Shown here: one piece after another, positions 1 to 64,000 of the stretch
How positions within the stretch are numbered: the first letter of the stretch is position 1
How the letters are laid out: each line of letters opens with the position of its first letter
Source: a virus
Taxonomy: Duplodnaviria; Caudoviricetes
Strand: one strand, 5' to 3'
Length of the DNA: 64,000 nucleotides
Virus record (IMG/VR): IMGVR_UViG_3300046167_000798
The notes under the pieces: generated by a model
The model's database searches: none
What the model was told of the DNA's origin: nothing
What the model saw: only the letters and a program-made list of their open reading frames with translations
Position numbers and translations under genes: made by a program

Positions 1-912
1 AATCCTGTTTTCTTAGATTCTTTTAATTTATTATTTACTTCTGTGAACCCCATTTCAGATGCATCTTTATCTGTGGGTTTAATATTTTTTGTAGTGATTC
101 CTTGATTTTGGAATTGCATAGTATAACGTAACGCTTGTTCTTGAGCATCTTCATCTAATAAGATGTTTATAGAAGATACTCCATTTTTAAATATAGCATC
201 ATTTAATTTTTTAGGAACAAACTTACCCAATATAGGAATAGAATTTCTTTTAACTGCCATTGCATCAAATACACCCTCTACTAAGGTAATTGGCTCATTC
301 CAATTTATTTGATTTTCAAACATTATAACATTTTTAGAAACTGGTGGATTCTTTGTATTTAAACTTTTCCTCAGAGTGTACAGACCGTCGCGATGAAGTA
401 ATTGAGTCTATTATCCAAATCATAGGAAGGAATAATAATCCTATTAGAATACATACCACCATCACAATACCCAATATTATATTTAGTAATATCTTCTTTA
501 GTAATACCTCTATCTTCAGCATACTTAAGAGCCTTTCTGTACACAGGATTTACTTTACCCTTTGGTACTTTTAGTAATGATTTAAATTCACTTGGTAATC
601 GTAACTCTACCCTTTCATCAACAGTATCTTTATTATAAACTACATAATCATCACCATAGATTTCGTATAACTTTTCTTTATTTACGAGCATCTACATGAA
701 GTCTTTTAAGTAATCTCTGTATTTTTCTTCCTTTTGCATCACAAACCCAACAATGCCAATATTGTGTTTTAATATTAACTTGTAGTTTTTTCTTATGATG
801 ATGACAAAAAGGACAATAGTGTGCCTGTTCATCATTTTTCATAGATGTACCAGGCCCCTAAAACATCATTTAATATATTAATAACTTCTTGTTTCTCGTG
901 ATGTGAGAGCAT
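1..912 (-). CDS. DNA primase (Zn finger + TOPRIM), runs off the window start; four +1 insertions in this assembly
   Basis: Removing single extra bases gives MLSHHEKQEVINILNDVLGPGTSMKNDEQAHYCPFCHHHKKKLQVNIKTQYWHCWVCDAKG (CxxC...CxxC), then NRIIIPSYD...YFIARS...ITLVEGVFDAMAV...ILLDEDA (TOPRIM EGxFD and DxD). Confidence 0.85.
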
Positions 913-930
913 AATTACACTTTTAACAAT

Positions 931-962
931 ACAAATATACGAAATTATTCCGTAATTTCCAA
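931..962 (-). promoter_or_regulatory. Bacteroidota-type early promoter
   Basis: Minus strand TTG-gaaattacggaataatttcg-TATATTTG, just upstream of the primase ATG. Confidence 0.75.
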
Positions 963-1418
963 GTCTTTTCTAAAAAACTTTCCTAATAGGTTATCATTTA
1001 GAGATAATTTATCAGCAAGTACATTATGAGAAAACTGTTCCTGTAACTCATAATATGTTAATGCCTTCTTAGTTTTACAAAATCTAAGTATCCTTAGTTC
1101 TAATCTATCATTTATTTCTCCTCTCGGTTCTTGTTCCATAGATAAAGTGTTCGAATGAAACCATAATTGTACTGAGGCATTTGATGAACGATAATCTTGC
1201 CACTTAGATTCTTTTATCACCTTTCTTTTTCTTTTGTAACCTTTTAATGGTGGTAAAGTTCTATGTGAATATAAGGATTTTTTTCCTATATAATATTGAC
1301 CAGTTTGGCCATTTGTAATCTTGTATATAAATCCGATAGTCCCCTCGGGCATATCTGATATTTCTGTTATTGGTCTTCCGTTAAAATTCCATCCCATAGT
1401 TAAAAATCTTGAAATCAT
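945..1418 (-). CDS. GIY-YIG-like protein
   Basis: GFIYKITN...YYIGKK N-terminal motif. The true start may be MGWNFNG. Confidence 0.5.
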   Translation of the reverse strand: MISRFLTMGWNFNGRPITEISDMPEGTIGFIYKITNGQTGQYYIGKKSLYSHRTLPPLKGYKRKRKVIKESKWQDYRSSNASVQLWFHSNTLSMEQEPRGEINDRLELRILRFCKTKKALTYYELQEQFSHNVLADKLSLNDNLLGKFFRKDLEITE

Positions 1419-1950
1419 TATAATACCTCTCTCTCACCCACTCCTTCATCCACTCTTCAGAATAATAATATTTGTAATATTTTTCCTGGTTTAAGTTTGG
1501 ATGATTGTTGTGTATTGGATTATTATTTAGATGTGGTAACTTTTCTTTATAATTAAGTTTTTTAAATAACACAGCGGTATCTTCTAATAAGTTTTCATAT
1601 CTTCCTATAAAAGATACTTCTTTAGTATTTGTTTTTCCTTCGTTAATATAATAACTTTGAGGTATAATCCATGTATCGTTTTGATTTATTGTTTCAGTAA
1701 ACTCACGAAAATTACTTGAATAAATACCTTTTCTAACTCCATGTTGCCATGCAGACATCAATCGTGTAAAAGGATTCCTTACTATTGTAAATATAAAATA
1801 TTCATTATCTGGAACTGCACGTATAGAATCATGTGAAGTATATATTTCCACAGATTCCTTAGTTAGTAATACTTTGTTAATTGATGTTCCTCCGGTTTTA
1901 GGGACATGAATAAATGCCCATTTTTCAGAGTGATTTAGAAGTAAACTCAA
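1381..1950 (-). CDS. Sulfotransferase family 2 protein
   Basis: FIHVPKTGGTSI (5'-PSB loop), FTIVRNPFTRLMSAW (3'-PB motif), FIGRYENL. Confidence 0.85.
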   Translation of the reverse strand: MSLLLNHSEKWAFIHVPKTGGTSINKVLLTKESVEIYTSHDSIRAVPDNEYFIFTIVRNPFTRLMSAWQHGVRKGIYSSNFREFTETINQNDTWIIPQSYYINEGKTNTKEVSFIGRYENLLEDTAVLFKKLNYKEKLPHLNNNPIHNNHPNLNQEKYYKYYYSEEWMKEWVRERYYNDFKIFNYGMEF

Positions 1951-1966
1951 AATTAATTGATTTAAG

Positions 1967-2146
1967 TTATTTTATTGTATCTGAGTACTTTTTCAGATTC
2001 AATTTACCACCTCTTGCTTGTGCAAGTGCCTTATTATCTTTGTGTAATTTGTTTTGATTATCAGCAGATATAGGTGTTTTATCTTTTCCTTTGTCCGCAA
2101 GTTTTGCGAATTCGGACTTGTTGTATAAATCTTGTATTGATGCCAT
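1967..2146 (-). CDS. Small basic late protein, 59 aa (MASIQDLYNKSEFAKLADKGKDKTP...)
   Basis: Read by hand. Preceded by TATTTATA (2168-2175) and an AAGGAG ribosome-binding site. Confidence 0.7.
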   Translation of the reverse strand: MASIQDLYNKSEFAKLADKGKDKTPISADNQNKLHKDNKALAQARGGKLNLKKYSDTIK

Positions 2147-2179
2147 ATTAGTATCTCCTTGTTATTATATAAATATAGA

Positions 2180-3283
2180 TTAAGTATCGAAACGAACAAT
2201 AAAGTTCATATCATAATCTGGTAAATTCTTTATTGGTTTAGGTAATTTAGCAACCGCAATCATATTATTATCATCATCATATAAACCAATTGTTGTAATA
2301 AATGGTGCTAAATAAGAACCAGTTGGGTCTATTGATGCAGATGTATGATAATCATCCCAACTACCACTTACTGATGGTAGATGTGAACCTGTTATTGATG
2401 ATTTTAATTTTATATCTCCTACCTCTTTAATCTTAACAGTTTCCGCTGGTTTAACATTTGGTATAGCCGTTGTTGTAAAATCATATGAGTTTGTTAATAC
2501 AACATCTACAGCAGATGGACTTTGTGAAGTATTAAATTCACCAGCCTTAGAACTTACTAAAACTTCTGTTTCGTAAATTGTTTTAGTACTTCTATATTCT
2601 AATGAATAACTTGTAATCAATTCAGTTAAAACTATTAAACCATCTTCATAGAAAATATTACCAAATTGAGAAGCATCGATTGATAGTCCATCGAAATCTA
2701 ATACTTCAGATACTTTCATCAATCCTGCTTGTAAATCAAATGAAACTATATTTACTACATCTGTATCTGTACCAAACGTTACTGTCATTTCACCTGATTC
2801 TAAATCAGTTGGAGAACTAGGATGTATTGTTCCAGTAAATACCTCACCATCGTTATCAGTTATAGTAATTTGACCTAATTCAAAATCAATACTTGTAAGA
2901 GTATATTCAGGAACACTTGAGAATATATTACCACTACCATCATCACTATAAATACTATCATTATCGTGATTTACTATTTGAACTGATTTGGATTTTATAG
3001 CTTCACCATATAATTCTTGAGGAACTGCAATGGTATAAATAGTATTAGCTATCTTTCTTTCTGCACTAAGATTAGATAAATCAGAAACTTTACCAAATAA
3101 AGTAATGGCAGTTGCATCTGAATTATAAAACTTAGAATTTATAGAATTCCAAAGAGAATAATTATCACTTCCATAACTATTTGAAGCAGATACAACAGCA
3201 TAATCAGAATTACTTATAGACCATTCTTTATAGACCTTAAAGTTTCTTTTACTTATATTCGATTTTGGTATAGTTTTTAACAT
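2180..3283 (-). CDS. Virion structural protein (baseplate/tail-collar associated)
   Basis: C-terminal PFITTIGLYDDDNNMIAVAKLPKPIK motif shared with 3367..4596. Late motif at 3302 and an AGGAG site. Confidence 0.6.
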   Translation of the reverse strand: MLKTIPKSNISKRNFKVYKEWSISNSDYAVVSASNSYGSDNYSLWNSINSKFYNSDATAITLFGKVSDLSNLSAERKIANTIYTIAVPQELYGEAIKSKSVQIVNHDNDSIYSDDGSGNIFSSVPEYTLTSIDFELGQITITDNDGEVFTGTIHPSSPTDLESGEMTVTFGTDTDVVNIVSFDLQAGLMKVSEVLDFDGLSIDASQFGNIFYEDGLIVLTELITSYSLEYRSTKTIYETEVLVSSKAGEFNTSQSPSAVDVVLTNSYDFTTTAIPNVKPAETVKIKEVGDIKLKSSITGSHLPSVSGSWDDYHTSASIDPTGSYLAPFITTIGLYDDDNNMIAVAKLPKPIKNLPDYDMNFIVRFDT

Positions 3284-3317
3284 ACAAAGGTTTCTCCTCT
3301 ATATAAATATATTGAAA

Positions 3318-3343
3318 TAAAAAACCCCACTCGTGGTGGGGTT
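3318..3343 (-). terminator. Rho-independent terminator
   Basis: AACCCCAC-cacga-GTGGGGTT followed by a T-run on the minus strand. Confidence 0.8.
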
Positions 3344-3366
3344 ATTTAAAATTATAAGTTTATAGA

Positions 3367-4596
3367 TTAGAAATCAAGTTTTACTTTGATTAATACTTCC
3401 TTATCAAATGATTTTGGAACTGGTTGTGATGTTTTAGCCACCGCAATAAGTTCGTTAGCATCACTATATAATCCAACTGTTGTAATAAATGTTCTTGGGT
3501 CTTTTTCAAAAGTTGATTCTGCAAAAGAATTATCTGAACCAGTTACGAATGTTGGGTTATTAGAATAATTATATTCTCTGTTTGTTGCTCTTACGAAGTA
3601 ATGTGAAGTAGAAACGTTTTCTGTTCTTCTTGCTTCAAAATCATTACCACCTTTAATTGCATTGTGTAATAAGAAATGATTTTTAGCTTCTGCATTTACT
3701 GCCAAAGAAACTGATGCATTATCTGCATTATCTTTATCAATTGATGTTCCTATTAAACTATGAACAGCAGTTGGGTTAAGAACAACTAATCCTTGTTCTG
3801 GATAGAATAAACCTAAACCTTGACCATTTGAAGCCGTAAGTGAGTTTACAGTTGCTGCATTTTCTGTTCCTAAATTAAGTGAACCACTACCTACATTAAA
3901 TACTCTTCCTGCCTTTCCAACAGTATCATCAAATTTCTTACCACTATCATCAATTAATGTAGAGATTCCAGCAGAACCACTAAGTTTTAATGACCAGTTT
4001 CCTGCATCCATTTTCTCTTTGTAACGGGCACGAGCTACATTGATTACATAGATACTATCGGAATCGTGTGTTCCAGCTGCAGATGAAGAAAAGAATGTAA
4101 ATTTACTATCATCTTGGTCTAAAAGAATTGATTTGTATTGAGCATAAGTTGCTTTAGATGCTAATGTAGATGAATCAGAGTTTGCTAATGATATAGAACC
4201 CTTTCCTTCTCTGTGTCCATAAGCAACTGCATATTGTATTGCTGCTGATGAATCAGATGATGGATTTTTATCATATACATTTAAGTAATAGTTTGAACTT
4301 GCTGCTGATGCCTGAGTTGATGAAGTAAAGAAAGTATTTAAACTTCCAGTATCTCCACTCCAAAGACCAGTAGTAACAACTTCTACTTTACCTGTAATTT
4401 GGTCGAATTCTCCAAATCTCTTATAGATACCATTGGTGATTTGTCCACCACTTGCACCTAATTTATCACCACCACTTAAGTATTGGTTAATGATTTCTGT
4501 TAATTGTTCAGAAGTAAGGTTACCTTGATTACCGGATAAATAATTCGATAATTCTGCTGATAAATTTACTCCTGCTTGTCCGTTTATTTGTGCCAT
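3367..4596 (-). CDS. Virion structural protein (paralogous C-terminus to 2180..3283)
   Basis: YFVRATNREYNYSNNP...PRTFITTVGLYSDANELIAVAKTSQPVPK. Lies in the baseplate operon. Confidence 0.6.
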   Translation of the reverse strand: MAQINGQAGVNLSAELSNYLSGNQGNLTSEQLTEIINQYLSGGDKLGASGGQITNGIYKRFGEFDQITGKVEVVTTGLWSGDTGSLNTFFTSSTQASAASSNYYLNVYDKNPSSDSSAAIQYAVAYGHREGKGSISLANSDSSTLASKATYAQYKSILLDQDDSKFTFFSSSAAGTHDSDSIYVINVARARYKEKMDAGNWSLKLSGSAGISTLIDDSGKKFDDTVGKAGRVFNVGSGSLNLGTENAATVNSLTASNGQGLGLFYPEQGLVVLNPTAVHSLIGTSIDKDNADNASVSLAVNAEAKNHFLLHNAIKGGNDFEARRTENVSTSHYFVRATNREYNYSNNPTFVTGSDNSFAESTFEKDPRTFITTVGLYSDANELIAVAKTSQPVPKSFDKEVLIKVKLDF

Positions 4597-4611
4597 TTTA
4601 TTTTCCCCTTA

Positions 4612-5239
4612 TTAACTAGATACATATGTTACTGTTACAGGAATAGTTTGTGAACCACCTGTTTCGTTACCATATACTGTAATTGTTGATTTAATTGTTG
4701 CCGTTATATTAGGATTAGGAATAAACGTAAATGTTAATCCTGTTTCAATTGCAGCGGTTGTTGTAATTTCATCACCTAGGAATGAAGGTACTGTTCCTGC
4801 TGAGTTTGATAATCCTGTACCAACGATTGAACCAGCATTCTTGTTAGAAAGAATGATAGTATATCCACTCTGAGTGTTACCACTTGGTGAAGTTGTTGGT
4901 GTAAGTGAAACCTGTCCACTTTCTTGGTTTACTGATATTGAAGGTACACCAAATTCTACTTTTGGAATTTTAGTTGTTCCTTTTGGTAAAGTTACCAATT
5001 TATATTTTAAGATTTGAGTTTCATCTGGTGAAGCCCTCAGTAATCGGAATCGCTTTGATTGCCGCATCATAATATGCACTTCCTTTTGGATGTGCTGGTT
5101 CGTAAAGTGTGTAATCTACCTCATCATCACCTAGTGCGAATTTTGAGATATTTAAACCTTCACCAGATGCTAATTTTTCTCTACCCTTTTTGGTAAGAAT
5201 TGCATCTACTGTTATTTCTGTGTTATTTAAATAAGCCAT
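4612..5239 (-). CDS. Virion structural protein; one gene split by an extra G near 5035
   Basis: ORFs 5021..5239 and 4612..5079 join as ...AIKAIPITEASPDETQILKYKLVTLPKG when one G of gaggg is removed. Confidence 0.7.
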
Positions 5240-5317
5240 AATTAAATTTTCCTCTTGTTATTCAATATATAAATATAAGTATTTTATAAAAATATATTAT
5301 TTCTAATCTTTTATTCG

Positions 5318-8300
5318 TTAATCAACTTCTAAAATTGGTTCTCCACTACCTCTTCCACTATCAGAAACTCTCAATGTATTAGGATTCGTAGTAAATGTTA
5401 CAACAGGTGAACCACCATCTAAAGTTGTTTTACTTGTTTGTGATGAACCATTAAAAAATGAATTTTCCAATCCACTTGTTAAATCACCAACGTTACTATA
5501 ATGTGTTTCAAAATTACCATCTAATGGAGTAACTTGTACTATGTTTCCTGCTACGACTGGGTCAGTTGTTTCACTTCCATCTGAACCTGTGAATGGTAAT
5601 ATATTTACAAATTGTTTGTATTTAGTTATAGAAACAAATTCTCTTCCCAATGATTCATCACTTGAATTTATATTCTGTGGTACATCTTCTGAATAAGATT
5701 CTTTTAATAAAAATACTTTTACTCTATCTTTTACGAAATTATTATTTTTATCTAATCGTGTTCTAATAGAATGAGAATCTTTTCCATATAATCCAAATCC
5801 TAATCTTGATAATGATTCAGCACCCATTCCTATTTGTTGATACGCAGTTGAATCATACGCACCTTGTACTGAACCAGTAAATTGTGCATCTACACTAATA
5901 CTAATACCACCCATATCAGAACCACTATTTACTGTGATAAATCCTGTCTGATTTATATCATCAGAAGCGGTTACTTCTGATTCATATACATCATATGAAC
6001 TTGTAACAATTACATCATCTGATGCAGTTACTTCTGCATTAAATGTATTTGTATTACTAACAAGAGAAACTTCTTGTGATGAAGTTATACTTGCTAATAT
6101 CATATGATTATCAGAAGTGATAGATATATCTTCTTGAGTATCTACTTCACTATTGTATTGATTATTTTGTGCAGTAGTTGGTTTTAATTCTAATTTACTT
6201 CTTTCAAGTATATGTGGTTCAATTAATAATCCACTTATTACTTTCGCTCTACTTGGTATAAGTGATTCTAAAGTAGTAAATAATGATTTATCAATATATC
6301 TAACTAACTGTATGTACTCTTGGAAATTTAAATTATATCTATCAAAATAATAATTTCTAAGATTTTTTAGTTTAGTGTATGAATCTTTATAATCATCACT
6401 TGGGTCTCCAATATAATCATCTATACTAAATGAACCAAGAGATTTCATTATATCCATATTGATTTCTTTTATAGGAGAAAAGAATAATCCTAATTTATTA
6501 GAATCAATAGGAGATTGGTCATATGATTTTTTAGTTGCTCTACTTCTATAATTTAAATTAGATTCTAATGTTTGTGTTTCAAATCTAACTTTATTTCCAA
6601 AACTAAATCCTGTTTGTGGAACTTTAGCAGTTACTGTTCTTTCGTATGGTTGATATTGATAAGGATACTCAGATACACTTAAGAAATTAGATGCGGTTGC
6701 AAACGGCTCGTAAGTGTTTATAACCGAAACATTTTTTATTTCAGTATCAGAATTTCTATCTTTTGGATATTCAAAATCCAATCTTAAAATTAAATCATCT
6801 GTTGATGAAGAAACATGGTTACCATCAATTGCATCAGGTAGTAATGTGTGATTGGTAACTACCGATTCACTCAATGGAGATGTCCATAATCTAAACTCAT
6901 CTAATGAAGCAGTTAATGTGTTTCCACCAATATATAATTCACTTCCACTATCCCATGCCTTTGTAGTAGTTGTAAGTGTCGTACTTACTTCATTTCTAAT
7001 TCTTCCTTGAAATCCTTCTTTAACATATAAGTTAAAGTTATCAGATGCACTTCCACTTTCTCTTGAAACTACTATTTGAGTATATTCTTCATTAAATAAT
7101 GGAGTTAGTGCTGTACTTGCAGATTCTTCACCTACTGTTAATTTTACACTTGCAAGTGAACCTGTATTTTTTATAATATCTAAAGACCAATTTGATGCAC
7201 TTATTATTTGTTGGTCTTGTTTTTGATTTGTGTTTACTCTAACCTCAACTGCGTTTGGAAAAGTTGATGAGTATTCTTTCCAAGGTACTATAATAGAAGA
7301 ACTACCACTAATATTAATTGAACTAGTTCTATCTTCAAATGTAAAATCAGTTGCTGCACTTTCACTAGATACATCTTGTGGTCCACCAAATTCCATTATA
7401 GTTAATAATGATGCAGGTACACCATAACAACTCAATGCAGCATGTACAGCTCTCTTAGTACCTTTATTTTTATATAAGTAAGGTAAGTTATTTAGTAATC
7501 TTCTCCATACTTCATTTTGTCTATCCTTACCACTCATTGATGATACTGTTGTACCATCTGAATGTTTACCAAATGCATATTCCCACAAGAATTGTGATTG
7601 TACTCCCATATCAGCATCCCAACCAAGAGATTCTAACATATGATATACAAGTTCACTTGATACACCAATTTCTTTTTTATGTTCTGTTTTTTTAGATTGA
7701 GATACTCCTCTGATATAAGTCCATATTGTATCAAAGTGTTGTCCAATCATATCAAAGAAAAGAACATATTCACTATTTTTAAAATCATCAGTAACATGAG
7801 CGGGTAGGTTATAACTCAATCGTGATGTATTCTGTTTATCAAATTCATGTGCACTAACAACCGCACTATCGTACCAACTTGTTACTATAGCATCACTAGA
7901 TGTTATTGCAGTTCCATTTACATTAAAAGGATATGTCCATGAATTTGCATCATTTGTTGTAAACTCAGATGATGAAGTGAATAAGAATTTTTCAAATGAA
8001 TCAAATCCTCTTTTTGTTTCATTTATTTTGTTTAATTGAGAATTTGCTTCATTTAATACAGATAACGAACCTGTCCATCCTGTAATACCTGAACCTGATG
8101 TTAGTTGATTATATCTATATTCATAATTTTGAATTAATTTTACTTTATAAACAAAGTTTTCTACTCTTTCTTCAGCAGATGAGTATTTTACAAAATCTTT
8201 CCAATTATATTCTTGTATTCCTGTTTCTTTGATTATATTTCCTGAACCAGAGTATTCTTCAAAAAGGTCTGTTGAACTAGATACAAATAAAATATCAAGT

Positions 8301-10606
8301 TTATCTTGTGTAAAGTTAGAAGAAGATACAAATTGATTAACCAAATCACTAGATGTAGTTGAACCACTTGTAATTAAATCATCAAGAATTTGATATCCAA
8401 TATCATCACTTACATCTAAATCAAAATTAGGAGTAAGTGGATTACATACTTGTATAGAATTATCTACAATAGTAATCTGGTCTATAATTGGTATAGATTG
8501 TATTTTAGAAAGCCAAATAGAATCATTTACATTAACTGCTTTATCTAATGGTTCATATAATTTTAATACTACTGTTTTTTCTGTTGATACCTTAACATCT
8601 TTATTAATATCTTCCTGATATTCGTATTTAGAAAAAGTTTCTTCATCGATTCCCCAAGTTGAAACTAGTTCATTATTACCATTTCCTAAATGTAAGTAAT
8701 GAGTTAAGAATTTAGATTCATCTGATTTAAGGGAATCAACATCTACATCAGCTAAAAAGGCTTTTCTTAAATCAGCAATCAATGTACCTCTTCTAAGTTT
8801 TAAGTCTCCTTTATCAAAAGTAATATTTATTTTTTCATATTTACCTTCTGTTACTTCATTACCTTCAAGATTAGTTGGAATAAGTACTAAAGTGAATTGT
8901 ACTTTATCTATATTCTCTTGTGGTTTATTTTTTAATTTATTTAATACATCACCTACCTTAAACTCTGCTATTCCTGATGGTTCAAATTGTCCTAATAAGT
9001 TTGAATCTTCTTTTTTATCAATATAAATCTTAACAAAGTTAGTGTTTACTGATTGCCAAGATATTTTGAAAGGAACATCATATTCTTTGAAATCAGCTCC
9101 CTTTATATTTTGTGGGTAGTTGATATTTGTAATATCTGGCCCTTCTAATATTTCTTCACTAAATACATTTATTGTAATTTTAGCATATTCACCAGTACCA
9201 CCCTTTTCAGATATAGGTTGTAGATATAGTTCATATAATCCCAATCCATTTATAAAATCTTCTTTATTTAAAACAACCGAACCTGATTTATCGATTCTTC
9301 TTTCTGTTTTTCCTAAAGTAAATCCAACATAATCAGAATATGCCGTTGAGTATGGAATTTTTAAGCTAATACCAGCCGCAATATTATATTTAAGATTAGT
9401 TAAATCAACTTTAATAAGAGGATTACCATCTTGAGGTACATCTACGATTGGTTTTGATTCTATAAATACTTTAGTTAAACCAGAAGTTAGTGGTATCTTA
9501 GTATCATATGTTGTTAAAGTTCTAGCGTCTTTTCTATCAGGATAAGTTATAGTATATGATATTCTATGTTTTGTTACATCTCCTTTATGAAATAATTCAA
9601 TATAAGAAGTTGAATTTTCAAACCCATCAGTACCAGGTTGTCTTAATTTTAGTAAATCATCTTCTTCAAGAAGACCTTCAGTTCCCCAAGATGTTCTAAA
9701 ACCAACAAGACCATTGAATGCAATATCTGCTTCCATTTCTATATCAATAGGTGTTGGGTCAGGTATTACAACTACATTTTTAAATTGAAAATCTAAATTA
9801 GCAGCAAATACTTTTTGTGAAACAACTAGATTTTCAACTGGTTTGGTTGATGGTTGTTCAACCCACCTACCATCTATTCTTTTTTCTATTAAAAATTCGT
9901 AAAAACTAAACTTAGTACTACCAAATGAAAATCTTGGTAGTGGTTTTGGTTGTGGTTTTATAAATGGTTTTGTAAATCCAAGAAATAAATCATCTCCTCT
10001 AACTGCAAGTTCTTCACGCCCATCAAATCTAAAATTATTATTAAATTGTGGTTTTATTTGGTCAAACTTTAAATAATCTTTAGTAATAGGAACATAGTCT
10101 AGTTGAACATCTTCAGGTACTAGTGGTTTTATTTCTTTAACTATACTATTTAATTTAGAAGTAATTCTATATGAATCATCTGATATTTGTTCACCTCTTT
10201 TTACAGTAACTATTACTGGTTTAATACATTCTTTTGCATTTAAGGATATTTTTTTAGATGAAGAATTAAATTCTGTATTTTTTGAATTAAAAAGAACATC
10301 AAATCCTTTTTTATTAGAAGATGTACTTAATAATATAGTTGCATTTTGGGTTTTTATTGGCGGTTCATATTTACATACAGAATTATTAGCAGTAGTTGCT
10401 CGTGGATTGTAGTTAATCGCAGTTCTATCCATACACCCACTAATAATAGGAATATCTTTAGTAGGAGAACCTACTCCACCACCTCCACCAGAATCTAAAT
10501 TATCAGACAGAACATCATCGACAATATCATTTTGTCCTCCAAATCCTAAATCTGAATTTGGATTATATTGTTCATCGAACTGAAATATTTTCCTTTTAAT
10601 CGCCAT
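5318..10606 (-). CDS. Large baseplate wedge/fibre protein (gp7/P2-I-like motif plus LamG-like domain)
   Basis: 1762 aa. FFDMIGQHFDTIWTYI...LPYLYKNKGTKRAVHAALSCYG; LDEFRLWTSPLS; one GCMD..AINYNP repeat near the N-terminus. Confidence 0.6.
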   Translation of the reverse strand: MAIKRKIFQFDEQYNPNSDLGFGGQNDIVDDVLSDNLDSGGGGGVGSPTKDIPIISGCMDRTAINYNPRATTANNSVCKYEPPIKTQNATILLSTSSNKKGFDVLFNSKNTEFNSSSKKISLNAKECIKPVIVTVKRGEQISDDSYRITSKLNSIVKEIKPLVPEDVQLDYVPITKDYLKFDQIKPQFNNNFRFDGREELAVRGDDLFLGFTKPFIKPQPKPLPRFSFGSTKFSFYEFLIEKRIDGRWVEQPSTKPVENLVVSQKVFAANLDFQFKNVVVIPDPTPIDIEMEADIAFNGLVGFRTSWGTEGLLEEDDLLKLRQPGTDGFENSTSYIELFHKGDVTKHRISYTITYPDRKDARTLTTYDTKIPLTSGLTKVFIESKPIVDVPQDGNPLIKVDLTNLKYNIAAGISLKIPYSTAYSDYVGFTLGKTERRIDKSGSVVLNKEDFINGLGLYELYLQPISEKGGTGEYAKITINVFSEEILEGPDITNINYPQNIKGADFKEYDVPFKISWQSVNTNFVKIYIDKKEDSNLLGQFEPSGIAEFKVGDVLNKLKNKPQENIDKVQFTLVLIPTNLEGNEVTEGKYEKINITFDKGDLKLRRGTLIADLRKAFLADVDVDSLKSDESKFLTHYLHLGNGNNELVSTWGIDEETFSKYEYQEDINKDVKVSTEKTVVLKLYEPLDKAVNVNDSIWLSKIQSIPIIDQITIVDNSIQVCNPLTPNFDLDVSDDIGYQILDDLITSGSTTSSDLVNQFVSSSNFTQDKLDILFVSSSTDLFEEYSGSGNIIKETGIQEYNWKDFVKYSSAEERVENFVYKVKLIQNYEYRYNQLTSGSGITGWTGSLSVLNEANSQLNKINETKRGFDSFEKFLFTSSSEFTTNDANSWTYPFNVNGTAITSSDAIVTSWYDSAVVSAHEFDKQNTSRLSYNLPAHVTDDFKNSEYVLFFDMIGQHFDTIWTYIRGVSQSKKTEHKKEIGVSSELVYHMLESLGWDADMGVQSQFLWEYAFGKHSDGTTVSSMSGKDRQNEVWRRLLNNLPYLYKNKGTKRAVHAALSCYGVPASLLTIMEFGGPQDVSSESAATDFTFEDRTSSINISGSSSIIVPWKEYSSTFPNAVEVRVNTNQKQDQQIISASNWSLDIIKNTGSLASVKLTVGEESASTALTPLFNEEYTQIVVSRESGSASDNFNLYVKEGFQGRIRNEVSTTLTTTTKAWDSGSELYIGGNTLTASLDEFRLWTSPLSESVVTNHTLLPDAIDGNHVSSSTDDLILRLDFEYPKDRNSDTEIKNVSVINTYEPFATASNFLSVSEYPYQYQPYERTVTAKVPQTGFSFGNKVRFETQTLESNLNYRSRATKKSYDQSPIDSNKLGLFFSPIKEINMDIMKSLGSFSIDDYIGDPSDDYKDSYTKLKNLRNYYFDRYNLNFQEYIQLVRYIDKSLFTTLESLIPSRAKVISGLLIEPHILERSKLELKPTTAQNNQYNSEVDTQEDISITSDNHMILASITSSQEVSLVSNTNTFNAEVTASDDVIVTSSYDVYESEVTASDDINQTGFITVNSGSDMGGISISVDAQFTGSVQGAYDSTAYQQIGMGAESLSRLGFGLYGKDSHSIRTRLDKNNNFVKDRVKVFLLKESYSEDVPQNINSSDESLGREFVSITKYKQFVNILPFTGSDGSETTDPVVAGNIVQVTPLDGNFETHYSNVGDLTSGLENSFFNGSSQTSKTTLDGGSPVVTFTTNPNTLRVSDSGRGSGEPILEVD

Positions 10607-10631
10607 GTTTATAAATATCCTACCCTACTTT

Positions 10632-12470
10632 TTATCTGTATTGTTCTATGTTTAAATTTTCTCTATCTATTACTACATCTCCTTGACCAGGAGTTGGTAT
10701 ATTTCTACCGCCGCCTCCACCACTACTATTACTGTTATTAGTTGATGGTCTATTAGGTGGTGTTGGTGTACTTCCACATACACCTCTTCTTGTTATTTTT
10801 AATCCTGATACTTGTGTTACTGTTCCTTCTTGAGCACAAACTATAATACTATCGCCAGGTAAAAGTGCAGGAAACTGTACAAGTTGTCCTACTTGATTTT
10901 TATATGTTGAAGTTATTGTTTGGCCTGTTCCTCCTCGACCAGATGCTAGTTCAAAATTTGATATCAAACTAGTATATCCATATTCTGAAGAACCCTGTCC
11001 TCTAAAAGATTGATTCTCTATGAGGTTAGGTCTGATAAATGAACTTTCTCCTGAATTACTTATATTGGTTATACTATATTCTACTAAAGAAGGAGAAGTA
11101 TCTATTTCTCTTATTTTTGGAACTTCTCTAACATCATCATTTAGTCCAAATTTTATTTGTCCTACATCGTGTGTAATTTCAAATGAATCAAATTCTACTC
11201 CTGATTGTGTACCTGCACTTACTCCATTTAATTTCCACTTTATACTAGCGGTAGAAGACCAAACATAATAAGTTTTAGTTACACTCTGAATAATTTCTTC
11301 ATATCTACAACTACCATCACTTTCGGTAGCCAGACTATTATAATTTATTGCAGATGGGTCTGTACATCCTAATATAACAGGCTCTTCTTCTTTATATCTA
11401 CATGAACCATCTTCTGTATTGGCAGATGGATTAAAGTTTTCTGCAGATGGGTCTGTACATCCTTTTACTTCTGCATCAATTGAATCTGGTTCTGTTGCAG
11501 AATATATAGAATTAGATGTACTTGATTTTAATATATTTTTTAAAGCATCTATTGTTATCTGTTCTTCTTTAGAAAGAATATTATCTTTCTGTATATCTCG
11601 TTTTGGTAAATAATATTCTAAAGAATTTATTAATGCAGTTTCTGCAATTCTTTTTATTTCATCTACTGATAATTCAACACAATCTAATTTTTCTTCAGAA
11701 GGCTTTCCATAGTTAGTTGAACTAATACTCCAATTTAATCCTTGTACAAAATACTTAAGAGATTCAATCCATTTATCTTTTACTTTTAATACAAATTCAT
11801 CAAAGTTAGATATTTTAAATTCTTTCTTAATTAAGTTAATATATTTTGTACCATCTGTTTCTTTTCCTTTAGATAGTAAAATATATTGTTTTATTTTTTC
11901 TACACTACATGAATCAACATATTCTTGTATAGTATAAATTACATCATCTCTAAATGAAGATTCATTGGTAAAAATAGAATATCTTTTTTCTAAATCCTCA
12001 TTTAATGAATCTCTTCTAATTGGTAAAATTCTAACTTCTGTTCTCGATGGTGAAATTTCATGTATCCACATTTTATTAGATTCAACTTCCTCAGTACCAA
12101 CTCTTCTGTTTAATAAAGTTATTTGTGTTTTAAAACTACCATTTGAATATCCAGCATCTTTAATTAATCTTTCTAAGTCAACTACGAATTCTTGTGAATC
12201 TTTTGTATTCTTAGTAAAAGAATTAGTTGGTAAAGTTAAAAAATATTCTTTTGATTTTTCATCATCTAAATATATGTATCTTACTAACTTACCAGTATCA
12301 CCTTGTGGCAATTGATTATTGTTTATATCATATAGTATAAATTCAATTACATCAGCACACCCCAACCCAAAGTTAGATTTAGATATTTCTTTTTCAAATA
12401 CCTTTCTATCTTCGGAATCAACTAAGTATCCTTTCCTATCTACAATATTTTTAAAATCTTTTATTGCCAT
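10632..12470 (-). CDS. Virion-associated protein with two GCTDPxAxNY...DGSC repeats
   Basis: GCTDPSAENFNPSANTEDGSCRY and GCTDPSAINYNSLATESDGSCRY. Sits inside the structural operon. Confidence 0.55.
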   Translation of the reverse strand: MAIKDFKNIVDRKGYLVDSEDRKVFEKEISKSNFGLGCADVIEFILYDINNNQLPQGDTGKLVRYIYLDDEKSKEYFLTLPTNSFTKNTKDSQEFVVDLERLIKDAGYSNGSFKTQITLLNRRVGTEEVESNKMWIHEISPSRTEVRILPIRRDSLNEDLEKRYSIFTNESSFRDDVIYTIQEYVDSCSVEKIKQYILLSKGKETDGTKYINLIKKEFKISNFDEFVLKVKDKWIESLKYFVQGLNWSISSTNYGKPSEEKLDCVELSVDEIKRIAETALINSLEYYLPKRDIQKDNILSKEEQITIDALKNILKSSTSNSIYSATEPDSIDAEVKGCTDPSAENFNPSANTEDGSCRYKEEEPVILGCTDPSAINYNSLATESDGSCRYEEIIQSVTKTYYVWSSTASIKWKLNGVSAGTQSGVEFDSFEITHDVGQIKFGLNDDVREVPKIREIDTSPSLVEYSITNISNSGESSFIRPNLIENQSFRGQGSSEYGYTSLISNFELASGRGGTGQTITSTYKNQVGQLVQFPALLPGDSIIVCAQEGTVTQVSGLKITRRGVCGSTPTPPNRPSTNNSNSSGGGGGRNIPTPGQGDVVIDRENLNIEQYR

Positions 12471-12476
12471 AATTTA

Positions 12477-13718
12477 TTAATTACCTTTTCCACCACTTCT
12501 TAATTTTCTATAAAATCTTCCTAACATATCAAACGTTGTTCCATCTATCTTTAGAGTAATTTTATCATTGAATTTTTTTCTTCTTCCTTTTGGTGAAGAT
12601 ACCTTTCTAACTTTAGTTGCAGTTAATGTTACTTTACCAGGAGTACTACCACTTCTTGCTGGTATTGTTCCTGACATTTTACTAAAACCAATCCATGGGT
12701 CATCATGTCCACCGGCATCAGCTACAACAGTAAAAGAATATGATACTTCTTTTTCATCATTGAAGTTGAAAAGTTCTAAATCATTACCATTCGCCCAACC
12801 ACAACTTTTTCTATTTGACCTAAAGTAGAATGTTCTTCCGTCATCAAGTTTTTCTTGGTCTCTAACATTATTTTCTGGTATCTTCCACGCATAATCACCT
12901 TCTTGTTTATATGAATTAGGAGGTCCACTTAATGAACGTAATATAGCAGTTTCTTCTTGTTGTGCCTCTTCAGCCGCTTCTGCCGCTTGTAAACTTTCTA
13001 CTATTCCTTTTTGAGCTTCAAGTAATTCCTTCAAGGTATATTTTTGAGCTTGTAAACCTCTAACTTGTGCAGCCAAAGAAACTCTTTCAATACCCTCTTT
13101 CGTACCTTTTATAATTGCAGTTGAAAAATCTCCAAGTAAATCTGAATATCTTGCATTTGTTTGAGCTGCTTCATTTTCTGCCGCAGATTGTTGTAATTTC
13201 GCAGAATCCAATTCTTCTAATGCCAAATCTAATTGAGATTTAAGGCTTTCTATTTCAGATTCTAATGTTGATATTTGTAAATTTAATTCTCGTATTTCAT
13301 CTTGAGCTGCATCATATTTTTCTTGTAAATTATCATATCTTGATTTTAAGATATAATCTTTTTTATTTAATTTACGTTTTTTTATTAACTCATCTACCTT
13401 TACATCAATTGCCTTTTTTAATTCCTCTTCATTATATTTAGGTTTTACTAAATCAGCTGATGTTTCTCCTCCATATGATTCTTGCTCTACTTTTATAGGA
13501 ATTTGCTGTTCGTTTAATTCTTCTTTTAACTTAGGGGATATTGGTTTGGATTTTTTTATCGGCTTAGTTCCAAATGGAACTTCTTTTTTCTTTTCATCAG
13601 GTCTGATTTCTTTACCATCTATTTTATTGACAAGAATATGTCCTTTCGTATCTCTACGAACTGCCTTTGAACCCTTTTTGACAAGTTCATCAATTCTAAA
13701 TTTATCCTTTAAAGCCAT
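12477..13718 (-). CDS. Coiled-coil structural-operon protein
   Basis: 413 aa with a long heptad-rich central segment. Confidence 0.55.
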   Translation of the reverse strand: MALKDKFRIDELVKKGSKAVRRDTKGHILVNKIDGKEIRPDEKKKEVPFGTKPIKKSKPISPKLKEELNEQQIPIKVEQESYGGETSADLVKPKYNEEELKKAIDVKVDELIKKRKLNKKDYILKSRYDNLQEKYDAAQDEIRELNLQISTLESEIESLKSQLDLALEELDSAKLQQSAAENEAAQTNARYSDLLGDFSTAIIKGTKEGIERVSLAAQVRGLQAQKYTLKELLEAQKGIVESLQAAEAAEEAQQEETAILRSLSGPPNSYKQEGDYAWKIPENNVRDQEKLDDGRTFYFRSNRKSCGWANGNDLELFNFNDEKEVSYSFTVVADAGGHDDPWIGFSKMSGTIPARSGSTPGKVTLTATKVRKVSSPKGRRKKFNDKITLKIDGTTFDMLGRFYRKLRSGGKGN

Positions 13719-13722
13719 CTCT

Positions 13723-14784
13723 TTACTTTTCTACTGTAAATGTTAAATCTTTATCACTAAAATATTCTACCACTCCACTTCTTACAGTTTTTATTTCAAT
13801 ATAGTAATCTCTATTATATTCAAAGTTATTTAAATTTAATTTAAAATAGTTACCGATTGCATCACAACTAACCTTTGTATAGTTATCGTTAAATGGTACT
13901 ACTACTTCATCTGTTACTATATCTTTAATTTGATAATAAGTGGTTGATGGTAAATACTTTACATCAGTATAAGCATACTCGTTGGTGTAGGTTTTAAGAG
14001 GATATTTCTCTCTTCCAAAAACTCTAATTGTAGGTTTACTTCCTCTTTTATATACTGTTTTTAGTCTTTTAAATGTTACATGAATATCATCGGCAGTTAA
14101 TGCACTAAGAGAACCAGTTATAAATGATGAATCATCCCAACCAATTCGTAACTTAGGTTGGTATATAGTATTTGTTTCTTTTGAAAAGAATTTTAATTGG
14201 CCATAATCAACTGTATCATTTTCTTTAACCGAATCGTGTTTTAGAATCCAACCTTGATTTGGTATAGTACCAGCAATCCAAGAAGTAATCGAAGGTAATA
14301 CATTCATACTAATATCACTTGTTGAATATGAAAACTCTTGAGATGATGATGAGCCTGTGTACCAAGTTCCTCCCTTTCCATTAAACGAACCAGTCGTTCC
14401 ACTTGCAAATCCATTTCCTAACCAATTAGTAGTTGTTGTTCTTTTGTTCCAACTACATCCATCAGTTGATATATCATCAAATCGTGTTCCGATTCCCACA
14501 TCCCAAGATTGAGAAATAGGATATGCATAAATTGTATAATCAGTAGGAATTTCACTTCCTTCGCTTTCGTTAAGTATTAAATGAGCCGAACTCATTGTTA
14601 CTTCACCACTTGCAATAGAAGCAGATAATGGAGTGGTATCTATTTTAATTAACGTATGAGCTACATCTTTTAAGTTACCATAATAAGTTTTAGATATTTC
14701 TAATATCTCATCCCTACCTGTATTTTGAGTAGGTTGTTGTAAATAAATTGTTGAATCTTTTGATGCTGTTACGAAATAATACAT
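13723..14784 (-). CDS. Baseplate-associated structural protein (DNRLRE/CBM96-like)
   Basis: ASKDSTIY...NTGRDEILEI...SAHLIL...YAYPISQSWDVG...PNQGWILK...QPKLRIGWDD. Its start overlaps the gp6 stop. Confidence 0.5.
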   Translation of the reverse strand: MYYFVTASKDSTIYLQQPTQNTGRDEILEISKTYYGNLKDVAHTLIKIDTTPLSASIASGEVTMSSAHLILNESEGSEIPTDYTIYAYPISQSWDVGIGTRFDDISTDGCSWNKRTTTTNWLGNGFASGTTGSFNGKGGTWYTGSSSSQEFSYSTSDISMNVLPSITSWIAGTIPNQGWILKHDSVKENDTVDYGQLKFFSKETNTIYQPKLRIGWDDSSFITGSLSALTADDIHVTFKRLKTVYKRGSKPTIRVFGREKYPLKTYTNEYAYTDVKYLPSTTYYQIKDIVTDEVVVPFNDNYTKVSCDAIGNYFKLNLNNFEYNRDYYIEIKTVRSGVVEYFSDKDLTFTVEK

Positions 14785-16808
14785 TATACAACCCTCCCTT
14801 TTATATCCTTGTTTGGAAATTTAATCTCAAACACAGAAGGGTCTACTGATGGATATACCATCTTACCTTTTGTTGCTTGTGATATATTATATGAATTTGT
14901 AGAGTAACTTCCATTACATTTATTAGTAATTTCACATTTAGGTACTGATTGTACTCCCTCTACTCCTGCCAATAATAATTCTATTTCAGATATATTAATT
15001 GCCATATTGAAAGTCCAATTATCGATATTAAAATATTCTTTAAGTTCACCTATACACTTAGTAAGAACTTCTCTTTTGTTATATCCACCATAAACTCTAA
15101 TTTCAAAATCAACACCTATGTTGATTATATAACCATCTATAATATTAACACCATCGGTTAACATTCGGTATTCTCCTAGATATGTTTTTAAGTTTTGTTT
15201 GATTGCAGTATTACTTGTTAATCTTTCCAAATTCTTATTAGAATTATATCCAAGAATATATAAGTTAATTGCAAATGGATTGTTTTTTTCAGTTTGATTA
15301 TTTGTTTTACTAGATAAAAACTTTTTTACTTCATTTTTTATTTCTTGTTGAGATAACTTTCTTTCTCCAAGTCCTGTTACTAAACTTGTAAACTCTTCCA
15401 ATGAATCAGGATTAGATAATATTGATGTTGGTGAGTTATTATCAAGTTCTCCATCTGGTGCACAATATGCTTTTGCAATTCCACCAAATTTAGCTGGCAT
15501 AGAAAGTGCTCTTACTTGATAATCTTTTCTTGTTACTGCTCTGTTTTGTGAACCAAAGTTTGCAAGTGAGTTTTCTCTAATTTCTTCAATCGTTTCTGCA
15601 CCTCTACCACCTGTAGCAGGTACTTCGTTTTCTACAGCAACTGATTGTTTACCTTTATTATATAGTTTTAGTTCAGTTGGTGTAAACAATGTAGAATCAT
15701 CATCATATTGAATTTGTGTAATACTAGTTAAATCTCCTTTTTTTACATTCGATTCAACTCCTCCTCCAATTAAGTATCTAACTGTTAGTGTTGTATTTGA
15801 AGGTGCTTGACCATATGATTTAGTTTTTAAGAAATTAGCTGGGTCAAATGAAGCTCCTAATTTATCTATTGATGATTGTAACCCTAACCCAACATTTTTA
15901 AAATTTGGTATTAGTGTTTCATCGTTTGTTGCAGTACCTCCACCAAATATAATTGTAGTTGTATTATCTGCATTTACTTGTGTTGTAAACCTTCTTGAAG
16001 TTTTTAATAATTTTAAAACACTTGGTACTGAAGCAGAATGTTGTTTTAAATCTTTATCATATTGTTCTGTATTTGGGTAATCAACATAAACCATCTCTTG
16101 TGCCAAATAAGGAACTTGATACCATTTGTTTCCATTAGAATCTCGTACATCAAATATATCTATTACATTTTTATCTGCAATTTGTATTTTTGAAAAATCT
16201 TGAGCTGAACCGAATTGTACTTCAACTTCTTTGATTCTAGCAGATATTGCATTAACTTTTTTCTTGATTAGATATTGAGCCGGCTCATTAGTACCATCAA
16301 CTCTTCGATACACACTAACTTCTCTTTCACTATCATCATTGAAATCTATAGCTTCACTTGTTCTAAATGTTACTCCTTCTTTTGATTCGATTACCATTCC
16401 TTGTTTTATTCTTAACGCATATGAGTAATCAGGTTCAACTTTACCCTCACCAATAGATTTAGATGGTACAAGTTGATATATAGATAATTTAGTTAGTGCA
16501 GGATATGTTACCTTTGGTTGATATCCTAGGTATTTTGCTAATGCTAATACATTTTCTTCATCTTGAGCATATAACATCATTGATTCTTTCAATGTGTCAT
16601 CTGTATAGTAAGATAGAGAATCTCCAATAAAAGATGCCATTTCAATGAACATCATACCAGGTGAAGATTCGTTAAAATCAGAATAAGTTTTTGGGAAGTA
16701 TGATTTAGCATACTCAATAATATTATTTCTGAATTGAGAAAAATCTTTATTGAGATACTTTATATCCCTACCATTATTACTTTTAAAATTTGCTGAATTT
16801 AATGCCAT
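14784..16808 (-). CDS. Baseplate wedge subunit, T4 gp6/J-like
   Basis: IKYLNKDFSQFRNNIIEYAKSYFP..Y.DF.E.SPGMMFIE; GGRGAETIEEIR; QNRAVTRKDY. Confidence 0.85.
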   Translation of the reverse strand: MALNSANFKSNNGRDIKYLNKDFSQFRNNIIEYAKSYFPKTYSDFNESSPGMMFIEMASFIGDSLSYYTDDTLKESMMLYAQDEENVLALAKYLGYQPKVTYPALTKLSIYQLVPSKSIGEGKVEPDYSYALRIKQGMVIESKEGVTFRTSEAIDFNDDSEREVSVYRRVDGTNEPAQYLIKKKVNAISARIKEVEVQFGSAQDFSKIQIADKNVIDIFDVRDSNGNKWYQVPYLAQEMVYVDYPNTEQYDKDLKQHSASVPSVLKLLKTSRRFTTQVNADNTTTIIFGGGTATNDETLIPNFKNVGLGLQSSIDKLGASFDPANFLKTKSYGQAPSNTTLTVRYLIGGGVESNVKKGDLTSITQIQYDDDSTLFTPTELKLYNKGKQSVAVENEVPATGGRGAETIEEIRENSLANFGSQNRAVTRKDYQVRALSMPAKFGGIAKAYCAPDGELDNNSPTSILSNPDSLEEFTSLVTGLGERKLSQQEIKNEVKKFLSSKTNNQTEKNNPFAINLYILGYNSNKNLERLTSNTAIKQNLKTYLGEYRMLTDGVNIIDGYIINIGVDFEIRVYGGYNKREVLTKCIGELKEYFNIDNWTFNMAINISEIELLLAGVEGVQSVPKCEITNKCNGSYSTNSYNISQATKGKMVYPSVDPSVFEIKFPNKDIKGRVV

Positions 16809-16811
16809 ACG

Positions 16812-17243
16812 TTACCCCTCTACTGTGAATGTTACTTCTTGTGTTTCTATTTGATTACCTACTGTGAATGATAATTTAAGTTCCGCTGTGTTTTTATCTT
16901 TCATCTCATCTGTCATATTTACATCAATTTCTTCAATTGATATATAAGGTAACCAAAAGTTAACACTATTAGTAATAGTTTCTTTTAACCTTTCTTCAAA
17001 ACTATCATCCATTTGTTCAAATAGTAATGATGATAATCCTGTTCCGAAGTTTGGTTGCATTACTCTTTCACCTTTTTTAGTTAATAGTAAATTTTTTAAA
17101 TTAGATTTTGCTTGCTCGTATGATGAAAAAGCTGATTCAAAGAAACCAGTATTTCCATTTTTTACAGGCAAAGTAATTCCATATGCAAAATCATTAAATG
17201 ATTTTGTATCCTTTACTACTTTTTTATCTAATATAAATGCCAT
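16812..17243 (-). CDS. Baseplate wedge gp25-like protein
   Basis: QAKSNLKNLLLTKKGERVMQPNFGTGL..LLFE. Confidence 0.85.
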   Translation of the reverse strand: MAFILDKKVVKDTKSFNDFAYGITLPVKNGNTGFFESAFSSYEQAKSNLKNLLLTKKGERVMQPNFGTGLSSLLFEQMDDSFEERLKETITNSVNFWLPYISIEEIDVNMTDEMKDKNTAELKLSFTVGNQIETQEVTFTVEG

Positions 17244-17253
17244 TTTTTACCCC

Positions 17254-17844
17254 TTACCTTGTTTTAAATTTCTTTACAAGTGTAGAATTATCTCTATTTA
17301 ATATTTTATCAAGACCAGGTAATCCTGTTCGTACACCAAGTCCTGTTTTATTTGGTTTTGTTGCAACATCACCATATCCCATTTTATGAGCCATCTGAGT
17401 TCTTAATCCTCCAACTCCAGCTCCAGCTCCTTGAGAAGTAAACTGAACAGTTTTGTCCATACTCTCTTGGATTGGTTGTTGTTGTGGTAGATTATCTAAT
17501 ACCGATTTACCACCACCTGGTGTTGAGCTTCTTTGTTCTTTTGAAAAAGGCTTTGTATTATTTAAAACTTCATTCAATATTGGATTGTTTGAAAGTTTTT
17601 TTGTTGGTGTTTGTCTTTGTTCCTCAAGTGCAAGTTCTGCTTGTTCAAATGGGTCTATTACATCCTCTTGAACTACCTGCGGAGAGGGAACGCTGACTAC
17701 ACCTCCCTTCACCTCTGCTAATCTTTTATTTACTTCCTCTTCCAATATCTTTGGAAAAGTTTTAGATAAAAAACGTTCTTGTTGTTTGGCAGTTTCTACC
17801 TCAACAAGAGTCTTTATTACTTTTATTAATTGTTTGTTGTTCAT
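17254..17844 (-). CDS. Hypothetical late protein
   Basis: 196-aa ORF with a TATTTATA motif at 17866-17873. Confidence 0.6.
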   Translation of the reverse strand: MNNKQLIKVIKTLVEVETAKQQERFLSKTFPKILEEEVNKRLAEVKGGVVSVPSPQVVQEDVIDPFEQAELALEEQRQTPTKKLSNNPILNEVLNNTKPFSKEQRSSTPGGGKSVLDNLPQQQPIQESMDKTVQFTSQGAGAGVGGLRTQMAHKMGYGDVATKPNKTGLGVRTGLPGLDKILNRDNSTLVKKFKTR

Positions 17845-17887
17845 TTTAAAATCTATTGTTCTTAATATAAATATATCTTCTTTAATT

Positions 17888-18448
17888 TTATGGTATTGTC
17901 CAACCTGTCCAAAATAGTACTCCAGGTGCTGGTGGAACTAGTGGAAACCCAGGATATAGTGAAATTGTTATATACATTCCTTGTATTGTAGTAGAATGTA
18001 TTTGTAAACTAGCAACTAATCTATCTAAAAAAAGATTAGTATTATCAGTTGGCATCAATGGCCCAACCGGTGCCCAAGTTCCAGGTACAGTTGTAAATCC
18101 AGTTATAGTATAAAGATTTTGAAATGCTCCCATTGCTGGAATAATTGGTGGTGTATTTGATAATGTTGCTCCTGTCCAATATCCCAATACTCCTTTTCCT
18201 ATATCATCTATAAATGTATGTAACCCACTTTTTTTTGATAAACTAATTTTACAAGCAATTTTAACCAATGTAAGCATTAGTGGTTTATTGGGTGTCATGA
18301 TTGGTACTTGATTTGCGGTTTGAAGTCCTCTTCTAACACACATATCATATTCGTTAGTTAGTTTCTCTGCAAAATCATCTGAAGATTTTATACCTCCTTG
18401 ATTCTTCATATAAAGAGACATATTATTTTTAAATATCTTCCAAGACAT
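17888..18448 (-). CDS. Hypothetical structural protein next to the spike gene
   Basis: 186-aa Pro/Gly-rich ORF, 3 bp downstream of the spike gene. Confidence 0.55.
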   Translation of the reverse strand: MSWKIFKNNMSLYMKNQGGIKSSDDFAEKLTNEYDMCVRRGLQTANQVPIMTPNKPLMLTLVKIACKISLSKKSGLHTFIDDIGKGVLGYWTGATLSNTPPIIPAMGAFQNLYTITGFTTVPGTWAPVGPLMPTDNTNLFLDRLVASLQIHSTTIQGMYITISLYPGFPLVPPAPGVLFWTGWTIP

Positions 18449-18450
18449 AA

Positions 18451-19695
18451 CTACTCCGTATAATTAAGTGTAGAAAGTATAGTATCTAACTTAGATTTTA
18501 TTTTGTTAAAATCACCTTTGTTATTTGGCCCCACTGCAGTTGGTCCTGATGGAGTTGAGAATACTTGTTTATTTATTGCATTAATTAGTTCTTCTAATAA
18601 ATCAATTAAAGTTTGTCCTCTTGCAATTGGTTCTGTTGTTTCTTCTGTATTAAGATATATTTCTCCTGCTCCTCCAAGAATAAAAGTATTATTATCATTG
18701 GTAGTAATTCTAACATCTCCATTAAAATTCATAGATGCTCCATCATTACCATTATCAATACTAAATTTACCATCAGAAACAAATCCATAATTACCTTTAG
18801 AAAAGAAAATCATTTCAGATTCTTTGGATGATAATATAATTCTACCACTATTAATTAATATTTGGTCTCCTTTAAGTTCACTTGGATAATCATCAAATAC
18901 TTCAGGAGTTGTTTCTAATGGAGTATCTGTTGTTCCAGGTGTAAAATCTGATAAGTATTCTCCACTTGTTATTGCAATTGTTGAACCATCATCTATAACA
19001 TTTTCTTCTGTGATATCTCCTATCTTTAAATCATTTAAAGATTTAGAATTTTGTCTGTTTCTGATTATAATGGTTGGGGATAGAATATTATCCGAGTTAT
19101 TATATCCACTAAAACGAATTGATTGTCCAAAACGAGATTGAAATAAATTATCTCCTTCGTATAGTTTTAATCTATTTACATTATTAATTTCAAAATAATC
19201 ACCATACTTTGCTTCTGTTTTTGAATTAGATGTTGATTGAGTAGTACCTGTTTGTGATACACTTGAATATGAGGATGCTTTATTACCACTACTTTCATCA
19301 TAACCATCAAATTGTTTTTTTCCTGCATTTTTAGATGCACTACCTTGGTTTAAAAACTTAACAGGTATTCTTCTATAATATCTACCTACAATTTCTATTG
19401 TTTCACCAACAATAGGTAAATCCTAAGTTGGTTGAATTTTGTGGATAGTAAATTGGTAGTTTTTCTTCAGCCGTTACTTTATCACTCAAACGCCTTGCAA
19501 CAACACATCCCAACATTAAATAAATTCTTATCACCACTAAAAACTTCACTATGTCTATCTTCTACCTGTATCTCTTAGTCTTGGATGTGTTTCATCTAAT
19601 ATCACACCAACTACAACAGCGGTATCTATTGAACTAACTCCCTTAGAATAGTTTGCAGAAGATGCAAGTGTTTGTTTAGATATTCTCTGGCTCAT
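18451..19695 (-). CDS. Baseplate central spike/hub, gp5-like; three +1 insertions
   Basis: Rebuilt as MSQRISKQ...VVVGVILDE...NLDLPIVGETIEI...LYEGDNLFQSRFGQSIRFSG...DQILINSGRIILSSK...STPSGPT. The ORF track shows only the last 120 aa. Confidence 0.65.
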
Positions 19696-20105
19696 TAAGT
19701 TTTACCTTTTGTTTAAGTTCTTCTACTTCATTAGTGAGTTCATCAACTTTTACATCTTGTTCATCTGCTACTTGTGAAATAGTTTCATCTAATTGTTTTA
19801 ATAATTGTTCCTTTTCTTCATCGGATAAAAAGCCAGGTATCCCCTTCTGCTTTATGTTGTGCTCCAATTATTCTTTGTGCAATTGCTGCCATCTTGATTA
19901 GTGAATCATCATTCTTAACTGATGTATCAACTAAATCTTTTATGATTGGCCCAATTACTGCCATATCCCCAGCATGTCTAATTACCTTTTTCATTTCAGC
20001 AATTAGCTCAGAGATTCTTTGTTTCTTGTTTTGTTGATTATCATAGATATCTTTAAACAATCCACTAAGGTTCTTACCAGGAAATAATTCAAAATCTGTA
20101 CTCAT
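19676..20105 (-). CDS. Hypothetical helical late protein; split by an extra C near 19836
   Basis: ORFs 19818..20105 and 19676..19867 join as HKAEGDTGFLSDEEKEQ. TATTTATA at 20127-20134. Confidence 0.65.
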
Positions 20106-20143
20106 GATTATACCATATTAGTTGTATATAAATATAGTAAACG

Positions 20144-20172
20144 AAAAAACCTCACTTTTTAGGGTGAGGTTT
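20144..20172 (-). terminator. Rho-independent terminator
   Basis: AAACCTCAC-cctaaaaa-GTGAGGTTT followed by a T-run. Confidence 0.75.
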
Positions 20173-20206
20173 AATCTTTTAACGCGTTGTAGAATTAATA
20201 TAATTC

Positions 20207-20438
20207 TTACTTTTTAATAATGTGGTAAAGTACAAAGGCACCAACTAGTCCTAATAGACCTTCAGCACTCAAACTTCCTAAAATAGCCATAATATTATCA
20301 ACTACTGATACTTCTGGCCAGAATGGGATGTCCGCTCCTTTGAAGAGTACTTCAAATACTACTCCTAGAAGCAATGATACTAATACCGATTTTTGTTAAT
20401 TCGTCAGCCCAAGAGCCTATTTTTTTCAAAAATTCCAT
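20207..20438 (-). CDS. Small two-TM membrane protein, 76 aa; one +1 insertion
   Basis: MEFLKKIGSWADELTKIGISIIALGVVFEVLFKGADIPFWPEVSVVDNIMAILGSLSAEGLLGLVGAFVLYHIIKK with an AAGGAG site upstream. Confidence 0.65.
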
Positions 20439-20596
20439 ATGTTTCTCCTTTTGTTTTAATTAAATGTGAATAACTTTTCCATCTTGCAAAACTAGGGATA
20501 TCCACAAATAACTATGATATATACTTGGTAAAAAATTATGATATATATTGAAACATCAATTAGAGAGGTATATTGGGGGTTTATATATTTATGTAC

Positions 20597-20626
20597 AAAA
20601 AAACCCAACCGAAATTCGTTGGGTTT
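20597..20626 (-). terminator. Rho-independent terminator
   Basis: AAACCCAAC-gaatttcg-GTTGGGTTT followed by a T-run. Confidence 0.8.
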
Positions 20627-20686
20627 CTATTCTAGCCACTTTATTATACGACCAGAGTTCTTAGTAATAAATAGAGAGTTTTACAG

Positions 20687-22396
20687 TTAACGTATCTTTT
20701 TACGAACTACATAAGAACCAAGTATCAACACATCCATCTCACAATTTAAAAATGTTTTAATTGCATCTTCTGGTGTGAGAACCATTGTTTGGTCTTTTAA
20801 ATTAAATGAAGTATTAATAACAATTGGAAATCCAATTAGTTTTTCTAGTTCACCGAGTATTTGATAAACATATCTAGCTCTTGTATTTGTTAGAGTCTGA
20901 ACTCTTGATGATTTATCTACATGAGTTATAGATGGTAATTTATTTATAAATCTATCAACTACCTTTACTACTTGATTCATATATGGTATATCAGAATCAT
21001 ATTCAAAATAAGTGGTTAATGCTTCTCTTTTACATATAGGAGCAAATGGTCTGAATCCTTCTCTCTTTTTAATTACTTTATTTAATCGAGATTTCATTTG
21101 AGGGTCACATGGATTTGCGAATATACATCTACTTCCTAATGCTCGTGCACCAAACTCCATTCTTCCTTGAAACCATCCTATAATATTATTTTCAGATATT
21201 AATTCAGCAGTATAAGGTATTAATACATCACTTGGTTTCCATTCATAGTAAACATCTAAGTGATAATCATTAAGTGCCTTTAACATATCTTGTTTACTAT
21301 AATCAGGACCTAAATATGGATTAGTATTATCATGTCTATCAATATCAATACCTTTGTAAAAACTTTCAAGAGCAACTCCAATCGAAGAACCAGCATCTGA
21401 TGGTGCTGGTGGTATCCAAATATTTTGAAACTTTGTTTTTTCTTTTATCTTACCATTTGCAGTTCCATTATAAGCACATCCACCACTCAAACATAAGTTC
21501 GGTGTTTCTGTTATTCTATGTAATCTGTTTAATAATTTAAAGAAATATTTTTCATATTGAAATTGTACCGATGCAGCTAAATCTTTATAATCTTGTGTTA
21601 GTTCTTCTTCTGGTAATCTATTTGATATACCTAAATGTTCTGATAGTTTTGCGTTAAACATATGGTCATCAGACCAATCATATTCAAAATATTCCATATT
21701 TAATTCATATCCACCATCTTTAGTAGAATAAATTATATCTTCAAATTTTAAATTATATTTTTCAGGATTACCATATGGAGCTAATCCCATAACTTTATAC
21801 TCACCCTCGTTTGGTTTGAATCCTAAGAAAGCAGTAAATGAAGAATAAAACATTCCCAATGAATGTGGGAAATCTATACTTTGTAATTCTTTTATTTTAT
21901 TCTTATCACCATAAGATAAAGAAGTTGTTTTCCACTCACCAACACCATCTACTGATAATATAGCTGATGTTTTAAATGGAGAAGTATAGTAGGTATATGA
22001 TAGGTGAGAATCGTGATGATTACCAAAAATAACCTTAGTATTTTTACCTCTATACTTATCTATATTTTTATTTAATAAATTATAAGATTCAGTATTTCTG
22101 TTTATTATTTTTTTTCTATTGAAATATTTCCAAATACCACCTCTTTTTGTAGATTCTGTAATTCTATCTAATTTTGTTATTGGGTTTTCGTAAAAACATA
22201 TCTCAGATATATCTTCTTTGGAAATACTAAATTTATCAAAAAACCAATTTAAGGTATTATGTGGAAATGAAGAATCGTGTTTTATACCTGTGAATCTTTC
22301 TTCCTCACAAGCAGCGATAACTTTACCATCTTTAATCAAAGAGGCAGCTGAATCGTGATATCCACAACTTATTCCTATAACATATTTTACTTTCAT
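20687..22396 (-). CDS. Carbamoyltransferase, NodU/CmcH family
   Basis: GISCGYHDSAA, EEERF..IKH, HHDSH, DGVGE, EGEYKVMGLAPYG, SGGCAYN, SDAG, GARALG, REGFRPFAP, NTSFN. Confidence 0.93.
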   Translation of the reverse strand: MKVKYVIGISCGYHDSAASLIKDGKVIAACEEERFTGIKHDSSFPHNTLNWFFDKFSISKEDISEICFYENPITKLDRITESTKRGGIWKYFNRKKIINRNTESYNLLNKNIDKYRGKNTKVIFGNHHDSHLSYTYYTSPFKTSAILSVDGVGEWKTTSLSYGDKNKIKELQSIDFPHSLGMFYSSFTAFLGFKPNEGEYKVMGLAPYGNPEKYNLKFEDIIYSTKDGGYELNMEYFEYDWSDDHMFNAKLSEHLGISNRLPEEELTQDYKDLAASVQFQYEKYFFKLLNRLHRITETPNLCLSGGCAYNGTANGKIKEKTKFQNIWIPPAPSDAGSSIGVALESFYKGIDIDRHDNTNPYLGPDYSKQDMLKALNDYHLDVYYEWKPSDVLIPYTAELISENNIIGWFQGRMEFGARALGSRCIFANPCDPQMKSRLNKVIKKREGFRPFAPICKREALTTYFEYDSDIPYMNQVVKVVDRFINKLPSITHVDKSSRVQTLTNTRARYVYQILGELEKLIGFPIVINTSFNLKDQTMVLTPEDAIKTFLNCEMDVLILGSYVVRKKIR

Positions 22397-22398
22397 TC

Positions 22399-23148
22399 CT
22401 ATAAATAATCAGTATCTATATATCTATCATCTTCCCAAAATGTTTCTTTTTTATCAACAATCAATTCTCCATGATGTAAATAATCGTTTAACATTTTTTT
22501 CTGATGCTTTTTCATTACATTTACAACTTTAGTAATGTAGTGAGTTTTACAATCAGTCATTTCTCTGATAAGTAGATATAAATGTTTTTTGTTAAAGTTT
22601 TCTATATGTTCACTTCTTCTAAATAATTCTAATATCGCATCTGCTATTTGTAAATCTCTTTTCTTTGTAAATACTGAATTTAAATTATTATCCCAATAAG
22701 TTAACATCATCTGCTTGAATTCCTTAAATTCATTATTTTCTTCAACTTCATTAAAATCATTTTCAGGATTCCATGTTTCTGGCATTTGTGAAAGAAGATT
22801 ATTCTGTTTCCATCTTTTGTAGTTACCATTATTCTTTAAAATCAAATGGTTCTTTGCAATAATAGTAAAGTAAGAAAACGCTCTACCCTTTCCCTCTTTG
22901 AACATATGTATTTTTTCTACCATTGTAGAAACTACTTCTGTTTGGACATCTTTTTTTGGTACATCGAAATAAGTAAACTTGAATGTATTAAGAACATTTT
23001 CTGCAAGTTTTTCGAATGGATATTTGATTCTTTCTTCATATATTTTAGACCTTTCAATAGGGTCAGTTGAGTTATTATATTCTACTATAGCTTCTTGAGC
23101 AGGTGTTCCAAAGTATATCTTGGATTTTTTTCTTCTAGGTCTTGGCAT
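22399..23148 (-). CDS. Late-transcription sigma factor, T4 gp55-like
   Basis: sigma-2-like region KLAENVLNTFKF...VEKIHMFKEGKGRAFSYFTIIAKN, resembling the gp55 AFxYFTxI motif. Confidence 0.65.
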   Translation of the reverse strand: MPRPRRKKSKIYFGTPAQEAIVEYNNSTDPIERSKIYEERIKYPFEKLAENVLNTFKFTYFDVPKKDVQTEVVSTMVEKIHMFKEGKGRAFSYFTIIAKNHLILKNNGNYKRWKQNNLLSQMPETWNPENDFNEVEENNEFKEFKQMMLTYWDNNLNSVFTKKRDLQIADAILELFRRSEHIENFNKKHLYLLIREMTDCKTHYITKVVNVMKKHQKKMLNDYLHHGELIVDKKETFWEDDRYIDTDYL

Positions 23149-23149
23149 A

Positions 23150-23425
23150 TTATAATTCTCTATTTAAGGTTTCAACAATTTTTTTTAATTCTAAGAAGGT
23201 TACTCCTACTTCATCATCCTTTTCAAATACTTCTCTATTATCAAGTTCTCTCATTTTATCGAGAGCAGTTCCAACAGACTGTATGGTATCATTAGTAGTT
23301 TTAACTAATCTATCTTCGAGTTGTTCGTTTTGTTTTAATAGGTTTCGAACTCCTATTAGTAGTACAATATTTATGACTACTGAAATTCCTATAATAATAT
23401 TATAGGTAGTTAATAATTCTATCAT
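23150..23425 (-). CDS. N-terminally membrane-anchored coiled-coil protein
   Basis: Hydrophobic IIIGISVVINIVLLIGV followed by a coiled coil. Confidence 0.55.
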   Translation of the reverse strand: MIELLTTYNIIIGISVVINIVLLIGVRNLLKQNEQLEDRLVKTTNDTIQSVGTALDKMRELDNREVFEKDDEVGVTFLELKKIVETLNREL

Positions 23426-24033
23426 GAATTTGGTTTTAATTTTATATCATAACCACTAAACTTATTCATATAAGAAGTGATTTTTGTTCCATTACCATCT
23501 CTAAAAACTTTTCCATTTTTAAAGTATCGTTTTACAGAACCCTGTCCTCCAAGATGTGCTGCTGCCAATATACCACTTTCTGTTATTAACATTCCATTAA
23601 CAGTTTGTCCATCGAATACATCAATATACTTTTGTAATTTTTCTTTGTTGTGTAGTAATAAAGCCATCATTGCTTCTTCTTGTAGTTGTGGGTTATTTAG
23701 AAATTCTTGTTTAGTTACTTTAAATCCTAATCCTTTTAAAGTACTTCTTCCAAATTGATACTTACCCATGTATCCCCATCGATTTACAACATCATATCTA
23801 TTTGTTGATTCTCGATGTCCAATAGCATTTAAAAAGTTTTCTAACTCTTGTTTATGATATTGTTCTATTCTAATTCTTTCTTGTTCGATTTTTAAGAGTT
23901 CTAATTCTCTTTCTTTTTCTAAATCAACTAACATAGTTTCTATGCTGTTTGATTTATCTTTTGTTACTGCGGAATCAATCATTCCAAACGATAGTAGTGA
24001 AACTACTAACGTAAATATTATCTGTCTTTTCAT
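23422..24033 (-). CDS. Secreted lysozyme/transglycosylase-like protein
   Basis: Signal-like N-terminus; LNAIGHRES (catalytic Glu), GYMGKYQFG, ILAAAHLGG, DGNGTKITSY. Confidence 0.7.
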   Translation of the reverse strand: MKRQIIFTLVVSLLSFGMIDSAVTKDKSNSIETMLVDLEKERELELLKIEQERIRIEQYHKQELENFLNAIGHRESTNRYDVVNRWGYMGKYQFGRSTLKGLGFKVTKQEFLNNPQLQEEAMMALLLHNKEKLQKYIDVFDGQTVNGMLITESGILAAAHLGGQGSVKRYFKNGKVFRDGNGTKITSYMNKFSGYDIKLKPNS

Positions 24034-24066
24034 AAGGTCTCCCCTTTAATTAAACATATTATTCCA

Positions 24067-24100
24067 CTAATATACGAAAAAAATTCCATATATCCAAGCA
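24067..24100 (-). promoter_or_regulatory. Early-type promoter
   Basis: TTG-gatatatggaatttttttcg-TATATTAG. Confidence 0.65.
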
Positions 24101-24115
24101 AAAAGTAATAAATTT

Positions 24116-24364
24116 TTAGGCTTCTCCTTGTGGGCCATAATACATCCCACTCATAACTTCTTCTTCAGTTGAAGAGGTTTCTTCAAAACCATCAAGAATA
24201 CGTTGAGTACTTTCGATGTTTTTTTCTAACCTAGATTCTAGTTCATCTTCGGTTATTATTCCACTATCTATTATAATATCTATAAGAGTTTGCATAACAA
24301 CATTTTGAGTTAACAATCTATCGTTAAGTTTTTTTATGTGTATTCTTTGTGATGTTAAGCTCAT
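24116..24364 (-). CDS. Hypothetical protein
   Basis: 82-aa ORF in an overlapping gene run. Confidence 0.55.
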   Translation of the reverse strand: MSLTSQRIHIKKLNDRLLTQNVVMQTLIDIIIDSGIITEDELESRLEKNIESTQRILDGFEETSSTEEEVMSGMYYGPQGEA

Positions 24365-24590
24365 TTAATAGTTCCTTTAATTCGTTTTTATTTTCACTTC
24401 CATAAACCAAATCACCAAATGATTTTTTGATACTATTATTACCATACCCCATTGCAGAGGCCATTCTTATACAAACAACCTTGTATTCATTAATGTCCAT
24501 ATCATCTGGTACATCAAGTTCTACTTTACTTGCTTCTCTATTATTCTCAATAAAGTCTTTGTCTGTATAGCTAAATATAAGTTTTCCCAT
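24324..24590 (-). CDS. Hypothetical protein
   Basis: 88-aa ORF in an overlapping gene run. Confidence 0.55.
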   Translation of the reverse strand: MGKLIFSYTDKDFIENNREASKVELDVPDDMDINEYKVVCIRMASAMGYGNNSIKKSFGDLVYGSENKNELKELLNELNITKNTHKKT

Positions 24591-24602
24591 GTTTTCGTTT
24601 AA

Positions 24603-25223
24603 TTATAAGATTTCAGCACCTACTGATAACAGAGGTTCTGCTTTCTTGTATTTCATAAATTGAGTAGAACCATCCGATAATTTTACCATCACTCTTTCAT
24701 TTCTACCGTATTTTTTTTCAGATTTAATTGTAGTAGTGTATCTTCTTGATGAATCTGTTATAAGGATTCCATTAAGATGGTCTATCTCATGTTGAGCACA
24801 TACACACTCTAGTAATCCTTCATCTCCAAAAAATTCCTCAGAATCTTTCCATTCTTTTCCTTCTTCAATATCAGGTGAAAATATAACTGTTCCTAAATTA
24901 TCACACTCTACTGTAAATGATTTATGTCTTAAAGTTTTAACTGGTTTTTTCATTGTCTTATCTAACGATAAACATTGTTCTACATAAACAACTGTTTCTT
25001 TAGATACTTCTACAACTTTTGGATTAACTAATAGTAATGGTTCTTTTACGTTTATTAAACAAACTCTATCTGTTAAACCTATTTGATTTGCAGATAATCC
25101 CAACCCACCATATCTAGTTAATTCGGTTGTTAATTTTTTTGAAATATTATCTATTTGCTCTTGTGTCATCGGTGTATATTCTAAAACCGATTTTAATTTA
25201 CTTGGGTCTTTAATTAGTTTCAT
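24603..25223 (-). CDS. def: Peptide deformylase
   Basis: GLGLSANQIG (motif 1), EQCLS (motif 2), QHEIDHLNG (HExxH). Confidence 0.92.
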   Translation of the reverse strand: MKLIKDPSKLKSVLEYTPMTQEQIDNISKKLTTELTRYGGLGLSANQIGLTDRVCLINVKEPLLLVNPKVVEVSKETVVYVEQCLSLDKTMKKPVKTLRHKSFTVECDNLGTVIFSPDIEEGKEWKDSEEFFGDEGLLECVCAQHEIDHLNGILITDSSRRYTTTIKSEKKYGRNERVMVKLSDGSTQFMKYKKAEPLLSVGAEIL

Positions 25224-25473
25224 CGAATAAATTTAATTGTTTTGTTACTAATTTTTTAGTTGTATAATCTCCACCAAAAGGTCTTTCATAAACTGTTATT
25301 CCTTTATCTGGTGATTCAAAGATTTTAATATCTTTATGTTTTTCAAAGTACTCTTGATTTTTTCTGTATATATCTCGTACTGCTTTTCCCAATTCCATAT
25401 CGTTTGGATATTGTTTTACTAATTTTTCTATATTCATTATTCTGCTATGTTTAAATATTTTTCTAATAACCAA
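25210..25473 (-). CDS. Hypothetical protein
   Basis: ORF containing YPNDMELG and IFESPDKG..VY.R. Confidence 0.5.
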   Translation of the reverse strand: MVIRKIFKHSRIMNIEKLVKQYPNDMELGKAVRDIYRKNQEYFEKHKDIKIFESPDKGITVYERPFGGDYTTKKLVTKQLNLFDETN

Positions 25474-25910
25474 GATGAAGATTGTACTTTATCTCCCAAT
25501 CCCCATACTGAATCTATTCCATATGAGTTACATACATCATTCTCTGGTGTAGTTGTTTCTGTTCTATCTCCACCATTACCAAAGGCCATTTTACCTTCTA
25601 TATCATCACTATATGTAGTATGCCATTTATGTTTTGCATGGTCAATAAAATCAATTGCTGTATCATCTCCATGTATAAGTGGATTCATTACATAAACATA
25701 ATCTACATCTCTTAAAGATTCCATTATAAACTTTCGTTCTCCTTCTTTCATAAACGATTTGCCTTTTTTTCTCCTTAACCAACTATCGTTGTTAAGTCCT
25801 ATCCAAACTTGTTCTGCTAACTTCTTAGCATTTTGGATACATTCGATATGACCTTTATGTACAGGGTCAAATCCCCCACTAATTAAAATTACTTTATATT
25901 TTTTACTCAT
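25437..25910 (-). CDS. Cytidylyltransferase-like (HIGH-family) protein
   Basis: SGGFDPVHKGH, GLNNDSWLRRKKG, FGNGGDR. Confidence 0.88.
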   Translation of the reverse strand: MSKKYKVILISGGFDPVHKGHIECIQNAKKLAEQVWIGLNNDSWLRRKKGKSFMKEGERKFIMESLRDVDYVYVMNPLIHGDDTAIDFIDHAKHKWHTTYSDDIEGKMAFGNGGDRTETTTPENDVCNSYGIDSVWGLGDKVQSSSWLLEKYLNIAE

Positions 25911-26880
25911 CTTTAAGTTTGTTAATTATATTTTCAGCTATTATCTCATGACATAGTTTTGATGGATGTTCATCTCTATGTGTTTTTCTATTAAATGGTA
26001 TAACATCCTTATCATTATCAATCATCATCTTTACACCCTTACACTCCTCACAGTATTTAGTTCCAGAACAATGTTGTTCTGTATTAGTGTAATGCATTTG
26101 CAATTCATCAATAGAATTATAAGTAAATCCTTTATAGTTAAAAGGAATATGGATATTTTTTAAAAAAGGTCTATCTTTTATTGCCTTCCAATAATCTCCA
26201 TTCCAATTTAGTAGATAAACTTTTTTACCCATCTCTGAGTATTTTTTTAAAACAGATTCAACTCTATCCATTACCTGTTCTGTATGTATCTTTTCAAAAT
26301 CATCAAAGGTATAGTTGTTATCAATTAACCAATCAATGAATATTCTTTCTCCTATTTTTTTAGAATGTTGTCTTTCTTGAACACCTTGGCCTTGAACAAA
26401 TACCATTTCAGATACTCTTTCAAAATTCTGTAAGTTTGGAGTTGACCACATTTTGTAATCTTTGTTATTATATTTAAATTCAAAATCACATCTATATGGT
26501 TGAGTTGTTTGAAAGAAAATATAATCAACATTATCTATATCATAGTTTTTCTTTACCATACTGTATTTATTTGTTGAAATATCAGTATTACCAAAAACCT
26601 CATCTATAAAACGAATAGATTCATCATCACTTCCACCATTGTATCTTTTTACAATAGGAGTTCCATTTAAATATTCTGCAACTTTAGTTGGCCATCCTAA
26701 TGTTTTATGTAGTTCATATGCTTCTTCAGGAACTCTTATAGATTTCCACTCCACATCCATATTATCCTTACCACCTGTATATTCAATTGACATTGGTATT
26801 TTGATATCTTTATCATAATACATCCATAGCCCCTGTCCCCAGGTAAATGAACATCCACTAAATATTATTCCTTTTTGCAT
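25903..26880 (-). CDS. SGNH-like hydrolase/acyltransferase
   Basis: IIFSGCSFTWGQG near the N-terminus and DEHPS near the C-terminus. Confidence 0.55.
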   Translation of the reverse strand: MQKGIIFSGCSFTWGQGLWMYYDKDIKIPMSIEYTGGKDNMDVEWKSIRVPEEAYELHKTLGWPTKVAEYLNGTPIVKRYNGGSDDESIRFIDEVFGNTDISTNKYSMVKKNYDIDNVDYIFFQTTQPYRCDFEFKYNNKDYKMWSTPNLQNFERVSEMVFVQGQGVQERQHSKKIGERIFIDWLIDNNYTFDDFEKIHTEQVMDRVESVLKKYSEMGKKVYLLNWNGDYWKAIKDRPFLKNIHIPFNYKGFTYNSIDELQMHYTNTEQHCSGTKYCEECKGVKMMIDNDKDVIPFNRKTHRDEHPSKLCHEIIAENIINKLKDE

Positions 26881-26890
26881 ATTATCTTAT

Positions 26891-26923
26891 ACAAAGATAC
26901 GAAAATTATTTAACATATCCAAA
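26891..26923 (-). promoter_or_regulatory. Early promoter, full Bacteroidota consensus
   Basis: TTTG-gatatgttaaataattttcg-TATCTTTG (20-nt spacer). Confidence 0.8.
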
Positions 26924-26924
26924 T

Positions 26925-27893
26925 TTATTTCCAATTAAATCCTGCACCCATATGTCCGAACGCTGCTGAATCACCAAAGATTGGTTTTCTGAGTTCTAAG
27001 AAATCAATTATTCCTTTAGGTGATAAATCATATCCTTTGATAAATTCATGTTCTCCATCAACGATTGCAGTTGCTTGAAGTGGTTGGTCATATCCAATCG
27101 CATAAGCAAGTTGAACCATCACTTCTTGTACCTCTGGTCTTTGTTCTAAAATATCTACAGCAATTCTTCTTCCCATATAAGCTGCACTTCTATCAACCTT
27201 AGTAGAATCTTTTCCACTAAATGCTCCTCCACCGAGTGGAACTCTTGGGCCGTAATTATCAACTGCTAACTTTCCTACCAGTTAACCCAGCATCGGCAGT
27301 GAACCCACCAATGTTCCAATCACCTGCAGGATTACAATGTAATGCCTTCAATAAAAGTATTCAGGATAATCTTCAAAGTATTCCATTACTAATTGTTGTA
27401 ACTTATCTGATGGTGCGTTCTGAAATGAACATACAACTCTAAGTGAGTTACCATTCATAGTAACTTGAGTTTTACCATCGTAAGGATATTTACTAAATAC
27501 GTGCTTATTAAGTTCTCTTGATAAGAAATATTCTTGTGGTAAAAATTCTTTATTATCTCTACAAGCATAGCCAATCATAATTCCTTGGTCTCCTGCTCCA
27601 CCAGTATCAACTCCATTTGCAATCTCTGTTGATTGTGAGTTGATATTAATGATAACATTAATTGTATCATCAGTAGTTACATCATGAACTACCTTTACAA
27701 TGTTTTCTCTTGTTACTACGGCATTTGAAGTAACTTCTCCTGTGATATAAACTTCTCCCATACCACCACAAGTTTCAATTGCTACTCGTGAGTTTGGGTC
27801 TTGTTGTAAATGTAAATCTAATAATGTGTCTGATATTCTATCGCACATTTTGTCTGGATGCATCGGTGATACACATTCTGCGGTTCTAATCAT
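26925..27893 (-). CDS. metK: S-adenosylmethionine synthetase; three +1 insertions
   Basis: HPDKMCDRISD, GAGDQG, DGKTQV, DAGLTGRK, GGGAFSGKD.TKVDRSAAY. The breaks are extra T, G and A bases in homopolymers at about 27265-27356. Confidence 0.9.
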
Positions 27894-28000
27894 TTATTTA
27901 GTTTTTGTTGTAACTTCTGAATTTGTAATTTAATTTTTTGTGTTTGTGGTTTCTGAAGTTTTAGTTCTACGATTTTTTTTACTATTTCTTGGTTTGTCAT
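27890..28000 (-). CDS. Small basic protein, 36 aa
   Basis: MTNQEIVKKIVELKLQKPQTQKIKLQIQKLQQKLNK fills the thyA-metK gap, with an ATGA overlap. Confidence 0.5.
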   Translation of the reverse strand: MTNQEIVKKIVELKLQKPQTQKIKLQIQKLQQKLNK

Positions 28001-28001
28001 A

Positions 28002-28910
28002 TTAATTACTTAATGGTGCTTTAATTGTTGGGTGATATTTGTATCCTTCTATTTCATAATCCCATTCTCCATTTAAAATATCTACGTTAGATAATTTTAT
28101 TGTTGGTAATGTAAAAGAACTTCTTAATCTTTGTTCTTCTGCTTGTTCAATATGATTTTTATATAAATGAGTATCACCTAAGTTCCCAATCAGTTCACCT
28201 GGTTCTAAATTTGTTTCTTCACATAATAAGAGTAGTAGAGTACCATAGGATGCAATATTAAATGGTAACCCTAAGAATGTATCTACTGAACGTTGATTCC
28301 ACATTAGAGATAACTTACCATCGTTTACATAACATTGAAATCCATAATGACAAGGAGGAAGAACTACTAGAGGTAGTTCACTTACGTTCCAAGCTGATAC
28401 CATCAATCTTCTACTATCAGGATTGTTCTTTATATTATCAATAAGTTCTTTGATTTGGTCTTTACCACCTTTGTTTATCTCACCTGCAACTGGTGACCAT
28501 TCTCTCCATTGTTTACCATAGATTGGTCCAAGTTTACCCCAACTAGATGCAAATGATTCATCTTCTTTAATATGTTGTATAAATTCTTTTTGGGTAAACA
28601 TATCATCATGATATTCTGATGGATGTGCTTTACAATATGCTTTATACGCATCTCCATCCCAAATATGACAATTGTTATCAACTAAGTATTTGATATTAGT
28701 ATCTCCTTTTAAGAACCACTTCAATTCAGTCATCATAGTTTTAACTGCCATCTTCTTTGTGGTTAGTAAAGGAAACCCTTCACTCATATCATGTCTAATT
28801 TGTTTACCAAATACAGATATAGTACCTGTACCGGTTCTATCTCCCTTTTCTTTTCCTTCTAATAAGATATCTTGTAATATCCCTTGGTATCTTAAATCTA
28901 AACTATTCAT
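28002..28910 (-). CDS. thyA: Thymidylate synthase
   Basis: DRTGTGT, FPLLTTKK, LGPIYGKQWR, PDSRR, LPPCH, NQRSVDTFLGLPFNIASY, GDTHLYKNH. Confidence 0.97.
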   Translation of the reverse strand: MNSLDLRYQGILQDILLEGKEKGDRTGTGTISVFGKQIRHDMSEGFPLLTTKKMAVKTMMTELKWFLKGDTNIKYLVDNNCHIWDGDAYKAYCKAHPSEYHDDMFTQKEFIQHIKEDESFASSWGKLGPIYGKQWREWSPVAGEINKGGKDQIKELIDNIKNNPDSRRLMVSAWNVSELPLVVLPPCHYGFQCYVNDGKLSLMWNQRSVDTFLGLPFNIASYGTLLLLLCEETNLEPGELIGNLGDTHLYKNHIEQAEEQRLRSSFTLPTIKLSNVDILNGEWDYEIEGYKYHPTIKAPLSN

Positions 28911-28911
28911 A

Positions 28912-29214
28912 TTATGCTGTCATTCCATCATAGGATTCTTCTCCTGCCTTTATTGGTCTTATAGAGTGTAATATTCTTTCTTCTGTATTGGTACTGATAT
29001 AACAATTAGGATTTTCACTATGATTGATAAATCCACCAAGAGGAGTTCGTACCCATTCTCTTCTTGTAGTTGAAACTGAGAATACATGAGTTTCACCAAA
29101 TACTTCTCCAGCTGAGAAATCTCTCTCTGCAGTTAACCCCAAACCTTCAATTGCACTTCCCATTATTGTTAACCCTTCTGGCAATGGTCTGTATGTATCT
29201 TCAAATTGTTTCAT
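28912..29214 (-). CDS. SET-domain protein (C-terminal motif atypical)
   Basis: SAIEGLGLTAERDF..GE, GGFINHSENPNC, RPIKAGEE. It ends EESYDGMTA instead of ELxxDY. Confidence 0.75.
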   Translation of the reverse strand: MKQFEDTYRPLPEGLTIMGSAIEGLGLTAERDFSAGEVFGETHVFSVSTTRREWVRTPLGGFINHSENPNCYISTNTEERILHSIRPIKAGEESYDGMTA

Positions 29215-29750
29215 TTTAATTTTTTTGCTTTAAAAGTATTATTATCTAAACTATCCCATTCTATTCTTTCATCGGAATTGAAATGATTGGTAGTTATAAA
29301 TTCATCATCTCTAATACAAATATGTGGACTGCTGTATATATTAAAGTTACGTTTTTTTAATTCTAATAATCCAGTACACCTAGTATGTACACACATATCC
29401 CAATCCATACCTCCAACTAAAATATTATCATCTTCAGTAAATACATTAAATATATTATCTGAATCTTTCATTCCATAATATTCTTCTCCTCTTTTATTAA
29501 GAACATATGAATTAATATTATTTTCTTTTATATAACTATCAATTAAATAATGAGGATATTCATCATAATTTTGTTCACCTGCATTTGATATAACTATATT
29601 TTTGAATTCAAATGAATTTAAATTATTTAGTAATTTATATATTGTTTTATCAGATAATATAATATCACACAAACCATTTGTTTTATAGTTATGTCTTTTT
29701 ATAACATCATCATTCCATAAATCTATTAATACTAAGTAATCAAATATCAT
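29211..29750 (-). CDS. Cysteine hydrolase/isochorismatase-like protein
   Basis: LVLIDLW near the N-terminus and ILVGGMDWDMCV match the family's Asp and Cys positions. Confidence 0.4.
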   Translation of the reverse strand: MIFDYLVLIDLWNDDVIKRHNYKTNGLCDIILSDKTIYKLLNNLNSFEFKNIVISNAGEQNYDEYPHYLIDSYIKENNINSYVLNKRGEEYYGMKDSDNIFNVFTEDDNILVGGMDWDMCVHTRCTGLLELKKRNFNIYSSPHICIRDDEFITTNHFNSDERIEWDSLDNNTFKAKKLK

Positions 29751-31130
29751 TTTATATTAGCTAATCTTTCTATTTCTTGTTTTATTTTTATATTCCAAGG
29801 CCCCCATGTAATATTATCTACCATCCACTTTCTGTAATATGGTGGAATAGATGCAACAGGTTTACCTTTATACTTTCCAAAGGTCATATAAACTTTTTCT
29901 ATATCACCATCTTCGTTTTTCTTTTCTGCAAGATTGATACCACCCTCTAAGTGGATTCCTATTTCATGCATTGGAATACCTGTAATTTGTTTTTTACCTT
30001 CTCCGAACAATTCCCATTCTTCACCACCAGTATCTTTATAATATAGTTCCTCTACTTTACCAAATCTTTCAACTGAACCTACAAAATCTACAACTAAACA
30101 ATCTTCTTTATCATCGTGAATACGAGTTCCTCTACCAACAAACTGATACCACCAAGATATAGATGCGGTTGGTCTACCTGTAATCAAACAATCCAATTCA
30201 GGATAATCAAACCCAACTGTAAGTACGTTTACTTGTACAATAACTCGTATCTGTTGATTCCTAAATTCTTCTATGATTCTTTTTCTATCTTCTTTAGGTG
30301 TACCACCATGTACAACTGCTGCTTGTGGAATTCTTTTTGCAAGATTAGTAGCTTGTTCTATCGTTGGTACTGCAACTAATATAGATTTTCCTATCTTGTA
30401 CTTCAGCAATCTTCTTTACAATCTTATCACCAATGTTTTGATTCTCATAAGAACGAGCAATAGAATCTTGTGTATATTCAGCACCACTCGAATTATAAAC
30501 TAAGGCACCTGTATCGAAATCATATGATTGATATTCTAACTTACTCCAATAGTTTAACTTAACAATATCTTGAATCTGTGAAACATGAAGTATGTACTTA
30601 AAAAATACACCATGTTTAGAACGATTCGTTAACATTACTAATTTAGAATACGGACCAGTATCTCCCATATTCGTTTGCAATTTCAAGGGGGTTGCAGTAA
30701 GACCAAGGACATGAGTTGCTTTCATACCATCTACAAATCTCCTTAACTGTCCTGATTTGTTTCTTGGATACCTATCACACTCATCTATGATGATTTTACT
30801 GACCCCCATTTGTTTGAACTCGTGTGCAATATTGATTATCGAACCAATCGTTGCGTATGTTACACGACCCATTTCTTTACTACCAGCTGATGCTGAATAG
30901 ATTGATGCAGTTCCACCAAGTGTTACGAACTTATTATAGTTTTGTTCTAATAACTCTTTTGATGGTTGTAGAACCAAAATCTTTTCACCAAGTTCTTTGG
31001 CGATTGCAGCAATAACAATCGATTTACCGAAAGCAGTTGGTGCTACGATAATCGATGGTTTCATTTTTGGAGTTCGTAAAAACTCAACTCCAATTGCTAC
31101 TGGTTCTATTTGATTTTCTCTTAATTTCAA
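29747..31130 (-). CDS. SF2 DEAD/DEAH-like helicase; one +1 insertion near 30388
   Basis: APTAFGKS, IIIDECDR, GLTATP, then VLTVGFDYP, QFVGRGTR. Confidence 0.88.
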
Positions 31131-31711
31131 AGTCCTAAATCTTTTCTAATATCCTCTTTTACTACTCTTAAGTATTTTGCTCTTTTCTTTTTATCAACAA
31201 ATGGTACAGACCAGAATTGTTTTGTTTTAAACCACCTTGATGGTTTCCATCCAAATACAAATGTATATACTCCCATTACTAATCTTAACTTAACTGAATT
31301 AAGATATAAAGTAACAACAGGTAACATCGGTGCTCCATGTGTAATATATGTTCTAACTTTCTTATCACTAAGAAATGGTTTTGGATAAGCATAGTATCCA
31401 AACAAAGGAACAAATTTATATGCAAATCCTGGAGTGAATACCTCATCGAAGAATGTTTCCATCTTTGGAGTCATTCTAAACCACCACACAGGTGATACAA
31501 AGTAAATGTGAGTTGACCATGTAACCAATCTCTTATATTCCTTAATTAACTCTGTTCTATCACGATGTAGTTTATCATCATACACATCAATAACTTCAAA
31601 CACTTCTTTGTGTCTTTTCATTTGTCTTACAATAGTTTTAAATATACCATTGTAACAAAATGATTTTTGGTCAGGATGTCCGATTACTACTAAATGTTTT
31701 TTTGTGCTCAA
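31127..31711 (-). CDS. Flavodoxin-like NAD(P)H:quinone oxidoreductase (MdaB/KefF-like)
   Basis: VVIGHPDQKSF, FVSPVWWFRMTPKMETFFDEVF.PGFAY. Confidence 0.85.
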   Translation of the reverse strand: MSTKKHLVVIGHPDQKSFCYNGIFKTIVRQMKRHKEVFEVIDVYDDKLHRDRTELIKEYKRLVTWSTHIYFVSPVWWFRMTPKMETFFDEVFTPGFAYKFVPLFGYYAYPKPFLSDKKVRTYITHGAPMLPVVTLYLNSVKLRLVMGVYTFVFGWKPSRWFKTKQFWSVPFVDKKKRAKYLRVVKEDIRKDLGL

Positions 31712-31712
31712 T

Positions 31713-31931
31713 TTACTTTAATTTATATTTCTTTTTATATCGTTCTACAAAAGAAATTCCTACTCCTATATCAAGTATTTCATTTTCTTTTGGTATAAGT
31801 GGTTTTCTTTTTGTGGTAGTAATTATATCATCAACTCGTGTGTTCTCAAATACTTCCATTATAACTCTTGAGTTTTTACGAGGGCCTTTATGAACCACTA
31901 CTATTTCTAATATTCTATTTGTATTAGCCAT
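31713..31931 (-). CDS. Hypothetical protein
   Basis: 72-aa ORF in the operon. Confidence 0.55.
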   Translation of the reverse strand: MANTNRILEIVVVHKGPRKNSRVIMEVFENTRVDDIITTTKRKPLIPKENEILDIGVGISFVERYKKKYKLK

Positions 31932-32079
31932 TAGTTATTAGACCATATATAATCATACAAATTAAAATACCACCCAAACCTAAACATCCAATTGTCAATA
32001 CTTTCAAATTGTCTGAATATTGTTTATCACTTCTACCCTGCCTACTTCTATACTGTCTTACTTTTTTTGATTTTTTCAT
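31924..32079 (-). CDS. Small membrane protein, 51 aa
   Basis: MKKSKKVRQYRSRQGRSDKQYSDN followed by a hydrophobic tail. Fills the gap between neighbouring genes. Confidence 0.5.
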   Translation of the reverse strand: MKKSKKVRQYRSRQGRSDKQYSDNLKVLTIGCLGLGGILICMIIYGLITNG

Positions 32080-32080
32080 G

Positions 32081-32386
32081 TTATTCATCTTTTACAAATA
32101 CACCACCAACTGTTTTACCTTTTCTATCAGCAATCTCATCGTATGCTAATTGTAAACATTCTGTTGGTGAATATCCTAACTGTTGTGCAAGGATAATAAG
32201 AGTTACGAAAGAATCTCCAATTCCATCTTTAATCTCATCTTCCTTTCCTTTGAGTAATGCTCCAGCAGTTTCGCCCACTTCTTCCATTACCTTTAACATT
32301 TGTTTTGGTGCGTTTTCAGGTTTATCAATACCCTTTTCTATTGCCCAATTTCTTACTTTAATTTCTAATTCTGTAAATGTTATCAT
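32081..32386 (-). CDS. MazG-like nucleotide pyrophosphohydrolase
   Basis: KVMEEVGETA...IKDGIGD.FVTL...AYDEIADRKG. Confidence 0.85.
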   Translation of the reverse strand: MITFTELEIKVRNWAIEKGIDKPENAPKQMLKVMEEVGETAGALLKGKEDEIKDGIGDSFVTLIILAQQLGYSPTECLQLAYDEIADRKGKTVGGVFVKDE

Positions 32387-32570
32387 ATTATTTAATTAAA
32401 TTTTATTATCGTGATGTCTTTCTTTAATCTTTTTATATTTCTTTTTAAGATTTTTAGCATCAGCTTGTTTTCTTTTTTCTACTGTATCAACAACTTCTTT
32501 AACTTTTTTTCTTTTCTCTCTTGCTGATTCTGATTTTTGTAATCGTTTTGCTCTATCCATAATTTAGTTT

Positions 32571-32885
32571 TTAACATAATTCACATTCTGGCATAAACCA
32601 AACGATTAGTATGATTACAATAATAGCGATTATTGTTACTAATACCTGAACTGGTTTATTTTGTTTTTCTTTCCAAGCTTTCATTCTCAATCCCCACTTT
32701 GTACCAACTCTATCTGCCCAATCAAATCCTCTACCAACCAAATCGAATGGTGGTACTTTTAAAATGGTTAAAAAGAAAATAAGGAATCCTTCGAATCCAT
32801 ATCCTTCTTGAAACATCATCCATATAGATGCTACTAAGAAGTACCATCCAATATATTTCTGTAAGTGTTGTTTTATTTTATTCAT
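32571..32885 (-). CDS. Hypothetical membrane protein
   Basis: Several hydrophobic segments. Confidence 0.55.
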   Translation of the reverse strand: MNKIKQHLQKYIGWYFLVASIWMMFQEGYGFEGFLIFFLTILKVPPFDLVGRGFDWADRVGTKWGLRMKAWKEKQNKPVQVLVTIIAIIVIILIVWFMPECELC

Positions 32886-33825
32886 AACTTGATGTATTTA
32901 ATAATCCACTATACTCACATTTATTAGAATTAATATATGGAAGTATAGATAATTCTTTTGCCTTAGCCTCAACCATAACATCTACATTGTTACCATATAA
33001 ATCAGGTAACTCATTGATGTAATCAGAATGAGCCTGTGGTTTTAGTTTATCATTACCTTCGTGTAATTGTTTTGATTCTGAATAATGAACCATTGGTGTA
33101 ATACCCTTAGGCCAAGTTGATATTGCCAACTCTAATGCTTCTTGTTCGGATAAATCACCTGTACAGAATTTGTGGTGATGATAATCAAATACAATAGGAA
33201 TACCAATACGTTCATGTATGTACATCAAATCTTTTACTGAGTACATAGATGCTTTATCATCGTTCTCTACTGTTAATCTTGTTTGTACTGATTCTGGTAA
33301 TCTCTCAAAGTTTTTACAGAATCTATCCATAGCAGATTGTTTATCACCATACACACCATTACAATGTATATTAAGTTTGTTGTATGGAGTACGAGATAAT
33401 CCCATCATATCAAATACTTTACCATGTAATGATAAATCAGTAATAGTATTTTCTACAACGTGCTCACGAGGAGATACTAGTACATTGAATGGGCCAGGAT
33501 GTGATGTAATACGAATACCATTATCGGTAGCATATTTACCACAAGCTTGTAGTATTGTTTCGATACGTTTATAGTATGGAGAATTTTCAATACCATATTC
33601 AGAAGCCCAAGGAAATATATCCGAGGATAATCTGAAACATTTTATGTTGTGTTTATTGTTCCATTCTAGTATAGTGAATAAATCTCTAGCATTTTGTAAA
33701 GATAATTCACCAGCATAATCAATACCTTTCTCTAAGAAGGTACGTTTAATCATTGAACGATTAGTAGTAACTTTTGGTTTGTTTTTACCAAGAGTCATGT
33801 TGATACAGGCATAACCTAAATTCAT
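32878..33825 (-). CDS. uvsE: UV-damage endonuclease
   Basis: LGYACIN, FRLSSD, RITSHPG, NIH, LTVENDD, VFDYHHH, HYSES, AHSDYI, MVEAKAKE. Confidence 0.93.
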   Translation of the reverse strand: MNLGYACINMTLGKNKPKVTTNRSMIKRTFLEKGIDYAGELSLQNARDLFTILEWNNKHNIKCFRLSSDIFPWASEYGIENSPYYKRIETILQACGKYATDNGIRITSHPGPFNVLVSPREHVVENTITDLSLHGKVFDMMGLSRTPYNKLNIHCNGVYGDKQSAMDRFCKNFERLPESVQTRLTVENDDKASMYSVKDLMYIHERIGIPIVFDYHHHKFCTGDLSEQEALELAISTWPKGITPMVHYSESKQLHEGNDKLKPQAHSDYINELPDLYGNNVDVMVEAKAKELSILPYINSNKCEYSGLLNTSSYE

Positions 33826-33854
33826 AATATATAGTTTTACGTTTTATTTACAAA

Positions 33855-33888
33855 GTAAATATACGAAAAATATTTGATATATCCAAAT
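33855..33888 (-). promoter_or_regulatory. Early promoter
   Basis: TTTG-gatatatcaaatatttttcg-TATATTTA. Confidence 0.75.
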
Positions 33889-33891
33889 CTT

Positions 33892-34653
33892 TTATCTATT
33901 TTTTTTAAAAAAATTTGTTAAAACTTCCGCATGAATTTGATTTCCTACTTTACCATAATGAGAATCAGGATTTTTATAATCAGTTTCCCAACAAATAGGG
34001 CCTGCTTTATAATCTTCCCAAATCATCCATCCATAGTTACGATAGTTAGGGTGAGCGTGATAAAATATCCATCTATCATTCGGTATTCTTCCTTCACTTA
34101 CATAATCTGTAAATGTTCCACTCCAATCCCAATACCACAAATCAAATCCAACTAAATCACTAAGAGCTTCTATACTTTTAAGTTTTTGAAGAAAATCATA
34201 TCTAGTAAATGAATACTCATCTCTGTTTATTAAAATATCTTCAATAGTTTTTTTTCTAACAAGTTCCTCTTCATCTGCTACATGGAATGTTTTAATATAA
34301 TCTTCGGATACAGCCCAATCAAATCTTGTTACATCAGTAAATCCAAACAAAACAATATCTCCTTTTTTAAAATCAGAACAAAAGTGATTTAAAAGATTTA
34401 GAGCCGAATCATTACTATTACCACTATTTAGATGTTCTAATGTAATTCCTGTTTGGAAACAAGCATGATTTTGATATTGTAGATTTAGATTTCGTGATAA
34501 TATTTCACCCCAAGAATCAAATACTTTACCATTAAGATGTTCTTTGATATATAACCATACTTGGTCATTATTATTTTTTCTTTCTGGCTTAATTTTAAAT
34601 CGTATCTTGTGGTCCCAACTAAAACTATCACCAAATACCCAAAGTGTATTCAT
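33892..34653 (-). CDS. SGNH-like hydrolase/acyltransferase
   Basis: LWVFGDSFS near the N-terminus and DSHYG..GN near the C-terminus. Confidence 0.6.
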   Translation of the reverse strand: MNTLWVFGDSFSWDHKIRFKIKPERKNNNDQVWLYIKEHLNGKVFDSWGEILSRNLNLQYQNHACFQTGITLEHLNSGNSNDSALNLLNHFCSDFKKGDIVLFGFTDVTRFDWAVSEDYIKTFHVADEEELVRKKTIEDILINRDEYSFTRYDFLQKLKSIEALSDLVGFDLWYWDWSGTFTDYVSEGRIPNDRWIFYHAHPNYRNYGWMIWEDYKAGPICWETDYKNPDSHYGKVGNQIHAEVLTNFFKKNR

Positions 34654-35012
34654 TATAGAGAAAAACTTTCACCACATCCACAAGTTCTTTGTGCATTAGG
34701 ATTAGACCATTCAAATCCCTTACCATTCAATCCACTTGAATAATCTAATTGTGAACCATAAAGATATAAAGAAGATTGTTTATCTACTACAAGTTTTATA
34801 GTATCTAAATCAAATGATGTATCTCCATCTAGTGTATCTGATTTTTCTCCAAATTCCATGAAGTATTGTAATCCACTACACCCCCCACTTAAAACACCAA
34901 CTCGTAGATGATGTGTATCGGGTGATTTATTTTCTTCTTTTAAACTTTGTACTAGTTGGTTCTTTGCTCTATCTGTGATTGTAACACTCATGTTAATAAG
35001 TTTTTGAATCAA
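34653..35012 (-). CDS. iscA: A-type Fe-S cluster carrier (IscA/HesB)
   Basis: LRVGVLSGGCSGLQY, LDY...GFEWSNPNAQRTCGCGESF (three conserved Cys). Confidence 0.93.
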   Translation of the reverse strand: MIQKLINMSVTITDRAKNQLVQSLKEENKSPDTHHLRVGVLSGGCSGLQYFMEFGEKSDTLDGDTSFDLDTIKLVVDKQSSLYLYGSQLDYSSGLNGKGFEWSNPNAQRTCGCGESFSL

Positions 35013-36271
35013 AGTTATCAGGATACTTTGATTTATTAATTTGATTTTTTATTGTATCTAATGAATTTTGAGTACCTCCTTTATGATTTAACCAATAGCT
35101 TATTGCACCTCTATCATTAATCCATCTTTCTCTTTTATTCCAATCAAACCAAGGATGATAATAATAGGGGTCTCCTTTATAAGAGTTTTTCCAACCTACT
35201 GATTCATAAAATTCTTTTTTTTCTTTTTCAGTTACAACACCATCTTTATCTAAATCAGCTTCATCATATTCTTCATCTTCTAAACCATCGTTAATAGTAT
35301 TATCCCATAATCCCATTTCTTGGTCATTATCAATTATGGTTTGTAGATGTTCTTCTGTATCATTCAATACATTATCTAAAGTTTCTTCTAAGCTTTCTAT
35401 TTTAGAATCCTTATCATCACTATCATCATCTTCACCATATAACTCTCTCTTACGAACTACTTTATCTTTTTTTACGATTCCTCTATCAACCATTACTGCG
35501 TTGTTAAATGCAATTACAAGTGCAACTGCAAGTGGGTCAAATACAAAGATAATAATTAGAATAAACCAGTTAATAATCTGGTCCATAGGTCTATCTAATA
35601 ATCCACTAAGATATTCAAGTGGTCCTAATTCGGATGATACACCTTCCATTGATTCTAAATCTAATATCTTTAACTGAATAGATTGTAATGAATCCGATGC
35701 TACTTCTCTTTTCGCTTGAACAGATTTACGATTCTCTTCTTCAACTTCGATACGTTTTTGTGCCAACCTAAGTTCGGAAGTTGATATCGTGGTTCTAACG
35801 CCTCCAACCACCGAGGTGTCTCGTACTTGGATTTGTTGAGATTTAGCATTGGAAAGAGTACCAATGTTAGTAGAAATTCTTTTAAGTTCTTCATCATATC
35901 TTATTACATCATCACCCCAAAACTGTTCTTTCTGTTCTAGGAATGCTAATTGTTTTTCTTTTATACTGTATTGATTAAATGTATCTTGAAATGCAGATGT
36001 TAAAAATCCATAGATACCTAATGATGTTATAAGGATTAGGATAACTACTGCAATACTTAGATAGATTCTAAATGATTTGTTTATCCTTTTCCCAATAGTT
36101 GTAAAGGTATCCTGCAGTAATAAGTTTAGCTAGTTCTAATGAACTTGCCATTATTATTACAGAAAAAGATGCACCAGCAAATAGTTTCGATAATCCACTT
36201 ACCGAAAAGAACGCAGCATTAAACGCTACAAATAATGCGGATAACCCCAATAATATTGTTCTAAATTTCAT
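34993..36271 (-). CDS. Membrane protein with a long coiled coil; one +1 insertion near 36084
   Basis: ORFs 36068..36271 and 34993..35811 join through YWEKINKSFRIYLSIAVV...DTSVVGGVRTT. Confidence 0.65.
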
Positions 36272-36277
36272 AAAGAG

Positions 36278-36457
36278 TTACCCCCTTTCAATAAATTCCT
36301 TGACTTCTTCGAGTGATTTCTCAATTTGTTGTAAATAAGTACTAGCTGTTTTAGGGTCAGCTGGTCTTTCACCTGTTACCATTTCTTTTACTACTTTAGA
36401 TTTGTTTACACATGAATCTAGTACGTTTGAAACTTTTTGTTTGTAAATATCTTTCAT
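36278..36457 (-). CDS. Small protein, 59 aa
   Basis: MKDIYKQKVSNVLDSCVNKSKVVKEMVTGERPADP..., preceded by TATTTATA at 36480-36487. Confidence 0.6.
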   Translation of the reverse strand: MKDIYKQKVSNVLDSCVNKSKVVKEMVTGERPADPKTASTYLQQIEKSLEEVKEFIERG

Positions 36458-36496
36458 TTGATATAGTTTATTGTATAAGTATAAATATTAAGATAT

Positions 36497-36523
36497 AAAA
36501 AAAGGGGAAATTAATCCCCTTTT
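36497..36523 (-). terminator. Rho-independent terminator after Hsp20
   Basis: AAAGGGGA-ttaatt-TCCCCTTT followed by a T-run. Confidence 0.8.
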
Positions 36524-36545
36524 CTTATTTTTGATTAATTGAGTT

Positions 36546-36917
36546 TTAATAAGAAATCTTTAAAGACTTTGCCTTTTTGTTTACTTTCTTATCAATGAGG
36601 AGAGTGAGTAACCCATTATCAAATTTAGCAGTTGTTTTTGTACCATCGTAATCAGTACCAACTGTTAATACTAAATCAATCTCCTTAACAAAAGAAGAAG
36701 TAGCTTCTCCTTTTTTAGATTTGATTGTAATTTCCTCTTCAGTAACATCTACTGTAATATCTTTTGGATTATGTCCAATAGTGTTAATTGTAACTTGTTG
36801 TTTACCATCTTCTAATGTTGTTGCTTCAAATTGTGAATTCAATCTATCAGTTGGTTTTGTTGTATAGATATCCTTAAAAAAGTTATCTACGAAATTTTCA
36901 TTAATTGTGTAAAACAT
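36546..36917 (-). CDS. Small heat-shock protein (Hsp20/alpha-crystallin)
   Basis: INTIGHNPKDITVDV.EE.ITIK...AKFDNGLLTLLI. Confidence 0.75.
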   Translation of the reverse strand: MFYTINENFVDNFFKDIYTTKPTDRLNSQFEATTLEDGKQQVTINTIGHNPKDITVDVTEEEITIKSKKGEATSSFVKEIDLVLTVGTDYDGTKTTAKFDNGLLTLLIDKKVNKKAKSLKISY

Positions 36918-36994
36918 AATATTCCTTTTTTTAATTATACATTTACTATATATTGTACCAAATTCATACCAATCTATTTTGTCAAGGTATAGTA

Positions 36995-37039
36995 TGACAT
37001 TTTGTCAGTTTTGTAAGGTTATAGTATGACAAAGTGTCA
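36995..37039. promoter_or_regulatory. Two TGACA-N3-TGTCA palindromes upstream of Hsp20
   Basis: 36995-37007 and 37027-37039, 32 bp apart. Confidence 0.65.
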
Positions 37040-37384
37040 TTCTGTGTCAGGTTCGATTTCAAGACCGGTTAAGGCTCTGTATAATATTTCTAAAGATTCT
37101 TCGTTCATACAAAACCCCAATCCATTTGAATTTGCAAGTTCTACTATAAACTCTCCCTTCTTTATACCAAACTCTTCATATTCATCATCTGAACTAGATA
37201 CTAGAGTAACACAATCATCTTCAGGATTATCCTTTGGAATAGGTAATACATAATATGTGTGATAAAGTGGTTCGCCTGATTCTTCATCATATCCATCTTT
37301 TTCACTATACTCTTCCCACTCTTGTCTTTCAAAAGTTTCTTTGGTTATGGGTACTAATGGAAACTCTATGAAATCTTTTTTCAT
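37037..37384 (-). CDS. Hypothetical acidic protein
   Basis: 115-aa ORF. Confidence 0.6.
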   Translation of the reverse strand: MKKDFIEFPLVPITKETFERQEWEEYSEKDGYDEESGEPLYHTYYVLPIPKDNPEDDCVTLVSSSDDEYEEFGIKKGEFIVELANSNGLGFCMNEESLEILYRALTGLEIEPDTE

Positions 37385-37854
37385 TCAAGAACTATCTTTA
37401 TAGTATCTGTAATAAGATATTCTCTAATAGTACCTGTTAGTATAAGAGTATCTCCTACCATTGTATTGATTGGTGCTATTACATTATGAACCTTACCATC
37501 AACCACATAAGATGCTTGATTAGATGTACTTACATCCTCTCCTTGATAAGTCCAAGTAAGATTACTATCCCAACTTACCTTTAATGGTTCATTAGAATAA
37601 TAGTTATCAACAGTACCACTTACTGTATGTATTGTTTGATTTGTATCTTGGTTTAGTGTTAAATGATAATACCCATTACCATCCATCGGTAATCTACCAT
37701 CTATATCTAATGTAGGTTCTTCTAATACTAATATATCATCATCTGGTACTGTACAACTTACAAAAGATGCGAATACTGCTAGTACCGCTATGATAAGAAT
37801 TATTAGTTTAATTCCATCTAATGCGAATTTTTCGGTTTGTTCTTTTCTATTCAT
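37381..37854 (-). CDS. Lipoprotein
   Basis: Hydrophobic stretch ending FASFVSC, followed by acidic residues. Confidence 0.6.
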   Translation of the reverse strand: MNRKEQTEKFALDGIKLIILIIAVLAVFASFVSCTVPDDDILVLEEPTLDIDGRLPMDGNGYYHLTLNQDTNQTIHTVSGTVDNYYSNEPLKVSWDSNLTWTYQGEDVSTSNQASYVVDGKVHNVIAPINTMVGDTLILTGTIREYLITDTIKIVLE

Positions 37855-38372
37855 TATAATAATTTTTCCAATATACTATCCCAAGTTGGATATTCATTTG
37901 GTTTGTTATCGTTTTCCCAATCAAATCCAAATCTTAATAGTTTACCACTAAACTCACCAGCTCCATTTTTCAATCTATCATCGATAAGGTAATCACCCAT
38001 CAACAAATCTTTTCTGTGAGTAGTAAACATTCTCTTGTGAAAGATATCACCAAAGTAATCTTCTAACCAAAATCTTTTATCAGTAAGAGATTGTGGGTTA
38101 CCCCATGGAGCGGAAGTAGCTATGAATAATTCATACTTACCACTATCGTGTAATTTTTTTACTGCCTCAATTGCTCCTTTCATTGGTGGAGCTATTCTGA
38201 ATAATCCTTGGATGTGGTCAGGAAAAGTTTCATACCTCCCCTTTAAATGTGGATGATTAGTAAACCAATCTTCGATTGCTTTACCGAAATCAACTAATAC
38301 TCCATCCATATCGATGTAAACTATTTTTTTCTTCAATACTTTTTGTTTTTTATGGTTATTATTATCACTCAT
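37854..38372 (-). CDS. 5'(3')-deoxyribonucleotidase, HAD family
   Basis: YIDMDGVLVDF, IATSAPW, KRFWL, GDYLIDDR. Confidence 0.88.
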   Translation of the reverse strand: MSDNNNHKKQKVLKKKIVYIDMDGVLVDFGKAIEDWFTNHPHLKGRYETFPDHIQGLFRIAPPMKGAIEAVKKLHDSGKYELFIATSAPWGNPQSLTDKRFWLEDYFGDIFHKRMFTTHRKDLLMGDYLIDDRLKNGAGEFSGKLLRFGFDWENDNKPNEYPTWDSILEKLL

Positions 38373-38379
38373 TTACTAT

Positions 38380-38414
38380 GTAAATATACGAAAAATATTT
38401 GGATTTACCAAATA
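38380..38414 (-). promoter_or_regulatory. Early promoter
   Basis: TTTG-gtaaatccaaatatttttcg-TATATTTA. Confidence 0.75.
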
Positions 38415-38441
38415 TTTTCGTAGTTATTTTACTTTATTTAT

Positions 38442-38609
38442 TATTTTATGTGAGACCTAAATCCCATTACTGGTACATGGCCTGTGATTTCTATTTCTCT
38501 TTTCTTGATAAATTGTTTAGATACTTTAAGGGTTTCTAAATCAGTTTCATTCATTACCCAATCTTTGAAAAGGTAAGTTAGTAATTTACTTTTAATTGTT
38601 TTTATCATA
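38442..38609 (-). CDS. Small hypothetical protein, 55 aa
   Basis: Read by hand: MIKTIKSKLLTYLFKDWV... Confidence 0.5.
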
Positions 38610-38619
38610 ATTTTAAGAT

Positions 38620-38811
38620 TTATATTATTTGTGATTTATCTATTAGTGTGTTTACAGTTCCTATTATACTACTACCATAATCTACTGATACTCTAATACA
38701 ACCATTAAGGTCTGCATCAAATTCACATTGGTAGTTATTATCGGTAACAATTCCTTCTTGGATTTGTCCATACTTGTTTTCAAATTTTATTTTATCGTTT
38801 ACTTTTATCAT
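38620..38811 (-). CDS. Small hypothetical early protein
   Basis: 63-aa ORF. Confidence 0.55.
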   Translation of the reverse strand: MIKVNDKIKFENKYGQIQEGIVTDNNYQCEFDADLNGCIRVSVDYGSSIIGTVNTLIDKSQII

Positions 38812-38812
38812 A

Positions 38813-38968
38813 TTAAAATTGTATTAAATCAATGGCCATTTCACCAGTTGGGTTTCCATTTTTGGTTATTTCGTAGTTGGGGTCTGAACCATTTATTATT
38901 ACATAATTTACTAACTCGCCAATCGAGTCAAAAGTTTCAGAAAAATAAGAACAATCTAAAGAATACAT
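38813..38968 (-). CDS. Small hypothetical early protein, 51 aa
   Basis: MYSLDCSYFSETFDSIGELVNYVIINGSDPNYEITKNG..., directly after the promoter at 39004. Confidence 0.6.
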   Translation of the reverse strand: MYSLDCSYFSETFDSIGELVNYVIINGSDPNYEITKNGNPTGEMAIDLIQF

Positions 38969-38989
38969 AGTTTAAGTTTTAAGTGTTAT

Positions 38990-39057
38990 TAATTATTTAC
39001 ATAGTAAATATACGAAAAATAAATGATATATCCAAGCAAAAAGTGAATTATTTTTGA
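38990..39057 (-). repeat. Early-promoter cassette, repeated at about 39502-39566 and 62806-62868
   Basis: Near-identical ttatttacatagtaaatatacgaaa...ccaagc...gtgaattatttt blocks. Confidence 0.75.
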
Positions 39058-39067
39058 TTTTTTTTTT

Positions 39068-39144
39068 TGGTGAACCAGACAGGATTCGAACCTGTGACCG
39101 TCTGCTTAGAAGGCAGATGCTCTATCCAACTGAGCTACTGGTCC
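39068..39144 (-). tRNA. tRNA-Arg(TCT), CCA encoded
   Basis: GGACCAGTAGCTCAGTTGGATAGAGCATCTGCCT-TCT-AAGCAGACGGTCACAGGTTCGAATCCTGTCTGGTTCACCA. Confidence 0.95.
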
Positions 39145-39171
39145 ATACTGTTACGATATAGGTTGTGATTT

Positions 39172-39480
39172 TTATTTTAGGTATTCTGGTCCGAAGTAAC
39201 TCCACTTATCAGTTCCATCAAAGATGTTTCCTCGTGAATGTTTGGCCGGTTGGCTCCAAGTAGCGGGTTTAAGTAAATCTCCTTTACAAACAAGAGTACC
39301 TTTGAAAACACCCTCCCACATAGAAACAAAAGCCCATACTGAACCTTCATCTATTAGTTTCATATACTTCTGTCCTTTTTTTACAGTTAAGGGAGTATAT
39401 GGTTTATAGGAATAGTTTTTGTCCCAATGTTCTTTTCTCTTTTGATTAACTTCATCAAGCCACAATTCAAATTTACTCAT
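39172..39480 (-). CDS. Conserved phage early protein
   Basis: WAFV...GDLLKPATWSQPAKHSRGNIF, with an early promoter at 39516-39548. Confidence 0.65.
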   Translation of the reverse strand: MSKFELWLDEVNQKRKEHWDKNYSYKPYTPLTVKKGQKYMKLIDEGSVWAFVSMWEGVFKGTLVCKGDLLKPATWSQPAKHSRGNIFDGTDKWSYFGPEYLK

Positions 39481-39564
39481 AGGTTTTATCTTTAGTGTTA
39501 TTAATTATTTACATAGTAAATATACGAAAAATAAATGAGAAATCCAAGCCGAAAGTGAATTATT

Positions 39565-40218
39565 TTAAAATAATTTTGTTGGGTCACCAAACTGTCTATA
39601 TCTAAATTGTGGGTCTAATCGTTCATTGAGTAGATTAGAATCTATATTAGGTATCGCCCATTCTTGTATTATCTCTAAAGATTTGATTCTATCTTCTCCA
39701 TATAAATCCTCATACCAAGTTATCGGTATATTAAGAATAGTAGATAGTTCTTTAAGTAATTGTTTTGATTCAATCAAATCTACTTGCTTCTTCTTTTGTA
39801 AAAAATTATTAATATATTCAGATGGTATCTCTTCATACTTGTATTTTAAATGTACCGATTTTTTATCATAATCCATTTTGTAATGTAAGTTTATATAACT
39901 TTCCAAGTGGATTTTATAATCTCTCCTATCTAATAAAATAATTTTATCAAATTCTTTTGCAAACAAGGTAATAGAAAATTCTTTATCTTTTGTGTATTTT
40001 GGTAAAGGTAATTGTTGAATATTAGAATTATCAGAAAATAGAAGGTGCTTAACAGCAATATCTGTTTTATATGAATCCCATCTTAGAGGCCATGGATATT
40101 TATTTTTATGCAGGGGTCTATTATATGGTTCAGATATTTTTTCAAAACCTTGGTCAGCTATTCTATAAAGTAGAGTAGATGTTCCTGTTCTAGGTAGAGC
40201 AAGTATTAATACTTTCAT
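39565..40218 (-). CDS. Sulfotransferase-like protein
   Basis: ILALPRTGTSTL PAPS-binding loop; IILLDRRD; ITWYEDL. Confidence 0.65.
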   Translation of the reverse strand: MKVLILALPRTGTSTLLYRIADQGFEKISEPYNRPLHKNKYPWPLRWDSYKTDIAVKHLLFSDNSNIQQLPLPKYTKDKEFSITLFAKEFDKIILLDRRDYKIHLESYINLHYKMDYDKKSVHLKYKYEEIPSEYINNFLQKKKQVDLIESKQLLKELSTILNIPITWYEDLYGEDRIKSLEIIQEWAIPNIDSNLLNERLDPQFRYRQFGDPTKLF

Positions 40219-40883
40219 TACGCATAATTTTGTAATAACCTTAGTATCTCATCTAAAGATTCATGTCTGTGGTTATCTAATAGATTAACTGAGTAAACAT
40301 ATTTAGATTCTTTAACCTTTGGTACTTCATGTATAGCGGAATCATTAGCAAACTTTAAATCAATTTGTTGAGGGTCTCCACAAAGAATCATAGTAGAACC
40401 TTTACCTAATCTACCCAATACCATACTAAGTTGTTGTTTAGTTAAGTTTTGAAACTCATCTACAATGACACAAGCATTATCAAATGTTCTACCTCTAAAG
40501 TGAGATAAAGATACCAACTCAATCTTTTCATCTGCTTCCATCTTTTGTAAAATGGCAGGTTTGTTATAAACCTTTCTCATATTAGAACGAATTGGAACTA
40601 ACCAAGGCTCCATCTTCTCATCAAGTGAACCAGGTAGGTATCCATTATCCTCGTTTGATACGGTTGGTCTTGTTATAATGATTTGGTTTATCTTTCGTTG
40701 AAAGTACATATCTAATCCAATTTGTACTGCAAGTAATGTTTTTCCACTTCCTGCTTTTCCAAGAACAAAGTTATAAGGATGATATAAGATATTTGTCTTA
40801 GCCATCTTTTGTTCTTCTGATAATGATATTGAAAATCTAACCTTTCCCTTTGGTGGGTTTTTGCTAATGTTTTCTGTTGCCAT
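40218..40883 (-). CDS. phoH: PhoH-family ATPase
   Basis: GKAGSGKT, IIITRP, GYLPG...KMEPW, RGRTF, IVDEFQN, GRLG, CGDPQQID. Confidence 0.93.
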   Translation of the reverse strand: MATENISKNPPKGKVRFSISLSEEQKMAKTNILYHPYNFVLGKAGSGKTLLAVQIGLDMYFQRKINQIIITRPTVSNEDNGYLPGSLDEKMEPWLVPIRSNMRKVYNKPAILQKMEADEKIELVSLSHFRGRTFDNACVIVDEFQNLTKQQLSMVLGRLGKGSTMILCGDPQQIDLKFANDSAIHEVPKVKESKYVYSVNLLDNHRHESLDEILRLLQNYA

Positions 40884-40904
40884 TTTTTTCTCTTTCTTTT
40901 TATT

Positions 40905-41540
40905 TTAAATTAACTGTTGTTTTCTAAAACTAGAATATACATTAACTATTGGTATATTATATTTTAATAATACTGCAGTTAGTGCACTTCCTTCACCATA
41001 ACCAATTCCATGTCTACTGTACCTATTTAGTTTTTCGTTCTTCCATGTTCGGTTACCAAAATTACGTTCTACAATAGATTGTAATTCTATTATATCTTTT
41101 TTTATATTTTCAAAATCAGTTGTATATGGTAAAGATATTAATGCTTCTTGAACATATATATCTGATTCGTTTTTTATATTTAAATGATTATGTATTTCTT
41201 TTCTTGTTGATTCAAATACATTTGATAAATGTATCGGAGTTGATGTTATATTATATACATAACAAGATTTATCATCATAATCTATGTTGCCATAATATTG
41301 TAATTTATCTACATCAATATAAGTAATTCTTTTTCTTTTTGATTCCATTAAATCCATTAAGAATATCAACTTATCATAATAACTGAATTCTTTCTTTTTA
41401 TATTCGTATGTATCAGAAATGAACCATTCACTACAATCAGTTAATATATTTGTTTTTTTAAAGTTATTAAAAGTTATAATATCTTTCTTCCAATCAAACA
41501 CCAATTCCTTTCCTACACACAATGTTGCAAACTCCATCAT
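40905..41540 (-). CDS. Glycosyltransferase-like hypothetical protein
   Basis: FSYYDKL...ITYIDVD (DxD-like motif). Confidence 0.4.
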   Translation of the reverse strand: MMEFATLCVGKELVFDWKKDIITFNNFKKTNILTDCSEWFISDTYEYKKKEFSYYDKLIFLMDLMESKRKRITYIDVDKLQYYGNIDYDDKSCYVYNITSTPIHLSNVFESTRKEIHNHLNIKNESDIYVQEALISLPYTTDFENIKKDIIELQSIVERNFGNRTWKNEKLNRYSRHGIGYGEGSALTAVLLKYNIPIVNVYSSFRKQQLI

Positions 41541-42031
41541 ATTAAACTTTCTTTTCTAGGATACCAAACTACTAATACAGTTCGGGTTCCTTTTGTTATT
41601 GGAGTTACTTCATGTGGAGATACACTTCCATTATATCTTGCAACATCTCCTCTGTTTCTGAATTGTGTTAGTTCATCATTTAAATGAAAATCTCCTCCCT
41701 CGTATTCATCTTTTAATATTATTACAAATGTATCTGCTGAATTTGTATCTCTATGTCTATTTGAGTATGCTCCAACATTATAATTGAACGTATGTATTGT
41801 TATTGGAATTATATTTTCTATTCCTAAAATATCAGATAAAGCTTTATTTAAATCTTCATTAGTAGTTGAATAATATTCTATTTCAATATTAGGTAATACT
41901 GAATGTCTGTGTTCGTAAATGTGTTCTTGAATTGGTGTTAACTTTCCTTCTTGATTATTCTCTGTTTTACTTGTGGTACTAATCAATTTTTCTAATACAC
42001 AAACTTCTTCTTCTGATATTTTGTAAATCAT
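41537..42031 (-). CDS. 2OG-Fe(II) oxygenase
   Basis: HRD (HxD), YEGGDF, HEVTPITKGTRTVLVVW. Confidence 0.85.
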   Translation of the reverse strand: MIYKISEEEVCVLEKLISTTSKTENNQEGKLTPIQEHIYEHRHSVLPNIEIEYYSTTNEDLNKALSDILGIENIIPITIHTFNYNVGAYSNRHRDTNSADTFVIILKDEYEGGDFHLNDELTQFRNRGDVARYNGSVSPHEVTPITKGTRTVLVVWYPRKESLI

Positions 42032-42543
42032 AATAAATTATTTATGTAAGTAGCTCCACAATTAAAGTTTAATCTAATAGGTGCTTTGTTCCACTTATCT
42101 ACATAAGCATATCCATAATCAGTTCTACTCATTACTTTCTGAATACAATATGCGTATAACTGATATCCTGCGTTTCTTGGTACAACTTTTTTAATTACAT
42201 ATGTTCCACCTGAATAGTTTGAGTTTGGTGTTGGTAAATCTTTTACTTTTTCAATCCAATCATATGTTAAGAAATCACAAGTCCAAAACCAACCACATAC
42301 TTCTCCTTTAAAATATTGTATAAAACAAGAACACCCAACATCAAATCTTTTTTTAAGATTATCAATATCAGGTCTATCTTTCCAATCGGATAGTGTTTCA
42401 TTAATACTATCGATTATTTTCAATAAATCTTTTTCTTGGGAATATTCAGAAATCTCGATGTAAGAGTATCTATCATCAAGGTCACAAGGCATTTTGAAGT
42501 CAGGTGCAAAGATTCGCATCTGAACATATTCATCTTTATTCAT
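42028..42543 (-). CDS. GNAT-family acetyltransferase-like protein
   Basis: VCGWFW, YVIK...RNAGYQL, YVDKWNKAPIRL. Late motif at 42566-42573. Confidence 0.6.
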   Translation of the reverse strand: MNKDEYVQMRIFAPDFKMPCDLDDRYSYIEISEYSQEKDLLKIIDSINETLSDWKDRPDIDNLKKRFDVGCSCFIQYFKGEVCGWFWTCDFLTYDWIEKVKDLPTPNSNYSGGTYVIKKVVPRNAGYQLYAYCIQKVMSRTDYGYAYVDKWNKAPIRLNFNCGATYINNLL

Positions 42544-42580
42544 AGTAACAGTATTAGTTGTTACTTATAAATATAGTTTA

Positions 42581-42724
42581 TTAAGAATGTTTACTTACAA
42601 ATGAAGTTAAAAATTTTGCTAAAATAGAATCAACTCTACTATCTTCTGTTGAAGATAATGCATAAGATGGTCGATTCTTAATATCACTAAATTTTACTTT
42701 TTTATATATTTCTGGCTTTATCAT
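42581..42724 (-). CDS. Small protein, 47 aa
   Basis: MIKPEIYKKVKFSDIKNRPSYALSSTEDSRVDSILAKILTSFVSKHS starts 1 nt after the Hint-protein stop. Confidence 0.65.
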   Translation of the reverse strand: MIKPEIYKKVKFSDIKNRPSYALSSTEDSRVDSILAKFLTSFVSKHS

Positions 42725-42725
42725 A

Positions 42726-45035
42726 TTATTTGTTGTGTACTATTATTCCGTTAGCAATATATGAATGTAACGCATCTACTGTTATGTTATAAACTCGTTC
42801 ATCTTTATCAGAACGAACTATTCTTATATCTTCAATTTTTATCCATTCACCATCTTTGTTAATTTCATCTCCAACTTTTAAAACCTTTGGTTCTTGTCCA
42901 GAAGCATATGGTTCTTGCTCTGGATAGGGTACTAATGATTTCCAACCTTCTTTGGTTAAGAATGGATGTTCTGGTGTGAACTCTATTTTAGTATCATTAA
43001 TTGTATATAGTGATGGCTCGTCTCCTAATGATTTACAAGCATCAGCATGAGAATCAACAGTATGTCTGTGGTCTGTTGCGGTTACGATAGAGGATTGTAT
43101 TGATTCACCATTCCATCCTAAAACAGAATCTCCAACAATAATATCTTCAATTGATTTTACATCACCATTAGATAATGATATTTCAGTTCCTGCTGCGAAG
43201 CAAGTGATGAACTTATTGTGTACCAATATATCTTCAGCAAAGAAGTTGTGATTATCACCAACACTTAAAAGATTATAAACAGTAATTTCTTTTTCTATAA
43301 GTTCGATAGAATTTACTAGGTGTTTATCTAATAGGGATGTTCCATTAAACTTCCAACATACATCACCATCAATTAACTTACCAGCAATTACCCATTCCTG
43401 TCCTTCTACATAAAAAGGATGTTCAAATGTTGTGGTAATTTTAGAACCATCTTTGAAAGTTATAATTACTCCTTCAGTTGATTTAGATTCTTTAACATCT
43501 CCAACGATTGCTTCTTCATGTATATCTTCTTCTAAATTAAAAGAAAGTACTACATCTCCTTTAGCTATATCTTCTATATTTTTTACTTCATCATCGTTTA
43601 TTCTAATTTGTGTACCTGCAACAAAACAGTTGTGAACAATTGGTGTATAGTTACCTACTGAAGATGATATAATGTAACTATCAATTTCTTCAATATCACT
43701 ATCAGCCATCCAAACATCATGGTCTGCAACTGCCATGTATGATGAACTAACCTGAACCAATGTATTATCAGTACTTACTATGAAATGGTCTTGTGTTAAA
43801 TCACCAGCCTGTTCATATTTGATTTCATTTGATGATGTGTTATATACTAATACAGCAAATTCATCTGATGTTAGAATTTGGTCGTTATTCATTAAGTTAA
43901 CTTCAGCAAATAGATTATATGGTGATTGAAATGTATCATGTGATTGAACCTGTGATGCAGATATAATCGAACCATCTGGTAATGTATCTCCTGATGATGT
44001 CCAATTAATAAAATCATCAAGGCTATCTCCATCAGGTAAACCAGGAATATAAAATCCTTTTATACTTTGTGATACACTAAGGTCTGATAATAGTACTGGA
44101 TTATTAGAACTATCAATCATTGAATGAGAAACAAATATACCTGATTTTTTATTTTGCAGATAATTAGTTCCAAACTCAAATGAGTGCTTTACATTAAGTA
44201 TGTTTACTACATTTGATTCAGAATAATCCTCTTGAAATCTTTGTTCATCCGACTGTGGTATTGTAAAGTTACTTTCTACTTTATATCTTCCTATATTTAC
44301 AATTTTTAATCCACTATCAGAATATAATATATCGTAACTTCTAATAGATTGTACTTTTTCATTATCTACTTGAGCTTCATTGTAGTGAAACTTTTCAACA
44401 TGGAATACTGATAAATCAAGTGTATCAATTAAGTTCTGATATCTTTGTGCATCTGTTGCTCCATCTTGTATTCCTAAGAATCCAAACTGAACTGGCATTT
44501 GTGCCCATGTTGCCTTTATTACAACATCTGGTAAATGGTTGTCATCATTTACACTTGAACTTAATAACCCATCGGATTCATAAGCACTTGAAGATGCATA
44601 ATATTCTGGTACCATTGCCGAAGCAGTATATTCATGAAATAAGTTTAATAATTTTGTTTTAGATTTAGCATAAGTTGAATCAAATATAGCAGATTCATCA
44701 TATGCCAATCTTAGTATAAATTTTTCAGAAGAATCTTCTACAACATCAGGATAGATATCATAGGTTCTTTCTTTCTGTAATGTTACTGATGTAATAAAAG
44801 TTGCGTTTGATTCTATATCAGATTGTAGATATTCTACAAAGTTTTCTTGAAATTCTTTATAAATTATAGTAACATTTGTAATACTATTTGTGCTCCAAAT
44901 AGCATATAAATCTGTAAAGTCGTATCTAGTGTCAAATGTATTTGATGTAAATCCTGTATCGGTGTTTACCTCTACCAATCGTAATTCACTATTGGTATCG
45001 ATTACATAATCACTTGAAAATAATGTTCCCTTCAT
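42726..45035 (-). CDS. Permuted ATP-grasp-like domain fused to three tandem Hint (intein-like) domains
   Basis: N-terminal SDYVID...LVEVNTD, then VIKA, VEKF, IRSY. Hint1 44141-43629 (G..IVHN), Hint2 43628-43215 (CFVAGT..TFEH..VHN), Hint3 43202-42732 (CFAAGT..TPEH..VHN). Confidence 0.75.
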   Translation of the reverse strand: MKGTLFSSDYVIDTNSELRLVEVNTDTGFTSNTFDTRYDFTDLYAIWSTNSITNVTIIYKEFQENFVEYLQSDIESNATFITSVTLQKERTYDIYPDVVEDSSEKFILRLAYDESAIFDSTYAKSKTKLLNLFHEYTASAMVPEYYASSSAYESDGLLSSSVNDDNHLPDVVIKATWAQMPVQFGFLGIQDGATDAQRYQNLIDTLDLSVFHVEKFHYNEAQVDNEKVQSIRSYDILYSDSGLKIVNIGRYKVESNFTIPQSDEQRFQEDYSESNVVNILNVKHSFEFGTNYLQNKKSGIFVSHSMIDSSNNPVLLSDLSVSQSIKGFYIPGLPDGDSLDDFINWTSSGDTLPDGSIISASQVQSHDTFQSPYNLFAEVNLMNNDQILTSDEFAVLVYNTSSNEIKYEQAGDLTQDHFIVSTDNTLVQVSSSYMAVADHDVWMADSDIEEIDSYIISSSVGNYTPIVHNCFVAGTQIRINDDEVKNIEDIAKGDVVLSFNLEEDIHEEAIVGDVKESKSTEGVIITFKDGSKITTTFEHPFYVEGQEWVIAGKLIDGDVCWKFNGTSLLDKHLVNSIELIEKEITVYNLLSVGDNHNFFAEDILVHNKFITCFAAGTEISLSNGDVKSIEDIIVGDSVLGWNGESIQSSIVTATDHRHTVDSHADACKSLGDEPSLYTINDTKIEFTPEHPFLTKEGWKSLVPYPEQEPYASGQEPKVLKVGDEINKDGEWIKIEDIRIVRSDKDERVYNITVDALHSYIANGIIVHNK

Positions 45036-45066
45036 ATCGGTTGTTCCTGTTGTATATGGATGTTCT

Positions 45067-45432
45067 TTATATAAATATACCCTTTTTTGATTTTGATTTG
45101 TCTTTTGGAGTATTATGATTAAGTTTAGTTTCGTATTTTACAATCTTAGAGCACATTTCATAATTTTCTGTATTCGTAAACCATTTTTTTGATTCACTTA
45201 AGAAATCTTGATATTGTGTTTTTGGTATAGATAATAAAGCATTCATATGTGGATGAGCCATAAAAACTACATTTGGCCAATCTAAATCTATTGCCTTAAA
45301 TACTTCAGGTGTTATTTGTTTAAATATAGAATCACCTCTTGAATTTAGAAATCTTTTTACTCTTGGAGATGCTCCTTCATATATAAGATATCGTTTCCAA
45401 CTTAATGTATTAAATGATTTTCCTTTTTGCAT
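45067..45432 (-). CDS. Hypothetical protein with a UVR-like C-terminal helix
   Basis: WFTNTENYEMCSKI. Confidence 0.5.
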   Translation of the reverse strand: MQKGKSFNTLSWKRYLIYEGASPRVKRFLNSRGDSIFKQITPEVFKAIDLDWPNVVFMAHPHMNALLSIPKTQYQDFLSESKKWFTNTENYEMCSKIVKYETKLNHNTPKDKSKSKKGIFI

Positions 45433-46482
45433 TTATACTCTCCTTTCTTTTCTCCCAAATAAACCTCTTCTTCCTATGTTATCATCATCATTATCATCAA
45501 CAATAGTTGGTGGGGGAGATATTACTGTGGTTCTTGGTGCTTCTGTAACAGACTTATTTGTTTCGGTTTGAATTGGAGTATTAGTTACTATTGGTGTATC
45601 ATTTGCTTCTCCTGATTCTATCTGTGCATCTATATCATCTTGTAATGGAAATCCAAGTTTATCATTTATATTTATAGAGTTATCTAATATACCAGCAGAT
45701 ATTTCATCATAAGTATCAACATCCATAGTACTTAACTCTTGAGCATCTATTATCTGTATTTCAGTACTAGTGTTATCAACTAAGTAATCTATATATCTTA
45801 ATACATCCTCAATTGTGGTTATCGTATCACTAATCTCTACTTGTGCATAATCTTCAGGTATACTAAATTTGGGTGATTTAGCATAATTTCCTATTAAAGA
45901 TAATGGTAATTGCATAATAGTTACAGTATCTATGTTAACGTATGGGTTTGTAGATTGTGAGTATGCATCAAGTTCTCTTTTAAATTTATCAGATGTCCAT
46001 TTAGAATTAACCTCCCCATCATCATCAACAAAATGTATAACAAATCTAAATGAAGAATCATCTAACACATTAACATCTTTATGAGAGTTAGGAGTAAATT
46101 GAATTGAGTTACCCTTAAACTTTCCATTATATTGGATTGACCCACCACTTGATTTATAAGAATCAGTAGGTTGTTTTTCTAAGTCAGCAAAAGGATAGTT
46201 GTTTCTTAAAGAACCAAATATATCTTTTTTTGTATATACCTTAGTATCAACAGTACTAGTTCCTTTAAATGGAGCAGGAAGTGATTCATCAAATCTTACA
46301 CCTCCCAATTCTTCCATCCTTAAATTAGATACACCAGTAATTGCATCAAAAGATTCTTCGGAAGTTTCTTTTACCGTTTCGTTTGCTGTTTCTACTATAT
46401 TAATAGGCTTAACAGTATTACTCGGTTTAGGTACTGAGCTTCTCTTTTTAAATATAGGGATTAGATTTGGTCCTTTTTCCAT
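45433..46482 (-). CDS. Hypothetical late protein
   Basis: 349 aa, TATTTATA at 46486-46493. Confidence 0.6.
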   Translation of the reverse strand: MEKGPNLIPIFKKRSSVPKPSNTVKPINIVETANETVKETSEESFDAITGVSNLRMEELGGVRFDESLPAPFKGTSTVDTKVYTKKDIFGSLRNNYPFADLEKQPTDSYKSSGGSIQYNGKFKGNSIQFTPNSHKDVNVLDDSSFRFVIHFVDDDGEVNSKWTSDKFKRELDAYSQSTNPYVNIDTVTIMQLPLSLIGNYAKSPKFSIPEDYAQVEISDTITTIEDVLRYIDYLVDNTSTEIQIIDAQELSTMDVDTYDEISAGILDNSININDKLGFPLQDDIDAQIESGEANDTPIVTNTPIQTETNKSVTEAPRTTVISPPPTIVDDNDDDNIGRRGLFGRKERRV

Positions 46483-46493
46483 ACCTATAAATA

Positions 46494-46682
46494 TTATAGA
46501 TATAAATTGTCAAGATTTTTTTCGATTGTAATTTCTTTATATGCCTGTTCTATTGCACCATGAAAGTCTAAGGTACGGTCTTGTTCTCTTAGTTCCCTAG
46601 ATAAACCAAGTACCTCATCCCTTATACCAAGTGAGTGGGATTTATACAATAATTCTTCTGTATATTTTTCTGATGTTGACAT
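46494..46682 (-). CDS. Small hypothetical protein
   Basis: 62-aa ORF. Confidence 0.55.
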   Translation of the reverse strand: MSTSEKYTEELLYKSHSLGIRDEVLGLSRELREQDRTLDFHGAIEQAYKEITIEKNLDNLYL

Positions 46683-46709
46683 GATAAAAGATTCTTATAC
46701 TAATAAGTA

Positions 46710-47168
46710 TTACAATCCGCCATATTCATCATCATAAAACTGAATATTTATTCCAGCTTCTTCTAACATTGAGAAACTTCTGTGATAGTTCTCTTCCCAA
46801 TGTTTGCCTTTAGTAGTAACACCTCGTTCACAAAAGATTCTTGTGATACCAGCATTTATGATTCCTCTTGCACAATCTGAACAAGGGATTCCACAACTAA
46901 GATACATAGTAGTTCCTTTAGTAGATACTCCTATTCTTGCTGCGTTATAGATAGCGTTTCTTTCTGCGTGTTCAAACCAAAAGTATTTTTCTGGTCTTTG
47001 TTGTCTTTCTCGTAGGTTATCTTTTAATCCCCTTGGGAATGAATTATATCCCGTAGATACAATTTCCTTATCTTTACCAACAATGATTGCACCGATTTGT
47101 GTACTCTCATCTTTGGATTTAAGTTTGACTGTGTGAGCCAATGTTCTAAAGTATTCTACCCATCTCAT
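46710..47168 (-). CDS. dCMP deaminase
   Basis: QIGAIIV, TGYNSFPRG, HAERNAI, PCSDCARGII. Confidence 0.92.
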   Translation of the reverse strand: MRWVEYFRTLAHTVKLKSKDESTQIGAIIVGKDKEIVSTGYNSFPRGLKDNLRERQQRPEKYFWFEHAERNAIYNAARIGVSTKGTTMYLSCGIPCSDCARGIINAGITRIFCERGVTTKGKHWEENYHRSFSMLEEAGINIQFYDDEYGGL

Positions 47169-47177
47169 ATTATATAA

Positions 47178-47381
47178 TTATACTTGTTCCCATTTTATAT
47201 CTTCTATTATTTCACAAAACCAATAATTTCCTTCTCTTTGTACTTTGAAGGCTGTATCAACACCTAACCATTCTTTTATCAGATTAACATTCTTACATCT
47301 TTCAATCGGTATAATTGCATGAACAATATATGGTGTGTTATTAATATATCTTATCGGTCTTTTATACGAAGGGAATCTCAT
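47178..47381 (-). CDS. Small hypothetical protein
   Basis: 67-aa ORF. Confidence 0.55.
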   Translation of the reverse strand: MRFPSYKRPIRYINNTPYIVHAIIPIERCKNVNLIKEWLGVDTAFKVQREGNYWFCEIIEDIKWEQV

Positions 47382-47555
47382 TTTTTATATTCATCATAAA
47401 AATTCTTGGCCATTACACCAATCATTATAATTCCCCAAGATTCTAATAAGTTTAAATTTAAATTAACTGATTGAGAAAAATGAGATATTGCTACCGCTAT
47501 TAATATAAAAAGAATATTTCCTATTATTAAGTTTTTCATAATTTATTATATTTTG

Positions 47556-47629
47556 AGCCTTTGGAGGGACTCGAACCCACGACCTGTTGATTACAAATCA
47601 ACTGCTCTAGCCAGCTGAGCTACAAAGGC
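47556..47629 (-). tRNA. tRNA-Thr(TGT)
   Basis: GCCTTTGTAGCTCAGCTGGCTAGAGCAGTTGATT-TGT-AATCAACAGGTCGTGGGTTCGAGTCCCTCCAAAGGCT. Confidence 0.93.
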
Positions 47630-47635
47630 TTAGTT

Positions 47636-48013
47636 TTATAGTTTTCTTAACTTTTTAATTTCTTGTTTGGTAATAGAACCTATTTTATTACCTACTTGTA
47701 TAAATACAATCTCTGTATCAAACGAGTATTTATCTAATCGGTATGAATCTTCTACTATCTCATAATCGTTTTTACCACTAATCTTTTTTAGATTAGGAAT
47801 AAACTTAGTTTGGAATTCTTTTTTTGTAATTGTAAGTTTTCCAAATGATTTAGTTAGTACACCACCAATATAAGTTCCATCAGAATTTTGGTCCTCAAAT
47901 GTAATTACTACGTTACCACTATCCGTTGATAACCTAAAATTCTCCCCAACAAAGTTTTGTGAACTAAGTAAGGAAGAAGTTAGAAGTAATATAAATAAGA
48001 ATACCTTATTCAT
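47636..48013 (-). CDS. Secreted hypothetical protein
   Basis: Signal peptide MNKVFLFILLLTSSLLSS. Confidence 0.6.
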   Translation of the reverse strand: MNKVFLFILLLTSSLLSSQNFVGENFRLSTDSGNVVITFEDQNSDGTYIGGVLTKSFGKLTITKKEFQTKFIPNLKKISGKNDYEIVEDSYRLDKYSFDTEIVFIQVGNKIGSITKQEIKKLRKL

Positions 48014-48528
48014 TATCCAATATGTTTTTTAACTTTTGAATTACCAAATAGTAAATATAAACTCCATACTAATGATACCAATAAACATACTATGTAAATA
48101 GGACTTTCCAAAGGACTTACAAATGGTGCTTGGTTTTCCAAATCAAAATTCGCTCCACTATTAGGATTTAATCCCTCTACTACAAATGATAATAAAAATG
48201 TTAGTACAGTTAGTAATGTTGCTTTGTTAGGAAAGAATGCGTTGATTCTTTTATAAGTTGTTGCTAGTGAAAACCATATCATTGGTATAACTAATAACGC
48301 TCCTAATAAAACAAGAATACCGGCTAATAATCCATTACCACCTGCTGTCATTATTCCTATTCCTATTCCAATAAGAATTCCGATTGGAATAATAAATAAT
48401 AGTAATGCTAATCCTCTAAGGAAATAGTCTGTTCCATTGATGGTATTTTTGAATTGAAAGTACTTACCAAACTTCTCTTTTAATTTACTCATAATTGTGT
48501 TTTTAAAATCAGTAGTTATTACTACCAT
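48013..48528 (-). CDS. DUF805-like membrane protein
   Basis: GTINGTDYF...SLATTYKRIN; multiple TM helices. Confidence 0.6.
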   Translation of the reverse strand: MVVITTDFKNTIMSKLKEKFGKYFQFKNTINGTDYFLRGLALLLFIIPIGILIGIGIGIMTAGGNGLLAGILVLLGALLVIPMIWFSLATTYKRINAFFPNKATLLTVLTFLLSFVVEGLNPNSGANFDLENQAPFVSPLESPIYIVCLLVSLVWSLYLLFGNSKVKKHIG

Positions 48529-48545
48529 TATGACTCATGTCATTG

Positions 48546-48619
48546 TGGAGGATATCGGATTCGAACCGATGACCCCTACGGTGCAAGCGTAGTGCTCTAG
48601 CCAACTGAGCTAATCCCCC
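48546..48619 (-). tRNA. tRNA-Ala(TGC)
   Basis: GGGGGATTAGCTCAG...CTACGCT-TGC-ACCGTAG...GGTTCGAATCC...ATCCTCCA, with the G3:U70 pair present. Confidence 0.95.
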
Positions 48620-48623
48620 TTTT

Positions 48624-48709
<86 letters not shown>

Positions 48710-48716
48710 TATCATA

Positions 48717-49052
48717 TTAAAAATTCTGTCTTAATGCAAAGAAATCATCTCTCATCTGTTGAACTTCTTTTAATAACTTATCATTGGTTATTGGAATCTT
48801 TTTTGTAATATCTTCTGTTAATTTTTCCAACTTCGATTGAGTATCGTTTTCAATATGTAATTGTAACTCCATTATCATTGTGTGGATTTTATCCAAATCA
48901 GAACCATGTTTTCTGGTTGTTTCAATATAGTATTTCGAAACTCTATTGTTAGTTTCATTGTGTAAATCGTTTACTCTTTTTTGTAATTTATATACCCCTC
49001 TTGCTAATAAGATACATGAGATAGATAAAAGTACTATTGCTAATATAATCAT
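48717..49052 (-). CDS. Membrane-anchored coiled-coil protein
   Basis: N-terminal hydrophobic helix. Confidence 0.55.
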
Positions 49053-49065
49053 AATTTTAATTTTG

Positions 49066-49137
49066 TACTCGGTAGGGGAATCGAACCCCTCTTACCAGGA
49101 TGAAAACCTGAGGTCCTAACCGATAGACGAACCGAGC
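49066..49137 (-). tRNA. tRNA-Glu(TTC)
   Basis: GCTCGGTTCGTCTATCGGTTAGGACCTCAGGTT-TTC-ATCCTGGTAAGAGGGGTTCGATTCCCCTACCGAGTA. Confidence 0.92.
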
Positions 49138-49607
49138 ATAAGTTTCTTTTCAGAATATCTAAATGAAAACTTTAATAGATAACTGAAAAATAAATCTCCT
49201 AATATAGAGTTTATAAAGAAAGGTATTGCCATTGTATAACAAAGTAAAAATCCTTCTATTGTTTTTGGATAACCACCTAACCAAACTCCAAAGTTGGTGA
49301 TAATAAAAAAGATAAGAGATGATATAAATACATTCTTAACTTGTATCTTCTTCCAATATAATCCTAATAAACTAATTAAGAAGAATGAACTATATACCCA
49401 TATCGATATAGAATAGAATCCTAAATATAAATCAGATATTCCCATTGCAATAATAGGTAATAATAACCCAAACCATTTATTTCTAAATGTTGTTGAACCA
49501 AATAATGCTAATGCCGTTATTGGTGTAAAGTTTGGTGGATGTGGTATTAATCGTATCACAACTGCAAACAATAAAAATCCTATAATAAGTAACTCTCTTT
49601 TATTCAT
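49116..49607 (-). CDS. DUF6580-like putative membrane transporter (ECF S-component-like)
   Basis: RLIPHPPNFTPITALALFG, AMGISDLYLGFY, SSLIFFIITNFGVW, YTMAIPFF. The last 22 nt overlap tRNA-Glu. Confidence 0.7.
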   Translation of the reverse strand: MNKRELLIIGFLLFAVVIRLIPHPPNFTPITALALFGSTTFRNKWFGLLLPIIAMGISDLYLGFYSISIWVYSSFFLISLLGLYWKKIQVKNVFISSLIFFIITNFGVWLGGYPKTIEGFLLCYTMAIPFFINSILGDLFFSYLLKFSFRYSEKKLMLGSSIG

Positions 49608-49628
49608 TATATATAAGTATATATTATT

Positions 49629-49814
49629 TTAATAATTGTCAGGATACCAATCATCATAGGTATCTTTATTTTTATGTTTTGATTTTCGTTTAAAATCTTT
49701 TTTAGATTTCTGTACTTTCTCAGTCATCTTCTTTCCAATATGATGAGAAGCTTCACCATACGACATATCATCCCAAGTTAATTTTTCTTGATATTTTTTA
49801 TTTTTTCGTTTCAT
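49629..49814 (-). CDS. Small basic protein
   Basis: 61 aa, Lys/Arg-rich. Confidence 0.55.
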   Translation of the reverse strand: MKRKNKKYQEKLTWDDMSYGEASHHIGKKMTEKVQKSKKDFKRKSKHKNKDTYDDWYPDNY

Positions 49815-59890: not shown

Positions 59891-60166
59891 CTATATTTGC
59901 TTATAAATTTCTCTTTTTTCATATTCTATATATTCTTTGGGTTTCTCAATATAATCCTTAAATGGATGTGTGTTAAATTCTCGTGTTACATCTTTAGCGT
60001 ATCTTTCTTCAGGTGTATCGTGTTTTAACCAAGAAGAATCCCATTCAATAGAATTCCAATAAGTATGTAAATCTCTACCACAGGCTTCCCACTTCTCCAT
60101 CATAATACGCTGAGGTAAAGAACTGTACTCTTTAGCTTTGAGTTGGTGTTTTAGTTGGTTTTCCAT
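59891..60166 (-). CDS. Hypothetical protein
   Basis: 91-aa ORF. Confidence 0.55.
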   Translation of the reverse strand: MENQLKHQLKAKEYSSLPQRIMMEKWEACGRDLHTYWNSIEWDSSWLKHDTPEERYAKDVTREFNTHPFKDYIEKPKEYIEYEKREIYKQI

Positions 60167-60387
60167 TCTATTAACATTTGATATAATTCAGATAATGAAT
60201 TTAATCTATCTGCATCTTCTTTATAATATTCACCACAATCTTTCATGTAATTTAAAAACTTAAGTTCTCGTTGTAAATCCCATTCATAAACTGTATTATG
60301 GCCTTTACAGTAATAGTTGTATATAGTATCATAAAAGATGTTTATCCATTTCATCTTGTTATCATCTATCTTTTGTAAATCTACCAT
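60151..60387 (-). CDS. Hypothetical protein
   Basis: 78-aa ORF. Confidence 0.55.
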   Translation of the reverse strand: MVDLQKIDDNKMKWINIFYDTIYNYYCKGHNTVYEWDLQRELKFLNYMKDCGEYYKEDADRLNSLSELYQMLIEWKTN

Positions 60388-60611
60388 TATCTATTTTCTT
60401 TTTTATATTGGTTATATTCATTAGCTATCATATTAAGAACTTCAGCTTCACCTTCGTAATAATATCCCTTTTTCTATTATCTTGGTAATTACCTCTCTAA
60501 CTTGCATTCCTACCTCTTCGGTAAATCTGACCATATTATCTTTTACGAAGTTATCCATCTTCTTTAGATTCTTCAATTGTTCTTTATCTACGAATGTTGC
60601 GTTATTATACA

Positions 60612-60818
60612 TTATATAATTTTATTATCTATTGTGTTCTTTTTAGTTCTAACTAATCTAGCCAACTCATTAAGTTGGAATTGTTCAATACTAGAATACT
60701 TTCCTCTAAGGATAACTTCATTAGCAAGGTTTAACCAAAATCCTTCTAATCTGTGTAGTTGATTATGTAACCATATCTTCTGTGTACCTGTAAGTAGGAA
60801 TCTATATTCTTCTTTCAT
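60612..60818 (-). CDS. Hypothetical protein
   Basis: 68-aa ORF. Confidence 0.5.
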   Translation of the reverse strand: MKEEYRFLLTGTQKIWLHNQLHRLEGFWLNLANEVILRGKYSSIEQFQLNELARLVRTKKNTIDNKII

Positions 60819-60918
60819 TAATATATTTTATTAGTTCTATTGTAATAACAATCAAGTAGTTCTTCCGCTACTTCTAATGAGATACGATTCTCATTGTACA
60901 TTTTCCATATTAGTTTAT

Positions 60919-61587
60919 TCATAAATTGTGTCGTTTTTTAAATACTTCATATATTCTATCTGCTACAACCTTGTATCCTTTTTCGTTTGGATGATTGCAT
61001 GGAGCAGTATGTTCTTTGTGTTCTTCATCTGTACCCCAACTTAAAACATGGTATCTAGGATTTAACCAATATTTACTTCGATAAAGTTTCTCCATCGCAT
61101 TTTGGGTATCCCAACAACTATGTATTAAACTTAAGTTACAATGGTTGTTTTCACATATTTGTTCTAACATCTTAATATAAAAGATTTGTTCTTGTTTTGT
61201 TGCTTTATCGGGTTCTGTATGAAATAACTTATAAACCATATCATCATCAAAATCGGTTATCATAAAATGTTGAATTTCTTTAACATCCCAATAGAAGGAT
61301 AATCTTGTTGGGTCTGGTAAGAAGAACAATACATAAATTTCCCAATCGGCATATTCCTCAAAGTTTACTTGTTCTACCATTTCCTTGATTATACCTGAAG
61401 TTGACCATCCACGACCTGAAACGTTTATTAGTTTATCGAATCCTAATTTTTCACATAATAGTGGAGGCCATCCTTGTTTAGATGGATTCTCTGTTCCTTC
61501 TCCATAAGTTAAAGAACACCCTAATGTTATTAACAATTTTCTTATTTGATTTTCTCGTCCCAATATAAAACTTTTATTTGATACCAT
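60919..61587 (-). CDS. SGNH-like hydrolase/acyltransferase
   Basis: LITLGCSLTYGEG, INVSGRGWS, CNHPNEKGYKVVA. Confidence 0.65.
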   Translation of the reverse strand: MVSNKSFILGRENQIRKLLITLGCSLTYGEGTENPSKQGWPPLLCEKLGFDKLINVSGRGWSTSGIIKEMVEQVNFEEYADWEIYVLFFLPDPTRLSFYWDVKEIQHFMITDFDDDMVYKLFHTEPDKATKQEQIFYIKMLEQICENNHCNLSLIHSCWDTQNAMEKLYRSKYWLNPRYHVLSWGTDEEHKEHTAPCNHPNEKGYKVVADRIYEVFKKRHNL

Positions 61588-61722
61588 ATCTCTTTAGGTA
61601 CTCTGATAAACAGTACTCTAATCCATATAAGTATATTTTTCATTAAATGCATAACCTCGAACTCATTATCGGTAAACATAATAATATCAGCTCACCTGGT
61701 AGTATAGGTAATAGTAATGCTA

Positions 61723-61962
61723 CTATATAAAATGATATATAACTAATATCGTTATACCCCATACTATAATACTCCCTACTATGGATATTAACCAACCTAT
61801 CCAAGGCTTACGTTTAATTCCATGTAACTTATCTATCTCTCTTTCTGATAACTCATAATTAAAGATAGAATCTATCTCTTCTTGAGTCATGACATCGCCT
61901 CTATCTTTTTGTTGTATCTGTCTTCTTAACTTTTTTAAATGTTCTCTTGCTGGATTTCCCAT
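61723..61962 (-). CDS. Small C-terminally anchored membrane protein
   Basis: Hydrophobic C-terminus. Confidence 0.55.
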   Translation of the reverse strand: MGNPAREHLKKLRRQIQQKDRGDVMTQEEIDSIFNYELSEREIDKLHGIKRKPWIGWLISIVGSIIVWGITILVIYHFI

Positions 61963-62212
61963 ATAAATTCTAATATTAAATTAATAACCTCGTACTCCCC
62001 TAAATGAGAGCTACTAGTAGGAGGTGCTCATTTTTATTTATATACCTCCTTAACATACTATGTTACACCTATGGGTGTACTACTATGTTTTTTCCTATGG
62101 GTAAAAAAATTGACCTCGATAAAAAAACGAGTCCGAGCCCCATTACCCTTTTTTCTTTTTTCCTCAGTTACAAGAAACCTCACCCCCCCCCCTCTTTGGG
62201 AGGAGTTGTGAT

Positions 62213-62452
62213 TTAGTCTTGAATTACCACAACATCACTTAGTTGTGCCTTTACATACTTTTCTTTGGAATTAATCAACCTTTCAGATTCGAAGGTTTCA
62301 ATTGCGGTGATACATTTTTCAAGAGTGATATATCTCCTCTCTATAAAGTAACTCCTCAACTTTGGTGCTTTTAAAACTGTAACCATATTAGGGAAGTTCT
62401 CAGTCGGAGTATCTTCTATGATTACGTTTCTGTGTTTGTACTGTTTACTCAT
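62213..62452 (-). CDS. Hypothetical early protein
   Basis: 79-aa ORF. Confidence 0.6.
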   Translation of the reverse strand: MSKQYKHRNVIIEDTPTENFPNMVTVLKAPKLRSYFIERRYITLEKCITAIETFESERLINSKEKYVKAQLSDVVVIQD

Positions 62453-62529
62453 ATTTGTTTATAGTTTATATACTACTGTTATATATAGTATGTGAGCTAG
62501 TAGTATGATTACTTCACATACCGAAAATC

Positions 62530-62781
62530 TTATTTTATAATTCCTACACTTCTTAAGAACGCATCTCCCACTAAGGGTTCAACTGAATCTTTAACTGCCA
62601 TAATTACTTTTGAATCGAATTGTCTTTGGATAAAGTAATCCAATTTTTGGTGAATCCTATCTATCTCCCTCAAGTCAGGTTCTTTCGTATTCATTACCTC
62701 ATCATTTAACTTACCAGTCCAATACTGAATTTTACCCATGTACCCATTTTCATACTTACTCATTTTACTCATTTTACTCAT
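62530..62781 (-). CDS. Hypothetical early protein
   Basis: YLGKIQYW-like motif (YMGKIQYW); follows the promoter cassette at 62816. Confidence 0.6.
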   Translation of the reverse strand: MSKMSKMSKYENGYMGKIQYWTGKLNDEVMNTKEPDLREIDRIHQKLDYFIQRQFDSKVIMAVKDSVEPLVGDAFLRSVGIIK

Positions 62782-62869
62782 AATTTACGTTTTATTGATT
62801 ATCCTTATTTACATAGTAAATATACGAAATATATTTGAATTGACCAAGCAATTAGTGAATTATTTTTCA

Positions 62870-62882
62870 TGACAATTTGTCA
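62870..62882. promoter_or_regulatory. TGACA-N3-TGTCA palindrome
   Basis: TGACA-ATT-TGTCA just upstream of the early promoter cassette. Confidence 0.6.
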
Positions 62883-63016
62883 ACCTCGTTCTTGTAGTAT
62901 TACTCCCACCCTCAACCACCCTAAAGGTACGAAAAAAAATCCACATATACAAGTTTTTAGGGTAAAAGTTATTAACACCCAATTGTGGATAACTTTATTG
63001 TTAATAACTTTATGAC

Positions 63017-63389
63017 AAAAAAAACCCACCAAGTGAGACCAGATGTTTCTAGGTGGGTGGTTCGGAATGAACACTTAGGATAGGAGAGAGAGTGTGGTCT
63101 CCTTTATAACCACTTTATATCGGAGGAAACCCCTTACCTCCTAGTGGTAATCATCGATTTGGTGCGTAGTATCATTTCATCGCCTGTGACACCTCATCGT
63201 TATATGTGGTAATTCGTTGTTTAGAGTGAGAAAAATTACCTAACAGCTCACATTTCGTTAAAAGAGATTCAGTTTTTATAGTAGGTGTATCTCCTAACAC
63301 TACTGACGGCCTCTAATTCTATTAAGAGGAGGTCTTTTGGATTAACTAGAGAGGGAATCAAACCCTATTTTCTCAATCATCAATCATTT
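63017..63389 (-). ncRNA. Candidate ~370-nt structured non-coding RNA
   Basis: Early promoter at 63395-63410, no ORF, at least six hairpins, and a CCCACC/GGTGGG stem plus T8 terminator at 63017-63057. Confidence 0.6.
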
Positions 63390-63443
63390 ACTATGTAAAT
63401 ATACGAAAAAAAATCCATATATCCTAGTCTTTTCTTGTTTTTT

Positions 63444-63629
63444 TTACAAATTCTTTTCTCCAAGGTATAGACCTACTGAATAGGATATCAATGCAACCCC
63501 CATTATCACTATACTTTCCAAAGGATTCTTCATAGCAAATAACAAAAGGGAGAAAAACCCTCGAATAATCATCGGTAACACTAACAGATCAGCTAACCCT
63601 ATTACTACACCTACCCCTATATAGGGCAT
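63444..63629 (-). CDS. Small membrane protein
   Basis: Hydrophobic 61-aa ORF after the promoter variant at 63671-63683. Confidence 0.5.
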   Translation of the reverse strand: MPYIGVGVVIGLADLLVLPMIIRGFFSLLLFAMKNPLESIVIMGVALISYSVGLYLGEKNL

Positions 63630-63809
63630 CTAACTTTATTATATCTCTCATATCAATCATAATTACAGGTACAATATACGAAATTTATTCCACATATACA
63701 AGCATTTTTTAACATTTATTTTTCATTTATTTCAGTTCCTACACTCACACTCCCACCCACAACCACCCTAAAGATACAACTTTTTTTTGGATTGCACAAA
63801 TAAAAAGGA

Positions 63810-63957
63810 TGACAATGTGTCATAGTACGAGGGATTTACGATTTTTTCAATAAATGCTCCTTTTTTTACGAATTCTCTAAAATGATGACATTGTGTCACG
63901 TGCGTCGTATTACGAATTTCATAATTGGGGGTTAGGGTGTGAACTGACAAGGTGTCA
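63810..63957. repeat. Three TGACA-N3-TGTCA palindromes
   Basis: 63810-63822, 63886-63898 and 63945-63957. Confidence 0.7.
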
Positions 63958-64000
63958 TATTCACTTAGGAAAAAAAATTGACCAGACGAAACACACACTA

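Follow-up and report, generated by a model that had tools for sequence, protein, structure and literature searches.

A permuted ATP-grasp domain fused to Hint domains and paired with a 47-aa protein in an uncultured marine T4-like phage

Several described systems resemble parts of the locus presented here. YgiC and YjfC ligate peptides to spermidine; the activity of Cp1B is that of an acid-amino acid ligase (PMC12568646; RefSeq product name). YgiC, YjfC and the synthetase domain of GspS share a permuted order of ATP-grasp motifs, with the D...ExNxDT strands placed first. The eukaryotic glutathione synthetase family (nematode GS-like effectors, homoglutathione synthetase, and the fungal E-64 ligase Cp1B) also consists of permuted-type carboxylate-amine ligases, which are 410-520 aa long and have neither a Hint fusion nor a small partner. 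A-type BIL domains contain Cys1, TxxH and a terminal HN, without a downstream Cys/Ser/Thr or a homing endonuclease, and known BILs either flank ubiquitin-like domains or are embedded in proteins that are secreted or variable. Lastly, LysW is a protein of ~50 aa encoded beside the ATP-grasp enzyme LysX/ArgX, which is non-permuted; the acidic C-terminal tail of LysW is the substrate.

The locus studied here originates from an uncultured marine T4-like phage (IMG/VR record IMGVR_UViG_3300046167_000798), of which a stretch of 64,000 nucleotides, hereafter the window, was analysed. A preliminary description, made from the sequence, had proposed a late-expressed peptide-modification cassette of five genes; strand and coordinates of all five were confirmed, and each lies on the minus strand. 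The first gene (42726-45035) encodes a 769-aa protein and is directly flanked by metabolic genes (dCMP deaminase, PhoH, NT5C) rather than structural ones. Baseplate and fibre-like genes are also present in the window. The N-domain of the 769-aa protein was found in none of the cultured phages, and no family in Pfam or PHROG covers it.

The ATP-grasp domain and the Hint domains

Judged by fold and motif, residues 1-295 (44151..45035, minus strand) form an ATP-grasp domain that is circularly permuted and belongs to the type of glutathione synthetase, glutathionylspermidine synthetase and YgiC. The permuted order read earlier from the sequence was recovered: the Mg-binding strands with D9...E22-x-N24 come first, followed by K60 and R109 in the pre-ATP-grasp part, K174 and E213 in the lid/central part, and R232. 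Among 60-63 homologues with 30-50% identity, D9, E22, T25, D26, K60, R109, Y112 and D119 are invariant, and N24, K174 and R232 are at least 90% conserved. The AF2 model of the domain (pLDDT 91.5) has the ATP-grasp fold that had been proposed, with a moderate match to its best structural counterparts (Z about 9, rmsd 4.5-5.3 Å). VIA Z scores are 9.5 for 5oet (GS-like), 9.4 for YgiC (7uka), 9.0 for GspS (2io7) and 8.3 for the CP-ATP-grasp 3n6x, and the match to the first three spans residues 1 to 286-294. Foldseek retrieved YjfC at E 1.2e-6 and permuted ATP-grasps overall at E 1e-6 to 5e-5. The structural alignment to the non-permuted ATP-grasps RimK, LysX/ArgX and TTLL begins only at about residue 50.

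In an hhalign alignment with E. coli YgiC, the stretch D9...LLE22-x-N24-x-D26-T27 falls on YgiC residues 101-122. The phage domain resembles YgiC/YjfC and GspS over residues 1-294 (Z 9.0-9.4). Compared with YgiC it is shorter by about 90 residues and lacks the first ~93, and it begins exactly at the Mg-binding strand. Unlike YgiC, YjfC and GspS, it is fused to Hint domains, is predicted to need a separate 47-aa subunit, and has no significant sequence-family match: none of Pfam GSP_synth, CP_ATPgrasp and Dala_Dala_lig_C was significant (at best, 1-2 of the 63 members gave E 0.046 and 0.09). The best structural matches come from the eukaryotic glutathione synthetase family (Z 8.1-9.5 against residues 1-286; Foldseek E about 1e-5), whose much larger members contain lid and dimerisation elements not present in the phage domain.

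The remainder of the protein comprises three Hint domains, as had been described: Pfam detects two of them (residues 470-607 and 612-768), and the third was identified by fold and profile. This third one, Hint0 (residues 296-469; 43629..44150, minus strand), is a degenerate Hint/BIL fold with invariant E449, D452, H468 and N469. Its top fold matches are A-type BIL and Tetrahymena BUBL BIL domains (VIA Z 18.9 for 2lwy, with rmsd 1.7 Å over 138 residues, and 17.8 for 6tmm), followed by hedgehog 1at0 (16.6), and its profile matches BIL domains at E 7e-4. Unlike BILs, Hint0 lacks an N-terminal nucleophile entirely, Gly299 occupying that position.

Hint1 (residues 470-607; 43215..43628, minus strand; Pfam PT-HINT and Intein_splicing) starts with Cys470 as position 1, contains TFEH as block B, and ends in VHN, followed by Lys608. 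The linker KFIT (residues 608-611; 43203..43214, minus strand) connects it to Hint2, which together with the final Lys769 covers residues 612-769 (42729..43202, minus strand; Pfam Intein_splicing at 620-768) and carries Cys612, TPEH and a terminal VHN768. Inter-Hint linkers in relatives vary between 1 and about 12 residues in length, usually with R or K as the first residue. The 180 family members contain 299 Cys1-Hint units, 291 with a terminal HN and 281 with TxxH, and the +1 residue after them is K/R/aromatic, never C/S/T. Since a Lys, never a Cys/Ser/Thr, follows the terminal HN of Hint1 and Hint2, they are read as BIL-like domains with autoprocessing and not as splicing inteins; like A-type BIL domains, they also have no homing endonuclease. 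Their intact catalytic residues suggest that both are active BIL-type autoprocessing domains. They differ from known BILs in standing in tandem at the extreme C-terminus, with just a Lys after the last one.

In contrast to the constant HN, the region after Hint0 varies among family members. Some members carry 1-3 Hints there and others tails of 4-10 residues; further members have tails of 23-85 residues that are rich in Cys and in which a six-Cys spacing recurs, or a Cys-rich segment together with Peptidase_S74, a self-cleaving domain. Across phages, the C-terminal Hint copy number is 0-3, or other tails occur instead. The protein terminates in HN-K plus 0-1 residue in 145 of the 180 members, and Lys is the last residue of the precursor in most members of each tail class.

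The 47-aa partner protein

The 47-aa ORF (42581..42724, minus strand) starts 1 nt past the stop codon of the 769-aa gene (TAA-T-ATG) and is a genuine gene. In all 83 related loci, some of which lack Hint1/2, the ligase gene is immediately followed by a homologue of it, as is the case in three deeper-branching loci; this supports the functional tie to the ligase that had been suspected. The protein has a conserved Tyr7, invariant in the main clade and missing from deep-branching members, and a C-terminal amphipathic helix ending in K-H-S. The K-H, its most deeply conserved feature, is absent from some members. The last position holds S, L, T or M, or the chain runs on for 1-2 residues.

Complex prediction places this protein on the 769-aa protein with an ipSAE of 0.92 (0.93, 0.90 and 0.92 in three runs; 0.00 for the best of three controls), a mark reached by 58 of 80 solved complexes versus 2 of 110 mismatched pairs, counts that are a rough guide for this complex because own alignments and riding ligands were used. 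At least 95% of the contacts agree between runs, with a partner pLDDT of at least 91. In the predicted complex, 44 of the 47 residues contact the ATP-grasp/Hint0 core; contacts on enzyme residues 8, 10, 231, 233 and 235 alternate with D9 and R232, and residues 42-46 of the small protein touch the invariant enzyme segment 117-122, while residue 47 makes no confident contact. The 47-aa product appears to be a bound subunit, not a free precursor peptide. The preliminary description had named it as one of three possible targets, beside a virion protein and a host target; its predicted burial on the enzyme, which is almost complete, and the lack of a leader/core layout weaken that reading. It is comparable to LysW in size and gene position, with binding predicted for the phage pair, but it ends in K-H-S, is predicted to be almost fully buried, and accompanies a permuted ligase, unlike LysX/ArgX.

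Neighbouring genes and the upstream motif

The last three genes, joined by ATGA overlaps, carry labels that held up. For the 171-aa GNAT-like protein (42028-42543, minus strand) the label is indirect: the protein has no Pfam match itself, but homologues at the same position match Acetyltransf_1, and its Atlas feature neighbours are GNATs. The 164-aa protein (41537-42031, minus strand) matches Pfam 2OG-FeII_Oxy_3 (E 8.6e-7) and belongs to a prolyl-hydroxylase-like family of 2OG-Fe(II) oxygenases. The 211-aa protein (40905-41540, minus strand; model pLDDT 84), earlier called GT-like, has a GT-A fold (VIA Z 10-10.9 to many GT-A enzymes) and an invariant DxD (D76, D78). Neighbours were counted in dereplicated loci, 51 for the 3.5 kb downstream of the pair and 45 for the upstream side: 2OG oxygenases occur at 22/51 downstream and 10/45 upstream, sulfotransferase-like genes at 16/51 and 1/45, GNAT-like genes at 8/51 and 2/45, and GT-A genes at 6/51 downstream. 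Each of the GNAT-like, 2OG-oxygenase and GT-A genes is near the pair in 12-43% of dereplicated relatives. The survey therefore did not reveal the co-occurrence of tailoring genes expected of a cassette, the small ORF alone being universal; the three genes are facultative neighbours in a variable genome region, not fixed parts.

Read on the coding strand, the motif TATTTATA is the T4 late box TATAAATA in reverse complement. It was found again at both sites noted on that strand: at 45070..45077 (minus strand), where it precedes the start of the 769-aa gene by 34 nt and overlaps the end of an upstream 121-aa ORF, and at 42566..42573 (minus strand), 22 nt before the start of the GNAT-like gene. 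Of 61 distinct related loci, 45 have it at a distance of 15-45 nt ahead of the orthologous gene. Counted on both strands together, its copies do not exceed the chance expectation (22 found vs 21 expected), but they are strongly biased in strand and position, with 18 copies on the coding strand vs 4 of the complement; 11 of the 18 lie in non-coding DNA, which makes up roughly 13% of the sequence, and six sit 18-22 nt ahead of a start codon. TATTTATA is a conserved promoter-like motif; the late expression that had been read from it is unsupported.

Proposed mechanism and alternatives

The best explanation, to which we give somewhat better than an even chance, is a carboxylate-amine ligase of two subunits, which loses its C-terminal modules by self-cleavage. 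The conserved unit would be a two-gene enzyme, i.e., the permuted ATP-grasp ligase fused to Hint0, plus the 47-aa subunit. The C-terminal helix of the small protein is predicted to pack against the catalytic beta-sheet on the side away from the Mg/ATP residues, a probable placement read from the alternation of contact residues along the strands, and its N-terminal strand is predicted to extend Hint0. By analogy with its nearest relatives, the ligase would use ATP to phosphorylate a carboxylate and join it to an amine; the closest structural relatives all attach an amino acid or a polyamine to a small acid or to the C-terminus of a peptide.

Two other readings assign the small protein a substrate role. 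In the first, which follows the original cassette proposal, it would be a RiPP-like precursor, ligated or cyclised by the ATP-grasp enzyme and tailored by the GNAT, the 2OG oxygenase and the glycosyltransferase. The strict adjacency of the two genes, the invariant Tyr of the main clade and the greater frequency of modifying-enzyme genes (2OG, sulfotransferase-like, GNAT-like) downstream than upstream are in line with this; we nevertheless regard it as unlikely, as tailoring genes reach 43% at most and their types are plentiful throughout these phage regions, the predicted complex leaves no free core segment, and the absence of a leader/core division, the variable last residue and the loss of Tyr7 in deep-branching members do not suit a precursor. 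Known graspetide ligases are non-permuted ATP-grasps, unlike the phage domain. Alternatively, the small protein may serve as substrate as well as partner: the carboxylate at its C-terminus (...K-H-S) would be activated and joined to an amine to give a polyamine-capped or protein-conjugated tag, as for LysW with LysX/ArgX or in peptide-spermidine ligation by YgiC/YjfC. Such a LysW-like role is suggested by the proximity of the deeply conserved K-H to the 117-122 motif, by the activation of peptide C-terminal carboxylates in the nearest relatives, and by LysX/ArgX-LysW complexes among the weaker structural matches (Z 5.7-6.2). The varying last residue and tail length, the members without K-H, the position of residue 47 outside the confident contacts and the lack of a LysW-like acidic tail make it unlikely as well.

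The C-terminal region gives rise to two further readings. Cyclisation of Hint0 Asn469 might free what follows, and the ATP-grasp domain might act on the freed C-terminal piece, perhaps in a ligation or cyclisation through the carboxylate of the conserved C-terminal Lys; here, the piece would be the remnant once Hint1 and Hint2 excise themselves. The variable sequence behind a constant HN and the Lys ending most precursors of every class agree with this, but the reading is inferential throughout and appears quite improbable: the Hint0-Hint1 linker has zero length here, the inter-Hint linker is just KFIT, linkers are unconserved, and the Cys-rich tails may be small metal-binding domains that remain attached. 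Very improbable in our view is a non-catalytic ATP-grasp-like domain that serves a virion protein or an injected protein as a module for structure or binding, with Hints or S74 domains as mere folding or maturation aids comparable to tail-spike chaperones. Peptidase_S74, which is typical of phage fibres and spikes, does occur in distant members, the Hint region weakly matches a PHROG annotated as virion structural protein (E 3.6e-4), and the baseplate and fibre-like genes of the window could be cited as well; however, the invariant residues are the exact Mg/ATP/acyl-phosphate set of ATP-grasp enzymes, and the immediate neighbours are metabolic.

For the two-subunit ligase, the intact catalytic residues of Hint1 and Hint2, and the C-terminal His-Asn, the only such residues that Hint0 retains, imply that the precursor should cut itself. 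The residues point to predicted cuts at N469|C470, N607|K608, T611|C612 and N768|K769, which would free an ATP-grasp-Hint0 core of roughly 53 kDa. The pair of ligase and 47-aa protein is widely spread in phage metagenomes.

Phage setting, neighbouring genes and the promoter-like motif

The window, with a G+C content of about 30% and essentially all genes on the minus strand, stems from an uncultured aquatic T4-like myophage, as contigs from seawater metagenomes, up to 273 kb long, carry the exact 769-aa protein (gene at 42726-45035, minus strand), no near-identical DNA occurs among deposited phages, and the nearest PhoH is that of a Flavobacterium myophage (47% identity). Genes for a Nol-like carbamoyltransferase (20687-22396, minus strand; PHROG E 1.7e-114), a baseplate wedge subunit (14784-16808, minus strand) and a thymidylate synthase (28002-28910, minus strand) help its placement among T4-like myophages. 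The window also holds a 1762-aa fibre-sized ORF, and the genes around the pair formed by the 769-aa gene and the 47-aa ORF (42581-42724, minus strand) include those for dCMP deaminase, PhoH, NT5C, HSP20, UvdE and a MazG-like protein.

Among uncultured aquatic T4-like phages, this pair is both abundant and conserved. An exhaustive profile search returned 345 clusters (50% identity) in 1.84 billion representatives, the index of the assembly collection lists the exact 769-aa protein in 125 blocks, and relatives are encoded on 88 IMG/VR stretches, with 80 loci being kept. A tblastn search of 50,697 deposited phage genomes with the N-region (E ≤ 1) gave no homologue.

Downstream of the pair, the labels of the preliminary description largely stand. 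The 164-aa protein (41537-42031, minus strand) is indeed a 2OG-Fe(II) oxygenase, the two ATGA overlaps are present, and the 211-aa protein (40905-41540, minus strand), described as glycosyltransferase-like, has a GT-A fold with a DxD motif; its model matches CHSY3, WbbM, Manic Fringe, LgtC and PBCV-1 A64R at VIA Z 10.9-10.0, and D76 and D78 do not vary among 8 homologues. The 171-aa protein (42028-42543, minus strand) is probably a GNAT: a phmmer homologue in the related locus L069 carries Acetyltransf_1 at 8.6e-7, the positional counterpart in L006 carries the same domain, and by Atlas features GNAT clusters score 0.94-0.96. Pfam and PHROGs had no match for the N-terminal domain or for the 47-aa, 171-aa and 211-aa proteins. 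A 217-aa ORF past PhoH (39565-40218, minus strand) contains a P-loop-like PRTGTS motif, and its homologues weakly match Sulfotransfer_4 (E 0.003). Upstream lie a 121-aa ORF (45067-45432, minus strand), which is upstream of the pair in 10 of 45 relatives and whose product belongs to a large virus-only cluster without a Pfam family, and a 349-aa ORF (45433-46482, minus strand), found there in 6 of 45.

The neighbour survey covered 57 dereplicated loci and the genes within 3.5 kb of the pair (downstream n = 51, upstream n = 45), its figures being raw counts without correction for kinship. The 2OG oxygenase was found downstream in 22/51 and upstream in 10/45, the sulfotransferase-like gene (the second most frequent downstream neighbour) in 16/51 and 1/45, the GNAT-like gene in 8/51 and 2/45, and the GT-A gene in 6/51 and 0/45. 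Modifying enzymes are thus enriched downstream, yet none of these four genes is constant across the loci, so that the cassette proposed earlier is not conserved.

The 8-nt motif TATTTATA is a real, conserved promoter-like element, judged by its distribution in the sequences, and in this phage group it probably serves as a promoter or other initiation signal. It occurs 18 times on the coding strand of the window versus 4 times for TATAAATA, and 11 of the 18 copies are intergenic; six copies precede a start codon by 18-22 nt (about 21), and three by 3 nt. Minus-strand sites include 2168, 3302, 10610, 17866, 20127, 22400, 36480, 46486, and 42566 and 45070, the two that had already been placed at the pair; the motif also precedes the 1762-aa ORF and the carbamoyltransferase gene. 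In 45 of 61 distinct relatives, the orthologous gene has the motif 15-45 nt upstream. The late expression proposed on the strength of this motif is not upheld: read on the coding strand, TATTTATA is not the T4 late box but its reverse complement. A T4 late promoter was rejected, as TATAAATA has just 4 coding-strand copies, none of them upstream of these genes. RNA-library contigs from four studies span the 769-aa gene, and one of them bridges into the small ORF, but they were not counted as expression since they give no readout of strand, timing or transcription and may reflect DNA carry-over.

A circularly permuted ATP-grasp domain

The preliminary description had placed a circularly permuted ATP-grasp at the N-terminus of the 769-aa protein, and fold and motif both bear this out; the gene coordinates and the N-terminal D...ExN stretch are as described there. 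An AlphaFold2 model of residues 1-469, based on an alignment of 63 homologues over this region (A3), has a mean pLDDT of 91.5. When compared with VIA, residues 1-294 match the GS-like enzyme 5oet (Z 9.5, rmsd 4.5, 210 aligned), YgiC 7uka (Z 9.4, rmsd 4.5, 205 aligned), GspS 2io7 (Z 9.0, rmsd 4.7, 209 aligned), the CP-ATP-grasp protein 3n6x (Z 8.3) and Cp1B (Z 8.1), and Foldseek returns permuted ATP-grasp enzymes at E 1.2e-6 to 5.5e-5 with probability 1.00. For the permuted enzymes, the alignment with the phage protein is collinear and begins at residue 1; for the non-permuted RimK, LysX/ArgX and TTLL it begins only at about residue 50, as a permutation predicts.

The motifs follow the same order. 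In hhalign, phage residues 8-95 map to residues 101-190 of E. coli YgiC, and in the profile-sequence alignment D9 and LLE22-x-N24-x-D26-T27 fall on the YgiC D...LLENNADT stretch; D9, E22 and N24 thus stand at the N-terminus, ahead of the pre-ATP-grasp and lid parts, and in practically all of the 150 best family representatives the domain begins at residue 1. D9, E22, K60 and R109 are invariant in the homologue alignments, and N24, K174 and R232 are at least 90% conserved; by their sequence, these seven residues are what an active ATP-grasp would be expected to have, and motif resemblance points to putative ATP-binding roles for K174, E213 and R232.

The window protein has no match to Pfam GSP_synth, CP_ATPgrasp_1 or CP_ATPgrasp_2, and among the 63 homologues the hits are below cut-offs, i.e., GSP_synth in one (E 0.046) and Dala_Dala_lig_C in two (E 0.09). 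As no Pfam ATP-grasp model reaches significance, the domain is treated as a separate family within the same branch of the fold (permuted GS/GspS/CP-ATP-grasp). A profile search of PDB sequences found no match for the ATP-grasp part and only BIL (bacterial intein-like) domains for the adjoining Hint0. In a BFVD fold search, a viral ATP-grasp relative was not evident among the top 50, the listed matches seemingly being mostly Hint-domain proteins, so this lack carries no weight as evidence. In one 303-aa metagenomic protein, P0287, part of a class II tRNA synthetase is fused to residues ~65-207 of the ATP-grasp family; this protein is probably an assembly or gene-call chimera.

Hint domains and the pieces that follow them

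The triple Hint described earlier is correct: Pfam sees two of the domains, Hint1 (470-607) and Hint2 (612-768), with PT-HINT at 5.8e-17 and Intein_splicing at 5.7e-19, and the third, Hint0 (296-469), is recognised by fold and profile match. Hint0 matches the BIL domain 2lwy over 138 residues (VIA Z 18.9, rmsd 1.7 Å), Tetrahymena BIL2 (Z 17.8) and hedgehog 1at0 (Z 16.6), and the family profile matches BIL sequences. Gly299 aligns with intein residue 1, the nucleophile position, and E449, D452, H468 and N469 are invariant in the 63-homologue alignment. The residue after N469 is C470 in the window protein and Ala in the commonest relatives (HN-AP-C). A class-2 or class-3 intein mechanism for Hint0 was rejected, given the lack of a block-F Cys and the unconserved Cys at +1.

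Hint1 (C470, TFEH) and Hint2 (C612, TPEH) each end in VHN followed by Lys. A census of 180 family members gave 299 Cys1-bearing Hint units, 291 with an HN end and 281 with TxxH. At the +1 position, the 291 units have Lys (181), Arg (70), Phe (26), Tyr (7), Trp (3), Leu (2), Ile (1) or Gln (1), and Cys, Ser or Thr is found in none; the window protein has K608 and K769, and 145 of the 180 proteins terminate in HN-K with 0-1 further residue. Canonical splicing inteins are excluded by the missing C/S/T at +1 and by the absence of an extein beyond the last Hint. By these motifs, Hint1 and Hint2 are classed as A-type BIL-like autoprocessing domains without an endonuclease, and we infer cleavage at both ends of each, as well as after N469.

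Between 0 and 3 Hint copies follow Hint0 among relatives. In deeper-branching members, the HN of Hint0 is followed by short tails, Cys-rich tails, or a Cys-rich segment plus Peptidase_S74. The Cys-rich tails span 23-85 residues (family proteins P0266, P0273, P0275-P0277, P0285, P0286, P0292-P0300 and P0303; loci L090-L092), the shorter ones repeating a six-Cys spacing of about C-x1-2-C-x4-6-C-x4-C-x3-C-x2-C; they are mostly Lys-terminated, as are precursors of every class, and the small partner ORF still lies downstream. As Hint number and tail type vary after the HN, the constant part is ATP-grasp plus Hint0(HN), and the remainder an exchangeable and probably removable C-terminal piece.

Several further arrangements were seen. 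In P0284, P0301 and P0282, the tandem Hints are replaced by a Cys/Tyr/Gly-rich segment and then a Peptidase_S74 intramolecular-chaperone domain, assigned in P0282 solely by an S74-like motif. Peptidase_S74 domains are self-cleaving too and typical of phage fibres. The linker after Hint0 is absent, A-P, S-P, or 8-13 residues long with P-[FY]-G-[AV]-G-R, and linkers between later Hints nearly always start with Arg or Lys. In one relative, a separate 177-aa Hint-only ORF (L005:8373-8906) follows the large gene and precedes the small partner ORF.

The 47-aa partner and the function of the pair

The small ORF starts 1 nt past the 769-aa gene, as previously described, and a homologue of 43-55 aa lies a few nt downstream in all 83 related loci examined, as well as in three Cys-rich-tail members. 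Four loci apparently without it (L057, L066, L070 and L079) proved to be HMM false negatives, each holding a divergent 50-55-aa homologue. Tyr7 is invariant across the main clade of small proteins, and the most deeply conserved part is the C-terminal helix, which ends in K-H.

The complex was predicted from the homologue alignments A3 and A4 with ATP and two Mg, in three runs and with three controls. It scored an ipSAE of 0.92 (runs 0.93, 0.90 and 0.92) versus 0.00 for the best control; of 80 solved complexes 58 attain the ipSAE mark, as do 2 of 110 mismatched pairs, counts that apply only roughly here, as own alignments and riding ligands were used. Contact agreement between runs is at least 95% and partner pLDDT at least 91. 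In the predicted complex, 44 of the 47 residues (1-12, 15-23, 27-28 and 30-46) are in contact with the enzyme: the N-terminal strand rests on Hint0 residues 435-437, beside K283, the middle packs against residues 251-253, and the C-terminal helix contacts residues 8, 10, 18, 20, 231, 233 and 235 and the 117-141 helices. Since the contacts at 8/10 and 231/233 interleave with D9 and R232, this helix probably packs against the sheet on the side away from the active site. The model thus pictures the small protein as a bound subunit bridging two domains, and not as a free precursor peptide.

The pair is read, with slightly better than even confidence, as a carboxylate-amine ligase of the permuted ATP-grasp type that has two subunits and is made as a precursor shedding C-terminal modules of the BIL type. 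A rival explanation, in line with the earlier suggestion of a ligase and tailoring system acting on the 47-aa peptide, takes the small protein for the precursor peptide of a RiPP-like system; the surveyed loci and the model argue against a RiPP or graspetide cluster, as the small protein is predicted to lie against the enzyme along 44 of its 47 residues and no tailoring gene is present in more than 43% of relatives. The small protein may otherwise be a carrier or tag in a LysW-like dual role, or the pair may have a non-catalytic role, to be weighed against the conservation of D9, E22, K60 and R109.

A further rival combines peptide release with ligation. Here, Asn cyclisation at Hint0 would free a C-terminal peptide ending in the conserved Lys, while the BIL domains or the S74 domain, where present, would remove themselves; in other members the freed peptide would be the six-Cys or a larger Cys-rich one. 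The permuted ATP-grasp would then join the peptide carboxylate to an amine, leading to cyclisation or a polyamine cap. That ATP-grasp, Hint0 and the small subunit together form such a phage-encoded, ribosome-templated system is considered improbable; if true, the combination of intein and ATP-grasp chemistry would open a new way of making modified peptides.

The domains are of known kinds, and the family, its architecture and the pairing with a micro-subunit are new; no description of an ATP-grasp/Hint fusion was found in the full-text literature on Hint, ATP-grasp, BIL and phage/cyanophage. The architecture unites acyl-phosphate ligation with Hint-type (thio)ester/succinimide cleavage, which could make or attach modified peptides, and includes a micro-protein that is predicted to be an obligate subunit of the enzyme. 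The minimal, putatively self-cleaving BIL modules with Lys at +1 could serve as protein-engineering parts. If polyamines or peptides are ligated, this would be an auxiliary function of a kind new for ocean phages.

What the first reader, a model, noticed from the sequence alone, without database searches (positions are those of the whole stretch)
63017..63410. Candidate novel ~370-nt structured RNA with its own early promoter and terminator
Seen: promoter at 63395-63410, terminator at 63017-63057, and no real ORF between (the longest ATG frame I found is about 12 codons). Stems, in plus-strand letters: GGAGA/TCTCC (63083-63102); ACCACT/AGTGGT enclosing GGAGG/CCTCC (63109-63148); GTGAG/CTCAC; AGTA-GTGT/ACAC-TACT; GAC-CCTCT/AGAGG-GTC; and a 5' hairpin capped by AGGG-TTTGATT-CCCT, which is T-loop-like. 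I cannot match it to a family I know. Inference: an abundant immediate-early RNA, such as an anti-defence decoy, sponge or scaffold.
Basis: partly seen in the sequence, partly recalled or inferred. Interest (0 to 1): 0.72.

Follow-up and report, generated by a model that had tools for sequence, protein, structure and literature searches.

The report
New modular structured RNA of marine phages
The stretch is a real, protein-free gene for a roughly 370-base folded RNA, and it belongs to a previously undescribed RNA family found once per genome in more than a hundred large marine phages; its function is unknown.

Summary
At 63017-63426 (minus strand) a repeated phage promoter (14 copies in the window) drives about 373 nt with no conserved reading frame, ending in an intrinsic terminator.

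Relatives fetched through a neighbouring protein, then through a DNA pattern, gave more than 120 marine metagenome and IMG/VR contigs and 98 distinct 3' domains. These show strong covariation for:
- a 5' clamp stem;
- hairpin H1;
- hairpin H2, which has an invariant UUAAGGGGUUU loop;
- the terminator stem;
- a pseudoknot between GGAGACC and the terminator loop.

The middle of the RNA is modular. In different relatives it is empty, or holds extra hairpins (as here), a tRNA-like module, or a 57-aa ORF (one lineage).

There is no match in Rfam 15, in cultured phage genomes or in the literature library. Among 185,579 species genomes the only match is one short, probably phage, contig.

Function is unknown. 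My best guess is a stable trans-acting RNA whose invariant loops bind a conserved partner. The scan had not noted this element on other DNA.

The parts
63395..63426 (-). Promoter: -35-like TAGGAT (63426-63421), 17-nt spacer, -10 TATATT (63403-63398). It lies within the repeated core TTTCGTATATTTAC (63408-63395). The predicted start near 63391 is inferred, not measured.
   Evidence: 14 copies of the family in the window, all on the minus strand and upstream of genes. 88 of 106 assessable homologues carry the same promoter 29-31 nt before the 5' module.
63340..63385 (-). 5' module M1. Clamp stem P1 is GATTGAT (63385-63379) with GTTAATC (63346-63340). It encloses the conserved GAUUGAGA (63378-63371) and CUCUA (63351-63347).
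   Evidence: P1 covaries. Cognate arms pair better than non-cognate arms: z = -12.5, 0 of 2000 permutations, 45 distinct arm pairs such as CTTACC/GGTAGG and GGTTCT/AGAACC. The cap hairpin is absent or different in most members.
63249..63329 (-). Dispensable 81-nt insert with two hairpins: CCTCT/AGAGG (63329-63325 with 63314-63310) and AGTAGTGT/ACACCTACT (63304-63297 with 63288-63280).
   Evidence: Absent from close relatives L008, L010, L011, L012, L014 and L015, and present in L007, L009 and L013. There is one compensatory C-G to U-A change in CCTCT/AGAGG. A copy of the second hairpin lies upstream of H1 in L076.
63208..63240 (-). Hairpin H0: GGTAATT (63240-63234) with AATTACC (63214-63208). 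Found only in a subset of members.
   Evidence: Compensatory A-U to G-C change (GGTAGT/ACTACC) in the L007 and L009 types. L017 carries both alleles in tandem.
63155..63199 (-). Hairpin H1. CGAT/ATCG and GGTG/CACC close a 25-nt conserved loop, UCACAGGCGAUGAAAUGAUACUACG.
   Evidence: All 8 modelled pairs show changes on both sides (helices 1-2). Cognate versus non-cognate test: z = -6.1. The GAUGA core is kept in all three H1 variants.
63109..63148 (-). Hairpin H2. Inner stem GGAGG/CCTCC (63141-63137 with 63126-63122) caps the invariant loop UAAGGGGUUU (63136-63127). The outer extension ACCACT/AGTGGT is specific to this lineage.
   Evidence: 7 of 7 pairs have double changes and 91.9% of cells are paired. 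Cognate versus non-cognate test: z = -19.3. GGG and UU of the loop are invariant in 98 sequences.
63095..63101 (-). 5' strand of the pseudoknot (GAGACCA). It pairs with TGGTCTC (63041-63035) in the terminator loop.
   Evidence: One search lists covarying types: GGAGACC/GGTCTCC, GGAGGCT/AGCCTCC, GGGTGAT/ATCACCC, GAGAGAC/GTCTCTC; z = -10.9, 0 of 2000 permutations.
63061..63091 (-). Near-invariant segment UCUCUCUCCUAUCCUAAGUGUUCAUUCCGAA. It is modelled as unpaired, though a small GUUC/GAAC hairpin is possible.
   Evidence: Conserved in the six haplotype groups that were found through a protein, independently of the RNA sequence. In the pattern-derived set its invariance is partly due to how the set was collected. 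It contains 1-nt indels, so it is not coding.
63017..63057 (-). Intrinsic terminator. Stem CCCACCTAG (63057-63049) with CTTGGTGGG (63033-63025). The loop holds the pseudoknot's 3' strand (63041-63035). U8 tract at 63024-63017.
   Evidence: 98.7% of cells are paired and 6 pairs covary; z = -17.4. The T-run length varies from 6 to 10 among homologues.
63017..63218 (-). Extent of the family's conserved 3' domain as matched by covariance model R1.
   Evidence: 158.2 bits, E = 9e-27. This is the only copy in the window.

Best explanation
This is a stand-alone gene for a modular, highly structured non-coding RNA of about 373 nt (minus strand, roughly 63391 to 63019). It is transcribed from a host-polymerase-type phage promoter and ended by its own intrinsic terminator. 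It belongs to a previously undescribed family found once per genome in large marine myoviruses.

Architecture that is shown:
- a 5' clamp module (P1 stem around GAUUGAGA...CUCUA);
- a variable middle slot;
- a conserved 3' domain made of hairpin H1, hairpin H2 with an invariant UUAAGGGGUUU loop, a near-invariant pyrimidine-rich segment, and a terminator hairpin whose loop forms a pseudoknot with an upstream GGAGACC.

Mechanism that is inferred: the pseudoknotted 3' end and the 5' clamp make a compact, nuclease-resistant particle. The invariant loops form the working surface and bind a partner conserved across hosts or phages. That partner could be a component of the translation or RNA-processing machinery, or a conserved phage protein. 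On this reading the RNA acts in trans as a decoy, scaffold or guide during infection. In some relatives the same transcript also carries a tRNA-like module, so processing into several stable RNAs is possible.

The confidence of 0.6 is for the whole statement, mechanism included. That this is a genuine, conserved, structured non-coding RNA gene of a new family I put at about 0.9.
For: Gene signals:
- An exact promoter copy, a terminator and no ORF.
- In 89 of 106 distinct downstream flanks the next promoter follows at a median of 53 nt, so this is its own transcription unit.

Family:
- More than 120 marine contigs and 5 IMG/VR stretches hold it, giving 98 unique 3' domains.
- There is one copy per viral record; the 276-kb complete record shows it twice only because of its end repeat.

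Structure:
- 86.0% of cells are paired, against 71.2% after shuffling and 39-48% after sliding the partners.
- The covariation score is 0.415, against 0.175 (shuffled) and 0.09-0.12 (slid).
- Alignment-free tests of cognate against non-cognate arms give z = -10.9 (pseudoknot), -19.3 (H2), -17.4 (terminator), -12.5 (P1) and -6.1 (H1), with 0 of 2000 permutations each.
- Many G-U pairs occur (for example 36 and 37 cells in two pseudoknot pairs). These would be A-C mismatches on the other strand, so the fold belongs to the minus-strand transcript.

Selection on the RNA itself:
- The loops stay invariant while the neighbouring 79-aa protein has mostly diverged to 56-80% identity (three rows 22-25%).
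- Forms with an empty middle slot are common.
Against: - No expression data.
- The minimum free energy of the window's sequence is no better than that of shuffles (z = +0.23).
- The invariance of three sequence blocks in the large set comes partly from the search pattern used to collect it.
- The permutation tests are not corrected for phylogeny.
- No partner is identified. No antisense target above chance was found in the 64-kb window. The conserved neighbouring protein has no recognisable RNA-binding fold.
- One lineage carries an ORF inside the unit. There, the ends of the RNA serve as untranslated regions of an mRNA.
Confidence: 0.6

Rival explanations
1. It is a stable-RNA operon precursor rather than one functional RNA. 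The promoter-proximal module, the middle cargo and the 3' domain are cut apart (RNase P, Z or E) into separate small RNAs, as in the T4 tRNA and RNAC/RNAD region. In the window's phage, only the 3' domain would then matter.
For: Long-form relatives carry a roughly 165-nt tRNA-like module between the 5' module and H1. It has acceptor stem GGAATAG/CTATTCC and T-arm GTTGG-TTCAAAT-CCAAC. The window holds a similar tRNA-like element as a separate locus at 57807-57915. The modules occur in different combinations. A tRNA-Cys gene often lies 0.6-1.2 kb downstream.
Against: The window's copy has no tRNA-like module, so no obvious RNase P or Z site. The 5' module and the 3' domain co-occur in 88 of 106 copies, including the shortest forms, which suggests they work together. 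No processing data exist.
Confidence: 0.2
2. It is an empty expression cassette. The 5' module and 3' domain would be untranslated regions of a small early mRNA whose ORF was lost in this lineage, left behind by the promoter/terminator-mediated (PeSL-type) shuffling typical of variable regions in T4-like phages.
For: In L024-L031 a 57-aa ORF sits exactly between the 5' module and the junction GAAATGTGAG. This ORF is a homologue of the window's 83-aa protein. The region is mosaic, with indels at module borders, a tandem duplication in L017 and unrelated upstream genes. The terminator is directly followed by the next promoter, as in PeSLs (PMC4122927).
Against: Only one haplotype group of about 100 has an ORF. 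ORF-less forms, including minimal ones, dominate. Their stems covary while their loops stay invariant, which a decaying remnant would not show.
Confidence: 0.07
3. It is a cis-acting leader or attenuator. The structured 3' domain would control read-through of its terminator into the conserved downstream genes (the 83-aa and 79-aa proteins).
For: There is conserved synteny: a homologue of the 79-aa protein lies downstream in 106 loci. The structure ends in a terminator and has conserved, ligand-pocket-like loops.
Against: The downstream genes have their own promoter a median of 53 nt after the terminator. The pseudoknot pairs with the terminator loop, not its stem, so it does not compete with termination. 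No alternative anti-terminator pairing was seen.
Confidence: 0.08
4. It encodes a small peptide, either the 12-codon MIEKIGFDSLSS frame or a frame running through the 3' domain.
For: An ATG lies in the conserved GATTGATGATTGAGA. In many relatives an ATG (AAATGGAGAC) opens a 40-57-codon frame through the conserved block, and these frames cluster together by BLAST.
Against: Neither ATG is conserved; the window has AAAGGAGAC, and other relatives have CTTACCGATTGAGA. Single-base indels occur inside the conserved block, and the T-run varies from 6 to 10, both of which break any frame. Substitutions are compensatory in stems rather than synonymous.
Confidence: 0.02
5. It is a DNA-level element, such as a replication origin, packaging site or recombination hotspot, and not an RNA.
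For: It lies in a region rich in palindromes and repeats: TGACA-N3-TGTCA, a 13-bp inverted repeat and a G-rich repeat.
Against: Strand-specific G-U pairs are frequent in the covarying helices. The element is framed exactly by a promoter and a terminator in most of the assessable homologues (88 and 89 of 106).
Confidence: 0.03

Closest known systems
Phage T4 stable RNAs RNAC and RNAD (species 1 and 2 RNAs of the tRNA region)
   Same: They are phage-encoded, stable, structured non-coding RNAs of a T4-type myovirus, genetically linked to tRNA or tRNA-like genes. Their function is still unknown; PMC9697503 calls them 'RNAs of yet unknown functions'.
   Different: No sequence similarity: blastn against 50,697 phage records found nothing. 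That T4 is among those records is assumed from memory, not checked. The element here is longer (about 205-550 nt) and has its own promoter and terminator. It also has a defined 5' clamp, an H2 loop and a terminator-loop pseudoknot. PMC9697503 classes the T4 RNAs as late, whereas this one has a host-type, presumably early, promoter.
GOLLD and ROOL large ornate RNAs (Rfam; cryo-EM in PMC12286853)
   Same: They are complex structured RNAs of unknown function found in phages and prophages, often next to tRNA genes, and recognised through covariation in metagenomes.
   Different: No match to either Rfam model. The element here is much smaller and has a different architecture. Nothing is known about whether it forms oligomers.
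PeSL (promoter-early stem-loop) cassettes of T4-like phages (PMC2839356, PMC4122927)
   Same: There is a terminator stem-loop directly followed by an early-type promoter, repeated through a variable region of small ORFs. Mosaic indels occur at these borders.
   Different: PeSLs are short DNA-level recombination and regulatory motifs that flank ORFs. Here a 200-nt structured domain with invariant loops and covarying stems lies between promoter and terminator and has no ORF.
H-type pseudoknotted 3' ends and tRNA-like structures of viral RNAs
   Same: A 3'-terminal hairpin loop pairs with an upstream segment and stacks on the stem to give a compact 3' end.
   Different: Here the hairpin is a bacterial intrinsic terminator followed by a U-tract. 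The pseudoknot partner lies upstream and is joined by a conserved linker of about 45 nt. There is no CCA end and no aminoacylation signature.

Membership tests
Any Rfam 15 family (4227 models, including tRNA, tmRNA, 6S, RNase P, Y RNA/YrlA, GOLLD, ROOL, IMES, PhotoRC and riboswitches) | A score at or above the family's gathering threshold, or at least a convincing sub-threshold match. | tested here: not met
   (gathering thresholds, whole window): only 5 tRNAs, all elsewhere. (E up to 10 over 62700-64000): only chance miRNA and lncRNA hits with E >= 1.4. (ten homologous loci including long forms): only ordinary tRNAs elsewhere.
tRNA / tmRNA / T-loop-containing tRNA mimic | A cloverleaf, or an acceptor stem plus T-arm with a conserved T-loop (TTCRANY). 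| tested here: not met
   ARAGORN finds nothing in 63017-63410. The AGGG-TTTGATT-CCCT cap varies or is missing in homologues. Some long-form relatives do carry a separate tRNA-like module, but the window's copy does not.
Intrinsic (Rho-independent) terminator | A G+C-rich hairpin followed by a U-tract at the end of the unit. | tested here: met
   a 9-bp stem with 98.7% of cells paired across 100 sequences, and a T-run of 6-10.
Host sigma-70/sigma-A-type phage promoter family of this genome | The shared motif cTTGGAT-N17-TATATT(T) upstream of genes on the coding strand. | tested here: met
   the exact 14-nt core at 63408-63395. Its -35 is TAGGAT against the family's TTGGAT. Activity and timing were not tested.
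H-type pseudoknot (upstream strand with terminator loop) | The two segments covary, and the helix crosses the terminator stem. | tested here: met
   more than 50 distinct complementary pairs of segments; cognate -11.61 against permuted -9.77 kcal/mol, z = -10.9. On the model-based alignment only 71.6% of cells pair, because of register shifts. Whether the fold is sterically possible is argued, not computed.
PeSL cassette | A terminator stem-loop immediately followed by an early promoter, flanking variable ORFs. | tested here: inconclusive
   The terminator-then-promoter arrangement is present in 89 of 106 flanks, at a median of 53 nt, and the region is mosaic. This describes the borders of the locus, not the 200-nt conserved RNA domain.
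Riboswitch / transcription attenuator | Mutually exclusive terminator and anti-terminator pairings upstream of a regulated gene. | tested here: not met
   No competing pairing with the terminator stem was seen. The pseudoknot uses the loop, and the downstream genes have their own promoter.
T4 RNAC/RNAD | Sequence or structural homology to the T4 rnaC or rnaD genes. | tested here: not met
   blastn against 50,697 GenBank phage records gave no match. That T4 and its relatives are among those records is assumed from memory, not checked. Structural homology was not tested, as no model is available.

The most novel reading that the evidence does not exclude
The invariant H2 loop, 5'-UAAGGGG-3', can pair with 7 nt of the universally conserved 16S rRNA 3' tail (5'-CCUCCUUA-3', from textbook knowledge, with one G-U pair). 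The invariant CUCUCUCCUAUCC segment itself resembles an anti-Shine-Dalgarno sequence.

The phage's own genes barely use Shine-Dalgarno sites: 13 of 63, against a 12% background, with A-rich leaders. This is the pattern seen in Bacteroidota, whose ribosomes normally hide their anti-SD tail.

The RNA could therefore be a phage-made ribosome-targeting decoy. It would titrate or mark ribosomes with an exposed anti-SD tail, or it would present an SD/anti-SD mimic pair. Either way it would bias host translation towards SD-less phage mRNAs. That would be a new way for a phage to take over its host.
Probability: 0.07. Interest if true: 0.92.

Novelty: categorically new. Interest (0 to 1): 0.78.

Why it matters
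Phage-encoded structured RNAs with an understood function are few. Even T4's RNAC and RNAD remain unexplained after decades.

This is a well-defined new family. It has more than 100 natural variants and clear covariation, and it combines an unusual terminator-loop pseudoknot, strictly invariant loops and a plug-in middle slot that accepts tRNA-like modules or an ORF. It is single-copy and syntenic in large marine myoviruses, which probably infect Bacteroidota.

The alignment is already deep enough for structure modelling and for designing probing, pull-down and cryo-EM experiments. The invariant loops point to a conserved cellular or phage partner that can be looked for directly. The family should also be added to RNA family databases, so that these 200-550-nt 'gaps' in marine phage genomes are annotated rather than filled with spurious ORFs.

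Tried and rejected
- Rfam at gathering and at permissive thresholds, on the window and on ten homologous loci: nothing.
- ARAGORN: no tRNA or tmRNA in the element, and none called for the tRNA-like modules of the long forms.
- Single-sequence folding: uninformative, with z = +0.23 on the minus strand and -1.54 on the plus strand.
- blastn against cultured phages: no match.
- The nearest held virus record, G001, does not reach this region.
- The search for related loci with three neighbouring proteins: nothing useful.
- Exact 20-23-mers of the window's RNA in IMG/VR: no hit.
- Genome collection of 185,579 species: one hit, on a 2.3-kb contig binned into an archaeal MAG, which I take to be a mis-binned phage contig.
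- Antisense-target scan of the window with the three invariant segments: the longest matches (8-11 nt) are within what shuffled queries give. A slower duplex scan timed out.
- Function of the conserved neighbouring 79-aa protein: no Pfam, PHROG or Atlas family. The AlphaFold model is confident (pLDDT 87), but only weak, non-significant HicB-like fold matches came back.
- Literature: no paper describes the motif, and searches on its sequence strings gave only chance primer matches.
- Earlier scan notes: no look-alike stretch elsewhere.
- Rejected: the idea that the conserved block is coding (indels, variable T-run, non-conserved ATG), the T-loop analogy, and the local GGAGA/TCTCC hairpin.

Full report
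**What is in the window.**
All genes of the 64-kb window lie on the minus strand. The DNA is 30% G+C. Gene starts are A-rich and almost free of Shine-Dalgarno motifs: 13 of 63, against a 12% background. A baseplate-wedge homologue and thymidylate synthase mark a large myovirus.

A 14-nt core, TTTCGTATATTTAC, occurs 7 times exactly and 14 times with close variants. It is always on the minus strand and in front of genes, within a longer consensus cTTGGAT-N17-TATATTT. One exact copy sits at 63408-63395.

Downstream of it there is no credible ORF. At 63057-63017 lies a 9-bp G+C-rich hairpin followed by T8. On its own, the sequence does not fold better than shuffles (z = +0.23). It matches no Rfam family and no tRNA or tmRNA.

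**Finding relatives.**
- DNA searches of cultured phages and exact-word scans found nothing.
- An exact look-up of the downstream 83-aa protein returned ten contigs of close relatives. Homologues of that protein led to more distant ones.
- Aligning the regions upstream of the gene showed the element in four haplotypes. Compensatory changes were visible by eye: GGAGG/CCTCC to GAAAG/CTTTC, CCTCT/AGAGG to TCTCT/AGAGA, and GGTAATT/AATTACC to GGTAGT/ACTACC. An 81-nt block is present or absent.
- More distant loci kept only the promoter, a 5' module and the last 130-250 nt.
It hit a single short contig among 185,579 species genomes.
- This gave 98 distinct 3' domains.

**Structure.**
I built covariance model R1 from the MAFFT alignment. 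It finds exactly one copy in the window (63218-63017, 158 bits) and one per viral record. The complete 276-kb record shows it at both ends only because of its terminal repeat.

On the model-based alignment of 101 hits:
- 86.0% of cells form standard pairs, against 71.2% after shuffling partners and 39-48% after sliding them.
- The covariation score is 0.415, against 0.175 (shuffled) and 0.09-0.12 (slid).
- H2 has double changes in 7 of 7 pairs.
- The terminator is 98.7% paired, with 6 covarying pairs.
- Both H1 closing helices covary.

It covaries with GGUCUCC in the loop of the terminator hairpin: GGAGGCT/AGCCTCC, GGGTGAT/ATCACCC, GAGAGAC/GTCTCTC and many more.

An alignment-free test compares each sequence's own two arms with arms taken from other sequences. 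It gives z = -10.9 for this pseudoknot, -19.3 for H2, -17.4 for the terminator, -12.5 for the 5' clamp P1 and -6.1 for H1, with 0 of 2000 permutations in every case. These tests are not corrected for phylogeny, but the number of distinct arm combinations (27-78) is large.

The pseudoknot's 3' strand abuts the 3' arm of the terminator. The two helices can therefore stack, with the 4-6-nt loop remainder crossing the groove and the conserved linker of about 45 nt closing the knot. That the fold is sterically possible is my reasoning, not a computation.

Frequent G-U pairs place the fold on the minus-strand transcript.

**Architecture of the family.**
88 of 106 assessable copies have the promoter followed, 29-31 nt later, by the 5' module: a covarying 6-7-bp clamp around GAUUGAGA...CUCUA. 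The distance from promoter to the CUCUCUCC block ranges from about 150 to 490 nt, so the RNAs are roughly 205-550 nt long.

The middle slot varies:
- empty (for example L162 and L080, about 236 nt);
- extra hairpins (the window);
- a duplicated hairpin (L017);
- a roughly 165-nt tRNA-like module with an acceptor stem and two T-loop hairpins, called by neither ARAGORN nor Rfam;
- in one lineage, a 57-aa ORF homologous to the window's downstream 83-aa protein.

In 89 of 106 distinct downstream flanks the next promoter core follows at a median of 53 nt after the terminator. This makes the RNA an independent transcription unit.

The locus is syntenic. A small membrane protein lies upstream (83 loci), and a 79-81-aa protein of unknown fold family lies downstream (106 loci).

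**Not coding.**
The ATGs that open frames in some members are not conserved. Single-base indels occur inside the conserved block, and the T-run varies from 6 to 10. Substitutions are compensatory in stems.

**What it does.**
This is inference. The stems drift while three loop or linker sequences stay fixed: AGGYGAUGAAA in H1, UUAAGGGGUUU in H2, and CUCUCUCCUAUCCUAAAGUGUUC. Meanwhile the neighbouring protein has mostly diverged to 56-80% identity, and three rows in that alignment are only 22-25% identical. That pattern is what one expects of an RNA whose loops contact a conserved partner or each other.

I found no antisense target above chance in the window and no RNA-binding signature in the neighbours. 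I therefore commit, at moderate confidence, to a stable trans-acting RNA particle. On this reading it has a 5' clamp and a pseudoknotted 3' end, and it binds a conserved component of the host or the phage.

The main rival is that the transcript is a precursor cut into several stable RNAs, as in the T4 tRNA and RNAC/RNAD region. The 'empty mRNA shell', attenuator, peptide and DNA-element readings are each contradicted by specific results listed under the rivals.

One speculative lead: the H2 loop UAAGGGG is complementary to the 16S rRNA 3' tail, in a phage whose own genes avoid Shine-Dalgarno sites.

**Comparison with the known.**
The element matches no Rfam 15 family, no cultured phage and no paper in the library. 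It had not been noted elsewhere in this scan.
- It resembles T4 RNAC/RNAD (function unknown, PMC9697503) and GOLLD/ROOL (PMC12286853) only in kind: phage-borne, tRNA-linked, structured and unexplained.
- Its borders behave like PeSL promoter-terminator cassettes (PMC4122927), which probably explains its modular reshuffling but not its conserved core.

**Limits.**
- The large set was collected with a fixed pattern, so the invariance of those blocks is overstated. More divergent members are probably missing.
- The host is inferred only from translation and promoter signals.

Noticed in passing
window 62870-62882, 63810-63822, 63886-63898, 63945-63957; also 36995-37007 and 37027-37039: Six copies of the palindrome TGACA-N3-TGTCA, four of them within 1.2 kb around the RNA gene. 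The same palindrome follows the RNA's terminator directly in 17 of 106 relatives. It looks like the operator of a DNA-binding regulator.
   Followed up: partly
window 62903-62923 and 63750-63770 (minus strand): The G-rich 21-mer TAGGGTGGTTG[A/T]GGGTGGGAG occurs twice (none expected by chance). Each copy sits just after a decayed copy of the promoter (CTTGTATATGTGGA...TTTCGTA). A GGGTGG...GGGTGGG motif lies within 300 nt downstream of the RNA in 25 of 106 relatives. It might form a quadruplex or bind a protein.
   Followed up: partly
window 62965-63013: A 13-bp inverted repeat, AAAGTTATTAACA / TGTTAATAACTTT, lies immediately after the RNA terminator. GTTAATAAC-like sequences occupy the same place in 26 of 106 relatives.
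   Followed up: partly
window 62213-62452 (minus strand): This 79-aa protein (motifs YKHRN, TPKLR, FESERLINSKEKYVK) has homologues downstream of the RNA in 106 loci. It has no Pfam or PHROG family. The AlphaFold model is confident (pLDDT 87; three strands, helix, strand, long helix), with only weak HicB-like fold matches.
   Followed up: partly
window 57807-57915 (minus strand); L142, L172, L124, L154, L098, L092, L130, L113, L052, L143: Long forms of the RNA carry a roughly 165-nt tRNA-like module: acceptor stem GGAATAG/CTATTCC, a GAGGTTCGAAACTC hairpin and a T-arm. ARAGORN and Rfam do not call it.
   Followed up: partly
window 38372-38393 (minus strand): At this copy of the promoter, the ATG of the 172-aa ORF (NT5C-like in the homologous loci) lies about 11 nt after the -10 box, which implies a nearly leaderless mRNA. 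The RNA gene begins with the same ACATAGTAAATGA but reaches a stop after four codons.
   Followed up: no
L017:881-1244; L076:4047-4446; L011:1-180: Rearrangements within the family. L017 has a tandem duplication of hairpin H0 that carries both alleles. L076 has a second, tandem copy of the RNA starting 120 nt after the first. L011 has an inverted partial copy at its contig end, probably an assembly artefact.
   Followed up: no
L057, L078, L093, L113, L138, L163, L176: A tRNA-Cys gene lies 0.6-1.2 kb downstream of the RNA on the same strand in several relatives. The window has no tRNA-Cys.
   Followed up: no
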